Positions 1 to 64,000 of a stretch of DNA of 64,000 nt are shown one piece after another. The first letter of the stretch is position 1. Each line of letters begins with the position of its first letter. A model generated the notes under the pieces. It saw nothing but the letters and a program-made list of their open reading frames with translations. It was not told the DNA's origin and searched no databases. The DNA lies in NCBI GenBank assembly GCA_002104905.1, contig MCFE01000124.1:1-64000 (forward strand). The letters run 5' to 3'. The DNA is from Basidiobolus meristosporus CBS 931.73. Its lineage: Eukaryota > Fungi > Basidiobolomycota. A program made the position numbers and the translations under genes.

Positions 1-2562
1 CTACTGCTGGTATTAGCAACGGAAAACAATTGCATGTAAGCCGCTATGTGCCTGTGAGTAAATGTATCAGATGAAGCTATTCCTCAATCATCAACCATCA
101 GGTATGTAGGCATACCTGGACAAAGGTGTAATGAAGTAACAATGAGATATGATTGGAACTCTGCATTTCACGTGATACTGTAGTGTAGAAACACTGCTGG
201 GGCAAACTGTGCTATGGCTATACTTCGCTTAGGCTACTGATACAAGCCACGGAAGTAGTGTTATCAGCTGTGGGTACGATTCATGAACGGATCAAGTTAC
301 CAGCTTCATGGAGATTGAAATTGCAGGAATCCACTAGAAGGAATGCGTCACGCTCACCAATTTCCAATAGGTTGGATGGAGGGTGTTGCAATACATCATT
401 CATTTGGCATGTGTACCTCCGGACGTAGTATCACCTAATGGTACTACACATCAAGAATGCAAGCTCTCTTATTTGATATTATTTCCGATCTGTTCCTTCA
501 AATAGAGATAAGCTAAATTAATTCACATATTGTTCAAATTCTATTCTCGGCCTTATCCAATGAATCAGCTTATCAGTTTATATGTGTCACTGATGTGCAC
601 AGCTTGCCCTTCAGTTTTGGTAAGCAAGCAACGCAAGACCATGGTTGTCCAAACAGCACGGTTTCCGTACTGTATTGCTTCTTGAGCGATGGAAGCCCAT
701 CCCCAGAATCCCTTATGATGCTGCTCCCTTTAAAGAATGAGGACTCGGGTTCTGACAGCGAACTGAGCACCCTGGATTTCTGGCGTTGGCATCCTCCCCC
801 CATGTTGAGACTTGGTGTTGATCCCAGTTGATCCCAATCAACATCGCTTTACCATAGACATGTCTTCCCCGGCACAGTGCGATGGTATGTATCGCAAACA
901 GGATGCACTTCAGCTTCACGCTGCCCATACCATCCCACCACATACCGACATGTGAAGCGTTTGAGACTTTTGTTGGATTACAATGGAGAAATACGCGGAT
1001 ACAACAGGAATAAACCAACCCGGAATTAATAAAAGCCCCAACAAACTAACCACTTTCAGCTTATCTTCAAGTTTCATCTGGTTTAGCAGAAGGCGCTATG
1101 CAAGTGTGTATGGTCGTACTTTACTCACCGTCAGGTCTAATTTAAGAAACTTACGTCAAAATGGCCGGGTGCTACACGGCACCCAAAGCAATCAGAGCAT
1201 CGAACGATGAAACGATAAAACGTAACTTCGGCCTATGGAGCATCGTTAATAGCAAATGAGCGCTGGTGATAGTGGGATGGATTCGCTGCTGGGACGAACA
1301 CTTGATTAGGAAAGTAATATGCGAATTTCGTGCTCTCCGCCATTGACAGGATGCACGCAGATTAGTTAATACATACCGCTTGATAGTCAGGTTTGCGATG
1401 GGACAAACAACTCAAATCAAGCAGGTTGCGATAAACAGTAGATAGGTCAGCATGTCCCGCTCTGCCGATCGAATCTCCAGGTCGGATTTGGTGGCCAAGC
1501 CACACCACCCAGAGACACCACTTGGACGATCCCGACTGGAGGATAAGACTGCCTCCCCAGACAGAAAGGACTAATGGGCTTTGACGTAAGCCGCAGTAAC
1601 CGCTCAGGCTCGGATCAAGCATCTTGTTCTACCCCAGTGTTTCTGAGCGGCAGTCATGGCCGGCCAGCACAAACATATGGGTCTCTAGTTTAAGGTTTCG
1701 AAGCATCGCAGCACACGCAAGTCCGATGGATTGATAGGGAGCGGGCGGTGGTAATCAGTGACCAGCCTCACCGCGCAATCTCATCTGGTGCTACTTTGGG
1801 TAAATGCCAAATGGGCAAAGGTTTTGGGTTGAAGAGTTGGGGATTGTGGGGAGGTGAAGCCGATAGCATGGTTGATTTTCATTGAGATGCGGCTGTGGCC
1901 AATCATCTCGGGTGCAAGGGAATGAGGGCCAATTGGAGCCCAGGCCAATTGATCACACGACTCACACGACCTTCGCCGAGGCGTCGATTGGCCAGAATAA
2001 CTCCGGATTTCGGGTGAACTCCATTTGTATGGGTCACGACAAGTGGTGGATTGCCATCATGTATGCTCTTGGTCCTGCCCAATAGCCAGTTGATTAGTGC
2101 CAGTCCTAATTGTTGCAACTAATATGATCTTTGCCGCCCCCATTAAAATCTCCCTTGTGCCACCTATCGCTGCGCATACCTCGAAAATTGGTTCGGCCCC
2201 GATGAAACCATACCTGTATTTCACGGATGATCAGTGAATGAGGATTTGGCTCCCGTAGATGTTCGAGATAGTATGACGCCCAGATACGATGGACAGCGCT
2301 AATCGTCCGTTGGTAGTAGTGACAGCGGTGCTGGCGGGCGTACGCTGGCTTGTCGACACGGCATCCCGGCTGCAGGTTACATTCTGCTCACCTGGCGGCC
2401 GAATGATTTGCGCTCGGGCGTCTAATACCCACGCATCACGAATTGGCACATTTTGAATGGAAGCTGGTGGAATACCTGCCCCACCATTTTCCAAATACTT
2501 ACCAACTGAATAAAATGAAACTTGTTTAATGAAATGTCACAGATCTTAAAATACTCCTCGGA

Positions 2563-2845
2563 AATCAGATTTCTGATTGTAAACACTTGGGAATTTCTGA
2601 TTCGAGCGCATTTCCACTACATTTCCCTTTTGAATGGTGGGATTTCTCGATCCGAAATAATGTTACTTTCCCAGTAAACTAATCGCATTCTGCATGAAAT
2701 TGAGTGGACCAATATCATAGGCTGATCCATACATGCGACCTGGGTGGCCCGTCTCTGATTGGAGGATGCACCACCTTACTAAATCTGATTTAGGAAAGCC
2801 ACCGCTCATTAATGGCCATCCTACCATCCAGCCAAGAGTATAAGA
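2563..2845 (+). promoter_or_regulatory. Putative ACC1 promoter: five TCTGATT/AATCAGA motifs (one is the Y-box CTGATTGG), a CCAAT at 2709 and TATAAGA at 2839
   Basis: The 7-mer is seen at 2563 (reverse), 2572, 2596, 2754 and 2784. The TATA-like element lies about 250 nt upstream of the ATG at 3095. Regulatory function is inferred. Confidence 0.4.
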
Positions 2846-3094
2846 GCCCCAATCCCCTCCTCCAGATTCCTCACAACGGTTCCGCGTAGCCGCACATCGA
2901 ACTCTTCACTTTCCAACCTTATTCTCCTGTTCTACTCAACAGCGAGAAGTACAAGCATCACAAGCTTAGTGTACATACCCAGCTACTGTCAAATCCCATT
3001 CGCATTCAACTCAGCATATTCTGCTCTATTCATATTTCTCTTCTGAGCAAATTATTGATTAAGCTACAAAAACCAATTAATTCTTTCATTCAAC

Positions 3095-6000
3095 ATGAGC
3101 AACGTTCAAGACTTCATAGGTATGTGCGCCGAGTCCTCGCTAAGCCTCCACTGAGTACGAAGGCTTGTTTGGCTAACCCAACTCTAATTTCTAGGCGGTA
3201 ACACTTTGGAGAACGCCCCTCCCAGCATTGTCAAGGACTTCGTCCAGAAGTCTGGTGGTCATACAGTCATCACCAAGGTTCTTATTGCCAACAACGGTAT
3301 CGCTGCCGTCAAAGAGATCCGTTCGGTGAGAAAATGGGCCTACGAGACTTTCGGAAACGAGCGTGCTATCGAATTCACCGTCATGGCCACTCCCGAGGAT
3401 CTCAAGGTCAATGCCGAATACATCCGCATGGCTGATCAGTACGTTGAGGTTCCCGGAGGAACGAACAACAACAACTACGCCAACGTCGATTTGATCATTG
3501 ACATCGCCGAGCGTACCGGAGTTCATGCCATCTGGGCTGGGTGGGGTCATGCTTCCGAAAACCCTCGCCTCCCTGAGCTCCTTCGACAAAGCAAGAACAA
3601 GGCGGTATTCATTGGCCCTCCTGGCTCAGCCATGAGATCTTTGGGTGACAAGATTTCCTCCACGATTGTTGCACAATCTGCCAAAGTCCCTACTTTGGGG
3701 TGGAGCGGTAACGGCTTATCCGAAACTATGACCACTGAGCAAGGTTTCCTTAGTGTTCCCGATGATGTCTACGAGAAAGCCTGTGTTACTTCCGCCGAAC
3801 AAGGCCTGGAGAAAGCCGAGGAGATTGGATTCCCCATTATGATCAAAGCCTCCGAGGGTGGAGGTGGTAAGGGTATCAGAAAGGTCGAGTCTGCGGAGGC
3901 TTTTGCCCAATCTTACCATCAAGTTGAGGGTGAAGTCCCCGGATCCCCCATCTTCATCATGAAGCTTGCTGGTGACTCTAGACATCTTGAGGTCCAGTTG
4001 CTTGCCGATCAATACGGTAATGCTATCTCCCTTTTCGGCAGAGACTGCTCGGTGCAACGTCGTCACCAAAAGATCATCGAAGAAGCCCCGGTCACAATCG
4101 CCAAGCCGGATACTTTCGAGGAAATGGAGAAGGCTGCTGTACGCCTTGCCAAACTTGTCGGTTATGTCAGCGCTGGTACTGTCGAGTACCTTTACAGCCA
4201 TTCCGATGAACGTTTCTACTTCCTGGAGTTGAATCCCAGATTGCAGGTGGAGCATCCTACCACCGAAATGGTTTCCGGTGTCAATCTCCCCGCCGCCCAA
4301 CTTCAAATTGCTATGGGAATCCCTCTCCATAGAATTCGTGACATTCGCTTGTTGTACGGATTGGCCCCAAGTGGCACTTCCGAAATTGACTTCGATTTCG
4401 AGAAGCAGGAGTCCTACCAAACTCAGCGCAAGCCTTCCCCCAAGGGACACGTTATTGCTGTCCGTATCACCGCCGAGAATCCCGATGCTGGCTTCAAGCC
4501 AAGCGGAGGAATGATGGAGGAACTCAACTTCAGAAGTAGCACTAACGTCTGGGGATACTTCTCCCTTAGTTCAGCTGGTGGTCTTCACGAGTTCGCTGAT
4601 TCCCAATTTGGTCATATTTTCTCGTATGGTGAAAATCGTCAACAAGCTCGTAAGAATATGGTTGTTGCCTTGAAAGAAATGTCTATTCGTGGTGAATTCC
4701 GTACCACCGTGGAATACCTCATCAAGTTGCTGGAGACCGAGGCATTCGAGCACAACACTGTCAATACCGGATGGTTGGACACCTTGATCTCCAAGAAATT
4801 AACTGCCGAGAGACCTCCAACTACCTTGGCTATTCTCTGTGGCGCCGTCTACAAAGCCCATTCCCAGTCCGAAGAAAAGATCCAGGAATTCAAACGCTCT
4901 CTTGAGAGAGGTCAGGTGTTGAGCAAGGATATTTTGCGCTCTGCCTTCACTGTTGACTTCATTATGGAAGGTGTTCGTTACAAGTTCACTGCTACTCGTA
5001 TATCCCACGACGCATACGCACTTTACATCAACGGAACCAGAACCGAGATCTCGGTTCGCTCCTTGACTGATGGTGGACTCTTGGTCCTTCTTGACGGAAA
5101 GAGTCACACTATCTACACCAAGGAAGAGGTCCAAGCCACTCGTATGATGGTTGATGGAAAGACCTGTTTGTTGGAGCAAGAGAATGACCCTACTCAGTTG
5201 AGATCCCCATCACCTGGTAAATTGGTGCGCTACTTGGTCGAGCCAGGAGGCCACATCAAGTCTGGTGACGCCTACGCTGAGATTGAGGTTATGAAAATGT
5301 ACATGCCTTTGGTTGCCTCCGAAGATGGTATTGTTCAGTTCATCAAACAGCCCGGAAGTACTCTTGGTGCTGGAGACATCATTGGTATCCTCACCCTGGA
5401 TGACCCTAGCCTTGTCCGCCACGCCAAGTTGTTCGAAGGCCAAATTCCTCCCATGGGCCCACCCCTCCACGTCGGTGACAAGGTTCATCAACGCTTCCGT
5501 GAAATCAAGCGTTCACTTGACCTCATTTTGGATGGTTATGATAGTCAACGCCCAGTTCAGACTACAATCAAGCAGCTCCTTGAATATCTCCAAGACAACG
5601 AATTGCCATTCAATCAATTCAACGAAGTCATGTCTGCTTTGTCAGGAAGAATGCCTGCCAAGCTGGAATCGGAACTTTACCACTTGGTCGACCAGGCTCA
5701 AAAGAACCAGGCCGTTTTCCCTGCGGCTAAGCTCAATGAGGTTATCGAAAGCTACGCCCGCAACTTGAGACCCTCCGAAGTCGCTACTTTCAAGACATCA
5801 CTTGCCCCTATCATTGAGGTGGTCACCTCCTTCATTGCTGGCCCAATCACTAACCAGAGACGTGTTATCTACGAGTTGTTCAACAAGTATTACACCACTG
5901 AAAAGCTCTTCGATGACGATACCAAGCGTGAAGAAGAAGTTATTCTCAGCCTGCGTGACGCCCACAAGGATGATCTTAACTTGGTGGTTAATTTGGTTCA

Positions 6001-9000
6001 ATCTCACTGGAGAGTTGCGGGTAAGAACAGCTTGATTCTTGCCTTACTCGAAGAGATCCGCCCTCACGGAGTTGGTGGCTCTTTGGACAAATGCTACTCT
6101 TCTATCTTGAAGAACTTGTCTGAGTTGAACAGTCGCCATACCGCCAAGGTTGCTCTTCTTGCCAAGGAGATGGTTATCCAAACTCAGCTTCCTTCCTACG
6201 AGGAGCGTATGGTCCAGATGGAGCGCATTCTCAAGAGCGCTGTTACCGACACTATCTATGGTGTTGGTGAGGAAGAATACCGCACACCCAGTTATGATTC
6301 TATCAAGGATCTTATCGTGACCAACTACTTCATGTTCGATGTTCTTCAGAACTTCTTCTATCACGAAAACGTCTGGATCTCCCTTGCCGCCTTAGAGGTT
6401 TACTGCAGACGTTCATACCATGCTTATGATATTTACGATACTGTTTACCACACTGAGCAAACTCCCTTCATTTTTGAATGGAACTTCGAACTCCATGGAT
6501 CCAGCAGAGTTGGCTCCTTGGAGCGCAACCTCTCTTCCCAGCGCATCTTGAGTATTTCTGACATGAGCTTTATGCAGAATACTGTTGGTGATGAGCCCAT
6601 TCGTAGAGGTGCTATGGGTGCTTTCCAGACCTTCGAGGAGCTTGAGGCTCACTTTGACCGTGTACTCTCGGTCTTCAGCCTCGTCGAGTCCAAGAATGTT
6701 GCCCCTAGAAACATCTTGAACTTGGCCTTGCATGTTCCCCTCTCGGAAGAATTCCATGACCAGACCTGGGTCCAGCGTTTGCAACAGTTCTTGCAGTCCA
6801 ATGCTGAGAAGCTTCGTAGCCGCGGCATCCGCCGTGTCACCTTCTTGTTGAACCGTGAAGGCTCCACCCCTGCATTCTTCACCTTCCGCGAGAAGAACGA
6901 ATACGCGGAAGACCAAACCATCCGTCATATCGAGCCTGCATTGGCCTATCAATTGGAGCTTAACCGTCTTTCTAACTTCGACATTACCCCATGCTTCAGC
7001 GAGAACCGCAACATCCACGTCTACTATGCCGTTGGCAAGGAGAACATCTCTGATTGCAGATTCTTTGTGCGAGTGCTGGTTCGTCCAGGCAGACTCAGAT
7101 CCAATCTTCAGACCGCAGACTACCTTGTGTCGGAGAGTGACCGCTTGTTGACTGATATTCTTGATGCCCTTGAGATCGTCAACTCGACCTACAAGAATTC
7201 CGATTGCAACCATTTGTTCATCAACTTCATCCCTACATTCGTTCTTGAGCCTGAGCAGGTAGAATCTGCCTTGACTGGATTCATCGATCGTCATGGTAAG
7301 CGTCTATGGAGACAGCGTGTGACTGGGGCCGAGATCCGCTTCAATGTTCAAACCAGCAAGTCCGAGAACCCCATCCCTGTGCGCTTCACCATCAGCAACG
7401 TCTCTGGTTTCGTTCTCCAAATGGAAACTTACACCGAAGAGAAGAACGGAGCTGGCGAGTTGATCTACAAATCATTGGGCGCCCCTGGATCCATGCACCT
7501 CCAGCCCATCTCTACCAAGTATCAAATCAAGGAATGGCTCCAGCCCCGCCGTTACAAGGCCCATGTTATGGGCACCGCCTATGTCTACGATTTCCCCGAA
7601 CTGTTCAGACAATCCATTCGTAACTCCTGGGCGAAGGCCGCTGCCCAGGATCCTACCCTCCGTGCACCCCAAGAGCTGCTGAACGCCAAGGAGTTGGTGT
7701 TGGATGAGAACAACGAAATCCACGAGCTCTACCGTCCACCGGGCTCCAACAACTGCGGTATGGTTGCTTGGATCTTCGAGATGTTCACACCAGAGTATCC
7801 TCAAGGCAGAAAGGTCGTGGTGATTGCCAACGACATCACATTCCGTATTGGTTCCTTCGGGGTTGCCGAGGATATGGTCTTCTACAAGGCCTCCGAGCTA
7901 GCCCGTAAGCTTGGTATCCCCCGAGTCTACCTGTCTGCCAACTCCGGTGCTCGTATTGGTTTGGCTGAGGAGGTTCAGTCCATGTTCCGTGCCGCATGGA
8001 ACGACAAGGAGGATGCTTCCAAGGGCTTCAAGTACCTCTACCTTACCCTGGACGAATACGAGGGCTTGAACGCCGAAGGCCAGAAGGTCGTCCTTGGTCA
8101 GGAGATCGAGGACGAAGGCGAACGTCGCTTCATGATCACTGACGTGATTGGTGCGACCGACGGCTTGGGTGTGGAGAATTTGCGTGGATCTGGTCTCATT
8201 GCTGGTGAAACCTCTCGCGCCTACGATGACATCTTCACCATTACCTTGGTCAGCTGTAGATCGGTTGGTATCGGTGCTTATCTTGTCCGTCTAGGCCAGA
8301 GAACCATTCAGAACGAAGGACAGCCCATCATTCTTACCGGTGCTCCCGCCTTGAACAAGGTTCTCGGTCGCGAGGTGTACTCGTCCAACCTGCAGTTGGG
8401 CGGTACTCAGATCATGTACAAGAATGGTGTGTCCCACAACACCGCTGCCAACGATCTTGATGGTATTGCCAAGATCATCGACTGGTTGTCATTCGTACCT
8501 GCCCATCGTGGCGGCAACCTCCCAATTGTGCGCAGCATCGACCCAGTTGATCGTGAGATCACCTATACTCCCCCCAAGGGACCCTCTGACCCTCGACACT
8601 TCCTTCAAGGTAGATTCGAGAACGACGACAATACCGGCGAGTGGTTGAGCGGTTTCTTCGACAAGGGTTCCTTTGTTGAAACTCTTGGTGGATGGGCCCG
8701 TACCGTGGTGACTGGTCGCGCTCGCCTTGGAGGTATCCCCATGGGTGTGATTGCTGTGGAAACCCGTACTGTGGAGCACATCATCCCTGCTGATCCCGCC
8801 AACGTTAGCTCTGAGGAACAGGTTCTCGTTGAGGCTGGTGGTGTCTGGTACCCCAACTCTGCATACAAGACTGCCCAAGCCATCAACGACTTCAACAAGG
8901 GAGAGCAACTTCCTTTGATCATCTTCGCTAACTGGCGTGGTTTCTCTGGTGGCCAGCGCGATATGTACAACGAGATCCTCAAGTACGGCTCGTACATTGT

Positions 9001-9799
9001 CGATGCTTTGGCCAACTACAAACAGCCAGCATTCGTCTACATCGTCCCCAACGGTGAGCTTAGAGGTGGTGCATGGGTTGTCCTTGACCCTACCATCAAC
9101 TCCGACATGATGGAAATGTACGCCGACTCCAAGGCCAGAGCCGGCGTCTTGGAGCCCGAGGGTATCGTGGAAATCAAGTTCCGTAAGCCACACCTTCTTG
9201 CCGCCATGGAAAGATTGGACGACACCTACCGCAGCCTGAAGCAGCAGCTGAAGAACACCGAAATCACCGCCGAGCAGAAGGCCGAGCTCACCTTGAAGTT
9301 GGAGGCCAGAGAGAAGGATCTCCTTCCCATCTACTCCCAGATTGCCATCCACTTCGCCGACCTTCATGACACCCCCGGCCGTATGAAGGCCAAGGGCACC
9401 ATTCGCGAGTCATTGGATTGGAAGAATGCCCGTCAATACTTCTACTGGCGTGTACTCAGACGTGTCAACGAAGAGCGCTGGTTGAAGCAGATCCTTAGTG
9501 CCAACAGCACTTTGGCCCGTGAGGATAGCATCGCTCACCTCAAGAATTGGTTCTTGCAGGACACCAACAGCGATGCCCAAACCTGGGAGAGCGCTGATGA
9601 GACTGTTGCCCAATGGTTGGTGCAATCATCGCAGAACATCGAGCAACACCTGCAGAAGTTGAGGAAGTCCTATGTTGCCAGACAGGTCGTTGATTTGGCA
9701 TTATCCGACCGTTCTGCTGCATTGGAAGGATTCATCGAAACCTTTAACACCCTCTCCACTGAAGAGCGTGACTACTTGTTGAGTCAGTTGACCCACTAA
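3095..9799 (+). CDS. ACC1: Acetyl-CoA carboxylase (about 2210 aa), one intron at 3120-3194
   Basis: Exon 1 reads MSNVQDFI(G). The intron has a GTATGT donor, GCTAAC branch point and CTAG acceptor and splices in frame into the 2197-aa ORF. Biotin carboxylase motifs (LIANNGIAAVK, EGGGGKGIR), biotinylation site EVMKM and carboxyltransferase motifs (SANSGARIG, WRGFSGG) are present. Confidence 0.98.
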
Positions 9800-10324
9800 A
9801 CATCAGTTCTATACCCTAACCCCCCCCCATCATCATATGTTGCATTAGGAATCTTCCCGTGCAACTTTGCCTAGCCACTGTATTTTTTCTTGCATTTTCT
9901 ATCAATTAACAATTAAACGATTCTCAACCCATCCATGTCCCACTCCAGTCACCGCCTGGATGATCGACCTGATTGCAGATCGCCCAGTGCATCATTATGA
10001 TCTGTGCATAGGCCAGTGATTCGCTTAGCTCGTGATTCGCACCACATTGGCTGCCCCAGGTGTTCTACATCAGCATTGAGCAGCCGCATCCCCTGAACCA
10101 TCTGATCGTATGCATTGGGTTGGCCATTCAACAGTCAGGAGGGAACGCAAGGGCAGGTCGAGTCGAGTTACTTACAATGGTTTATTTTACACATTAGCAA
10201 TCTGGTGTGTTTGCGAAGAATGGGAAACGAATCCTGACAATAGGGTAACTGTGGATAGTACAAGGTGTTATCGTGGAGAAAATCCGATGCCACCGAACGG
10301 AGAGTGTTGGTATGGGTGAATGGC

Positions 10325-11053
10325 TCAATCATCATGCGCATTCCCCAGCCAGCCTATGTCGTGAAACCAATCCCACACTTTGCCAGTTTTGTTGACGTCC
10401 ACCCGGCACATCCGCTGTGCATCGGTTTTGCGAAATTGCGCTTTCAGTCGGGATTCGTGTAGAATGACCCTCTTGATGGTTAGGTACTGATCGGGCTTCA
10501 GCCTCAGTATTGAAGCGACATCCGCCTCCTCTGGTAACAGAGTGCTATACAGTGGGTGTCTCGAGATATCCAGCGGCACGCCTATCAGTCAAACAGGATG
10601 AGCACTCTCCCTCGCATATGCAGACATAAGAATAACAATACCTTTCCAGACAACCTTGGATCTGCTAGCGACGCGCTTATCTATTGGCGGCGTTACGATA
10701 TCGTCCTCCAGGGTGGCATCCAATATCTTCTTCAGCTTGTCCGAGTTGAGTTTGTGCGTGTTATGTGGGTGTTTGTGTGGGCTTTGGATTTCGGGCTCGC
10801 TTTTCTTTCCCTGGATATCCCCCAGCTCGAACAGCTTCTGGGGGTCCTCGCGGTACATGCTATCTACTGCGTTGAGCTTGATGATTCCAAGCTTCATGCG
10901 CTCCTCCTCGGACAACGGCGGAACGATGCTTCGCCTTGGATAGGGGTTTTTGCGTCTTCGATGTCGACTGGCCCCCGGCCTGCGCGTGGGGACACATTGA
11001 TGTGTGGCCAGTCGATTTTCTGATGGAATCGATGTTTGGTGTGACAGCAACAT
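10325..11053 (-). CDS. SWIRM-domain protein, Fun19/YOR338W-like (about 222 aa), intron at 10582-10641
   Basis: Splicing GTATTG..GATAG joins VVWKG to VPLDISRHP. The C-terminus LKPDQYLTIKR..FRKTDAQRMCRVDVNKTGKVWDWFHDIGWL matches the fungal Fun19-type SWIRM. The first in-frame ATG was taken as start, so the start is less certain. Confidence 0.85.
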
Positions 11054-11695
11054 CACCTCCTGGGTCGTACGAGATGTCCAGGTAAACTGATATAAGAATG
11101 GCGTTGGCAAGGAGGGTTTTCTACTGATGTGATCGAGTGAAGGATGTTGGCTGGTAAATGAACGGCATACACCCGCTTCGTAAGTGGTCAAATCTGAAAG
11201 CTCGTCAGTAATATAATGTACAAGGATATCTATGTGTTAACGTGATTGGCGACGATGTGATGTTAGTTACACGCGAATGAGGGTTATAATGATAAACTCA
11301 ACTACATGTTGAGAATTTTTCTCTTGACCGTGTCTCTTTATATTCTCCCCAAGAAATCCTGAGGGCTCACCGATTGGCGCAGCCGACTGATCCCGGGTCA
11401 AGACAAATTTCGAAATCCCATCTTTTAGTAAGGTTTTTCTCGAGCGCATGGATCGGGGATTGATTGTTGCCTGATGTTTGTGGTGCATTGGCGATTTTTT
11501 CCATCGCAGCATTGTCGGCATTGAGCCATGGTGTGAGTCTCAACTCAATGCGGATTATTAAGCTTAGAAATTCACAACCTTGACATCACTGATTTGCCAA
11601 ATTTGACTAGGCTTGGTCTACATATCATATGGTACACGCTGAAAATGCCCGGTTGCAAACACTGGATTTATTGGATATTTGTTGCATGCTGCCAC

Positions 11696-12661
11696 CTACG
11701 GAAGCTTGACTTGGCTAAACTATGAGAAATCATCAATACACGCTCGGAAAACTTCGTGGGACTCGGGCACTACTTACGTCCATCTCCGGATGCTATACGA
11801 CGAATAATTCCCCATTAGTATATGAGTGATAGAAGACCCCGACTGACTGGTTGGAGGGTTACCTGTTGCTTGAACTTCTCGAACATCTCCATCTTCTTGA
11901 GCTCTTCGCTAGATGGAAGACCCATGGCCTTCTGGCGCTGATCGAACTGTTTGTTGGTTAGATCTCTGCTACACACCTTGCTAGGGGGAGGTTCAGGAGC
12001 ATTCACAGTACCATCATTTTCTCTACCATGGTGCGTGTCTCGCCATCTAGATCCTCCAGCTTGGAGTTCTCTGGCTGGATCTTGGTTGTGTCGATCTTGG
12101 GGTGATGGGTGACCACGTTTTCCCACCATTCCATGCCGTTGACTTTCTCCAAATGGATTTGCACCTCTTTACGATCCTCTGCGTTGCCGGAAAAGAGCAA
12201 GATGAGTCGAACATAGGCGAAGCGATGGGAGGGGGGTGCTCTTACTCACCTAGAGTCCAAGTCGAGTCGTCGAGCTTGACTGCCTTGCATAGTTCGCCCT
12301 GGTAACCATATCAGCTTTGCCCCGATTCTTTCAGTGAAGTGTATATCCTACCTCGACAATGGGTGGCTGGTTCTTCAGCCCGACAGTGAGGTGATTCTTC
12401 TTTATGACTACGTTGAGATCTTTGGCCCTTACTCCTTGTGGGACCGGGACAACGATGTCCACCTCTTGTAAGGTTTGTCTCCACTGATATGGGAGTTCTA
12501 TTTGGGAGAGGGGACTGGTTTAGTTGGCCAATCGTGCGTGGTGAAGACTGCGCATGATCTTTACTTGCTTGCTCCTCCCTCTCCTTCTGACGAATCTCCT
12601 CGTCGTACTTGGCCGCTTCCTCCTCCGTCATATCGGCGTACTTTTTTTCGCTGGTGGACAT
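11696..12661 (-). CDS. nudC: Nuclear distribution protein NudC (CS/p23 domain + NudC C-terminus), 7 exons
   Basis: Six GT-AG introns assemble [92 protein letters not shown], a hallmark NudC sequence. Confidence 0.93.
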
Positions 12662-13156
12662 TTTTGAATAGGCTATATCCAAGGCAAACCGACTGTCTCC
12701 CTCAACAGACGAAGGGGTACTATTGCTGATGACTGTATGATGTAAAAAAAAATCAAAACGTCATTCAATTGATCAAAGAATGATTCTAAATGCGCGGATT
12801 TGTTGATTCAATGGAAACTAATGGAATATCCCACACCAACCCGCGGTGCAATTTCCACAATTGTTGCATGCTCAATGTCTCTGGTGAGTAGGATTCGGTC
12901 GAACGGGAAAGACCAGTTTCGAGATAGGTGCCATGGAGTTTTCGATGCTTTTATTCAAGTAGGATGCCTACTGTTTGGGAGACATCAAGGCTTCGGCTTC
13001 ATCAGAAAGAGTATATATACCAAACCCCACAATAAAATGACGAGATTCTCTACAAATAATGCTTACATGGAACATCACACACCATTACTTTACCAGCAGA
13101 CTTATCAAACGGTCAATGGAGCGTGGCGGCTCGAGAGTGCAACATAAACATCCTCA

Positions 13157-14518
13157 CTAGTTTGTCTGTTTGGTGGCTGCAACCATCGCAACAAGCGCGG
13201 ACCCAATGCAGCCACCGTCGCGAGCCAATTCTAATTTTATTCTTGCTACTCTTTCGGGGCCAAGAATCAACTCCATTGAACGCCTGATGCGTTGAGCAAA
13301 ATACGGATAGAACTCATAGACCGATCCGTCGATGCCTATGGTGATTACGTCGTCGTTATCCAGGGAGACTGTTTTGTTGTTGGCTTGAAGTAACAGTGCC
13401 GCAATGGATGCCCCCACAATGGTAGCTGACCGTGTAGCGATCAGTTTGCAAATTCTGTGTATCTTCGTTCTGTCATCATTGGTCATTGGTTGTTGCAATG
13501 GAAAGTGTTTAACGAAAATGGCCTCGGCGTTAGGATGATCGGGGTTGGGGTCACTTTCAATGGTCGACATGAATAACGTTTTGAACTCGTACGGTTTGTC
13601 CAGATTACTCGGGAGTTTCCCACCAAAGAGCTCGTTGTTAGCACAAAGGTCGACCATAATACGCCGAGCTATTTCGCCCATGTACATGCCTGATACCATC
13701 TTCTCGAGACGCTGGAAGCCTGGAGTAAACGTTTCGACGTCGAGCTCGTCATCATACTTCGTATATGGCAGAGTATCTCGCGCCATAGTGCTGTATTCCG
13801 TGTTGAGGATCATCTGCTCGACCTCAGGCCCAGTGTACTTCGCAATCTTCGCCCCGGACTCGAGGTAAGCAGCATTTGTTCCTGTGGCTAAGATCAACCC
13901 TATTTTGGTACTGGGGGAGACATAAGCGTGGGAAACCAGGGTCCCGACAGTGTCATTGATGATGGCAGACACCACAATATTATCCAACCCTTTACGCTTA
14001 AAACCCGCTTCAAGGAGATCCTTTAAATCATGCCCCTTCACTCCACTCAAATTGAACCCTTTCCCCATTTTCCCTACGATTCCACGGTTGATGGATGTCT
14101 GGTTTAGGGCAAAGGAGAAGGTTACCCCCATATGGAAATTTGCGGTTCCAACGCTGATGGTAGTGTCCTGTAGTAAGTCGGCTGTGCAATCAGCAATCCA
14201 ATCGAAGAGCCTTGAGCCTTCCCCCTGTCGGATTTCGGTGGAGATGGCGTACTTGCGCATGTTCACCCCGACTTGTCCGTCACCCAACAAAGTTACGGCG
14301 GCTGTACGGAGGTTAGTCCCGCCCAAGTCAATAGCCAAGTAAGTTCCTGTTTCTTTCCCGGTGGGTAAGGAGGTGACATACGACGGTATCTGGCCTATCA
14401 CCTCAGAATCGGTATGCGACAGCCCGTGCTCCAAATCATTCACGATACTAGAAGAGATTCTTTTTACGAGGTCTGGAGATAAAGTGAATAGTGACTCGAT
14501 TTCTTGAAATTTCGACAT
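13157..14518 (-). CDS. Hexokinase-family sugar kinase (intronless, MGKGF variant)
   Basis: Motifs DLGGTNLR, TFSF, INDTVGTL, ATGTN, NTEY, EKMVSGMYMGE, IDGSVY and DGGCIGSAL are present. The ATG at 14518 was used because the ORF track begins at an upstream TTG. Confidence 0.92.
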   Translation of the reverse strand: MSKFQEIESLFTLSPDLVKRISSSIVNDLEHGLSHTDSEVIGQIPSYVTSLPTGKETGTYLAIDLGGTNLRTAAVTLLGDGQVGVNMRKYAISTEIRQGEGSRLFDWIADCTADLLQDTTISVGTANFHMGVTFSFALNQTSINRGIVGKMGKGFNLSGVKGHDLKDLLEAGFKRKGLDNIVVSAIINDTVGTLVSHAYVSPSTKIGLILATGTNAAYLESGAKIAKYTGPEVEQMILNTEYSTMARDTLPYTKYDDELDVETFTPGFQRLEKMVSGMYMGEIARRIMVDLCANNELFGGKLPSNLDKPYEFKTLFMSTIESDPNPDHPNAEAIFVKHFPLQQPMTNDDRTKIHRICKLIATRSATIVGASIAALLLQANNKTVSLDNDDVITIGIDGSVYEFYPYFAQRIRRSMELILGPERVARIKLELARDGGCIGSALVAMVAATKQTN

Positions 14519-17180
14519 GTTGAAGTGACCGAGATGCAATTGTCAATAGAGCTTCCTCAACGAGAGCCGGTTTTAAAGCCATATTTATGCACTGTCGGGA
14601 AGAAAGTGCGAGCCAATTGTTTTGATACAGTGGTACGTGGTATGACACACGCCGGCGGTATCAATCACTGAATGCCCACAGCATATTTCAATTGCGATTG
14701 TTTTTTCAGAAAGATGGTAGAAGCTGACCTTGTATGCCTTCGTCACTCTACCGGCACCCAATCACATGGCATACAGTGAAGGCTTAAGGGTAGTTTAAAA
14801 CCGAGAATTACCCTATCCAAAGAAAATAGATCGAGTAGCCAGTCCAATTAGAGACATATATTGTAAGCTCGACCTTTTCGCAAATACCAAATGGTTGCTA
14901 GCCAATTGCGGTTCTTCATTTCCAAACAGCAAACTTCAAATCACAAACGCGCTACACCCCCAACAGCCACCAAATGCACATGTGTATGAATCACTCTACC
15001 AGGGATCAGCATACCTGCGAGGCATCCGGTAAGTTCGTAGGCTGCCATTAGCCTAGCCACATTAATTTCACCAGATGCACCGCACTAACCCGTGGTACAT
15101 CAACGATACCCTTCGAACCCATTGCACAGATCAAGAACGTAGCTGCTGTGAAGCAACACTCGAGCTCGCTAAAACTCTGTGTACAGACAGCAGCATCAAG
15201 TGGATGCGGTGCAAATATTGGAAGAAGCCCGCAATTAAGAAAAGCAAAACTTAATTCGTGCGCTCTTTAGGGATTCTCTGAAACACGAAGAGACGAAAAT
15301 GATGGACCCTGCCTTAATAATGGCATTTGTGGGTGCAGTACGCTCCTACATACCTGATGACCAGCACTTTGAGTGAACGCTCAACTCGGCACAACTGCGA
15401 TCTTCGCTACTCGCAAGCTATGTGACCCAAGCCACTTTGCCTAGATCGATATGTGCCTGGCCAGAATGGAAAGTCCATTGGAATCCCGCAGCATAGTTGG
15501 TTTAGCCACCCTGCCCAATTCCCAAAGACGGCGCATACTATCTAAGCTCTCACTTCTAAGAATGTGGGTTGATCACCAGATAGGTCATGTGACATGAACT
15601 GTGGCTTGATTGGACATCAACAGCAAGCGGAGAAGCGTATTACCTAACCCAAATCCTCAGAGTTGGATCGGCCAACGGAAATGCCACCAAGGGCATGCAT
15701 GGCACGAAGGTAAGACATCATCGGCAGCCAAAGAACAGGGTATAGAACTGGGAACCATTGCAAAGAGTGTAAACAGACCACTTTTGCGAGTGCCCTTATC
15801 AATATCCATCAATCTCTCATTATACCTGAAATGCACCCAGTTTCCAAAAGAAGACTAAGACACGCTTGATTCCTCGTTTACTTCAAGTCACACAGTGTTT
15901 TCTTCGGAATCATTCAACTTTAAGAACCGATACAAATCCTAGAATCCATCAACTGCTGTCTCATTAGAGGCCCAGGTATTGGTGAAAGACAAAGAGCAGT
16001 ATGGCCTATTTCGGCTATTAGCCATAAAGTTGCCAGTCATGAAAGTTTGCTGGTGATACAAAAAAGCAAGTCATGGTGAAACCAGCTGATATTTGGAATC
16101 GAAATCTCGATGAGTTCCGAGGTCGCCAAGTCACTCGCTCAACAATTATGCAAGACTCGTAGACACTGCATTGAAGATATCACGACTCGACAAGAGCATG
16201 ATTGTCCACTTGCCTGATCCTTGCAAACTTCCCTCTTCCATTTCCATAGACTACATGCGGTTCTTAATCACCAGGATTGACTCTTTTCGCTAGGGCCGAT
16301 TGTGCTGTGACTTCGATATATATGAACCTTCATCTCAATCTATATCTAGCACTTCATAGAACCAAAGGTAACATGTGCGTGTATTCTTTTCCCGTGACCA
16401 TTGTTCTTTCGTGACAGGTTTGAAATCTCGCGAGCCTCGAGAAGCCAAGCTTCTCACAATAGTTTCAATCAGTATGTGTAAATCAATATTGTGAATGAGC
16501 TATGGGAACATGGTTTCAGGTTGATCCCGGATATCGTCGTTCCCTATTACTCTGGGTTCAAGATCAGATAGTTGATGAGAAAAGATGAAGCGAATCAGCC
16601 AGTACAATACATGATTTTATAAGAAGCAATATATAGCCGTATATGATTCAATTAGTCTAATACCAATACCCAACTAATCAGAGCCATCCATATCATATAT
16701 ATTTCAATTACTAACCCTAACCACTCTTTCGAGAGCGTGCATATACTCGATTTATATTGAAATGTGTATTAAATATACAGGTGTATATTGAGCAATTGCA
16801 TCCTAATGCGAGAGCCTGGATTCCACTCGCCATGGGATTGGATAGTGTATTTAGGGTGGTGTTCGGTGGGGGTTATGTATATAATTACTTTATATAGATA
16901 TTCGAAATCGATCCTCAAATATTGGGGATGTCGCGTAGGTTGCTCATTGGTGCCTACTGCTTGAGCTCACCTTGCTCTTCAATTATCGGTCCTTGGTGAT
17001 TAACTGATACATTATTTTATGAATCAAAGTCGCATATGAATCGTCAGGTGGGTTAATCTTTCTGGTCCAATCACAATTTATATCAATCGGAAGTGATGTG
17101 GCATATAAAAGATGATCGCGCCAAGCTCTTGATTCTTCAATATCCTACTCTCGCGCTTCATCCTTCTCCCTCTTTGCATA

Positions 17181-17618
17181 ATGTTATTGGAAATCACTTC
17201 CGCAACTGAATTTCTTTGCCGTTTAATCCCCTCCGGACAGCTGTCCTCTGTACAAACTGATGACCTCAAGAAACAAATTGGTCGTTTAATGTCTGATAAA
17301 TTTTCCTCCCATTGGGATGTTGATCAGCCCTTCATTGGAAATGCTTATCGCGCAATTTGTAACTTTGCTGGCCGTATGGATCCTCTTCTATATACTGCAG
17401 CAATCCACGCGCACGTTGAGCCATCAGCTATCGAACAATTCCTACCCAAAGATTTGGTGCTTTGGGTCGATCCATTTTCAGTTTCGTATCGTGTTGGAGA
17501 TCACGGCCTCGTTCGTACGTTATATGAAGATCGCTCACGCGGCAAAGTTACGCTAAAATCACCAAGCCCCAAAGGACAAACATCTCCCAAGAAACTCAAT
17601 TATGTATTGGCTAATTGA
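17181..17618 (+). CDS. BTG/Tob (anti-proliferative) family protein, 145 aa
   Basis: Box A-like KFSSHWDVDQPFIGNAYRAI and box B-like LPKDLVLWVDPFSVSYRVGDHG, with an ATG start. Confidence 0.88.
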   Translation: MLLEITSATEFLCRLIPSGQLSSVQTDDLKKQIGRLMSDKFSSHWDVDQPFIGNAYRAICNFAGRMDPLLYTAAIHAHVEPSAIEQFLPKDLVLWVDPFSVSYRVGDHGLVRTLYEDRSRGKVTLKSPSPKGQTSPKKLNYVLAN

Positions 17619-19769
17619 GTCGGTTGCTAAAGTGATATATATTGCCACCAATATGTAATCTATGTTGAGGTCACCATGTCGCCCTAATCATTTCACTCAT
17701 TCATTGCTTGTATTAGTTGTCCGCTCGTCTATGGTTTTCCCGGTGGTGTCTGTAAATGTACTATCTAAATTTGTATTAGGAATTTCATTTTGACCTTACA
17801 GACATCGGAAACGCCCTCAACAGACGCGTATTAGTTGGCGTGCCAGCTTCGACCAACTCCCTTGATATTTTGTAAATTATTAAAGTTCATTTGTGCCTTA
17901 TTTTAACAAGACCAGTACATTTAAGTTGGTAGTTCTTATTCATCGTCGACCGACATTTAGTATCGCCATCACCATAAAGCGGGATAGCGGTGGTGAGGTA
18001 ACCGGTTTCCTGTACTAATCAGGAAATGGTTCCAGTTTAATCATTCAGATAAAATAGCAAAAATACATCTGTGGAAGGAACTAGATCGGCCTGTGTATTT
18101 AAAAACGCGTTTGTTCTCTCAACTAGCCTAATATATATATATGAGATCGCAATTGAAGGATGAAGTTCTATCAGAAATTCGTTCAATATTTATATTGTTT
18201 ATTATTCATCATAATACGTCGATGCTATATGAATTGAATATTTGGTACCAGTCTCTGCTGGTGGAAGCTTTCCGTTGGGTATAATCCAGACTGAATGCTG
18301 GGCACATCATAGTCACATGAGTTAAAATGAAGCATTATATACTGAGCATAGTGACTTGAATATATCAAAGGCTGACGTAACTAATTGGGTTTGTCTCGCC
18401 TTTGTGCATGGTATCATAGTTGCAGATTGTCTGATTTAACGACGATGGCAAGGGTAATGAGGTAATAATATGACGTGGTTTTTTCTTGTGGATGGCGGCT
18501 CATTATGAATGCTAACAGGTGGTGTTTCTTTATTTGATAATATTTCAGCGAGGATATGGATCATGATTCCAATCACTGGCGATAGAAAGCGGAGCATTGT
18601 CCAGAAATATACGGCTAATGATCCATAGCACGTCGCTTGTTTTCTACAATGCAAATCCATGTATTCTATTAGATTAATTCACTTCTCATGGTATATTGTT
18701 CATCAGCTTGTAAATCAGATATATCCAGGAAGAGATCGATCCAAGTCACTGAGGCTTCCAATGGAAATGCGCGGCTTCGATCTATCATATATACATTGCA
18801 CGCCTCTCTGCTGATCAAACGTATCGTTGGGGTCACAAAGGTGAATTAGATTTCCAGGAAGTATATCGGTTGGTTTCTCAAATTAGTTAGATCTATATGT
18901 GCTATTATTGATTCATACGGATTGTTCGTGCATTGCATATTTATATATTACCATTGCTATACTTGACTGCTGCGCATCTAAAGCTGAACAGGGTATTCCC
19001 GGAATGTTTACAGACCAGATTGCTGCACGCTTCATACAGACATAAATCACAGTCGAGCGCTACCTTTTTTCCAATTGGGATGAGCAAGGCAACTGCTGTG
19101 ATTCTATTCCCTAGAACCAGAAGCCTCTCACTACCCTAGTTGATTAGTGGTCCTTACTCATCGTTGGGTTCACTTAACCTCCTTTACTCTATCCAGGTTT
19201 GAATGGACTGTATGGTGTGATAAAAGCCCAATGAGTTTGCTGATCCCATATCCAAGGGAGATGATTTGTCATGTGTCATTTGCATTGGTGTAACCAGTGT
19301 TATATCTTTCGTGGGGTCTTAGACATGGGCACAGGTAAAACTTGAGGCTTTTTCTATTGGTAGGTGTGTATATGTCAAAACGGTTACATATATAGTCGGT
19401 GTTTGCTTCCGGCACTTCAAACATTGATATATATATATATTTACGGCAACGCAACCTTCACCACCAGACTTCTATTCTTGTACTTGTTTATTCAGGTTTT
19501 TATCGTGCTTGTGGACAGCAGCCTTGCACCCTGTTAATCATCTTCATCTCCTTATATACCAATAAGGCCAGTGTTAGCTTGGCCACAACAGCGCACATTC
19601 TTGTGAATAATATATGCATACTTGTCTGAGAACAATAAGCATATTCTCTGACAGTAGCCAACAGTAGCGATTCGTATCCCTTTTCATAGGCATTGAAAGC
19701 GAACAGTCCGGGGCAGACTTCACCGTCTAGGAAATTCGAAAGGATTGTTATTCATTCATTCATTACACA

Positions 19770-21209
19770 ATGAGTGCAGGTCTGATTCTGACTTGTGTCT
19801 TGACACCGCTGTGGGTGTTGCAATCGTTCGGTAGCTCAGTCGTATTTTGGAGGCATAGAGATACCGATTACATAAAATATCGCTCCCCTAAGCTTAGTCT
19901 ACTTATGGAGTTGTTTGTATGTATCATTGGCGTGTTATACATGCTCCGATGGAGTCTAACCGGCTCTATCCCTTGCTTTGTGATTGTATGGATAACCGAA
20001 TTTGGATACCCGGTGATATATCTTGCAATCATTGCACGCTCTGTTCGGTTGCTTTTCCTCTATCGGTTAAGCGAAGCCAAGCTAGCTTCTGCACTCACCA
20101 ACAATACTGCCACGAAACATAACCTCAAATCCGAGCGCACAGTAAATCTGAAGAAACGGTCCAGCAATGACTCTGGGATGGAGATGAGAAACCTAACATA
20201 CCCATCAGATTCATCTATAGTCAACAGTAATGGTACTAGACCGCCTACTACCGCCCTTCCTCTGGAGCAAAGCTGGTTTCATCAACACCGATATATTCTG
20301 AGCTCAAACTTCCTCAACACATCCATTGGGACTGCCATGGTGTTCCATATAATGATCCTGATAGTCTTACAGGCATTCAGCGAGAACATTGCCATAATAC
20401 CGAAGGTGATTACGAGTAACTGCTTCAATGGATGGGAATGGATCCCCCACCAAATCTTCGTCGTTCTATACAACGTTATCCTCTTCATCTTTGTGATAAT
20501 GTTGCGCAATGTGTCGGATGCATACGGGATCCGAGGGGAGCTACTCTACATGAGCCTGGTGAACATGTTCTTCGACGTATTCTTTATCATTTATTTCCAC
20601 ATCTCAACTCTTCGTACCTTCGATCCTAATGATTACGCGGTTAATCTTGCCTTCATCCCTCTTCTAACCTTCCAATACCATATGATAGTTCGGCCAGTCT
20701 TAATCACTCGGGGCTATCCGAGCATCACCTCATTATTCTCACGACGCACTGGGAATGATCTGAGTTCGAATATCAACGCATACCCGCTAACCGCAACCAA
20801 GGTATCATTTGAGCAAGTCATGGACAACTACACGCTCTGGGAGCAATTCAAGCTTTTTGCGGTGCAGGATTTTTCTGTGGAGAATGTGCTGTTTTTCGAA
20901 AGGTGTCGTAGGCTGAAGGATAGCTGGACATGCGATGAAACTGGTGAGTTGAAGGTGGAGGTAATAGAGACGGAGGTGCGGGATGTGTATGATACCTTCA
21001 TCACGCCAAACGCACGATTGATGGTGAATCTCAATGGGAAGACACGGAGACAAATCCAGGAGGCACTCAATCAGAAGAACATCAGCGTGGATATCTTTGA
21101 CAGGGCGGTGGAAGAGGTGTCTGAGCTTATGTTTAGAAACACCTATCCTAGATTCATTCAATCTAGGCGGAGTAGCTATCTGAAATGGGAGGATGTGGGC
21201 AATGTATAA
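19770..21209 (+). CDS. 7TM receptor-like protein fused to a C-terminal RGS domain (479 aa)
   Basis: Seven hydrophobic segments in about aa 1-310. RGS signature follows: SFEQVM..FKLFAVQDFSVENVLFF..VYDTFI..LMVNL..DIFDRAVEEVSELMFRNTYPRF. Confidence 0.9.
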   Translation: MSAGLILTCVLTPLWVLQSFGSSVVFWRHRDTDYIKYRSPKLSLLMELFVCIIGVLYMLRWSLTGSIPCFVIVWITEFGYPVIYLAIIARSVRLLFLYRLSEAKLASALTNNTATKHNLKSERTVNLKKRSSNDSGMEMRNLTYPSDSSIVNSNGTRPPTTALPLEQSWFHQHRYILSSNFLNTSIGTAMVFHIMILIVLQAFSENIAIIPKVITSNCFNGWEWIPHQIFVVLYNVILFIFVIMLRNVSDAYGIRGELLYMSLVNMFFDVFFIIYFHISTLRTFDPNDYAVNLAFIPLLTFQYHMIVRPVLITRGYPSITSLFSRRTGNDLSSNINAYPLTATKVSFEQVMDNYTLWEQFKLFAVQDFSVENVLFFERCRRLKDSWTCDETGELKVEVIETEVRDVYDTFITPNARLMVNLNGKTRRQIQEALNQKNISVDIFDRAVEEVSELMFRNTYPRFIQSRRSSYLKWEDVGNV

Positions 21210-22651
21210 ACCAAACCAATTCTGCTGCCCCGATCAATCACCGATCACATGGACCAAGTGTTCCTAAAACATCGCATTCACATCTTAAATAGCCATCAAT
21301 TGATATTCTCGGTGACCAATACCCATTCCATTGATCCATCATTTTTATTCAGAGCTTGATCCATCTTCATACATCCCGGTATACCAATAGAGCGTGTCCC
21401 TGTTAAGCACATTGCTGTACAATACAATACAACACAATACAAATCAGTACGTTCCTTCCAAAACCAGTCCATTCGTTGCACGAGTATTATGCCACTGTGT
21501 TTGGCTACCCGGGGGATTTATCGGATCACGACAAATGTTTGAACCCGAGCCCCTATTTCATCCACCCAATCTACGCTCCGAACTCAGGGTGGGTAAAGCA
21601 GCAATTCTATGGCAGTATAATTGGTGATCTGGGCGGAAACATGGTGATCGCACTACGGCGAAGGGGCTCCTTTGTTTATCCACGTAAGGACTTATCGGCG
21701 CTGGACACCGATTATGCCAGCAATGGTCGCTATAGGCTGGTGGCTGGGTCATAAGTTGACGAAATGGATCAGACAACCGGTACCAATGTTTCCATATTCA
21801 ACCAAGCCATAGTTCTCCTAAACAGATGATGCTCATTGCTACTTGGCCTATGTCGAGAGGGGGGGGGGCGGAAGCTCAAGGACCACCCACCGAGCCAGGG
21901 ATCGGGTGCATGGTGAGCGTTCGCGAGTTTGAGCCGTCTACGTATCCGCTCATACGGTTCCCCCTTGAGCATTGGCGTACCAATGACTGGGTAAGCACGT
22001 GAGGTAGAGTGAATTCGCCTTCGGGTGGCTGTGGACGGGATTGGGTTTGGTGGAACCAGCAGGAATATCCAGGTAAGCTACTACGATCAGTTCCGGTAAA
22101 CCTGCCGACGTTACTGTCACATATCCGGTAAAGAGGGGATTCAGGCCAAGCGATGTTCAGGTTGACCTATGGGTCCTAGCGCCCGGTGACCAAGTGAACA
22201 TACACCATATGTAGTCCGAAGTTGTATGGGAAGTCCTCATCGGTGCTGGTTACCTGGAATCGGGGAATAAATTCCGGGTGGCTGTGAGTCTATTTCACCA
22301 AACCGAGCCCAGCTGGATGATAGGATACACTGGTCCCGAGTCCATTGGTCCAGATTAGGGAATGCTCCCTCGATATTGATGCAGCTCAAACAGTAAGTGT
22401 ATATAGATCAGCCGCATCCTAGTCCTTTGGTTCGATATGGTAATTCCCATAACGGCTTGGGCGGGGTTGGATTCAACATATCGATCGGCCATCCGGTAGG
22501 TGATGATGGATCACTTTATTCAAGAGGTAATTTTAGAGGTATTCAGCCGGTTCGTCATGGTTTAGGCAAAAGATGGGGGAGAGGGTATTCCGAGAAACTG
22601 CGTGCTAGCCCAGTGCATGCTGGAAAAATGGTGAACCCTCGATTGGTTTCG

Positions 22652-24138
22652 TTAAAAGGCGGGTAATTGGGTTCCGCGGGACCCACTTTTCAAGGTGGCT
22701 GGCGAGTCGGACACCTCTCTCTTGGCCGGTTTACCCTTGCGGGCTTTGGATACACTGGACACATCGTGAGAATAGGTGGCAACTGCATGGGCAATGCCAC
22801 GGGCATTGATCAAGAAGGCCCGGTGATTGATGCTGGATGTGTTATCACATGCTTGATGATAGCACTGATCTAATTGTTGGCCAGCCTTGCCACCGAATTT
22901 CTTGGCTTCCTCTTCAGTCTTGAGCTCGTCCGCCCCGGTATCAAGACCTCCGGAGGGAATCCCAACGGCCGCGAAAGGTCCAACATCCGAGCGGCTGTAG
23001 GGGTAGAGGCCACTCTCGTAAACAACGTCCTTGGCTTGGAAGTGCTTCTCGAATAACGCAGTAACAACCTCCGAGCCAGCAGGTGTGGGCTGTCCGCTCG
23101 AATCCCCGTTAAGAACACGAATAACATAGTTGGGCGAGGCAATCATATCGAAGTTGAGGATGACTGCAATGCTGTCGATATCGGTCTTGCTCAGCTTGCC
23201 GACATAGTGCTCGGACCCCAGGAGGCCGAACTCCTCAGCAGACCACCAGCCAAAGCGCACCTTGTTCTTGGGTCTGGTGTGGCCGAACTGGCGAGCAACC
23301 TCGAGCAGAGCAGCGCTACCCGAGCCATTGTCATTGATACCTGGACCAGCACGAACCGAATCCGAGTGGGCTCCGAGGAAGATTACCTTGGTTGGGTCCC
23401 CACCCTTGGTCTCGGCTATGACATTGTAGGTGGTACGATTCTCACGAAGCTCCTTGAGGTTCAGGTTTACTTTAAGCTCGCCGCTCTTAAGAAGGTCAAT
23501 GAATACTTTGCCGTTTTCTTGGCTGATACCTCCGGTGGGAATGCTGGAGGTCCCCTCGGCCCCAAGCGTTCCTTTGAAATCTCCGGGAGCATTGTTGTAG
23601 ACAATGGCTGCAACAGCCCCAAGCTTGGCTGCATTAACTGATTTGTTGTTGAAGGCACAGCCGCCACGCTCTATCAAGGCGACCTTGCCCTGGAGATCAA
23701 CTCCAGCGAAATCACCTTCCTCACAGCCTGCTGTCCCCTTCGCGCCGGTAACATCGGGGACGAGAGCAACAGGTGCATTAAGTCCGCCTTGGGGGTTGAG
23801 GCAGTTAGGGTTAGTGCATTGATGGTGTATTCCTTCCCATTAGCTGAAAGCTTCTGAGCCAGGGTCTCGGAGTAAGGTGCAGAGAACTCTTGGAGGGAGA
23901 CCTTGTACCCCGCCTTCTTGACAACCCCATAGATGTAGTCAATGGTACGTTTGTGTCCTTCACTACCGAAAACACGGGTTCCGTTATGCTTATTGGCGAA
24001 TTGTTGAAGCTTGTCTGTATGGCGGAGAAGACCTCTAAGGGTGATCTTCTTCTGAAGCAGTTCGGAGCGGAGGCCCTCATATTTGAGGGCGGTGGCAGCT
24101 GCAGCGGTCAAAGCAAGAAGCGCGAGAGAGGCTTTCAT
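22652..24138 (-). CDS. Secreted M28 aminopeptidase (ApY/Lap2-like, PA domain), copy 1, with a 1-nt frameshift at about 23787
   Basis: Signal peptide MKASLALLALTAAAATA and zinc/catalytic motifs GAHSDSV, NDNGSG, SAEEFGLLGS, LNFDMIASPN and CYHQACD. The N- and C-terminal ORFs are offset by one base at AAG GC GGA (expected AAG GGC GGA). This could be a real lesion or an assembly error. Confidence 0.85.
22878..23443. repeat. Left arm of a 566-bp near-identical inverted repeat (partner 26342-26907)
   Basis: The reverse complement matches 26342-26907 with three mismatches by manual reading. Confidence 0.9.
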
Positions 24139-25645
24139 AGTGGATGTTGCTTTATCTCGAAATCGGGGTGAGTGGTATGGTTATGATCGGTTGAGCGGGC
24201 TTATATACATGGGGAAACATACCTTTAGTGGTGGAAGGGACAAGTTTGTGTAATCCACAATTCAGAGCGTCCTTCTTCACGACATTTCTTGCGCAGATGA
24301 TTAATTCTCATCCCCAGTTGCACATATGTAATCACTTTCCCGCTTTGTGCGATTTGGAATGGCAAGAGTAGCATGCATTTTAGGGCTTTCTAGGGAAATC
24401 CATCCGCGTATTCATCAATTGCACCAGACTCGTCACACAAGAATGCTGGCCACATGTTGCCATTAAATGGCTCGTCGACTTGCAGAATGGGTGCAGATGT
24501 GAGCGCAAGGCCTAATTTCAGGACATGAATTAATTGGTTGGTATAAAAGGAATATTATGAACGACTGGAGCCCAATCTGAAATATCGGGTGGTGGAATCC
24601 CACCTTGACGTCGAATCTCACATAACCAACCATGAAATACGGCAGCAGTGAGGTACGATTCACCAGGTTGAAAGCAACAAACTGGATTTCCTTTTACCCA
24701 TCCGTATTTAGGTACGCTTTCCTTGGTGCCAAGGTACTGGATATCTCGGATTTCCTTATGTGATACATCATCATCTTGTGCTGCCGTACCCACACTAGCT
24801 CTGTGTAACTTAGCCAGGTAGCTTTACTAACCCTAAGGACTGCGTCGAAGACTACATTCCTGGCTGACGTGGGGTCGGGTTTTCGTTGTACAGTGTGTTA
24901 TTGACTTCATGGGTGGTCGAGATTATGAGGTTGCAGTTCGGCTGTTGCCCTTTCTCTTCGTGCAGAAAGCCCAAGAACCTCGAAAGCAAGGACTAGTTAG
25001 CTTTGCAGCAGTATATTCGTCAGCAATGATCTTTATTGAATCATTGCTGCATGCTTTGGCTTGTAGAACATCTTCGCCTATCTGGGTAGCTTGCTACGAT
25101 CAATGCGTAGGCAATCTGGTAAGGATGTGCCACTTGTTTTCTCGAAAAGGGTGGTGGAACCCACTGCTAGAACACTATCCCAAATGGTGGAATGGCCAGC
25201 TTCATGGATACAAATATTCAGAAACAATCTCGTCATTTGATATATAGGTTGGATTGAGGAAACTCTAATTGGGTCGAGTCGATATTCTTTTGGCTAGCGA
25301 ATGCTGGTTGCTATATGCATCAAATCTCCTCATCTATCGTTGCACATCAATGAGCGCCTCTTTTGGCAGATGGGGAAAGAGTTGCGGTTCGATCAATCAA
25401 TCAATCTAGTGCAAAAGCCAAGTAATTCTGACAAGAGTGGAGATAGCAAAGTCGGCAAATGAAAGGGTTTGGATGATGCTCCAGTTTAATGCAGAAAGCC
25501 CGAGTCTTCCTTCGAGGGTTCACGGTGCCTTATTGGCCTCTAATATTAGAAGAACACGTTCCTGACCGTTGTTGCGGTGTTTACATACATTGTACAACGC
25601 TATAAAAATTCATCAACATTGCACCACTCACACTAAAAAATTACC

Positions 25646-27149
25646 ATGATAGCTCCTTTGGTCATCTCAACGTTGGTTATTGTGACCACCGCTTCGGAAT
25701 TTGAGGGGACACTCACCTTGAGTCTTCAAAATAGGATCATCCTTCAAGGCCTTCTCAAACATACAGACAAGCTCCAGCAATTCGCATGCAAACATAATGG
25801 AACGCGCGTTTCCGGGAGTGAGGGACATCAGCTGACCATAGGCTTCGTCTATGGAGTTGTCAAGAAGGCAGGGTACAGGGTTACTCTTCAACAGTTTTCT
25901 GCACTCTACTATGAGTCATTGGCCCAGTCATTATCTGCTAATGGGAAAGAGTTTACTATATATGCAATGCCGCTAATTGCTTCGCCCCCTCGATATGGGC
26001 TTCTAGCACCAGTAGCTCTCGTATCCAGCGCTGCTGGCGACAACGGGAAAGCAGGCTGTGAGGAAGGTGATTTCACCGGTGTTGATCTGAAGGACAAGGT
26101 CGCATTGATGGAGCGTGGCTGTAGCATCACCGATAAGTCAATAAATGCTAAGAAGCATGACGCAGCTGCCTTTATCATCTACAATAATGGACCCGCTGAC
26201 TTTTTTGACGAAGTTGATGATATAGACGAAGAAGTACTCAGTATCCCCACCGGAGGTATCAGCCAGTAGACTGGTGAAGAATTGATTGAGCTTCTTAAGA
26301 GTGGTGAGCCTAACGTAACCTTGAATCTCTCGATGTACATCGAGAATCGCACCACCTACAATGTCCTAGCCGAGACCAAGGGTGGGGACCCAACCAAGGT
26401 AATCTTCCTCGGAGCCCACTCGGATTCGGTTCGTGCTGGTCCAGGTATCAATGACAATGGCTCGGGTAGCGCTGCTCTGCTCGAGGTTGCTCGCCAGTTC
26501 GGCCACACCAGACCCAAGAACAAGGTGCGCTTTGGCTGGTGGTCTGCTGAGGAGTTCGGCCTCCTGGGGTCCGAGCACTATGTCAGCAAGCTGAGCAAGA
26601 CCGATATCGACAGCATTGCAGTCATCCTCAACTTCGATATGATTGCCTCGCCCAACTATGTTATTCGTGTTCTTAACGGGGATTCGAGCGGACAGCCCAC
26701 ACCTGCTGGCTCGGAGGTTGTTACTGCGTTATTCGAGAAGCACTTCCAAGCCAAGGACGTTGTTTACGAGAGTGGCCTCTACCCCTACAGCCGCTCGGAT
26801 GTTGGACCTTTCGCGGCCGTTGGGATTCCCTCCGGAGGTCTTGATACCGGGGCGGACGAGCTCAAGACTGAAGAGGAAGCCAAGAAATTCGGTGGCAAGG
26901 CTGGCCAGCCGTTAGATCCGTGATAACACATCCAACCTCGATTACAACGTTTTTTTGAATATAGCTCGTGGCATTGCCCATGCAGTTGCCACCTATTCTC
27001 ACGATGTGTCCAGTATATCCGAAGCTCGCGGTAGAAAATGGTGGATGAACATCAAGCAACCGCGCCAAAGTGCTCGCTTGACGTCGAATTTGACGAGTTT
27101 GCCAATAGGCCAGTTAATTGCAAGATGTATATTTGTAACACATGTCTGA
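25646..27149 (+). pseudogene. M28 aminopeptidase copy 2, pseudogene
   Basis: Colinear with copy 1. It has an in-frame TAG at 26267-26269 (copy 1 has Glu) and a 17-nt deletion at about 26922 that removes CYHQAC, including the last Zn-ligand His, and shifts the frame. Homology fades after about 27030. Confidence 0.88.
26342..26907. repeat. Right arm of the 566-bp inverted repeat (partner 22878-23443)
   Basis: Near identity with the copy 1 catalytic-domain DNA, while the flanking parts of the two genes are clearly diverged. Confidence 0.9.
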
Positions 27150-27819
27150 GGCTTTCTTCCTTAGTTAATGGAGCGTGAGTGATATATCCAACTGATTTAT
27201 CAGTGCCAAGTCAATGCAGGTGTTGCGTATGTTGCGTTTGCCATTTAAAGGAAATCGAATGCTAGAGTGCAACCAGAAAATATACTCGATCAAGTTACAA
27301 TCTACAATCTCTATTTTTGGTGTGATACAAGGTTCAAAGCTAAACTCTAATATCCATGAGTCTCCTGGTAGACCTGCTGCCATACCTCAGTCGGCCTGCC
27401 CTGTGGGCCCAATCGCACTACTGTTTCGAAGGCATGGCGCATTCTGACCAGGACCATCCAGAATGATTAGTGGAAAGGAAAACCTCGATTGGTCACCATC
27501 AAGGCAATCTTGGGAGAATTCATGGTGCTTGCATTCCTGACCCAGGTCTCACTCAAAAACCCTTACTTCACACTTAAATCAGTTTTAGCCGGTGCTGATC
27601 ATGTTAGCCTAGTGCTTGGATTGAATGGTTAGCCTGTTCAGAAATAGCCAATTATGATCCGGCTCCCGTGATCGATTAATGTACTTCAATATTATTCATG
27701 GGGTCTGATGATCCCTATTTGTTTTGATTTGGACGAAACAGCGCTGCCTTTTACATTCATATTCCTGCTCAGCTTTGTGGGGTAGCCCTAGTGAACGTTT
27801 TCATAACCAATTCTTTTTA

Positions 27820-29913
27820 ATGGAGATACCTATCCCGCTTCAAGTGCAGACGCCCAAGAAAACACCACAAACCGTTTCAGACACTGGGGCTGAACAACCA
27901 GACATCCCCCAGCTGGCGCTGTTGAGAAATCCTGAAGCTTTGACCGAGGCAGCTTTCCTTGAGAGTGCCAAGTTTGGGGAGGAGCAAATAGCGTATGTCC
28001 GAAACATATTTGAACGTATATCTCCAGCCAACACATTCCAAATCAGCAAACCAGAGCACACCGGCGTATTTGTACAGTTCATCAAAGAGCTAGGCTTTGA
28101 AACGGATTTCGCCGAACGATTGTTTCATACTTTCGATAGGGGCAGAAGAGGTGAGATCAGCCTGGATGATTTAGTGTTGGGCTGTGCCGTTCTTGATGTA
28201 TCCACTCCACACAGCTCCGATTCGCCTGCTCTTTTCTGGCGACTGCGCTACATATTTCGTTGTTACAATGTCAGCGGCAGCCGCAAAATGACGTTCGAGG
28301 AATTTCAAATACTTATCTCGCATATAATGGTTTTGCAGAAGCGTACTTTCACCGATGAAGATCTCATGCAAGAGACCTTGGCTGCAGCCCGGAAAATGCC
28401 TACACGAGGTGGAAAGGTTAGCTTCATTGATCGTGATATGCTCATGGAGGCTGTGGCATGTGAGCTGCTAAAGGGTACTGAGCTACTCCTAAGGGCCAGG
28501 AATACACCGTGGAGAAGCAATCAGCTAGGGCATCGTAAAGCCCATAAAATCACCAATGAGCACTTCCAGATGATGGAGCAATTCCAACGGAAATTGGCGC
28601 AGGATTTCAAAGAAGAGCTGTCATCTCTCTCTACCCGAAAGCAGCGTGAGTTCATGATAGCCGTTAACCAACAGCTACTAGAGCAAATCTATCCTCTTCG
28701 ACTTCCTTTCAAAATCAGCAGCCAGGATAATCTATCTTCCTCCCGGAGTGTTAAACTTCAATCAACATACGACATCGGACATAACGTCGAGGGATATGCC
28801 TCCTGCGCCCCACATGAGCCCATTGTTAATGCCAAAAATTCATCAATATCTTGTGCTTTAGCGATTACGGATGAGAGTGATCCATCATTCCATATGGTGG
28901 AGAATCTTGCTAACCGAATCATACAATTCTATTTACTTTCCGAGCCATGGACACCTCCGTCCAACAGAGCCTATAGTTTACTGAGCGTGGAAGAGGTCAA
29001 ATTGATATGCGATTTTCTGGAGAAAGCGTTTCTAGAGGAGGACATGTGTGTCCGGCTAAGTGCGCCTTGTAAGGTGTTTGGCGATGTTCATGGACAGCTC
29101 AACGACCTTCTCGAATTCTTCAAAACGTACGGCTCGCCCAACCCTTACACTGGAGATGTGGTAGATGTCAGCTACGTATTTCTAGGGGATTTCGTAGATC
29201 GAGGCCAGCATTCCGTTGATGTTATCATGTTGCTATTCGCACTTAAAATCAAGTTTCCCACTCGGGTCTTCCTAATCCGCGGCAACCATGAGGACCGTTT
29301 CATCAACCAAACCTACGGATTTTATGCGGAGATGAGCGAAAGATTCCCCAGCACCGCTGCAGTTCCACTTTGGGAGAAGATCAACGATGTGTTCGACTGT
29401 CTGCCCATCGCAGCATTGATTTCCGATCGGATCCTTTGCGTTCATGGTGGTACCGGGCAGGTGAAGTCCTTGGAAGAAATCGAAAGCCTGAAGCGACCAC
29501 TGCGGTTCTCCCAAAACGACGAAACCTCCCTGGCTGCCTTCCACAACATTCTTTGGTCGGATCCAACGGATGGTCCCTCCGAGGTTGGCTTTCATCCCAA
29601 TCCAGCTCGTGGCGCAGGGATAGTGAAGTTTGGCCCAGACATAGTCAAGCAATTCATCAATAGAAACAATCTGGACCTCATCATCCGTGCACATCAGGCC
29701 TGCTCTGCGGGTTACGAATTCTTTGCTGGAGGACATCTAATTACCGTCTTCTCAGCCACGAACTATTGTGGCAAACACGGGAACAACGGAGCCATGCTGT
29801 ACATCAGCTCCGAGCTACAAATTCGTCCAAAGATAGTGAGGCCACAGAGCGAGCACGTCTGGCCAGAGACTCAAAGCGCCCCGCCCAGTCCCCCAAGGTC
29901 TCCTCGGATCTAA
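27820..29913 (+). CDS. PPP-family Ser/Thr phosphatase with N-terminal EF-hand-like region and BSU1/PPKL-like catalytic domain (about 697 aa, intronless)
   Basis: GDVHG, GDFVDRG, RGNHE, HGG, LWSDP, RAHQ and FSATNYCG are all intact. EF-hand-like loops are FDRGRRGEISLDD and YNVSGSRKMTFEE. The first ATG is at 27820. Confidence 0.9.
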   Translation: MEIPIPLQVQTPKKTPQTVSDTGAEQPDIPQLALLRNPEALTEAAFLESAKFGEEQIAYVRNIFERISPANTFQISKPEHTGVFVQFIKELGFETDFAERLFHTFDRGRRGEISLDDLVLGCAVLDVSTPHSSDSPALFWRLRYIFRCYNVSGSRKMTFEEFQILISHIMVLQKRTFTDEDLMQETLAAARKMPTRGGKVSFIDRDMLMEAVACELLKGTELLLRARNTPWRSNQLGHRKAHKITNEHFQMMEQFQRKLAQDFKEELSSLSTRKQREFMIAVNQQLLEQIYPLRLPFKISSQDNLSSSRSVKLQSTYDIGHNVEGYASCAPHEPIVNAKNSSISCALAITDESDPSFHMVENLANRIIQFYLLSEPWTPPSNRAYSLLSVEEVKLICDFLEKAFLEEDMCVRLSAPCKVFGDVHGQLNDLLEFFKTYGSPNPYTGDVVDVSYVFLGDFVDRGQHSVDVIMLLFALKIKFPTRVFLIRGNHEDRFINQTYGFYAEMSERFPSTAAVPLWEKINDVFDCLPIAALISDRILCVHGGTGQVKSLEEIESLKRPLRFSQNDETSLAAFHNILWSDPTDGPSEVGFHPNPARGAGIVKFGPDIVKQFINRNNLDLIIRAHQACSAGYEFFAGGHLITVFSATNYCGKHGNNGAMLYISSELQIRPKIVRPQSEHVWPETQSAPPSPPRSPRI

Positions 29914-30723
29914 ACCTCGGTTTCTTGAATCCAAGGAGAGCTTCTCCTCACCCCACCCTAGTCCAACTTGCCATGTGTATTTCCCCTCATTTCTCCCCCT
30001 CCTTGCATCCTTTACGAGACAGAAGCGGCTCCCCCGTTTTGGAAGAGATATTACCCACCACAGTGTACATTTTCAGTGACCTTTAATTAATCATTCATCG
30101 CCCGGTTCAAGGACAACCCTATCTCTCGTTAATAGATCAAATGAAACATAGAGCGTCGGTGGTCTAGCCATGAATTTGTGCCCTGATCAGCATTGCGCCT
30201 CAGCGTGACGACATAACCCTACACATTGAGCACCAATAAACATGGCCAGCATTCGCCAGAGAAGCAGAATCCCAGTGGTGCATTGCCCACCAAGCACTTC
30301 ACGGCATTCATCCATTTATGCCAACATGAGCATTTATTCCATTCGCTTCATCAGATCGGGGATTCCCGAAAACAACCTCTGATTCTATTCGGATTGTTTA
30401 TTCAAGTAATCCAATATTTTCATGATTTCCGGCCTCGAATGCTATTCGCTTAGGTTGGAATGGTGGTTACATAAACTCAAATGCTCAACGACCGACAACA
30501 ATCCCGGGTCACGTGGAAGGGGTCGAGCTGACCATCGGTGATTTCCAGCAGTGATGTGTGAAGGGTAGCTTTGGGCCAACCATTTTCAGCGGGTCGTTAT
30601 ATCTCTTCGAGAATATCTTATTTTTTTCCGCACACAGTGGATACAAGGTTCTCCTTCACACCCTTGCCCGCAGATTCCCCACTCTATTGGCTACCACAAC
30701 TTAATATCCCTCTCCCACTCGAC

Positions 30724-32913
30724 ATGGCCATAGCAAACAGTAGCCCGAAAGCCGACCCCCCACAAGAGGAGGCTGAGGAAATCTGGTCCACCATCTTGCA
30801 GACGGTTGCCTCGAACAAAATTGTACAATCCAAAAACGTCTTGATTTTAGGTAGGTGGGAATGCGCTCGTTGGCTCTTCTTCAGGGCCTCAAGTCTCCTT
30901 TGTTTCCACCAGGCAAGTTAACCTGTGCTTTTTCCTGGAATCTAGGTGACTCAAATTCGGGGAAGACCTCACTGGCCGATCATCTCAGACGGGTTCCCGA
31001 AGAAACAGGTGCTGGTCCGACGAACGGTGTGTCCGTCGGTACCGATACCTCGGATCTGAAGCACAACCTGAAGAACGAGCTCGCGCTGTCGTATTCGTTC
31101 GTGGATGTCAAAGATGAGGAGAACGAAGGTCTTGTTTAGTTGGGTTTCTTTGCTCCTATGACATGGTTGGATCCTGATTTTTTCCTGGTTCTTCAATAGA
31201 AACGGTGGCCCGTATCGGACTCCACCAGCTGGCCGGCTCTGATGCTGCATATCACCACCTTCTTCGGTTCAGTCTGAATGAGAACACCTTTGCCAACTCT
31301 TTGGCCGTCATTGTTCTTGACTGGTCTAAGCCGTGGACCTTCGTTGAAACATTCGAGAGGTGGATAAAGCTTCTTGAAAGGGCGGTGGCGAGTATCCAGC
31401 ATGGCGAGGGACCGAACAAGGACAGTGGCAGCCGGTGGACGTTTGGCAAATTCGTGGTCGATGAGGCCAAAGAAAAATGTAAGATTTGATTTCTGATGGA
31501 TGTGCAGCTAGGTGCTCGGTTTTTGGTGTATTAATCATGCATTGCAGTGGAGAAATATGTTCAGCAATACGTCGACCCCTCCATCTCAACCACCACATCT
31601 TCGGTGCCCCCCTCCACCATCTCCGCCTCGATGAACAGCGACGTTTTGCTGCCGTTAGGCCCAGGCTGTCTTACCACCAATCTCGGCATCCCACTTGTCG
31701 TTGTGTGCACCAAGGTATTTTTGACGCCCTCCTCCGGGCCGGTTGTATGCAACACAGGGTTAACCATTTCCTTGGTTTAGTCTGATGTGACGGCTCTCCA
31801 CGAGAGAGAAATGGATTTCAGAGAAGAGCAGTTCGACTTTATTCAGCAGACGCTAAGAACTTTATGCCTCAAATGTAAGTCCCTTTTGGCTCGCTCCCCA
31901 CAGGGACCTGGTAACTAACTCCTGTTCGCAGACGGTGCGGCGTTATTCTATACCTCCACTCACCGTCAGGAGACCCTCAGCTCTCTGCGACAATACATCC
32001 TCCATCGCCTGTTGGGGGCCACCTCTGACAGCTCCAGCTCCCTTGTACATACTGCGTTTCCTTTCAATACACGTGCTCAGGTGGTTGAGCGAGACCTGGT
32101 GATTGTACCTTCAGGGTGGGACAGCTGGGGAAAGATCCGAGTGCTGAGGGATGGTTTCGACTGTGAGGTAGTCTCGAGGGCCTTCGAAAAGGATGTTCAC
32201 GCGGAAGATAATGATCCGGACTATGTGGATGTGGTTGGTGCACAGACGTACTTCGAGTCGTTTGTCCAACGGCAGTCGGCCGCAGATCAGGTAAGTTTCC
32301 ACCAGAGACCATGCAATATCCTGACCAAACCCTGACCTTCACAACCACCAAGGCGATGGTCATGAACCCCGTCATCGAAGCTGAGGACGAGCAGACCTTC
32401 CTTGAACGTCATTACGAAGTTCTTCAACGCACTGCAGAGCCTGCAGGCCCGGGTGCTGGCTTATCTCTAGCCAATCCTGCCTATCCAGTCAGCACAAACT
32501 CGGATGATGTGGCTGCGCGATTGGCCAGATTAGCAAAACTGAAGGTAAGTCCCGAACCATCGATCAAATCTGCCCTCGTCTGTACTGATGTTGATCAATA
32601 GGAACAACACGGGATACGTTCATCGTTCACCGCCCCAAGGCCGACCTCTCCAGTTTCCAGTAACAACCCAACCTCCCCCTCCACTCCTAACAGCACCTCG
32701 CCTACGAGCGGTGGCGCGGGAGCCAACCAGAACGAGGTCATCGCCAACTTCTTCCAATCTCTGATCACCCGAAGAGCCTCCTCCGGGGCACTTTCCCCCA
32801 GCGGAAACGCCCCCGGTTCCCCTACCAACGGAAGAATCGCCACATCTACCAGAAGAACCATGGCTAACGAGCTAGATCGACTAAAAATGGCCGCGGGAAA
32901 CCTAACCAAATAA
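30724..32913 (+). CDS. Cytoplasmic dynein 1 light intermediate chain, 8 exons
   Basis: Seven GT-AG introns assemble EIWSTIL..NVLILGDSNSGKTS (P-loop)..IVLDWSKPW..TNLGIPLVVVCTKSD..FDFIQQTLRTLCLKYGAALFYTS..IVPSGWDSWGKI..EDEQTFL..NEVIANFFQSLI, matching the DLIC family. Confidence 0.93.
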
Positions 32914-33310
32914 TCACCCAACATACCAACCCATCTTTTCCCTTTGTTCACCCTTACCTCACCCCACCATCCCACCATCCTATCCATGTACCGAACCCTT
33001 TTGTTTCCAACGCCTACCCATCGCTCTTCGGCGTATCCACCCACCCCTCACCCCGAGGCCGTGTTTAACTTCCCAACCCTAATTGTGTGGAGTGTTCCCT
33101 GGGCGCAACCCAACCACTACCTAACCGGTAGCTTTCATGGAATCGTTCTCAACCATTCCTTTTTCAATCAACCCTGACCGGTTCTCCAATCATGGGCTAT
33201 CGCTTCTCGGCCACCTCAGGCCCTGGCTCGGTCCCACCCATAAAACCTTCCCCCACCCTCTTCCCCCTCAGCCACTCCCAGTTGATTGCAAATTAAAGGA
33301 GCCCTTTACA

Positions 33311-33345
33311 CCCAGCCCAGCCCAGCCCAACCCAACCCGACCCAA
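33311..33345 (+). repeat. Short (CCCAG/CCCAA)n pentamer repeat downstream of DLIC
   Basis: cccagcccagcccagcccaacccaacccgacccaa. Confidence 0.7.
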
Positions 33346-33965
33346 TCCTCACCTCACTTCGCTTAATCTCTTGCGGGTTTGCCCCTCCCCAATGGCTCAT
33401 ACCCATCGGGTGCCACCATACGTGCCCGCCACCTCTCGCATCCACTTCCGGTTGTTTCTCCATCAACAAAAAATTTGACCGAGTTTCGCGTTTGCGGAAA
33501 CCAGCAAATCAGTGAGCGCACTTCCACCATAGCAAAGAGGCCCTGGGGGTATGGCGAGGATCAGTGGGAGGTTGCCCAGGAAGCAGTATGCCAATGATGG
33601 GGCACATTTGTGGATATTTTAGCTCATGAGTACTTACAGTATTCCGGGTAGCACTCTACTTCTTTTACTCACTCATGATAGTGCACTAGTTCCATTCTGT
33701 TGGTAGGTGTCTTTCTGTATGGATATACTGTGCACTGATAAGCCTCTCGACTACCTTGCCTATTTAACTGTGTTTACCTGTATATGATTTGGGCATCAGA
33801 GATCGCAACGTATACAAGTCACAGTGCAGGATCATTGTCCCTGGGTATGAAAACATTGCGGAAACCGATGCAACCACTGGTGAGATTGTCACGGGAGGCT
33901 AGGTCGTTTTGGGGAACCGAGAATTCGTCAATTGCTGAGAATCGGCTTGTTTTGTGTCCAGATTA

Positions 33966-34314
33966 TGTTGTAAGAGTCTTGGAGGTATTGGAAGTGATTG
34001 GGAGAGCAAGTAGATTATGTGGTTCTCACTCGATGGTTTACTGAGTGTAAATGTAGTATTGATACTTTTACATGGTCCTGGCATAATAAACATGTAGAAT
34101 AGGTTCGGGAAGGTCTCAAGAACATGTGCGCAAAGCTTGGCGCTGTTTGGACAACTCATCCAATTTTCATGTTCTGGGTGCCTGGTATTTTGCTGAAAAT
34201 ATTCCAAGTAAATCCCAACAAGGAATTTGGTCGGTATTTTCTAAGATTTGTAGCTTATGATCTAAGCAGCTAGGTTAGGTGAATATTTAGGTGGAATTAC
34301 AAATCTTTACAACA
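33966..34314 (-). repeat. 3' LTR (349 bp) of copia element B
   Basis: TGTTGTAA..TTACAACA termini, adjacent to a polypurine tract (GAGTGGGAG on the minus strand). Homologous to the LTRs at 36243, 41311, 42199/48100 and 49350. Confidence 0.92.
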
Positions 34315-36242
34315 CTCCCACTCAACTGAATTTGTCTTTAGCTAATAGTTTGGTAAATATGTCTGCAATCATTTCATCTGTAGGATAATAAACTAAGTTG
34401 ACCAAGTTCTTCTCTATAGTGTCATGTATGAAACAATGTCTAATATCTATGTGCTTAGTTCTAACATAAAGAGTTGGTTTTCTACCTGATTGTATGCATC
34501 CTTGATTATCTTGAAATAAGGTAGCAGGCGTTTTTTGACATAAGCCTAAATCTTTAAAAAGCTTCCTTAGCCATATTACCTCTTTTGTAGCCTAACCGGC
34601 TGCCATATACTCTGTCTCTGTGGTAGAAAGTGCTACAGTTGGTTGCTTTCTTGAATTCCATGAAATTGCTCCTTTACAGTAAAGAAAGGTGTATCCTGTG
34701 GTGGATCTTCTGACTTCTAAGTTTTGTCCCCAATCAGCATCAGAGTATCCCACAAGATCTTTTTCTGAATCCTTATATGTGTATGTTAAGCTGATATCAG
34801 CAGTTCCTTTTAGATATCTAATAGTCTGCTTAACTGCTGCAATGTGATCAGATCCATGGTTCTGATTAGGCTGGCTGACAACTCCCACTGAAAATGAGAC
34901 ATTAGAATGTGTTCCAAGCAAGATATACAGCTTACTGCCAGCCATGAATTGATAAGGAAAGTTAGGGCTTTCAGATGGCACCAAGCTCTCCTGATTTGGT
35001 TGAGTTTTGACCAAGTTAAGGTGTATCTCCATTGGGGTAGCTGCTGGTTTACAGTGTTCCATTTGATACTGCTTTAATATCTTGAATATATTTGGATTGG
35101 CTTAGGGTGATAGTCTGGGTACTTCTGTCTACAGAGAACTTTATCCATAAGCAGTAACTGAGTTCTCCCAGACTGGACATTTTCAGCTCCTTAGATAGGC
35201 TAGATTTAGTCTCTTCCAATGTTTTGAGGTTAATAGTGGCTATAATAATATCATCCACATATAGAGCTAATAGAACTGGACCTGCTCTATCCGGTTTATT
35301 GTAAATACTATAGTCAGCAGTACTCCTTTGGAGACTCAAAGATTCCAAATAAGTATTTATCTTACAATTCCAGGCCCTTGGTGATAGTTTGAGACCATAT
35401 AGAGATTTTTTAAGCATGCAGACCAAGATCAACAGGCCCATCAGGCTGGCTCATGCACATGTCCCCATTAAGTTCCCCATTTAAAAATACAGTTTTTACA
35501 TCCATTTGATGTATAAAAATTTATATTTGGCTGCAATAGCCAATATCAATTTGATGGAATTAAGCTTGGCAACTTGTGCAAAGGTCTCAGTGTAGTCAAA
35601 TCCTTTTGTTTGAGAGTATCCTTTGGCCACAAGCCTTGCTGTGTACTTGTCAGTTGTACTAGAGCCTTGTATATTGTCTTGAAGATCCATCTGCATCCAA
35701 TTAATTTTGGGTTGATTGGCTAGTTAACTAAGTTCCAAGTTTGATTTTCCATTGGGGCCTTGTACTCTTCACTTATTACAGATCTTCAAAACCTTGTCTG
35801 AGGGCTATTTAGGGCTTCTTCTACAGTCTAGGGCTCATCAATCTGGACTGAATAGGCATAGGCTAAGTTTGTACTCTCATTAATATAGTAATTTGGGCTA
35901 TTTCTGGTCTGGTTAGATATCCTGATTTGTAATAATGGAATGATCACTTCTAGGGTACTCCTAGGCACGGATTCAGGATGAACCATGGTTGTAGAGTCCT
36001 CTGCAGTGAGAAAGTTCTCATTGTTTTACCCTGATTCAATCCAGACCTTTGGTGGAATTGAGATCAGATCTGTCATCAACTGATGTCATTTTTGCAAAAA
36101 ATTGGAATTTCATCAAACAACATATCCCTAGACTTGATTGGCTTCTTTACTTTGGTAATGTAGAGTCTGTATGCTTTGCTCTCATTGCAGTAGCCCAAAA
36201 ATATGCATTTTACACTTTTAGGCTCAAATTTTGACTGCTTTC
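33966..36242 (-). mobile_element. Ty1/copia element B, 3' part (LTR, RNase H, RT, integrase C-terminus), degenerate
   Basis: GYSDADWGQNLEVRRSTTGY, LYVDDIII, LYGLKLSPRAWN and ARLVAKGYSQ. Cut at 36242 by an insertion flanked by the TSD CTTTC. Confidence 0.93.
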
Positions 36243-36591
36243 TGTTGTAAAATTTGTAAATCCACCTAAATATTCACCTAGCTTAGTCACTTAGATCATT
36301 ACCTTCAAGTCTCAGAGAATACTTACTAAAATCCTTGTCAGGATTCACTTTGAACAGTTTCACCAAAATACCAGGTACCCAGAACATGAAAATTCTCAAA
36401 GTTGTTCAATCAGCCCCAAACCTTGCACACATGCCTCTGGAACCTTCCTAAGCCTATTCCCTATGTTTGTCATGCCAAGACCTTATAAAAGCATAAATAC
36501 TACGTTTACATTCAACAATTCATTTAGTGAAAGCCACATAATCTACTTGTCCTCCCAAATCACTTTTGATATCTCCAAGACTCTTACAACA
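36243..36591 (+). repeat. 5' LTR (349 bp) of copia A
   Basis: TGTTGTAA..TTACAACA termini, followed immediately by the primer-binding site (PBS). Confidence 0.93.
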
Positions 36592-36603
36592 GGTTATGAG
36601 CCC
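36592..36603 (+). promoter_or_regulatory. Primer-binding site complementary to the anticodon stem-loop of initiator tRNA-Met (half-tRNA priming)
   Basis: GGTTATGAGCCC is the reverse complement of GGGCTCATAACC of fungal tRNAiMet, as in Ty5/copia-type elements. Confidence 0.85.
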
Positions 36604-36622
36604 CAAGCTCTCACTCTGTACA

Positions 36623-39600
36623 ATGTCTACTGCTACTATTACTGGAATATTTACCTCTGCTAAGAAGTTGAAAAGATGTAACTACTAAGTGTGGAAGGTG
36701 AGGATGAAGATGCTGCTACAAGAAAGAGGCCTTTGGGATATTGTTGTGGGAGAAGAACTCCCTGCTTAAAATGTGGGAGAGGAATCCTTAAAGTATCAGA
36801 AGAAAGAACAAAGTGCCTTTAACTGCATTTGCCTCAATGTCAATGACAATTTGCTAATTTGTTACTCAAGAGCAGAAATGGCAAAGAATGCCCAGAAGGC
36901 ACTAGAAGTCACCTATGAGTCATGTTCAGCTGCAAAGAAAATATATCTTAGACAAAAACTCTTCACCACAAAGATGCTGCCAGGAGAAGAAATGGCAATT
37001 GAAATAACAGAATTACCCTGCTGGTGGATGATATGGAGTCTGTGGGTGTACCAAATACTGATGAGGATGTGATATTAACCATCCTGAATAGCCTGACAGA
37101 TAGGTTTCAGGGCCTTGTATTGGCCCTAAAATCCAGAACTGAAGATTTGACCTTAAATTACATACATGGAAGTTTCCTGGTTGAAGAATTCAGAAAATCA
37201 AGAACTAATAAGAAGGAAGAAGAATATGCTTTAATACGCAATGATAACCAACAAAGGAGATACCCAAGAGCTTTCAAAGGCAATAGCAACCTGTTTTGCA
37301 ACCACTGCAAAAGGAAGGGACACACATCAGACTGGTGCCTGACAAAGAGAGATAGTCAGCAGAAAAAGCCTGAATGTCAAAATGCTGCAACAACTAAAGA
37401 AGGACTATTCATATCTGCACTAAATATGACCACAAACAAGGATCTTCAAAAATGGTATATTGACTCTGGAGCATCTCAATACTTTACACATCAAAATGAA
37501 CTTTTTACCCAATATCAAGAAATTCCAATTATGAAGGTTTTCATGGGTGATGATAGAACACTTGATACAGTGGAAGAAGGAACTATCCTAGTAAACCTAA
37601 GAAGCAGTGTAGGAAGCCATACACTGACCTTTAAAGAAGTATGCTATGTGTCAGATATAGCCAAGAACCTACTATCTGTAAGCAAGGCCACTGCAGAAGG
37701 ACTGAGTTTCAGCATTGACCATTCTGGATGCAGGATCACCGATCAAAATGGTGCCCATATTGCATTGGGTATCAGACAACAGAATCTATATAAGTTGCCT
37801 TATATTCCATCATATCTGGAAGCCAATATAATTAACTTTGATGAAGAAACACCAATACTTTGCCACAGGATATTTGGACACATCTATTTTGATTATTTGC
37901 GGAAAATGACCAAAAATCAGCAAATTTCCAGAGTAAAAATTAATCCCCCATCTAATTTGGAGCACTGTGAAGCCTGCATATATGGGAAACAAGCAAGACA
38001 ACTGTTCAAGAGCTCTGGGTTAATCAAAACTAGAAAATATTAGCCCCAACTCACTCATATCTGTGTTGACCTATGCAAAATTTATCCTTAGGTGGGATGA
38101 AGTATTGAGTTACTTTTATAGATGATTACACAAGACACGTGCGGGTCTACCTCATGGAAGGAAAGGAAGAAGCACTGTCCAAGTTCAGGGAGTTTAAAAC
38201 CATAGTGGAGAGAGAATCTGGTGAAAAAACTCAAGATAATACACACTGACAATGGTGGAGAATATACCTCAAAACTATTCATCCATTTCTGCAAAATTCA
38301 AGGGATAGAGCAAGAGACTACTGCACCATACTCCCCACAGCAAAATGGAGTAGCAGAACAAGCTAACAGATCAATAATTGATATGGCAAGATCTATAATC
38401 TATGATCAAAAATTATCCTATGATTTTTGGGTGTAATCAGTTGCCACTGCTGTATATCTTAAAAATAAGAGTTATAACAGAATACTTTGTGATTCTACTC
38501 CACTTGAAGCATGGTATGGATACAGACCAAGTGCAGAATATCTAAGAATATTTGGGTGTACAGCATATGCCAAAAAACTGGCCAGAAATCAGTCAAAATT
38601 TGAGCCAAAAAGTGTAAAATGCATATTTTTGGGCTGCTGCAATGAGAGTAAGGCATACAGACTCTACAATACCAAAGCAAAGAAGCTGATCAAGTCCAGG
38701 GATGTGTTGTTTGATGAAAATTCAAAATTTCACAAAAAATGACATAAGATGATGACAAAAATTTGATCTCAAGTCCACTAATTGTCAGGATTGAATCAGA
38801 GCATAACAATGAAAGTTTTTTCACTTCAGAGAACTTTATAACCATGTTTCAGCCAGAATCAGTGCCCAGGAATATCCCAGAAGTGATCATTCCAGTATCA
38901 AATGCCCGGAGATCCAATTGGACAAGAAATAGCCCAAATTACTATATCAATGAGGGTACAAACTTAGCCTATGCCTATTCAGTCCATATTGATGAACCCC
39001 AGACTGTAAAAGAGGCTCTAAATAGCCCTCAGAAAAAGTTTTGGAGATCTGCAATGACTGAGGAATATCAGGCCTTGATGGAAAATCAAACTTGGGACTT
39101 AGTCATATTACCAATCAACCAAAATTCAATTGGATGCAGATGGGTCTTCAAGACAAAATACAAGGCTGAAGGTACAATTGAAAGATACAAAGCAAGACTT
39201 GTAGCCAAAGGATACTCTCAAACAAAAGGACTTGACTATACTGAGACCTTTGCACAAGTTGCCAAGTTTAATTCCATCAGATTAATATTTGCTATTGCAG
39301 CCAAATATAAGTTTTTTATTCATCAAATGGATGTAAAAACTGTATTCTTGAGTGGAGAACTTGATGAGGACTTGTATATGGACCAGCCTAATGGGTTTGC
39401 TGACCAAGATAACCCCCATTTGGTCTGCAAGCCTATAAAGTCACTATATGGTCTCAAACAATCACTGAGAGCCTGGAATTGCAAGATAGATTCTTATTTG
39501 GAATCTTTGAGTTTCAAAAGGAGTAATGCTGACTATAGTATATACTATAAGCCAGATAGAGCAAATCCAGTTCTAATAGTGCTATATGTGGATGATCTTA

Positions 39601-41303
39601 TTATAGCTGCCAATAACCTAGAAACATTGGAAGAGACTAAATGCAGCCTATCTAAGGAGTTCAAGATGTCCAATCTAGGAGAACTTAGTTACTACTTAGG
39701 GATTAAGTTCTCCATAGACAGAAGTACCCAGACTATTACCCTAAGCCAATCCAAGTATATTCAAGATATACTAAAGAAGTACAAAATGGAAGACTGTAAA
39801 CCGGCAGCTACCCCAATGGAGACAAACCTTAACTTGGTCAAAACTCAACCTAATCAAGAGAGCTTGGTGCCATCTGAAGGCCCTGACTTTCCTTATCAAT
39901 CTATGGTTGGCAGTCTGATGAATATCATGCTTGGAACACGTGCAGATATCTCATATTCAGTGGGAGTTGTCAGCCAACATAATCAGAACTATGGATCTGA
40001 TCATATTGCAGCAGTTAAGCAGATTTTTAGATACCTAAAAGGAACTGCTGATATCTGCTTAAGATACACATATAAGGATTTAGAACAGGATCTTGTGGGA
40101 TACTCTGATGCTGATTGGGGACAAAATTTAGAAGACAGAAGATCCACCACAGGACACACCTTTCTTTACTGTAAAGGAGCAATTTCATGGAATTCAAGAA
40201 AGCAACCAACCATAGCACTTTCTACCATAGATGCAGAGTATATGGCAGCCTGTGAGCCACAAAAGAAGCAATGTGGTTAAGAAAGCTTTTTACAGATTTA
40301 GGCCTATGTCAAAAAACGCCTATTACTTTGTTTCAAGATAATCTAGGATGTATACAATTAGGTAGAAATCCAACTTTTCATGCTAGAACTAAGCACATAG
40401 ATATTAGACATCATTTCATACGTGAAGCTATAGACAATAACTTAGTTAGCTTAGTTTACTGTCCTACAGATGAAATGATTGCAGATATATTAGGCTTGTT
40501 CCATTGGATGGTGCCACATTGAGCCATGAGTGCCAAATAGTGCCATTGCACGCCAGAGAGGCATAGCAGACCTAAACTTGGCCCCAGAGTGTGAAGCATA
40601 GCTCTGCATCTTCATGCAAAGCAGCCCCTGTGTTTTGCCCTTTGTGTTGGAGAAAATCCATTTTTTGAACTTTTTTTTTGGATCAGTGTTGTGCAGGATG
40701 TGTAAGAGGACAGAAGGACTGAAGGCATGCATCTGGTACTCAATATACATGGCACTCTGAATCTAGCTCCTGTAGCTTGTACTATGTCACAAAAATGAAT
40801 GGCACTATCTTGGTCCACTGGTACTATCTGGCACTATAAGCACTTAATATAGGTCTTACTTTAGGGCTAATATTGAAATATAGTGCCAGATAGTACCAGT
40901 GGACCAAGATAGTGCCATTCATTTTTGTGACATGATACAAACTACAGGTGCTGGATTCAGAGTGTCATGGGTATTGAGTACCAGGTGCATGTCTTCAATT
41001 CTTCTGTGCTCTTACACATCATGCACAACATTGATCCAAAAAAAAGGTCAAAAAATGGATTTTCTCCAACCCAATGGGAGAAACACAGGGGCTGCTCTGC
41101 ATGAAGATGAAGAGCTATATTTCACACTCTGTGGCCAAGTTTAGGCTCACTTGGCCTCCCTGGCACACTATGGCATCATTTGGCACTCATGGTTCAATGT
41201 GGCACTATCCAACGGAACAAGTCTATTTACCAGGCCATTAGCTAGAGACAAGTTTGAATTTCTTAGGTCAAAATTAGGACTAGTCAGTGTGAACATTAGC
41301 TGA
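36623..41303 (+). pseudogene. Degenerate copia gag-pol of element A (stops, frameshifts, foldback insertion)
   Basis: Gag start NY*VWKVRMKMLLQERGLWDIV, Zn knuckle CNHCKRKGHTSDWC, protease WYIDSGAS, integrase core, RT HQMDVKTVFL/LYVDD and RNase H GYSDADWG. This is the copia domain order PR-INT-RT-RH. Confidence 0.93.
40492..41224. mobile_element. 733-bp non-coding foldback/MITE-like element with about 347-bp inverted arms and a 3-bp TSD (ATT)
   Basis: Ends AGGCTTGTTCC..GGAACAAGTCT. Arms are 40492-40838 and 40879-41224 with a 40-bp loop. It interrupts the copia RNase H codons ADIFT and duplicates ATT (40489-40491 and 41225-41227). Confidence 0.9.
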
Positions 41304-41310
41304 GTGGGAG

Positions 41311-41659
41311 TGTGGTAAAAATTTGTATTTCCACCTAAATATTTGCCAAACTTAGTCACTTAGATCATTACCTTCAAATCCTAGAGAATACTGACCAAAT
41401 TCCTTGTTGGGATTTACTTAGAATATTTTCACCAAAATACTAGGTACCCAGAACATGAAAATTCTGAAAGTTGTCCAAACAGCCCCACACTTTGCACACA
41501 TGTTCTTGGGACCTTCTTTAACCTACTCTCTGTGTTTGTAATGCCAAGACCAGGTAAAAGTATAAATAATACTTTTACATTCAATAAATCATTAAGTGAA
41601 AACCACGTAATCTACTTGTTCTCCCAATCACTTCCAATATCTTGAAGACTCTTACAACA
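41311..41659 (+). repeat. Internal copia LTR (349 bp) of composite A
   Basis: Preceded by PPT GAGTGGGAG and ends TTACAACA. It is followed by an RNase H fragment rather than by a TSD. Confidence 0.92.
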
Positions 41660-42198
41660 AAAAGGAACTTCTATATCTGCTTAAAATACACTTATAAGGA
41701 CTTAGAACAGAATCTTGTGGGATACTCTTATGCTGATTGGGGACAAAACTTGGATGACAGAACATCCACCATAGGATGCACCTTTCTTTACTGTAAAGGA
41801 GCAATATCATGCAATTCAAGAAAGCAACCAACTGCAGCACTTTCCACCACAGAGGCAGAGTATATGGAAGCCTGTTAAGCAACAAACAAGGCAATGTGGC
41901 TATGGAAGCTTTTTAAAGATTTAGGCTTTTGTCAAAAAACACCTAAAGCTTTATTTCAAGATAATCAAGGATCTATACAGGTAGATAGAAATCCAACTTT
42001 GCATGCTAGAACTAAGCACATTGATATTAGACATTGATACTTGTGTGAAGCTATAGAGAATAACTTTGTTAACCTAGCCTACTGTCCTACTGATGAAATG
42101 ATTGCAGTCATATTTACCAAACCATTATCTAGAGACAAGTTTGATTATCTTAGATCAGAATTAGGACTAGTTAGAGTAAACATTTAGTTGAGTGGGAT
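41660..42198 (+). mobile_element. Second copia RNase H fragment + PPT
   Basis: VGYSYADWGQNLDDRTSTIGCTFLYCKGAIS..KQPTAALSTTEAEY, duplicating 40020-41310. Confidence 0.88.
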
Positions 42199-42222
42199 TA
42201 TTGTAAAATTTGTGTTCCAACC

Positions 42223-45200
42223 TGTTGTGCATCAACATTTAAAACTTGGCCAATATCACTCCATTAGAAAACCTAGTACCCTAACTGATATTCCCTAACC
42301 CAAACATAACTAATCCCTGTTATGGTTTATTTTATCACTTCTCAGAATCTATTTTTAGCTGTCCAACCTGATCAATTTTCATGTGGTCATTACATCCTCA
42401 ACTGATCTGCTAAGCCTTTCCAAGTGATTAGTCATCTGAGATTTATCCAACCACTTAGAAGTTGCCAAGATATCAGCTGATTAATGATGCAATTTTTCAT
42501 TTATCTTATGCACCTATCAACACCCCAACAGATTTCAATTAGTCCAGACTCTTGGTGCTTACCAATGCAACTCAATCAGAACAGTATAAGTAAAGTTTAC
42601 TGAACCTTTTGGTTTAGTGTGTGTCTCAACAAAATTAAGAATTCAACAAATCCATTCTAGTTTCTACCCAAGCTTAGCATATCTAGCACTCTCAAGAACA
42701 CCAAGCCTAGCCTGCATAGCATACCTACTCTGTTGCCTTTATAGCCCAACTCAGCTATATATATGACCATTATTAGACCCAAGCCTCTCTGCTGATATTT
42801 CTGTCACTCTTGATAATTCTGAGATTCTGCACTTAGTTGTCACTTAGGTTCAGTTAACTCATTCAAGAGTTTTATTATACTTTTCTCTTGGATGCAACAT
42901 TTTTTTTGTTGATTTCCATTACATTCAACTGCATTACAATATATCCTCAGCCGCAAGCAATCCAAATCTTTCCATGTTGGAAGAAGCCCACAGAAATAAG
43001 GAAGAACTAACTGAACAGCTTGAAAACATCATGCATGGAAGAAATACTTTGATGCTTGAGCACTCAAAGCTTGCCAAGACAAGATCTGACAATCATTGTA
43101 GAGATGAACTTCTTGAAGTTATTTCCGGTTTCCAAGATGAAATTGGAATTATCAGAGAGGCCCTGGAGAATGTTGCCATTGTAGTTGACAGCATTGCAAA
43201 TCCACCAAACCTTGCTCTGCATCAGCCACCAAGAAGTCAGGCCTTTGGATCCTCCAGATCTACATCTCCCTCTAAATCTACCCCAGTGGTTGTCCCAAGA
43301 TCCTTGCCTCTTTATGCTGAAGGAGCCAATGCCATAAAGAGTCCTACTGAGTTTCTTAACAAGTTTAGTCATGTCTTAGCTGCACACCAGTTAGACCCTG
43401 ACACCAATTGGGCTAGACTTCTGCCTTTCTGTCTCACCATGCAAGATGCTCACTGGGTTGAGGTGAACATTCCTTCCAATAGTACATGGAGAGTTGTGCA
43501 GAACCTCTTTTGTGGTCATTTCAAAGATCCCCTCAAGAAAGCGCATCTAAACTGCAACTTATGGAAAACTAAAATGAAAAAAAGTGAATCTGTGCTACAC
43601 TTCTGTGATAGATTACAGAGACAAATTAGACTAGCTGGAGTTAGTGATGACAATCCACTGCTTACTTCTCATTATCTTTCAAACTTTTCACACCAGCTAC
43701 AGAGCAATATTGCTATTGCCAAAGCATGCAACCCTGCACATACCTATGACAAAATCTCTGAGATATGTACACTTGCAATCACCATGACTGCAGCGGTTAG
43801 CCAGGCTTCAGGCAACTCCATTCAAGATGCAGCAACAACTGGAAAAGAGAGCAGTCATTGACTAAGAGAAGTCAGCCACTAGCAAGCATTGTGAGCTTCA
43901 TGGAAGATGCTATCATTCTAGCAGTGAGTGCAAAGGCATCACCAAGCAGTCAAACAAGTCTGCAAACACATCAGAGAAACAGCAAAACACCAAAATTGAT
44001 TATCCATATGCTGATGACACATGCTTTAAGTGTGGAAAAATGGGACATAGATCACCTGCCTGTCCTGAGCAGAACTCTACACCATTGGCAAAAATTACTC
44101 AGACTCTAGATGATCATTCAACCAATGATTTGACAGGGTATGAGGAAGCATATGAAAAACTTACAGTTCAAGTTTATCACAGCCTTGTTGAAACTCCAGC
44201 TAAGATCACAACTGTTCAAGAAAAGAAGCAACCAATTGCGCAGCTAAAAGCTATAGAGGTGCCACTCAAACTCAATGGCAAATCATACGTAGCACTACTG
44301 GAAACTGGATCATCCAACTCTATTGTATCACCTAATGTGGTCAAAGAACTCAAATTGGCAATAGAAAAGCGACCAGGAAAAATCATACGTGCAGCTAAGG
44401 ACCTCTCAGCCCCAAGAATTAGTACCACCAACCCAATCAGCATACACTATAGTACAATAACTATAATCCATCAGATGGAGGTTATTGACATTCCAGATGG
44501 ACCTCAAGTAGTCATTGGTCTAGACACCTTCACCCAACTTGGCTTTCACATGGGCAGATTACCAGTTTCATATCCTGGAATCACTAAGTCTCAGCCACCC
44601 AGAATGGATCCAATTCCAGAGATTATCTCTCCCCATCTGGAAGCTGAGGAGTCAACCCCAACTTTTCAAGCGTATTCTCAATCAATCAAGTTGTAAATTC
44701 AGCCGGCCATAGAAAGAAACCAAGCCATTCCCAGGAACAGTTTCTGCACTATTACAGAATCCATTGTTACACTAGAAACCCCACCTTATGAGGCAACATG
44801 GAGGAGGCAATACCCAATTCCACAATCTTGTCAACACTTGGTTGATGAAACAGTCCAAAAGTGGGATGATAATTGAATTATCACTCAAGCCCCTGTCAAC
44901 ACAACATTCAACAGCCCTTTGATGCTTGCACCTAAGAAAGATACTGATAGAAATCTCTGAAGAGACCCTGTTTGGACCCTAGACCTCTGAACAAGCTTCT
45001 CCAAGATGATAAATCCCCAATGACAAGAATCAAGGACATCTTTTCCTCACTATTGGGCGCAAAAGTATTCTCCAAATTGGACTTGAAGGATGCATGTCAC
45101 TAATTCCAGATTCATCCTGATCATCTGCATGAAACTGCCTTTACTTGGGATAATATGCAATGGATGTTTCAGGGAGCTCCCATTGGCCTAAAGACGCTCA

Positions 45201-48094
45201 CCAGAAAGTTCCAGAGAGTCATGAGTATAATACCCAAGAACACACCATATGCTTTAGTATTTGCTGATGATGTCATCATATTTTCCACAAACTGTGATGA
45301 TCATGCAACACATGTCACTGATGTAATCAATAGACTGACAGCTGCTGGACTGATTCTTAATGCAGAAAAGTGCAGCTTTGCCCACCTCAAAATCAATCTA
45401 CTTGGATTCATTGTCACACCAGATGGCCACCAGCTTGATCCTTTCAAACTGGTCAATATTCCTGAATGGCCAAGACCTACTAGTGCTAAGCAACTCCAAC
45501 ACTATCTTAGAGTAATTAACTATTTCAGGGAACACATTCCTCTCATGTCCTCATTGAGTGCCCCTTTGGATGCAATACACCATAGTCCAGATCTTCCCTC
45601 AGCCTGGAACAAGGTTTGTTACCAAGCAATTGAGTTACTCTGCCAATTGCTCCCACAGGCACCCACCCTATCCTACCCAGACCTTACTAAGACCTTTGTT
45701 GTTGCTGTGGATGCATCTAATGTTGGGTTAGGGGCAGTCCTATACCAGGATGAAGACCAAAATCCACCTCACTGGATCTCTTTCCAAGCCAGATCTCTAC
45801 AACCTGCTGAGAGAAACTACTTTGCCACCAAGAAGGAGCTACTTGCCATAGTCTTTGCCTTGAAGAAGTTTCATCAGTACTTGTGGGGTAACCCTTATAC
45901 CTTGTACACCAACCACCAAGCCCTTGTCATTATCCACACTCAAAAAGCTCTGACTCCAATGCTTACCAACTGGCTTGTTACACTAATTGATTATGAATAA
46001 ACAGTTACTCATGGCCCAGGAATCCTCAACATCCTGGCTGACCACCTTTCAAGACTTTTCCCAACTTCACCTTGGGAGGGACTTGTGATTACTGACATAA
46101 TCAGTAAGCTCATTATAGCTTCTGAAATAATATCTCAACTGGATTCAGCAACCTGGAAAATCCCACATACCAATGAAAGGACAATGTTGATACAGAGGAG
46201 TCATCTACTTGGACACTTTGGAGCTGACACACTTATGAAGAAGCAACACTCTGATGGATGTCACTTGCCAAATATCAAAGCTGACTGCCTAGAATTTGTC
46301 AAGTCTTGCAGAGAATGTCAACTTTACAATATCAGCCTCTGTGGATTTCAACCCTTGAGTCCCATCCATGCAAGCCTTCCTATGGATCATATTGCAATTG
46401 ATCTAGCTGGACCTTTCACCACTAGTGATGATGGTAATCACTACCTCTTTGTAATTGTGGATATCTGCACACATTTTATTTTCCTCAAAGCTATCACAGA
46501 CAAGTATGCTGCCACTATTGCACAAGCACTATTCAAACTCTTCTGCCTTTTTGGATTCCCAAAGGTCATTCAATTGGATAATGGAACAGAATTTGTAAAT
46601 CATGTGATCAAAGCCCTCTGCCAGAATTGCGCCATTGATCACCATCTGATCACTCCATATCATCCAAAAGCTAATGGACTTGCTGAAAGACATGTTCAGA
46701 CCTCAGTGAACATCTTCAGGAAATCTATCAAAGGTATCAAGAGGAATTGGGACAAGTGCATTCTCACTGTACAGTATGCTATCAACACCAAAATTGCCAC
46801 TCTACATGGAACAACACCATTTTCTTTGATGTTTGGAAGAAGATACAGCCACTTTGGGGACTACCAGAATACAGAGCTAGCAAGTTTCAATACAGACAAG
46901 CTAAAGAACCGGCTTGAGTATCTTTCAAACATTGTCTACCCTGCTATTAGTGCCAGAAGTAATGCCACACAGCAAAAGATGACTTCAACATATACCTCAA
47001 GACACAGGATCAGCAGCTTTCCAGATGGGTTATATGTCATGACACTAGATCCAATCCAACAATCTAAACTTGACCCCAAATATGAGGCCCATTTAAAGTT
47101 GTTAGACATACTACTGGAGGATCTTATGTTCTTCAGGACAATACTGGAGCATTGCTACCAAAAAGCTTTCCCCTTCTTCACTCAAACTTATATATCAAGA
47201 ACCAGTTGCTTCTGAGTCCTATGAAGTTAAAGCTATTGTTGACCTTGATGGAGAAGAACCAAATTGCCTTTATTTAGTCAAGTGAAAAGGTTATGAAGCC
47301 AAACACAACACCTGGGAACCTTACACCAACTTTGATGATGTTGGCATCATTGATCAATATTGGAGCTGCAGGTGAACCCAGAAGGTATCAGAAAACACCT
47401 CTCCTGAGAGGAAGTGATGTTGAGCATAACCATTTAAAACCTGGCCAATATCACTCTGTCAGAGAACCTAGTACCCTAACTGATTTTTCCTAACCCAAAC
47501 ATAACTAATCACTGTTATGGTTTATTTTATCACTTCTCAGAATCTATTCTTAGCTGTCCAACCTGATCAATTTTCATGTGGTCATTACATCCTCAACTGA
47601 TCTGCTAAGCCTTTCCAAGTGATTAGTCATCTGAGATATATCCAACCACTTAGCAGTTGCCAAGACATCAGCTGATTAATGATGCAATTTTTCATTTATC
47701 TTATGCACCTATCAACACCCCAACAGATTTCAATTAGTCCAGACTCTTGGTGCTTACCAATGCAACTCAATCAGAACAGTATAAGTAAAGTTTACTGAAC
47801 CTTTTGGTTTAGTGTGTGTCTCAACAAAATTAAGAATTCAACAAATCCATTCTAGTTTCTACCCAAGCTTAGCATATCTAGCACTCTCAAGAACACCAAG
47901 CCTAGCTTGCATAGCAAACCTACTCTGTTGCCTTTATAGCCCAACTCAGCTGTATATAAGACCATTATTAGACCAAAACCCCTGTGCTAATATTTCTGTC
48001 ACTCTTGATAATTCTAAGCTTTTGCACTTAGTTGTCACTTAGGTTCAGTTTACTCATTCAAGAGTTATATTATACTTTTCTCTTGAATACAACA
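42223..48094 (+). mobile_element. Full-length degenerate Ty3/gypsy chromovirus G1 (about 677-bp LTRs) inserted in a copia LTR
   Basis: LTRs at 42223-42899 and 47418-48094 (TG..CA), TSD CAACC on both sides, PPT GAGAGGAAG. It has gag with CFKCGKMGHRSPAC, protease LLETGSS (catalytic Asp changed to Glu), RT FADD, RNase H DAS and integrase IDLAGPF/HPKANGLAER. Confidence 0.95.
47211..47375 (+). other. Chromodomain at the end of G1 pol (one TGG>TGA stop)
   Basis: YEVKAIVD..YLVK*KGYEAKHNTWEPYTNFDDVGIIDQYW. Confidence 0.9.
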
Positions 48095-48422
48095 CAACCT
48101 AAATATTTACCTAACTTAATTACTTAGATCATTAGCCTCAAATCTCATAGAACACAGACCCTAATCATTACTGGGATTTACTTGAAATAATTTCACCACA
48201 ATATCAGTGACCCAGTACATTAATATTCTCAAAGTTGTTAAAGCAGCCCCACACTTTACACGCATATTTGGGGACCTTCCTAAGCCTATTCTCTGTGTTC
48301 ATTCTTCCAATACCGTGTAAAAGTGCATATATCACTTTCACATCCCATAAAGCAACAAGTGAAAACCATATAATCTACATGTTCTCCCAATCATTTCCAA
48401 TATCTCCATGACTCTTCCAACA

Positions 48423-49349
48423 CTTTCAGGGCTGTTTCTTGGCATATGCTGTACACCCAAAGATTCTTAGATGTTCTGCACTTGGTCTGCATCTGTACTA
48501 TGCCTTAAATGGAGTATTGTCACAAAGTATTCTCTTATAACTCCTACTTTAAGGCATACAGGTGTGGCAACTGACTTTGCTTAAATATGATAGGATATAC
48601 TTTGATCATGGATCATTGATCTTGCAATATCATTTATGATCTCTTTGCACATTGTGTCACTCCATTGTGCAGTTGGGGGTGTGGTAGAGTAGTCTCTTGC
48701 TTTATCCCACAAATATTGCAGAAGCAGGAAAAGAGTTTTGGGATATAATCTCCACCATTGTCCGAGCATATTTTCTTGATTGCTTACCAGTTTTTCTCTC
48801 CACCATGGCTTTAAGCTCCCAGAGCTTAGACTGAGCTTCTTCTGTTTACTCCACAAAATTGACCCACATGTACTTTGTATGATCATCCATAAAAGTGATC
48901 AAATTTCATCCCACCTAAGGATATTTTTGTATAGGTCCACACAGATCTAAGTGGGTTGGGTCTAATCTTTTCTTAGTTGCAATTAGCCCAGAGTGCTTGA
49001 TTGGTTATTTGACTTGTTTCCATATATGCAGGCTTCACAGTGCTTCAGGTTAGCTGGGGGATCAACTTTTACTCCAGAACATAGCTCATCTTTGATCATT
49101 TTACACAATAATCAAGCTTAATGTGTCCTATGGGCACTATTTTGATCAGTGATCCTGCATCCAGAATGATTAAAAGTGAAACTCAGTCCTTTTGCCATGG
49201 CCTTGCCTAGCAATAGTAGGTTCTTAGTTACTTTTGGTACATAGAGTACTTCTTGGAGGGTAAGTATGTGGCTTCCCTTACTACTTCTGAGCTTAACATG
49301 TATAGTTTCCTATCCAACTGCATCCAGTGTTCTGTTGTTACCCTTGAGA
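48423..49349 (-). mobile_element. Copia element B resumed (integrase, GAG-pre-integrase, part of protease), cut by element C
   Basis: Continues the integrase reading interrupted at 36242 and ends in the DNRTLDAVG-like protease region at the 49350 LTR. Confidence 0.85.
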
Positions 49350-52300
49350 TGTTGTAAGAATCTTGGATATATTGGAAGCAATTGGGAGGACAATTGGATT
49401 ATGTGGTTTTCACTTAATGATTTATTGAATGTAAAAGTAGTATATATACTTTGACATGGTCTTGGCATTGCAGACATGTAGAATAGACTACAAAAGGTCC
49501 CAAGAACAGGTGTGCAAAGTTTGGGGCTGGTTGGACAACTTCCAGAATTTTCATGATCAGGGTACCTGGTATTTTTGGCAAAAAATATTCTAAGTACCAA
49601 CAAGGAATTTAGTCAGTATCCTCTGGAACTTGATGGTAATGATCTAAGTGAATACGTTAGGTGAATATTTAGGTGGAATTATAAATTTTTACCACACTCC
49701 CACTCAGCTAAATGTTTATACTGACTAGTCCTAATTTTGACCTAAGATATTTAAACTTGTCTCTAGCTAATGGTTTGGTAAATATTTCTGCAACCATTTC
49801 ATCTGAAGAGCAGCAAATTAAGCCAACTAAGCTATTCTCTATAGCTTTATGTATTAAATGATGTCTGATATCTATGTGCTCAGTTCCAGCATGAAAAGTT
49901 GAATTTCTACCTAATTGTATATATCCATGATAATCTTCAAGTGAAGTAATAGGAATTTTTTGATATAGGCCTAAATCTATAAAAAGTTTTCTTATCCACA
50001 TTGCTTCCTTTGTAGCTTCACAGGCTGCCATATACTCTGCCTTTGTGGTAGAAAGTGCTACTGTTGGTTGCTTTCTTGAATTCCATGAAATTGCACCTTT
50101 ACAGAAAAGAAAGGTGTATCCTATAGTAGATCTTCTGTCTCCCAAATTTTGTCCCCAATCAGTATCAGAGTATCCCACAACATCTGGTTCTAAATCCTTA
50201 TAAGTGTATTTTATGCATATTTTAGCACTTTCTTTTTGGTATTAAAAATTCACTTAACTGCTGCAATACAATCAGATCCATAGTTCTGATTATGCTGGCA
50301 GACAACTCCCACTGAAGATGAAATATCTGGACATGTTCCAAGCATAATATACATCAAGCTGTCAACCATAGATTGATAAGGAAAGTCAGGGCTTTCAGGT
50401 GAAACCAAGCTCCATTGATTTGGTTGAGTTTTGACAAATGTTAATCTTTGTCTCCATCTGTGTAGCTGCTTGTTTACAGTCTTCCATTTGGTACTTCTTT
50501 AGTATGTTGTGAATATACTTGGATTGGCTTAGAGTGATAGTCTGGGTACCTCTGTCTATGGAGAACTTAATCCCCAAGTAGCAACTGAGTTCTCCTAGAT
50601 TCAACATCTTGAACTCCTTAGATAGGCCGGATTTTGTCTCTTCCAATGTTTCTAGGTTATTGGTGCCTATAATTAGATCATCTGCATATACAGCTAATAG
50701 AACTGGACTTGCTCTATCCAACTTATAGTATATACTATAGTCAGCATCACTCCTTTTGAAACTCAGAGGTTTCAAATAAGAATCTATCTTGCAATTCTGG
50801 GCTTTTGGCAATTGTTTGAGACCATATAGAGACTTTTTAAGCTTGCAGACCAAATGGGAATTATCTTGGTCAGCAAACTCATCAGGCTGGTCCATATACA
50901 CATCCTCATCAAATACTCCATTCAAAAATGCAGTTTTTACAACCATTTGATAATAAAAAACTTATATTTGGCTGCAATAGCCAATATAAATCTGATGGAA
51001 TTAACCTTGGCTACTGGTGCAAAGTGTGAGTACTAAATGTAGTTCCCACTCTTTGCCCAAGAGTTCTCCCCAGAGTCCTACCCAAAGTCCCCCAGTATCC
51101 TCCCTATGATTCTGCCATGCATCCTCCCTCCTATCCCTGCCCTTATCTAGTTAGAGCACTTACCATAACTGGAAGGTGCTCACACCCCTATTTTATGACA
51201 CATTATCTATTATCTAAGCCCCCAAGTGATATACAAATCTATCTAATTAAACCAAGTGAGGAAACCAGAAGTAGATTTGGATGGAATAAACACAAGTCTT
51301 TATTACCTTGCTACCTTCTACTGGAAGCTATTCTGAACCAAGTGGTACTGACTTGACCTACAAGCTCTCCTACTTACCAAGTACAGTCAGTAATAACCCA
51401 CATATTTGGTGCTGTCTCTGTGGAAATAAGCACAAGTGAGGTAATGACTATTATAATCAAACTAAAAATGTACAAGGGAAAGAGAGAGTAAGCCTTTGAG
51501 TGGTTTGATAAGTTTGAGAGAGTTGTGGTTGATGCAGGATGGGACAACAATAAGAAAGTAAGGGAGTTTGCAAGACATATGAAAGGGTCAGCATGGTAAT
51601 GGCATTATGGGTTGGAAGATGCAGTTGAAGACAGCTGGGATGCACTAGAAGAAGCTTACAAGATATGCTTTCTATATGCCAAACAATACCACCACAAAGC
51701 CCTTCTACTGTTCTCATGGAAGAAAAGCAGTGAGAGCCATGAAGCCTACATTGAACTGTTTCTCCAACAAGCTGGACATCTCCAAAAGGACAAAATTGCC
51801 AAACAACAGCTCATGAGGTATTACATCATGGGCTTAGAGGACAAAATAAGATGTAGGGCATCCAAAGAACAACAGGGATGTAAAACATTGCAAGAGTTAG
51901 TCAAATAAGTACAAGAGGTCAGCTTGCTATGAGGGCTACCCTATAGTGATACAAATGATCAAACAACAAGGATCCCCTGTAAGAAAGGAAAAATTGCCTC
52001 CTCAAAAGTCCATAAGTTAGAGGAATTGCAGCAAAAGGTCTAAGAACTCTCAATAAACAATGTCCAAGAAGTCCCCAAAAAAACTGGGGCCTTTGTCTAA
52101 TCTAATGTGATGGGGATAAAGCCTCAAGCTTGTTAAGAGAAAACTATTGAGCTACAATCCCCAACTTGGTTGGCATCTTAACAAAAGCTTACACTGACTT
52201 CAATGTCCTTTGAGATGACATTGTACTAAAGCTTCCAAAGTCAAAACAACCGTAAGCTCCACCTACAGGGACTTGATAAGAATGCAGCTTTGACCAATAG

Positions 52301-55300
52301 TTACAAAGACTGAAAAGTATCTTTGCCTGTACAAGAACAAACTTGGGAAAACAATCAAATATAATAAAATATACCTACTCTGAGTATTCCTCACAAGCAG
52401 CACCTCCAAGGTCAGCTGGCTGTCAGCGCAGTTTCCTGGAAGTATTGTCAGGTCTGAGTCAGAAAGTAGTGGAGATAGGTAGTGGTGATCTCACTAATCA
52501 ATAAGTTGGAATATTGGAAGAGGGATGATTGATTTGTAAGGGATAGCCTCCCTTACATACTTTTTTTTGGCTGCTCAGATTCTTGCCAGAAAATACTTTC
52601 TAGAAGTTTGCAGAAGGTAGTAGAGAGCCAATCATGTCATTGTGTACTAAAAATAGCTCAAATTCTAGGTGCATTGTTCCATGAGACAGAGTAGTACCTA
52701 CCCAATCAGATATTGGTAATATGAAACCTCTGTGTCATGTAGTTACCTCATATGGTAGTAGGATTGGAGGGTTATGATACCAGGATGGTCACATGACTGA
52801 GGCACTGTTTGGGGGACTTACCTTATATGGTAACTAACTTATCTTGGCATCATGACAAGGAATAGGAATAGCTTGTGCAATGGGTTAATAGTGACAAATT
52901 GTTTGTCAGGTCACATAGTAATAATCACATGGAAAGATAGAAGATATTGCAATTTGGGATGATACTAATATGGGGGGCAATCCTTTTTAGGGAAGTGAAC
53001 ATATGGCAATGAGCACATCTGCCTGTGGGTGTCACTGTGACCCCACTACAACATTCCAAAGGATGATCAACAAGGTGCTAGGAAATTTACAATGGGAATG
53101 CGCTCTTGTGTATCTGGACTACATTACAATATATTCCCTCAATGTAGAAAAACATTACATAGCATGCAACATATCCTGACAGCCCTCCCCAAGAACCAAC
53201 TCAAACTACATCTCAAGAAGTGCCATTTCCTGTAATACAAATTGTTGTTCCTGGGCCACAAGATCTTAGCGGATGGGATATACCCATCTACTTCACTCCC
53301 AAAAGCTGTTCAAGATACACCTGCACCAAAGAATATCAATGCAGTGTTGGGATTCCTAGGATTTGCAAGCTACTATTGCCACTTTGTCAAAAACTTTGCA
53401 ACAATAGAAGCCCCCCCTGAACAAATTGACACAAAAAGGCCAGGATTTTGTGTGGTTGGAGCCCCAAAAAAGAGTATTCAATCAGCTGAGACATTCCTAG
53501 ATGTCACTGACAGTGTTAGGTTTTCCCAAATGGGATGCAAGATTTTTTATTAACTGTGATAGAAGTCTCACTGGTATAGGTGATGTACTGCGACAATACC
53601 ACCAACATGGCCAATTCCACCCAATTGGTTATGTGATCTGTTTGCTAAACAAACACAAATGTTACTACCCTGTTACCAACATAGAATGTCCGCTGTTGTG
53701 TATTCCATTAAACAATTACATACATCCATACATGGATGCCAATTCACAATAGTAACAGACCACAGCGCACTGGTCTGGCTGATGAAAACTAAAGACTTTA
53801 CTGGTTAACTAGCATGTTGGGCCCTCACTACCAGAATACAACTTCAAAATAATTCATTGCGCTGGCAACAAACACCATGATACAGACTTCATCAGTTGCT
53901 ATCCTGTTTGCCAAGTATGCATCAGCAATGACTACAAGGACATAATCTGCCTTAAAAGAAGAGGGAAGCACCCCAAACAAGTTGTTACAAACAAGCAGAA
54001 GTGAATCTTTCAAAGGAAATGGTGCCAGTACAAATTACAAGAAAACCAATTATGGTTCCTCCAAGAACAGTTCAGAGTCAAGGTCCTCCAGTAACTGCCC
54101 ACAAAGAAATCATACAAGAAAGACATATGTCATTAGGACACACTAACCCCCTAACAACATATAAGATGTTAAGAAAGACATTTTACTGGAAAAAAATTGA
54201 TGACCAAAATCATGAATACGTTACAAAGATGCTCCACCTGCCAAAGATTTAACCAGAGTCAGAAGATAGGGACAACCACACCAATACTGCTTGACCTACC
54301 CTTCCACTGGGTAGGGATTGACTTTGTTGGCCCCTTTATGAAAATGAAGAAAGGAGAACATTACATAATAATTGCAACCAAATATTTCTCAAAGTGGGCA
54401 GAAGCCCAAGCCGTTCAAAATAAAGATCAGAAGAAAACCACCCAGTTCATTCTAGAACACCTCATCTGCTGGCACAGATATCCTCAGATACTCCTGTCCA
54501 ACAATGGTGGTGCCTTCCTGAATAACACTGTGGCCCATTTGTGTGAAATGATGGGCATGAAACAGGTCTTCACCGCCACATATCACCCCTAGACCAACAG
54601 ATTAACCAAAAGAATGAACCAGACATGTTGCCGCATACTAGAGAAGCTCCACTGGGAACTTCCCCAGTCATGGGCCAAGCTGCCCCCACTGACACTCCTA
54701 GCAATGCGCACAATACCAAATAAAACAACAGATTTCTCCCCCCATGAAGTTCTGAATGGACAAAGGCCCAAGTGGCATGCAGAAGCTGGATTGACAATGG
54801 AAGGTGTCCCCTTAACAGCACATAACAGCTATGTAGAAAGGTTGATACACTGAATCACCCACCTATACATAAAAGTACTTGAAAATGCTAACAAGCACCA
54901 TCCCCCTCCACCCAAAAATAAGAAACTAACAGGAAAAAAGTGGAAATCAGGCAATAAAGTGTGGCACAACCAAACCATAGCAGGCCTCATGTTTTTCCCA
55001 CAATTTACACCCCAATGGATTGGCCCTTGCCCTGTTATTAGTTTGGACTATGGTCCAAAGTACCCCATCACCCTGAACAATAAGACAATCAGCAACATAG
55101 AGCCAGCCCATCTGAAACCATTTCATGATGATCCACTGATCATTGCTGAAACCAAAGTGTAATTAAGCAATTATCAGGATAAGGGTAGAGGAAGACATGG
55201 GATACATACAAAGTTTATTAGAGAAGATTCTAGTTGATACAGGTACAAATGATATGCACATGAAAGTTTGTCCTAAAGGGAGTACAAAAGAATGCATATG

Positions 55301-58300
55301 GAAAGTGCCAAAGGAAACAGTTCACCCAAAACTGGTGATTCCCCTCCCACCAGCAAGAACTAAGATGATATCAAGAACAAGACCAACCTGCAAGTGTTAA
55401 GAGATATAATACAAGCATTACATGCAACAAGAGCCACCTATGAAGAGCTGTTTGCCGGAGCAGTCACATGGATACAAGACACATTCAGAGAGGGAAAAGT
55501 CAAGTTACTCATGCCAATACAAAGTATGGAGACACTACCCAAGAAGACCATGTACCACCTGAGAGGAGGTTCCTTGATCATAAAGGAGAAGGATGCTGCA
55601 CTGATTCCCATATCCATACTGGACATAGTCAGAGAGAAGACACAAGGAATCAACTGTAGTGCCCTTGCAAGACCTCAAGAGCCCCCTTATTTTGTTCCAT
55701 ACTTGCCATGAGTAGATACCAAGGTTGTTGAGGTATAAGCAGGCTTGGTACAAGCTTCAAGAGTACCAGAAGTAGAACTCCAGATTAAAGGACTCCTCAA
55801 AGAAATTTGCAAACATCTCAAACCACATTTGCAAGAAGGAATCATCCTAGAGAAGACACACAAATGAATTAAATACACCGCCAGTTAACCCATGCAATCC
55901 ACCAAGTTGCTGTGTTACGACTATTACAGTGGTTTACCATATAACAACTCAGGAACCAGTACAAAGTCCAACTCCAAGAAGCCAAAGAAACCACTGCAAA
56001 CTCTGTAGAGACCATGAGGCAAGTGCAAAAGTGCCTCAATTGTGCCACAGTCTCTACAGAAGAACCACAATACATCTTGGAAGAAACAAAAACTTGTTAT
56101 CAACAACTGGTGACTGCTTACCAAGTGGATGCCTTCTTGAAAAGGTCCCCTGCCATCATATAGAACACAACAAGAACAAGCCCTGGCAACTTTTGCAAGA
56201 CAAAGGAGCAAGACTTTATTGCGTTAGTGCATCTCTTCTGGTTCTCCAACCCTCCCAAGGAACATACCCAGAGCCTTATGGTTTGCCAATTGTTTGGCTC
56301 TGTGGAAAACATCCTTCAAGCAACACAAGCCACACCCCACTCTGCTGCCAAATGGTATCAGGTACTTGCCTGCAACCCACTTGCAAGTGACAACTAGCAA
56401 TGATACTATGGTGACCCCCTATACTCTGTAAACAAAATCAACCCTGGAGAAACAAGTTTGTCAAAGAACTTCAAGGAAAAAGCTCCCTCTTAACCCCTGG
56501 GATATGTGAGTACTAAATGTAGTACCCACTCTTTGCCCAAGAGTTCTCCCCAGAGTCCTACCGGGAGTCCCCCAGTATCCTCCCTATGATTCCCCACACG
56601 CCCTCCCTCCTATCCCTGCCCTTATCTAGTTTGAATACTTACCATAACAGGAAGGTGTTCACACCCCTATTTTATGACACATTGTCTATTATCTAGACCC
56701 CCAAGTGATATACAGATATATCTAATTAAACTAAGTGAGGGAACAAGAAGAAGATTTGGATGGAATAAACACAAGTATTTATTACCTTGCTACCTTCTAC
56801 TGGAAGCTATTCTGAACCATGTGGTACTGACTTGACCTACAAGCTGTCCCACTAACCAAGTACAGTCAATAATAACCCAAACAAAGGTCTCAGTATAGTC
56901 AGGTCCTTTTGTTTGGGAGTATACGTTGACCAAAAGTCTTGCTTTGTATCTTTCAGTTGTACCTTTAGCCGTGTATTTTGTCTTGAAGACCCATCTACAT
57001 CCAATCAATTTTTGGTTGATTGGTAATTTAACTAAATCCCAAGTTTGATTTCCCATCAAGGCCTGATGTTCATCAGTCATTACAAATCTCCAAAGCTTTG
57101 TCTAAGGGCTATTCAGGGTCTCTTTTACAGTCTGGGTTCATCAATATTGACTGCATAGGCATAGGCTAAGTTGGGACCCTCATTGGCATAGTAATTTGGC
57201 TTTTTCTTGTCTGGTTAGATATCTTGGTTTGTAATACTGCAATGATCACTTCTGGGATATTCATGGGCACTGTGTCAGGCTGAACTACAGTTGTAGTGTC
57301 CCCTGGAGTGAAAAAATCTTCATTGCTTTGCTCTTGTTCAATCTTAACAATTGGTGGACTTGAGATCAGATTTTTGTCATCATCTGATGTCATTTTTTGT
57401 AAAAATATTGAGTTCTCAATAAGTAACACATCTCTAGACTTGATTAGCTTCTTTGCTTTGGTATTGTAGAGTCTGTATGCTTTACTCTCATTGCAGTAAA
57501 CCAAAAATATGCATTTTACACTTTTTGGCTCAAATCTTGACAGATCTGTTAGCATGTTCTGCCACTCCATTTTCCTGTCAGGGGTATGGTGCAGTAGTCT
57601 ATTGCTTTACCCCATGAGTTTGGCAGAAGTGGATGAAGAGCTTTGAGGTATATTCTCCACCATTGTCAGAGTGTATTTTATTGATTTTCTCACCAGTTTC
57701 TCTCTCCACAATGGCTTTAAGCTCCCTGAGCTTAGACATAGCATCTTTCTTTCTCTCCAGAATGTAGAGCCATGTGTATGTTGTATAATCATCAGTAAAA
57801 GTGATTAAATACTTCGTCCCACCTAAGTATAAATTTGGCATAGGCCCACACAGGTCTGAGTGAATTAGATCAAGTTTTTTCTCAGTTTTGATTAACCCAG
57901 AGCTCTTGAATAGTTGTCTGGTTTGTTTCCCATATATGCTGGCTTCACAGTACTTCAAACCAGCCAGGGGACCAATTTGCTCTGGAAATGAGCTGATCTT
58001 TGATCATTTTGCGCAAATAATCAAAATTGATATGTCCAAATCTTCTGTGTCAAAGCTTTGGTGTTTTTCATCTAAGTTACTTAAATTGGCCTCCAAATAT
58101 GATGTTATATAAGTCAACTTGTATAGATTTGGATCTCTGATACCCAAAGCAATATGGGCACTAATATGGTCAGAGATCTTGCATCCAGAATTGTCAGAGC
58201 TGAAATTGAGTCCTTCTCCAGTGGCCTTGCTTACAGATAGTTGGTTCGTGGCTATTTCTGGTATATAGAGTACTTCTTTAAAAGTCAGTGTATAGCTTCC

Positions 58301-59100
58301 TTCACTGCTTCTAAGGTTTACTGGGATAGTTCCTTCCCCTACTGCATCAAGTGTTCTATTGTCACACATGAAACCCTTTGTAATTGCAATTTCTTGATAT
58401 TGGGTAAAAAGTACTCTTTGGTGTGCAAATTGTTTAGATACTCCAGAGTCACTACACCACATCTGAGAATCCTTGTTTGTGGTCATATTTAGTGCAGATA
58501 TGAATAGTCTATCTTCAGTTGTTGCAGCATTCCCATGTTCAGGCTTCTTTTGCGGATTATCTCTCTTTTTGAAGTACCAGACAGATGTGTGTCCTTTCCT
58601 TTTGCAGTAGTTACAAAACAGGTTGCTGTTGCCTTTGTAGGGTCTTGGGTACCTCCTTTGTTGGTTATCATTGCTTTTTAAAGCATTTTCCTTGTCCTTC
58701 TTATTGGCGCTTAGTTTTCTGAATTCTTCATCCAGGAGCCTTCCATGTACATAATTTAAGGTCAAATCTTCAGTTCTGGACTTTAGGGCTGACACAAGAC
58801 CCTGAAACCTGTCTGTCAGGCTATTCAGGATGATAGCTATCACATCCTCATCACTAGTTGGTACACCCACAGGTTCTATTTCATCCACTAGCAGGGTAAT
58901 TCTATTAATTAGATTTTTAATTTCTTCCCCTGGCAGCATCTTTGCAGCAGCAGATTTTTGGCTCAGATACATTTTCTTAGCAGCTGAACATGACTGGTGG
59001 GTGTCTTCTAATGCCTTCCAGGCATTCTTTGCTGCTTTTGCTCTTGAGCCTTGAATTAGCAATTTGTCTTTAATATAAAGCATATGCAGTTACAGTGACT
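49350..59100 (-). mobile_element. Ty1/copia element C (same family), 3' LTR 49350-49696, interrupted by gypsy G2; 5' LTR not found
   Basis: LTR + PPT, RNase H GYSDTDWG, RT, integrase DLCGPM and gag ORF 58004-59083 with CNYCKRKGH. The RT sequence ETF|A is continuous across G2. Confidence 0.9.
51025..56881 (+). mobile_element. Degenerate Ty3/gypsy element G2 (about 378-bp LTRs) with an extra 3' coding-like region
   Basis: LTRs at 51025-51402 and 56505-56881, TSD CAAAG at 51020-51024 and 56882-56886, PBS-like TGGTGCTGTCTC at 51407. It has gag remnants, RT TFQRMINKVL..VYLDY, RNase H, integrase GIDFVGPF and a GPY/F motif. Confidence 0.92.
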
Positions 59101-60157
59101 GGTAAACTTACTCAATCTTACTCATGTTGCTAGAATAGTGCTTTTCTGGTTTCTTTTACTCTTCATAGTGCCCCAACACATTTCTCTCAGTGGATGTCTT
59201 CTTGTAAAGACATACTACTATTTAATAGTATCTTGACTATTTTACCTAATCTGCAGATTTCTCCTATATATATGATTTTCCACTGCATTTACTGGCCAAT
59301 ATGCTGGATCTCTTTAGATATCCAGATAGATGCTTGGCTCTCACTCTGAAGTGAATAAACATCTCATTGAACAGATTCTGTTATCTGCTAAGCACACCAT
59401 TACTTGGCTTACTATAAGCTGCAATGCATCCTAATCTCTGACAATACTCTCATTTACATGCTAAGTCTACAATACATTTCTCCCCACTTCTGGCCAATTC
59501 ACTACCCAGGGTGCTTTGTTATGCCTACTTCCAACAAATGGCCAATTAAACCAGATGATGTTACCCTCAATGCCTGACACCCTATGAAAAATTACTGAGA
59601 TGCTCTGGACAAAAGGCCATCACAAATTTAAAGTCCTATAGCTACAAGGTACTGATCCCCTTAGGACACCATGCAAAGACTGTCAAAAAATTACTGCACT
59701 GCAGATTTCACAAAACACTTGGTGAGAATCTTGCACCATAACAATACAAAAGTGGCTTCTGACTGATTCTCTGCAGATTTTCTTACTTTCTGACCCCAGA
59801 CACTATATCACCTCCTATCTTTGTATGCATTCATTGACTGTTGCCTCTTTCTCACACACTTTACTTCTTAACTGAACTGTATTGCATACTATCATGCATG
59901 CAAATTGACTTATGTTGGTTGAAACTTCAGTTGTACCCCAATTGCCAACTGTATTGACCTATACAAGTCCCTATACCCTACACTAACAGTATGCCAAACC
60001 CCACACTCATAAAGTAGCCCTATTGAAATCCACTACTCAATAGGTATATCTGCTGTGATGCTCTGATTCCAAAACTTTGGCAGGAACCCAACAGCTTTAT
60101 GCCATTGTTCATTCACTGGTTCCTATGTGTCTTGGTCTTCAGCCAGCACTGCAAGGT

Positions 60158-61605
60158 CTACCACTGCATGTACCAGTCTTTGCAATAAATCCTTGCAATA
60201 TTCAAGTGCATATTTGTGAGCACTGCACTTGAAGAAGTGCTGGATCTCTTGGTGCACCTATCAATGCCACAAAGTTCCACTGCAGGCATTGTGATAACCT
60301 TTTGAGTTCTTGGCATTGTAACTTTGTCTGTTAGTGGGATCTCCACTCTGTCTATCATGGATGACACAGAGGCTATGGTAGACAAATTGCCTTACTCTGC
60401 ACACTCATCTACCTCACTGGAGTGCAGCGCAACCGGCTGCATGCCCAACTTTGGTGACACAGCTGTTTTATTATTGGTATTTCTTTTGGCTATGATGGGG
60501 TTCAGTCTGTTCCAGGCTTTCAGCAGTAATTGGCCATAGCTACAGCTTTTTTTGTATTCTTTCCTGTCTCTGGCTTGGTTAGACTTTTTTCTCTTTACCT
60601 TTTCCTCTATCAATGCTAGATTATTCACTGCTACTTTGTCCAAGTGCTTCTTCTATTGAACTACACTATCTCCTTGATAAACACTGCTCTGATACATCTG
60701 TATTGGTCTGCTTATCCCTTGCTGGAACTCTGCAGGTAATCTGATGCTTTGATCCCACTTTTTTGAGCTCTCAGCATATGCAATGATGGGCTCCTGATGT
60801 AGCTGCTGGTTTCTATTACTGCTAGGCCCTTGACTGCTACTTTGACTGAGAACTTCTTGAGTGGAACTACACATTTCCTTAATAATTATTGTACTGGTGC
60901 ATCTCCATCTACCTGCTTTTGGCTGGTTAGATCCACTCAAATAGTTGTAGAGCACACTAAGACTGCAACAATGCCATGCCACCCTTGGCAAAGCACTGCC
61001 CAAACATCATAATGTTTTCAACTTCAGTTGGCAGTAAAATTAGTTGTATACCTTTGTGATCCCATCATAAGATTGTATAGAGGGTCATAAATTGCTAGCT
61101 GCTGGTTTTGTAACAGTCTTCTGATGGGATCTGGATATCTGATCTGGTTTGGGTCCAACTGCAGGAACAAAATGTTTTTCATAGGGAAAAGTGCTTGAGA
61201 CATCACAGAGTGTGCCTTGTATTTGCCAGAACAAAAGGGCCTGTGCCCTCTCAAAGGTCTGTTAATCTTGACTGGGAAGGTATCCAACAAATTCCTGATA
61301 TAGAACCCTTTGCTGATCACATTGGGATATGGAAGCCTATTGAAGATTCTGAGCCTAGTATTCCAAGCTTGTTGTAAATCACTCATACACTCTGCAAAGT
61401 GGTTCTCCTTTACCGTCAGCTGTAAATGAAAGCTTCTAGCATTTCTGTTGCAACGGATAGTGAGATGAAACCTTATAAGGTTATAGCTCTTGAAATAACA
61501 GAGAAGCGTAACAAAGGATCTCCTTAAGTAGAATGGGGTAGCTTGTTCACAGTACTTGGTATAGACTTCCTCTAATGAATCAAAAGAAAATTCAGTGGTA
61601 GTCAT
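60158..61605 (-). pseudogene. Decayed reading frame of unknown identity
   Basis: ORFs 60653-61003, 60392-60643 and 60158-60385 share one frame separated by single stops. ORF 61024-61605 (ATG start) lies just upstream in a different frame. No domain recognised. Confidence 0.4.
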
Positions 61606-62340
61606 GGGAGTGATGAGAAAGGACTATTCATATAAGTAAGTCATATAAGGATTGGTAGGTGATTGTGTAGATGTGATTTAAATTGGTTTGGCATAATCAG
61701 CTTAATGCATTTGCTTTTCTACTCATAATGATTATATCACCATCAATTGCAATGTATTCCATTGTTGTATAGCAAAAATCACTCACAAACAATGCCTTTA
61801 TTGATGATTTACCCACAAGTGTATAATCAAGTAAGGTATCTGCAACTGATGTGATCTGATCCATGTCAATGCAATCTGACATGCATCATGCATAATATAT
61901 TGCAAATTTAACAATCACAGTAGTTTTCATACATTTTCACATAAGACCAGGTTGTTACCAATATGCAACTGAATATCTATCCAAATCTGTCACTGTGGTT
62001 GCTGTATCAAGTCTCTACTCATCTTTAGTACAACCCAAGCAATACCCATCCCCCAGCTCACTAGCATGGTCTGGACTAGAAAAAACATTGTTAGATCTGA
62101 TTGATTTCTTGCCAAGTCATTTCAGTGTGGACCAAGTGTCTATGGTCAGCCTTCATTCAGATATCAGGGCACTACGCATTAATCTAGCAGTACTGGATAC
62201 CTCAGAGAGCAAAATAGATTCAGAACCTGAGTGGAAAGCTGTGGCATGAGTTCTACATCAAGATGCCAGCAGATATATGTAAAAAGATATATAAATGGAC
62301 ATGTATTGTAATCAAGAATGAGCTCAGAGTGAGGGGATTA

Positions 62341-63360
62341 CCGGCAAAAAATAATTTGGTTCTGCAGGTGAATCCAGTCTGGATCAGCTATCAAGATCCC
62401 ATCAGGAGACCACTATACTACCAGCAGCTTGGAGTTAATGAATATCAACACAATCTTGTGACAGGATCACAATGGTACTCTGCTAATTCTACAGCCAAAT
62501 AAAGTTGATAAAATATAACAGTGTTTGTATAGTGTTTTGCCAAGGGTGGCATGGTATTGTTTCAGCCTTAGAACATTTACAACTATTTCAGTGGATCTAA
62601 CCAGCCAGTACACTCAATTGCTGTATATGGCAAAAAACCGGTTAGTGTTTTGATGGCCTCTTTACAAGTCTCTTAAGGCATTATAGCAGCAGTACAGTGG
62701 CCTACAGCTAGTTCTTTAAAATGCTACCATACCAATTTACCATATGATATTCCCTTTTTCTACCTCCCCTTGTGCAATTCATATATTCCACTGTAGAATC
62801 ACCTGTCTTTATTTGCTGACCGACTGCTACCTTTGGTATTCCACATATAGCCCCTATGAAATATAATTTGGTACTGCAGGTGGACTCAATCCGGATCAGC
62901 CGTCAAGATACTGCTCAGAGACCATCATAATAACAGCAGCTTGGAATTAGTGATCTTCCTAACAATCTTATGACAGGATCATGATGGTGTTTTGATCATT
63001 TTACAACCAATAAAGGGATAAAACTTACAATATTGGATTGATGCTGTGGCAAAATTTGCATGGCACTGTTGCAGTCTTTCAGCGCTCTATAACTATTTTA
63101 AGTGGATCCAGTAGGCCAGGACATCCAATTGCCTTATATGGCAAGAAACTTGACAGTATTTTGACATCCTCAGAGCTAGACTCTGATGGCTTTTTTTGGC
63201 AGTATGACGGCTTACCACTGGTTCTGTAAAACGCTACCATACCAGTTTACCAAATGGTATTTCCTTTTTCTACCTCCCCTTGTGCAAATCATATATTTCA
63301 CTGTAGTATCACCTTTCTTTATTTGCTTACCCACTACTACCTTGGGTATTCCACATATAG
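62341..63360 (+). repeat. Two diverged tandem units of about 510 bp; a third partial copy is inverted at about 60900-61175
   Basis: ATAATTTGGT(T/A)CTGCAGG recurs at 62351 and 62863, and CCACATATAG at 62841 and 63351. The minus-strand copy shares GATCCCATCAG and TGCCAAGGGTGGCATGG..AGTGGATCTAACCAGCCA. Confidence 0.8.
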
Positions 63361-64000
63361 TTCAAGTCAAGAAAAACTATGGCTTCCTGCTTACTAACCT
63401 CTACAAACACACACACCTGCCACAATTGACATACTTCTATCACCTCAACTTTACAGCTTTTAGTGTGATACTTGCAAAGATGCCATATACCTTGTACTGC
63501 TGGTAAAGTATATATTTTACAAACATATGCTTGGTTGTTGCCACTTCAGCCATGAATACCTCCTGAATAGCCACAAAGAACTTCTTGGTATATGGCTAAT
63601 ATATTCCTTCTCCCTGCTGGATTCTAGTCCCCCTTAAAGGTGCACTCTGGCTTTTGTTTGTGTGAATTCAGTATTCAATAATGTAGAAGTTGACTTGTGA
63701 CCATGAGAAATCCAGCATATCTAAATAGAGTTTTCCTGATAAAAATTAGTTGCTTGTTGCACCCAACCCAACTTTGCATTACTTAGCTGATTAGCCACAC
63801 TTTGAAGCTGCTTAGCTTCTAAATGCCATAGGCATAGGTGTCTCCATGTGCACACTTGTCCTCAGTTTTTTCCAACTCTTTCTGGCTGTCCTCCATGTGA
63901 CAACTCATCAAATCCATGATAGACTTGAAGGTTATATTCTTGATGAGATTGGGATACTATAGTACCTGCAACTTAGCTTGAGTTACTATCTCCCCACACA

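What the first reader, a model, noticed from the sequence alone, without database searches (positions are those of the whole stretch)
27820..29913. Fungal phosphatase with a BSU1/PPKL-type catalytic domain carrying EF-hands instead of Kelch repeats
Seen: a fully intact PPP catalytic domain with features I associate with the plant/alveolate BSU1/PPKL clade (YG.P....GDV...YVFLGDFVDRGQHS; P..ARG.G.V.FGPD; LITVFSATNYCG...NNGA.L; PKIVRP followed by W and a PPSPPR tail). It is preceded by two calcineurin-B/NCS-like EF-hand loops and a long helical linker. Known: PPKLs are described from green plants and alveolates, PPEF/RdgC carries EF-hands C-terminally, and apicomplexan EFPP has N-terminal EF-hands but is considered degenerate. 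Inference: an active, self-contained Ca2+-regulated phosphatase of a clade not generally recognised in fungi. Being intronless, it could reflect horizontal transfer or patchy retention of an ancient family.
Basis: partly seen in the sequence, partly recalled or inferred. Interest (0 to 1): 0.74.

Follow-up and report, generated by a model that had tools for sequence, protein, structure and literature searches.

The report
Fungal EF-hand Bsu1 phosphatase, already reported
This intact gene of the early-diverging fungus Basidiobolus meristosporus joins a calcium-sensor-like EF-hand domain to a plant-BSU1-type protein phosphatase domain, but this very gene was already described as an "EF-hand Bsu1" in 2021, and its calcium-binding loops look degenerate.

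Summary
Window 27820-29913 (+) is one uninterrupted 697-aa ORF with an N-terminal four-EF-hand domain (CBL/calcineurin-B/NCS-like fold), a helical and disordered linker, a complete PPP catalytic domain and a PP1/BSU1-like C-terminal tail (PPS690PPR). The catalytic domain scores 335 bits to Arabidopsis BSU1 against about 230 to PP1. In my ML tree it falls in the Bsu1-type clade (support 100/99). Grouping it with canonical PP1 is rejected (AU p 0.0002). It sits outside the Kelch clade, among the EF-type relatives (97/80). The finding is not new. Horizontal transfer versus ancient retention is unresolved. No function has been tested.

The parts
27820..29913 (+). Complete single-exon coding sequence, 697 aa plus stop: EF-hand Bsu1-type Ser/Thr phosphatase
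   Evidence: Uninterrupted ORF. One environmental homologue (P0242) aligns to residues 48-694 in a single stretch. Identical from residue 109 on to the B. meristosporus sequence in Kerk et al. 2021 supplement.
27937..28509 (+). Four-EF-hand regulatory domain (residues about 40-230), CBL/SOS3, calcineurin B and NCS-like fold
   Evidence: AlphaFold2 pLDDT 88-97 over most of residues 40-230, with four helix-loop-helix units each carrying a short beta bridge. Foldseek against the PDB: SOS3/CBL2, calcineurin B, NCS-1, hippocalcin and CHP, E 3e-6 to 5e-4, probability 1.00, target TM 0.55-0.68. Homologous to the N-terminal domains of about 29 other proteins carrying Bsu1-type catalytic domains.
28135..28170 (+). 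EF2 loop, residues 106-117, DRGRRGEISLDD: lacks side-chain ligands at loop positions 3 (G) and 5 (R)
   Evidence: The aligned loop in relatives is canonical, e.g. DRNQDGFLNESD and DEDGDGRVDFHE.
28267..28302 (+). EF3 loop, residues 150-161, NVSGSRKMTFEE: N at position 1 and R at position 6; keeps S3, S5 and E12
   Evidence: 12 of 19 relatives have a fully canonical loop here.
28510..28881 (+). Linker: two long helices (residues about 239-293), then a low-confidence Ser-rich stretch (about 294-354)
   Evidence: AF2 secondary structure and pLDDT; poorly conserved in alignment A2.
28882..29859 (+). Bsu1-type PPP catalytic domain (residues about 355-680) with all metal-binding and catalytic motifs
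   Evidence: Pfam Metallophos; BSU1 335 bits against PP1 about 230; motifs; pLDDT mostly above 90; ML tree and AU tests.
29860..29910 (+). C-terminal tail W681-PETQSA-PPS690PPR-SPRI. Proline-directed Ser in a CDK-type S-P-x-R context, aligned with BSU1 PPT785PAR
   Evidence: Alignment A1 with BSU1 (P0004, 793 aa) and EF-type relatives. BSU1 Thr785 is phosphorylated by CDK1-cyclin B-CKS1 and the tail blocks the active site (bioRxiv 10.64898/2026.01.06.697939). Identical in B. ranarum.

Best explanation
The gene encodes a member of the EF-hand branch of the Bsu1 (BSU1/BSL/PPKL-related) family of PP1-like Ser/Thr phosphatases. Kerk et al. 2021 already described that branch, including this gene. 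Shown here: the catalytic domain has every residue needed for two-metal PPP catalysis and belongs to the Bsu1-type clade. The N-terminal accessory domain is a four-EF-hand module of the CBL, calcineurin B and NCS kind, attached in cis and homologous to the accessory domains of protist relatives. The gene is under purifying selection and sits at a conserved chromosomal position in two Basidiobolus species. Inferred: it is an active Mn2+/metal-dependent Ser/Thr phosphatase (about 0.85). Its activity is gated by phosphorylation of Ser690 in the PPSPPR tail by a proline-directed (CDK-type) kinase, and the phospho-tail then occupies the active site as in BSU1 and PP1 (about 0.5). The EF-hand domain acts as an intramolecular regulatory or targeting module. 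In Basidiobolus that module has probably lost most or all canonical Ca2+ binding (about 0.6-0.7) and works as a structural or peptide-clamping domain rather than a Ca2+ switch.
For: ORF and motifs intact. Pfam Metallophos and EF-hand. Best solved relative is BSU1, 335 bits against about 230 for PP1; reciprocally, a true PP1 (P0339) scores 758 to PP1 and 253 to BSU1. Careful ML tree of 77 catalytic domains: Bsu1-type clade 100/99; Kelch clade with BSU1 100/99, excluding this gene; this gene plus B. ranarum inside a 37-row clade with 21 EF-type and 0 Kelch rows, 97/80. AU test rejects grouping with canonical PP1 (delta lnL 126, p 0.0002). The N-terminal domain hits the N-terminal domains of 21 other Bsu1-type proteins by phmmer. 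AF2 plus Foldseek give a four-EF-hand CBL/CnB/NCS fold. The tail aligns with the BSU1 tail, whose CDK1 phosphorylation and autoinhibition are shown experimentally. The B. ranarum orthologue is 90-91% identical with dN 0.054 and saturated synonymous sites, and both species have the same downstream DLIC gene. Kerk et al. 2021 placed this same sequence with the Bsu1s in ML and Bayesian trees and labelled its accessory domain 'EF Hands'.
Against: No biochemical or expression data: no RNA run was listed. Placement inside the Bsu1-type clade is soft. A basal position (AU p 0.22) and a sister position to the Kelch clade (p 0.096) are not rejected, and the Basidiobolus stem branch is long (0.59). My tree has only PP1-side outgroups; the distance to PP2A, PP2B and PP5 rests on bit scores and on the published trees. 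The tail has Ser where BSU1 and PP1 have Thr, and it is low-confidence in the unphosphorylated AF2 model. Non-canonical EF loops can still bind Ca2+ in some CBL/NCS proteins, so loss of Ca2+ binding is an inference from sequence. AF2 gave no confident docking of the EF domain on the catalytic domain (pTM 0.55).
Confidence: 0.8

Rival explanations
1. One reading: a self-contained Ca2+-activated phosphatase, in which Ca2+ binding to the N-terminal EF-hands switches the catalytic domain on or off, like calcineurin with its B subunit fused in cis.
For: The fold is that of Ca2+ sensors that regulate partner enzymes, such as calcineurin B and SOS3/CBL. Many relatives keep canonical loops at EF2 and EF3 (7 and 12 of 19), so the ancestral protein was probably Ca2+-responsive. 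EF3 here retains S3, S5, T9 and E12. EF-hand_6 passes Pfam's cut-off.
Against: None of the four loops is canonical. EF2 has G and R at ligand positions 3 and 5. EF3 has N at position 1 and R at the Gly6 position. EF1 (SPANTFQISKPE) and EF4 (KMPTRGGKVSF...) have almost no acidic ligands. EF-hand_7 and EF-hand_1 are below Pfam's cut-offs. Other family members (P0005, P0008, P0013, P0291) also have degenerate loops, so a Ca2+-independent state recurs in the family.
Confidence: 0.3
2. On origin: the gene reached the Basidiobolus lineage by horizontal transfer from a protist, rather than being retained from the opisthokont ancestor.
For: No named fungus other than Basidiobolus appeared among the best hits of a search over representatives of about 15 billion proteins. 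Identity falls from 91% (B. ranarum) to 49% or less. It is a single 2.1-kb exon, while at least the neighbouring DLIC gene is split. In the trees the pair does not group with Thecamonas and sits among assorted protist sequences.
Against: Composition matches the flanks: GC 0.488 against 0.485 and 0.516. The gene is present with conserved synteny in two species, so any transfer predates their split. Choanoflagellates and the apusomonad Thecamonas carry the same architecture, so presence in the opisthokont ancestor followed by loss is a sufficient explanation, and it is the one Kerk et al. favour. Relationships within the clade are unresolved, so no donor is indicated. Most hits carry no taxon name, so unnamed fungal members cannot be excluded.
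Confidence: 0.3
3. A divergent member of an ordinary fungal PP1-type group (Glc7, Ppz, Ppq) that only resembles BSU1 by convergence or long-branch effects.
For: The Basidiobolus stem branch is long (0.59-0.82). A position at the very base of the Bsu1-type clade, next to the PP1 side, is not rejected (p 0.22).
Against: A 105-bit advantage of BSU1 over every PP1 structure, including yeast PP1. All of the roughly 120 best hits of the exhaustive search that entered the tree fall in the Bsu1-type clade. The AU test rejects a clade with canonical PP1 (p 0.0002). The accessory domain is homologous to those of other Bsu1-type proteins. At the three strict diagnostic columns it has the Bsu1 state twice and the PP1 state never.
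Confidence: 0.03
4. Contaminant or assembly artefact: the gene is not part of the fungal genome.
For: An unusual taxonomic distribution is a classic sign of contamination.
Against: It lies between an M28 peptidase gene and a dynein light intermediate chain gene on one contig. An independent assembly of B. ranarum (GCA_040143965.1) has the orthologue next to the same DLIC gene. Base composition equals that of the flanks. Kerk et al. recovered it from the CBS 931.73 whole-genome contigs.
Confidence: 0.01

Closest known systems
EF-hand Bsu1s of Kerk et al. 2021 (Sci Rep 11:13681; e.g. Thecamonas trahens XP_013758396.1 = P0244, Monosiga, Salpingoeca, Nannochloropsis, and this Basidiobolus gene)
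   Same: N-terminal EF-hand accessory domain plus Bsu1-type catalytic domain and no Kelch repeats. The accessory domains are homologous, with a shared signature F..FD(R)..DG...TPH...LRL.YIF..YD...G...GTS.LFR. This very sequence is in their table.
   Different: The published Basidiobolus sequence starts at residue 109; the window gives the whole ORF. Basidiobolus has lost canonical ligands in both EF loops that Thecamonas (EF3) and many others keep.
Arabidopsis BSU1/BSL1-3 and other Kelch phosphatases (PPKL) of plants, green algae and alveolates
   Same: Catalytic domain 45-49% identical and the best solved match (9tp7, 335 bits). Shared C-terminal W-x5-PP[S/T]PxR tail, which in BSU1 is the CDK1-phosphorylated autoinhibitory tail.
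   Different: No Kelch beta-propeller. The gene lies outside the well-supported Kelch clade (100/99), though a sister position is not formally rejected (p 0.096). It has GDFVDRG rather than GDYVDRG, and Ser instead of Thr at the tail site.
Apicomplexan EFPP (e.g. Cryptosporidium XP_626384.1, Toxoplasma TGGT1_269460, Plasmodium EFPP)
   Same: N-terminal EF-hands on a PPP domain. In Kerk et al.'s supplementary table Cryptosporidium XP_626384.1 carries the 'EF Hands' label shortly before the Thecamonas EF-hand Bsu1 entry.
   Different: Apicomplexan proteins are much larger (Toxoplasma 218 kDa) with insertions. Toxoplasma EFPP is cytoplasmic and dispensable in tachyzoites (PMC8785970). I did not place a named EFPP in my own tree.
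PPEF/RdgC
   Same: A PPP catalytic domain fused to EF-hands in one polypeptide.
   Different: In PPEF the EF-hands are C-terminal and the catalytic domain belongs to the PP5/PP7/PPEF group (Kerk et al.). Here the EF-hands are N-terminal and the catalytic domain is on the PP1/Bsu1 side (PP5 only 165 bits).
Calcineurin (PP2B: catalytic A subunit plus calcineurin B)
   Same: A PPP catalytic domain paired with a four-EF-hand calcineurin-B-like module (fold match to CnB).
   Different: In calcineurin the sensor is a separate subunit with four working Ca2+ sites, and the catalytic domain is PP2B-type. Here the module is fused N-terminally, its loops are degenerate, and the catalytic domain is Bsu1-type.
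PP1 (Glc7/PP1 alpha, beta, gamma)
   Same: Same fold and active site. The C-terminal proline-directed site is comparable to PP1 alpha Thr320 in the PxTPP motif.
   Different: About 105 bits further away than BSU1. A clade with canonical PP1 is rejected. PP1 has no fused regulatory domain.

Membership tests
PPP superfamily (active Ser/Thr phosphatase) | Motifs GDxHG, GDxVDRG, GNHE, HGG, RG, H (RAH) and SAxNY | tested here: met
   GDVHG 421, GDFVDRG 456, GNHE 488, HGG 542, ARG 596, RAH 623, SATNY 645; Pfam Metallophos E 8e-36.
Bsu1/BSU1-BSL/PPKL-type catalytic clade | Catalytic domain closer to BSU1 than to PP1, PP2A, PP2B or PP5 by sequence | tested here: met
   BSU1 335 bits; PP1 about 230; the 9b9g_I chain labelled PP3/calcineurin A 224; PP2A 185; PP5 165. 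Reciprocal control: PP1 P0339 scores 758 to PP1 and 253 to BSU1.
Bsu1/BSU1-BSL/PPKL-type catalytic clade | Phylogenetic placement inside the clade, apart from PP1 | tested here: met
   Clade support 100/99. AU test rejects grouping with canonical PP1, p 0.0002. Caveat: a basal position within the clade is not rejected (p 0.22). Only PP1-side outgroups were used.
PPKL sensu stricto (phosphatase with Kelch-like repeats) | N-terminal Kelch beta-propeller | tested here: not met
   No Kelch family in Pfam. phmmer with the BSU1 Kelch region hits 130 proteins of the set but neither this one nor any EF-type protein. So it is not a PPKL in the strict sense, only a relative of its catalytic domain.
Bsu1/PP1 regulatory tail | C-terminal proline-directed Ser/Thr (PxTPP-like) followed by a basic residue | tested here: met
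   W681...PPS690PPR aligns with BSU1 PPT785PAR (the function of the BSU1 tail is). Phosphorylation itself is not testable here.
EF-hand Bsu1 subgroup (Kerk et al. 2021) | EF-hand accessory domain homologous to that of other members | tested here: met
   phmmer with residues 1-260 hits 21 other Bsu1-type proteins at E below 1e-3, best 1e-13. Conserved signature in A2. The authors list this same sequence.
EF-hand Bsu1 subgroup (Kerk et al. 2021) | Catalytic domain groups with other EF-type members rather than with the Kelch clade | tested here: inconclusive
   The careful tree puts it in a 37-row clade with 21 EF and 0 Kelch rows (97/80). A sister position to the Kelch clade (p 0.096) or a basal position (p 0.22) is not rejected.
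Four-EF-hand sensor fold (calcineurin B, CBL/SOS3, NCS, CHP) | Two pairs of helix-loop-helix motifs forming the compact CnB/NCS-like domain | tested here: met
   AF2 pLDDT 88-97 over most of residues 40-230, four helix-loop-helix units. Foldseek top 50 are all such proteins, E 3e-6 to 5e-4.
Canonical Ca2+-binding EF-hand | 12-residue loop with D at 1, D/N/S at 3 and 5, G at 6, E/D at 12 | tested here: not met
   EF2 DRGRRGEISLDD fails positions 3 and 5. EF3 NVSGSRKMTFEE fails positions 1 and 6. EF1 and EF4 lack most ligands. Actual Ca2+ binding is not testable with these tools.
PPEF/RdgC | EF-hands C-terminal to the catalytic domain | tested here: not met
   The EF domain is at residues 40-230 and the catalytic domain at 355-680. 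No PPEF sequence was compared directly.

The most novel reading that the evidence does not exclude
Basidiobolus keeps the only known fungal remnant of an ancestral opisthokont EF-hand Bsu1 phosphatase, and in this lineage it has become Ca2+-independent. Control has shifted to CDK phosphorylation of the PPS690PPR tail. That would make it an opisthokont counterpart of the plant and algal BSL cell-cycle phosphatases, which are currently called plant-specific.
Probability: 0.2. Interest if true: 0.45.

Novelty: already known. Interest (0 to 1): 0.2.

Why it matters
Bsu1/BSL phosphatases are usually presented as specific to plants and alveolates, and recent work ties them to CDK control of the cell cycle. 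A fungal member with an EF-hand domain shows that the family predates that split and that its catalytic domain has been paired with two different accessory domains. Kerk et al. made that point in 2021 using this very gene, so nothing conceptual is added here. What remains open is entirely experimental. Nobody has shown what any EF-hand Bsu1 does, whether it senses Ca2+, or whether the CDK-gated tail mechanism found in BSU1 also operates outside plants. Basidiobolus is culturable, so this gene is a reasonable handle on those questions.

Tried and rejected
- RNA evidence: the look-up of sequencing runs listed no run. Expression and transcript ends are untested.
- B. ranarum N-terminus: the only contig with the orthologue ends 64 bases upstream of the 228-aa fragment. 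Conservation of the degenerate EF loops in the sister species could not be checked.
- First tree: the quick search on 151 rows was under-optimised, and a constrained tree scored 14.8 log units better. I replaced it with a 77-row careful search and repeated the AU tests there.
- Diagnostic-column count: only 3 strict PP1-versus-Bsu1 columns and 2 Kelch-versus-EF columns. The result is consistent but too few to carry weight.
- Full-length AlphaFold2: pTM 0.55, disordered linker and low-confidence tail, so it says nothing reliable about how the EF domain or the tail contacts the catalytic domain.
- NCBIfam gave only distant prokaryotic metallophosphoesterase hits.
- Earlier scan notes: none near this place and none mentioning BSU1 or PPKL.
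- Naming of hits: 30 look-ups gave only a handful of taxon names, so the taxonomic survey is incomplete.
Full report
**What is there.** Window 27820-29913 (+) is a single open reading frame of 697 codons plus stop, starting at the first ATG of a slightly longer open frame. Pfam finds a Metallophos domain at residues 419-627 (E 8e-36) and EF-hand models at 99-168. EF-hand_6 passes its cut-off; EF-hand_7 and EF-hand_1 fall just below theirs. Every PPP signature is intact: GDVHG 421, GDFVDRG 456, GNHE 488, HGG 542, ARG 596, RAH 623 and SATNY 645. The protein ends in W681-PETQSA-PPS690PPR-SPRI.

**Which phosphatase.**
- Against all solved structures the best match is the Arabidopsis BSU1 phosphatase domain: 9tp7, 335 bits over residues 360-677. 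PP1 scores about 230, PP2A 185 and PP5 165.
- As a control, a true PP1 from my hit list (P0339) scores 758 to PP1 and 253 to BSU1.
- An exhaustive HMMER search of 1.84 billion cluster representatives gave one close relative: P0121, 91% identical, from Basidiobolus ranarum and annotated 'bsl1'. After that come only hits of 49% identity or less.
- I built an ML tree of 77 catalytic domains (IQ-TREE, LG+C20+F+G4 PMSF, ultrafast bootstrap / SH-aLRT). The rows left out were P0236, P0239, P0252 and P0273 (very long envelopes); P0314, P0323, P0325 and P0364 (short coverage); the long-branch rows P0334 and P0335; and many redundant rows of the first 151-row set.
- The Bsu1-type clade separates from the PP1-side sequences with 100/99.
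- The Kelch-bearing clade that contains BSU1 (P0004) has 100/99 and excludes this gene.
- The Basidiobolus pair lies in a 37-row clade (97/80) holding 21 proteins with the EF-type accessory domain and none with Kelch repeats.
- AU tests: a clade with canonical PP1 is rejected (delta lnL 126, p 0.0002). A position at the base of all Bsu1-type sequences (p 0.22) and a sister position to the Kelch clade (p 0.096) are worse but not rejected.
- So family membership is solid and the exact branch is soft. My tree lacks named PP2A, PP2B, PP5, PP7 and PPEF sequences; for those I rely on the bit scores and on the published trees.

**The accessory domain.**
- AlphaFold2 on an alignment of 20 non-catalytic regions (A2) predicts residues 40-230 with pLDDT 88-97 over most of the range. 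The model has four helix-loop-helix units, each with the short beta bridge of an EF loop.
- Foldseek against the PDB returns only four-EF-hand sensors: SOS3/CBL2, calcineurin B, NCS-1, hippocalcin, KChIP and CHP. E-values run from 3e-6 to 5e-4, probability is 1.00 and target TM is 0.55-0.68.
- The domain is not a generic EF-hand. phmmer with residues 1-260 finds the accessory domains of 21 other Bsu1-type proteins. Alignment A2 shows a shared signature, F..FD(R)..DG...TPH...LRL.YIF..YD...G...GTS.LFR.
- None of the four loops in this protein is canonical. EF2 (DRGRRGEISLDD) has Gly and Arg at ligand positions 3 and 5. EF3 (NVSGSRKMTFEE) has Asn at position 1 and Arg at the Gly6 position. EF1 and EF4 have almost no acidic ligands.
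- Among 19 relatives, 7 keep a fully canonical EF2 loop and 12 a fully canonical EF3 loop.
- The family was therefore probably Ca2+-responsive originally, but Ca2+ switching in Basidiobolus is doubtful. This is an inference from sequence only.

**The tail.** In alignment A1 the C-terminal PPS690PPR aligns with PPT785PAR of BSU1, and the same W-x5-PP[S/T]PxR pattern occurs in EF-type relatives. A 2026 preprint with the BSU1 structure shows that Thr785 is phosphorylated by CDK1-cyclin B-CKS1. The phospho-tail lies across the active site, Arg788 contacts the acidic groove, and T785A activates the enzyme, as in PP1 (10.64898/2026.01.06.697939). The Basidiobolus tail has the Ser-Pro-x-Arg form of a CDK site and is identical in B. 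ranarum. I infer the same gating mechanism. It is not shown.

**Genomic setting and selection.**
- The gene lies between an M28 peptidase gene and a dynein light intermediate chain (DLIC) gene.
- The B. ranarum contig carrying the orthologue (GCA_040143965.1) has the same DLIC gene downstream.
- Over the 228 shared codons dN is 0.054 and synonymous sites are saturated.
- GC content of the gene (0.488) equals that of its flanks.
- The gene is therefore a resident, constrained fungal gene that predates the split of the two species.
- It is a single exon, whereas the neighbouring DLIC gene is split.

**Prior knowledge.**
- An earlier scan note named the genome as Basidiobolus meristosporus.
[quoted passage not shown] They concluded that the two architectures diverged very early in eukaryotes.
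- Their supplementary table prints the B. meristosporus CBS 931.73 sequence, obtained by TBLASTN to extend the shorter model ORX97883.1. As far as the passage shows (about 400 residues), it reads letter for letter as this ORF from Arg109 onward (compared). That also confirms the organism independently.
- One of my hits, P0244, is their Thecamonas protein.
- Cryptosporidium XP_626384.1 appears in the same table labelled 'EF Hands', so apicomplexan EFPP-type proteins seem to belong here too.
- The only functional data I found for any EF-hand member are that Toxoplasma EFPP is cytoplasmic and dispensable in tachyzoites (PMC8785970).

**Distribution.** Named taxa among my EF-type or neighbouring hits are Thecamonas, Diphylleia, Prymnesium, Gymnodinium, Epipyxis, Cymbomonas and Effrenium. 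Most hits are unnamed environmental sequences, and no fungus other than Basidiobolus appears. Because the same architecture occurs in choanoflagellates and an apusomonad, retention from the opisthokont ancestor with many losses is sufficient. Transfer into the Basidiobolus lineage is not excluded, and the tree does not resolve a donor.

**Verdict.**
- It is already published for this very gene, so novelty is 'already known' and interest is low.
- The 'Ca2+-regulated' inference is weakened by the degenerate loops.
- No RNA run was listed, so expression is untested.

Noticed in passing
P0320 and P0338 (Diphylleia rotans), P0334 (unnamed): In these three Bsu1-type proteins the EF-type domain lies C-terminal to the catalytic domain (e.g. 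P0320 catalytic 134-422, EF 460-676). This is a permuted domain order within the same catalytic clade.
   Followed up: no
window 27820-28143: The sequence published for this gene (Kerk et al. 2021 supplement) starts at residue 109. The window ORF adds 108 N-terminal residues, including EF1 and the entering helix of EF2. According to that paper the database model ORX97883.1 is shorter still.
   Followed up: partly
L001:65-751 (B. ranarum JASJQH010009230.1): The B. ranarum orthologue is annotated 'Serine/threonine-protein phosphatase bsl1'. It is only a 228-aa fragment, because the contig ends 64 bases upstream.
   Followed up: yes
window 30724-32547 (+): A dynein light intermediate chain gene with introns, 68% identical in DNA to the gene downstream of the B. 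ranarum orthologue: conserved synteny.
   Followed up: partly
window 26282-26923 (+): An ORF piece with a Peptidase_M28 domain (E 3e-39), probably one exon of a secreted aminopeptidase gene upstream of the phosphatase.
   Followed up: no
window 32500-38000: GC falls from about 0.53 to about 0.38 from roughly 33.5 kb onward. It is preceded by a strong negative GC skew (-0.376) at 32500-33499.
   Followed up: no
P0246 (1216 aa), P0335 (2720 aa), P0252 (1301 aa): Very long proteins that combine the EF-type domain and a Bsu1-type catalytic domain with much additional sequence, reminiscent of the large apicomplexan EFPPs.
   Followed up: no
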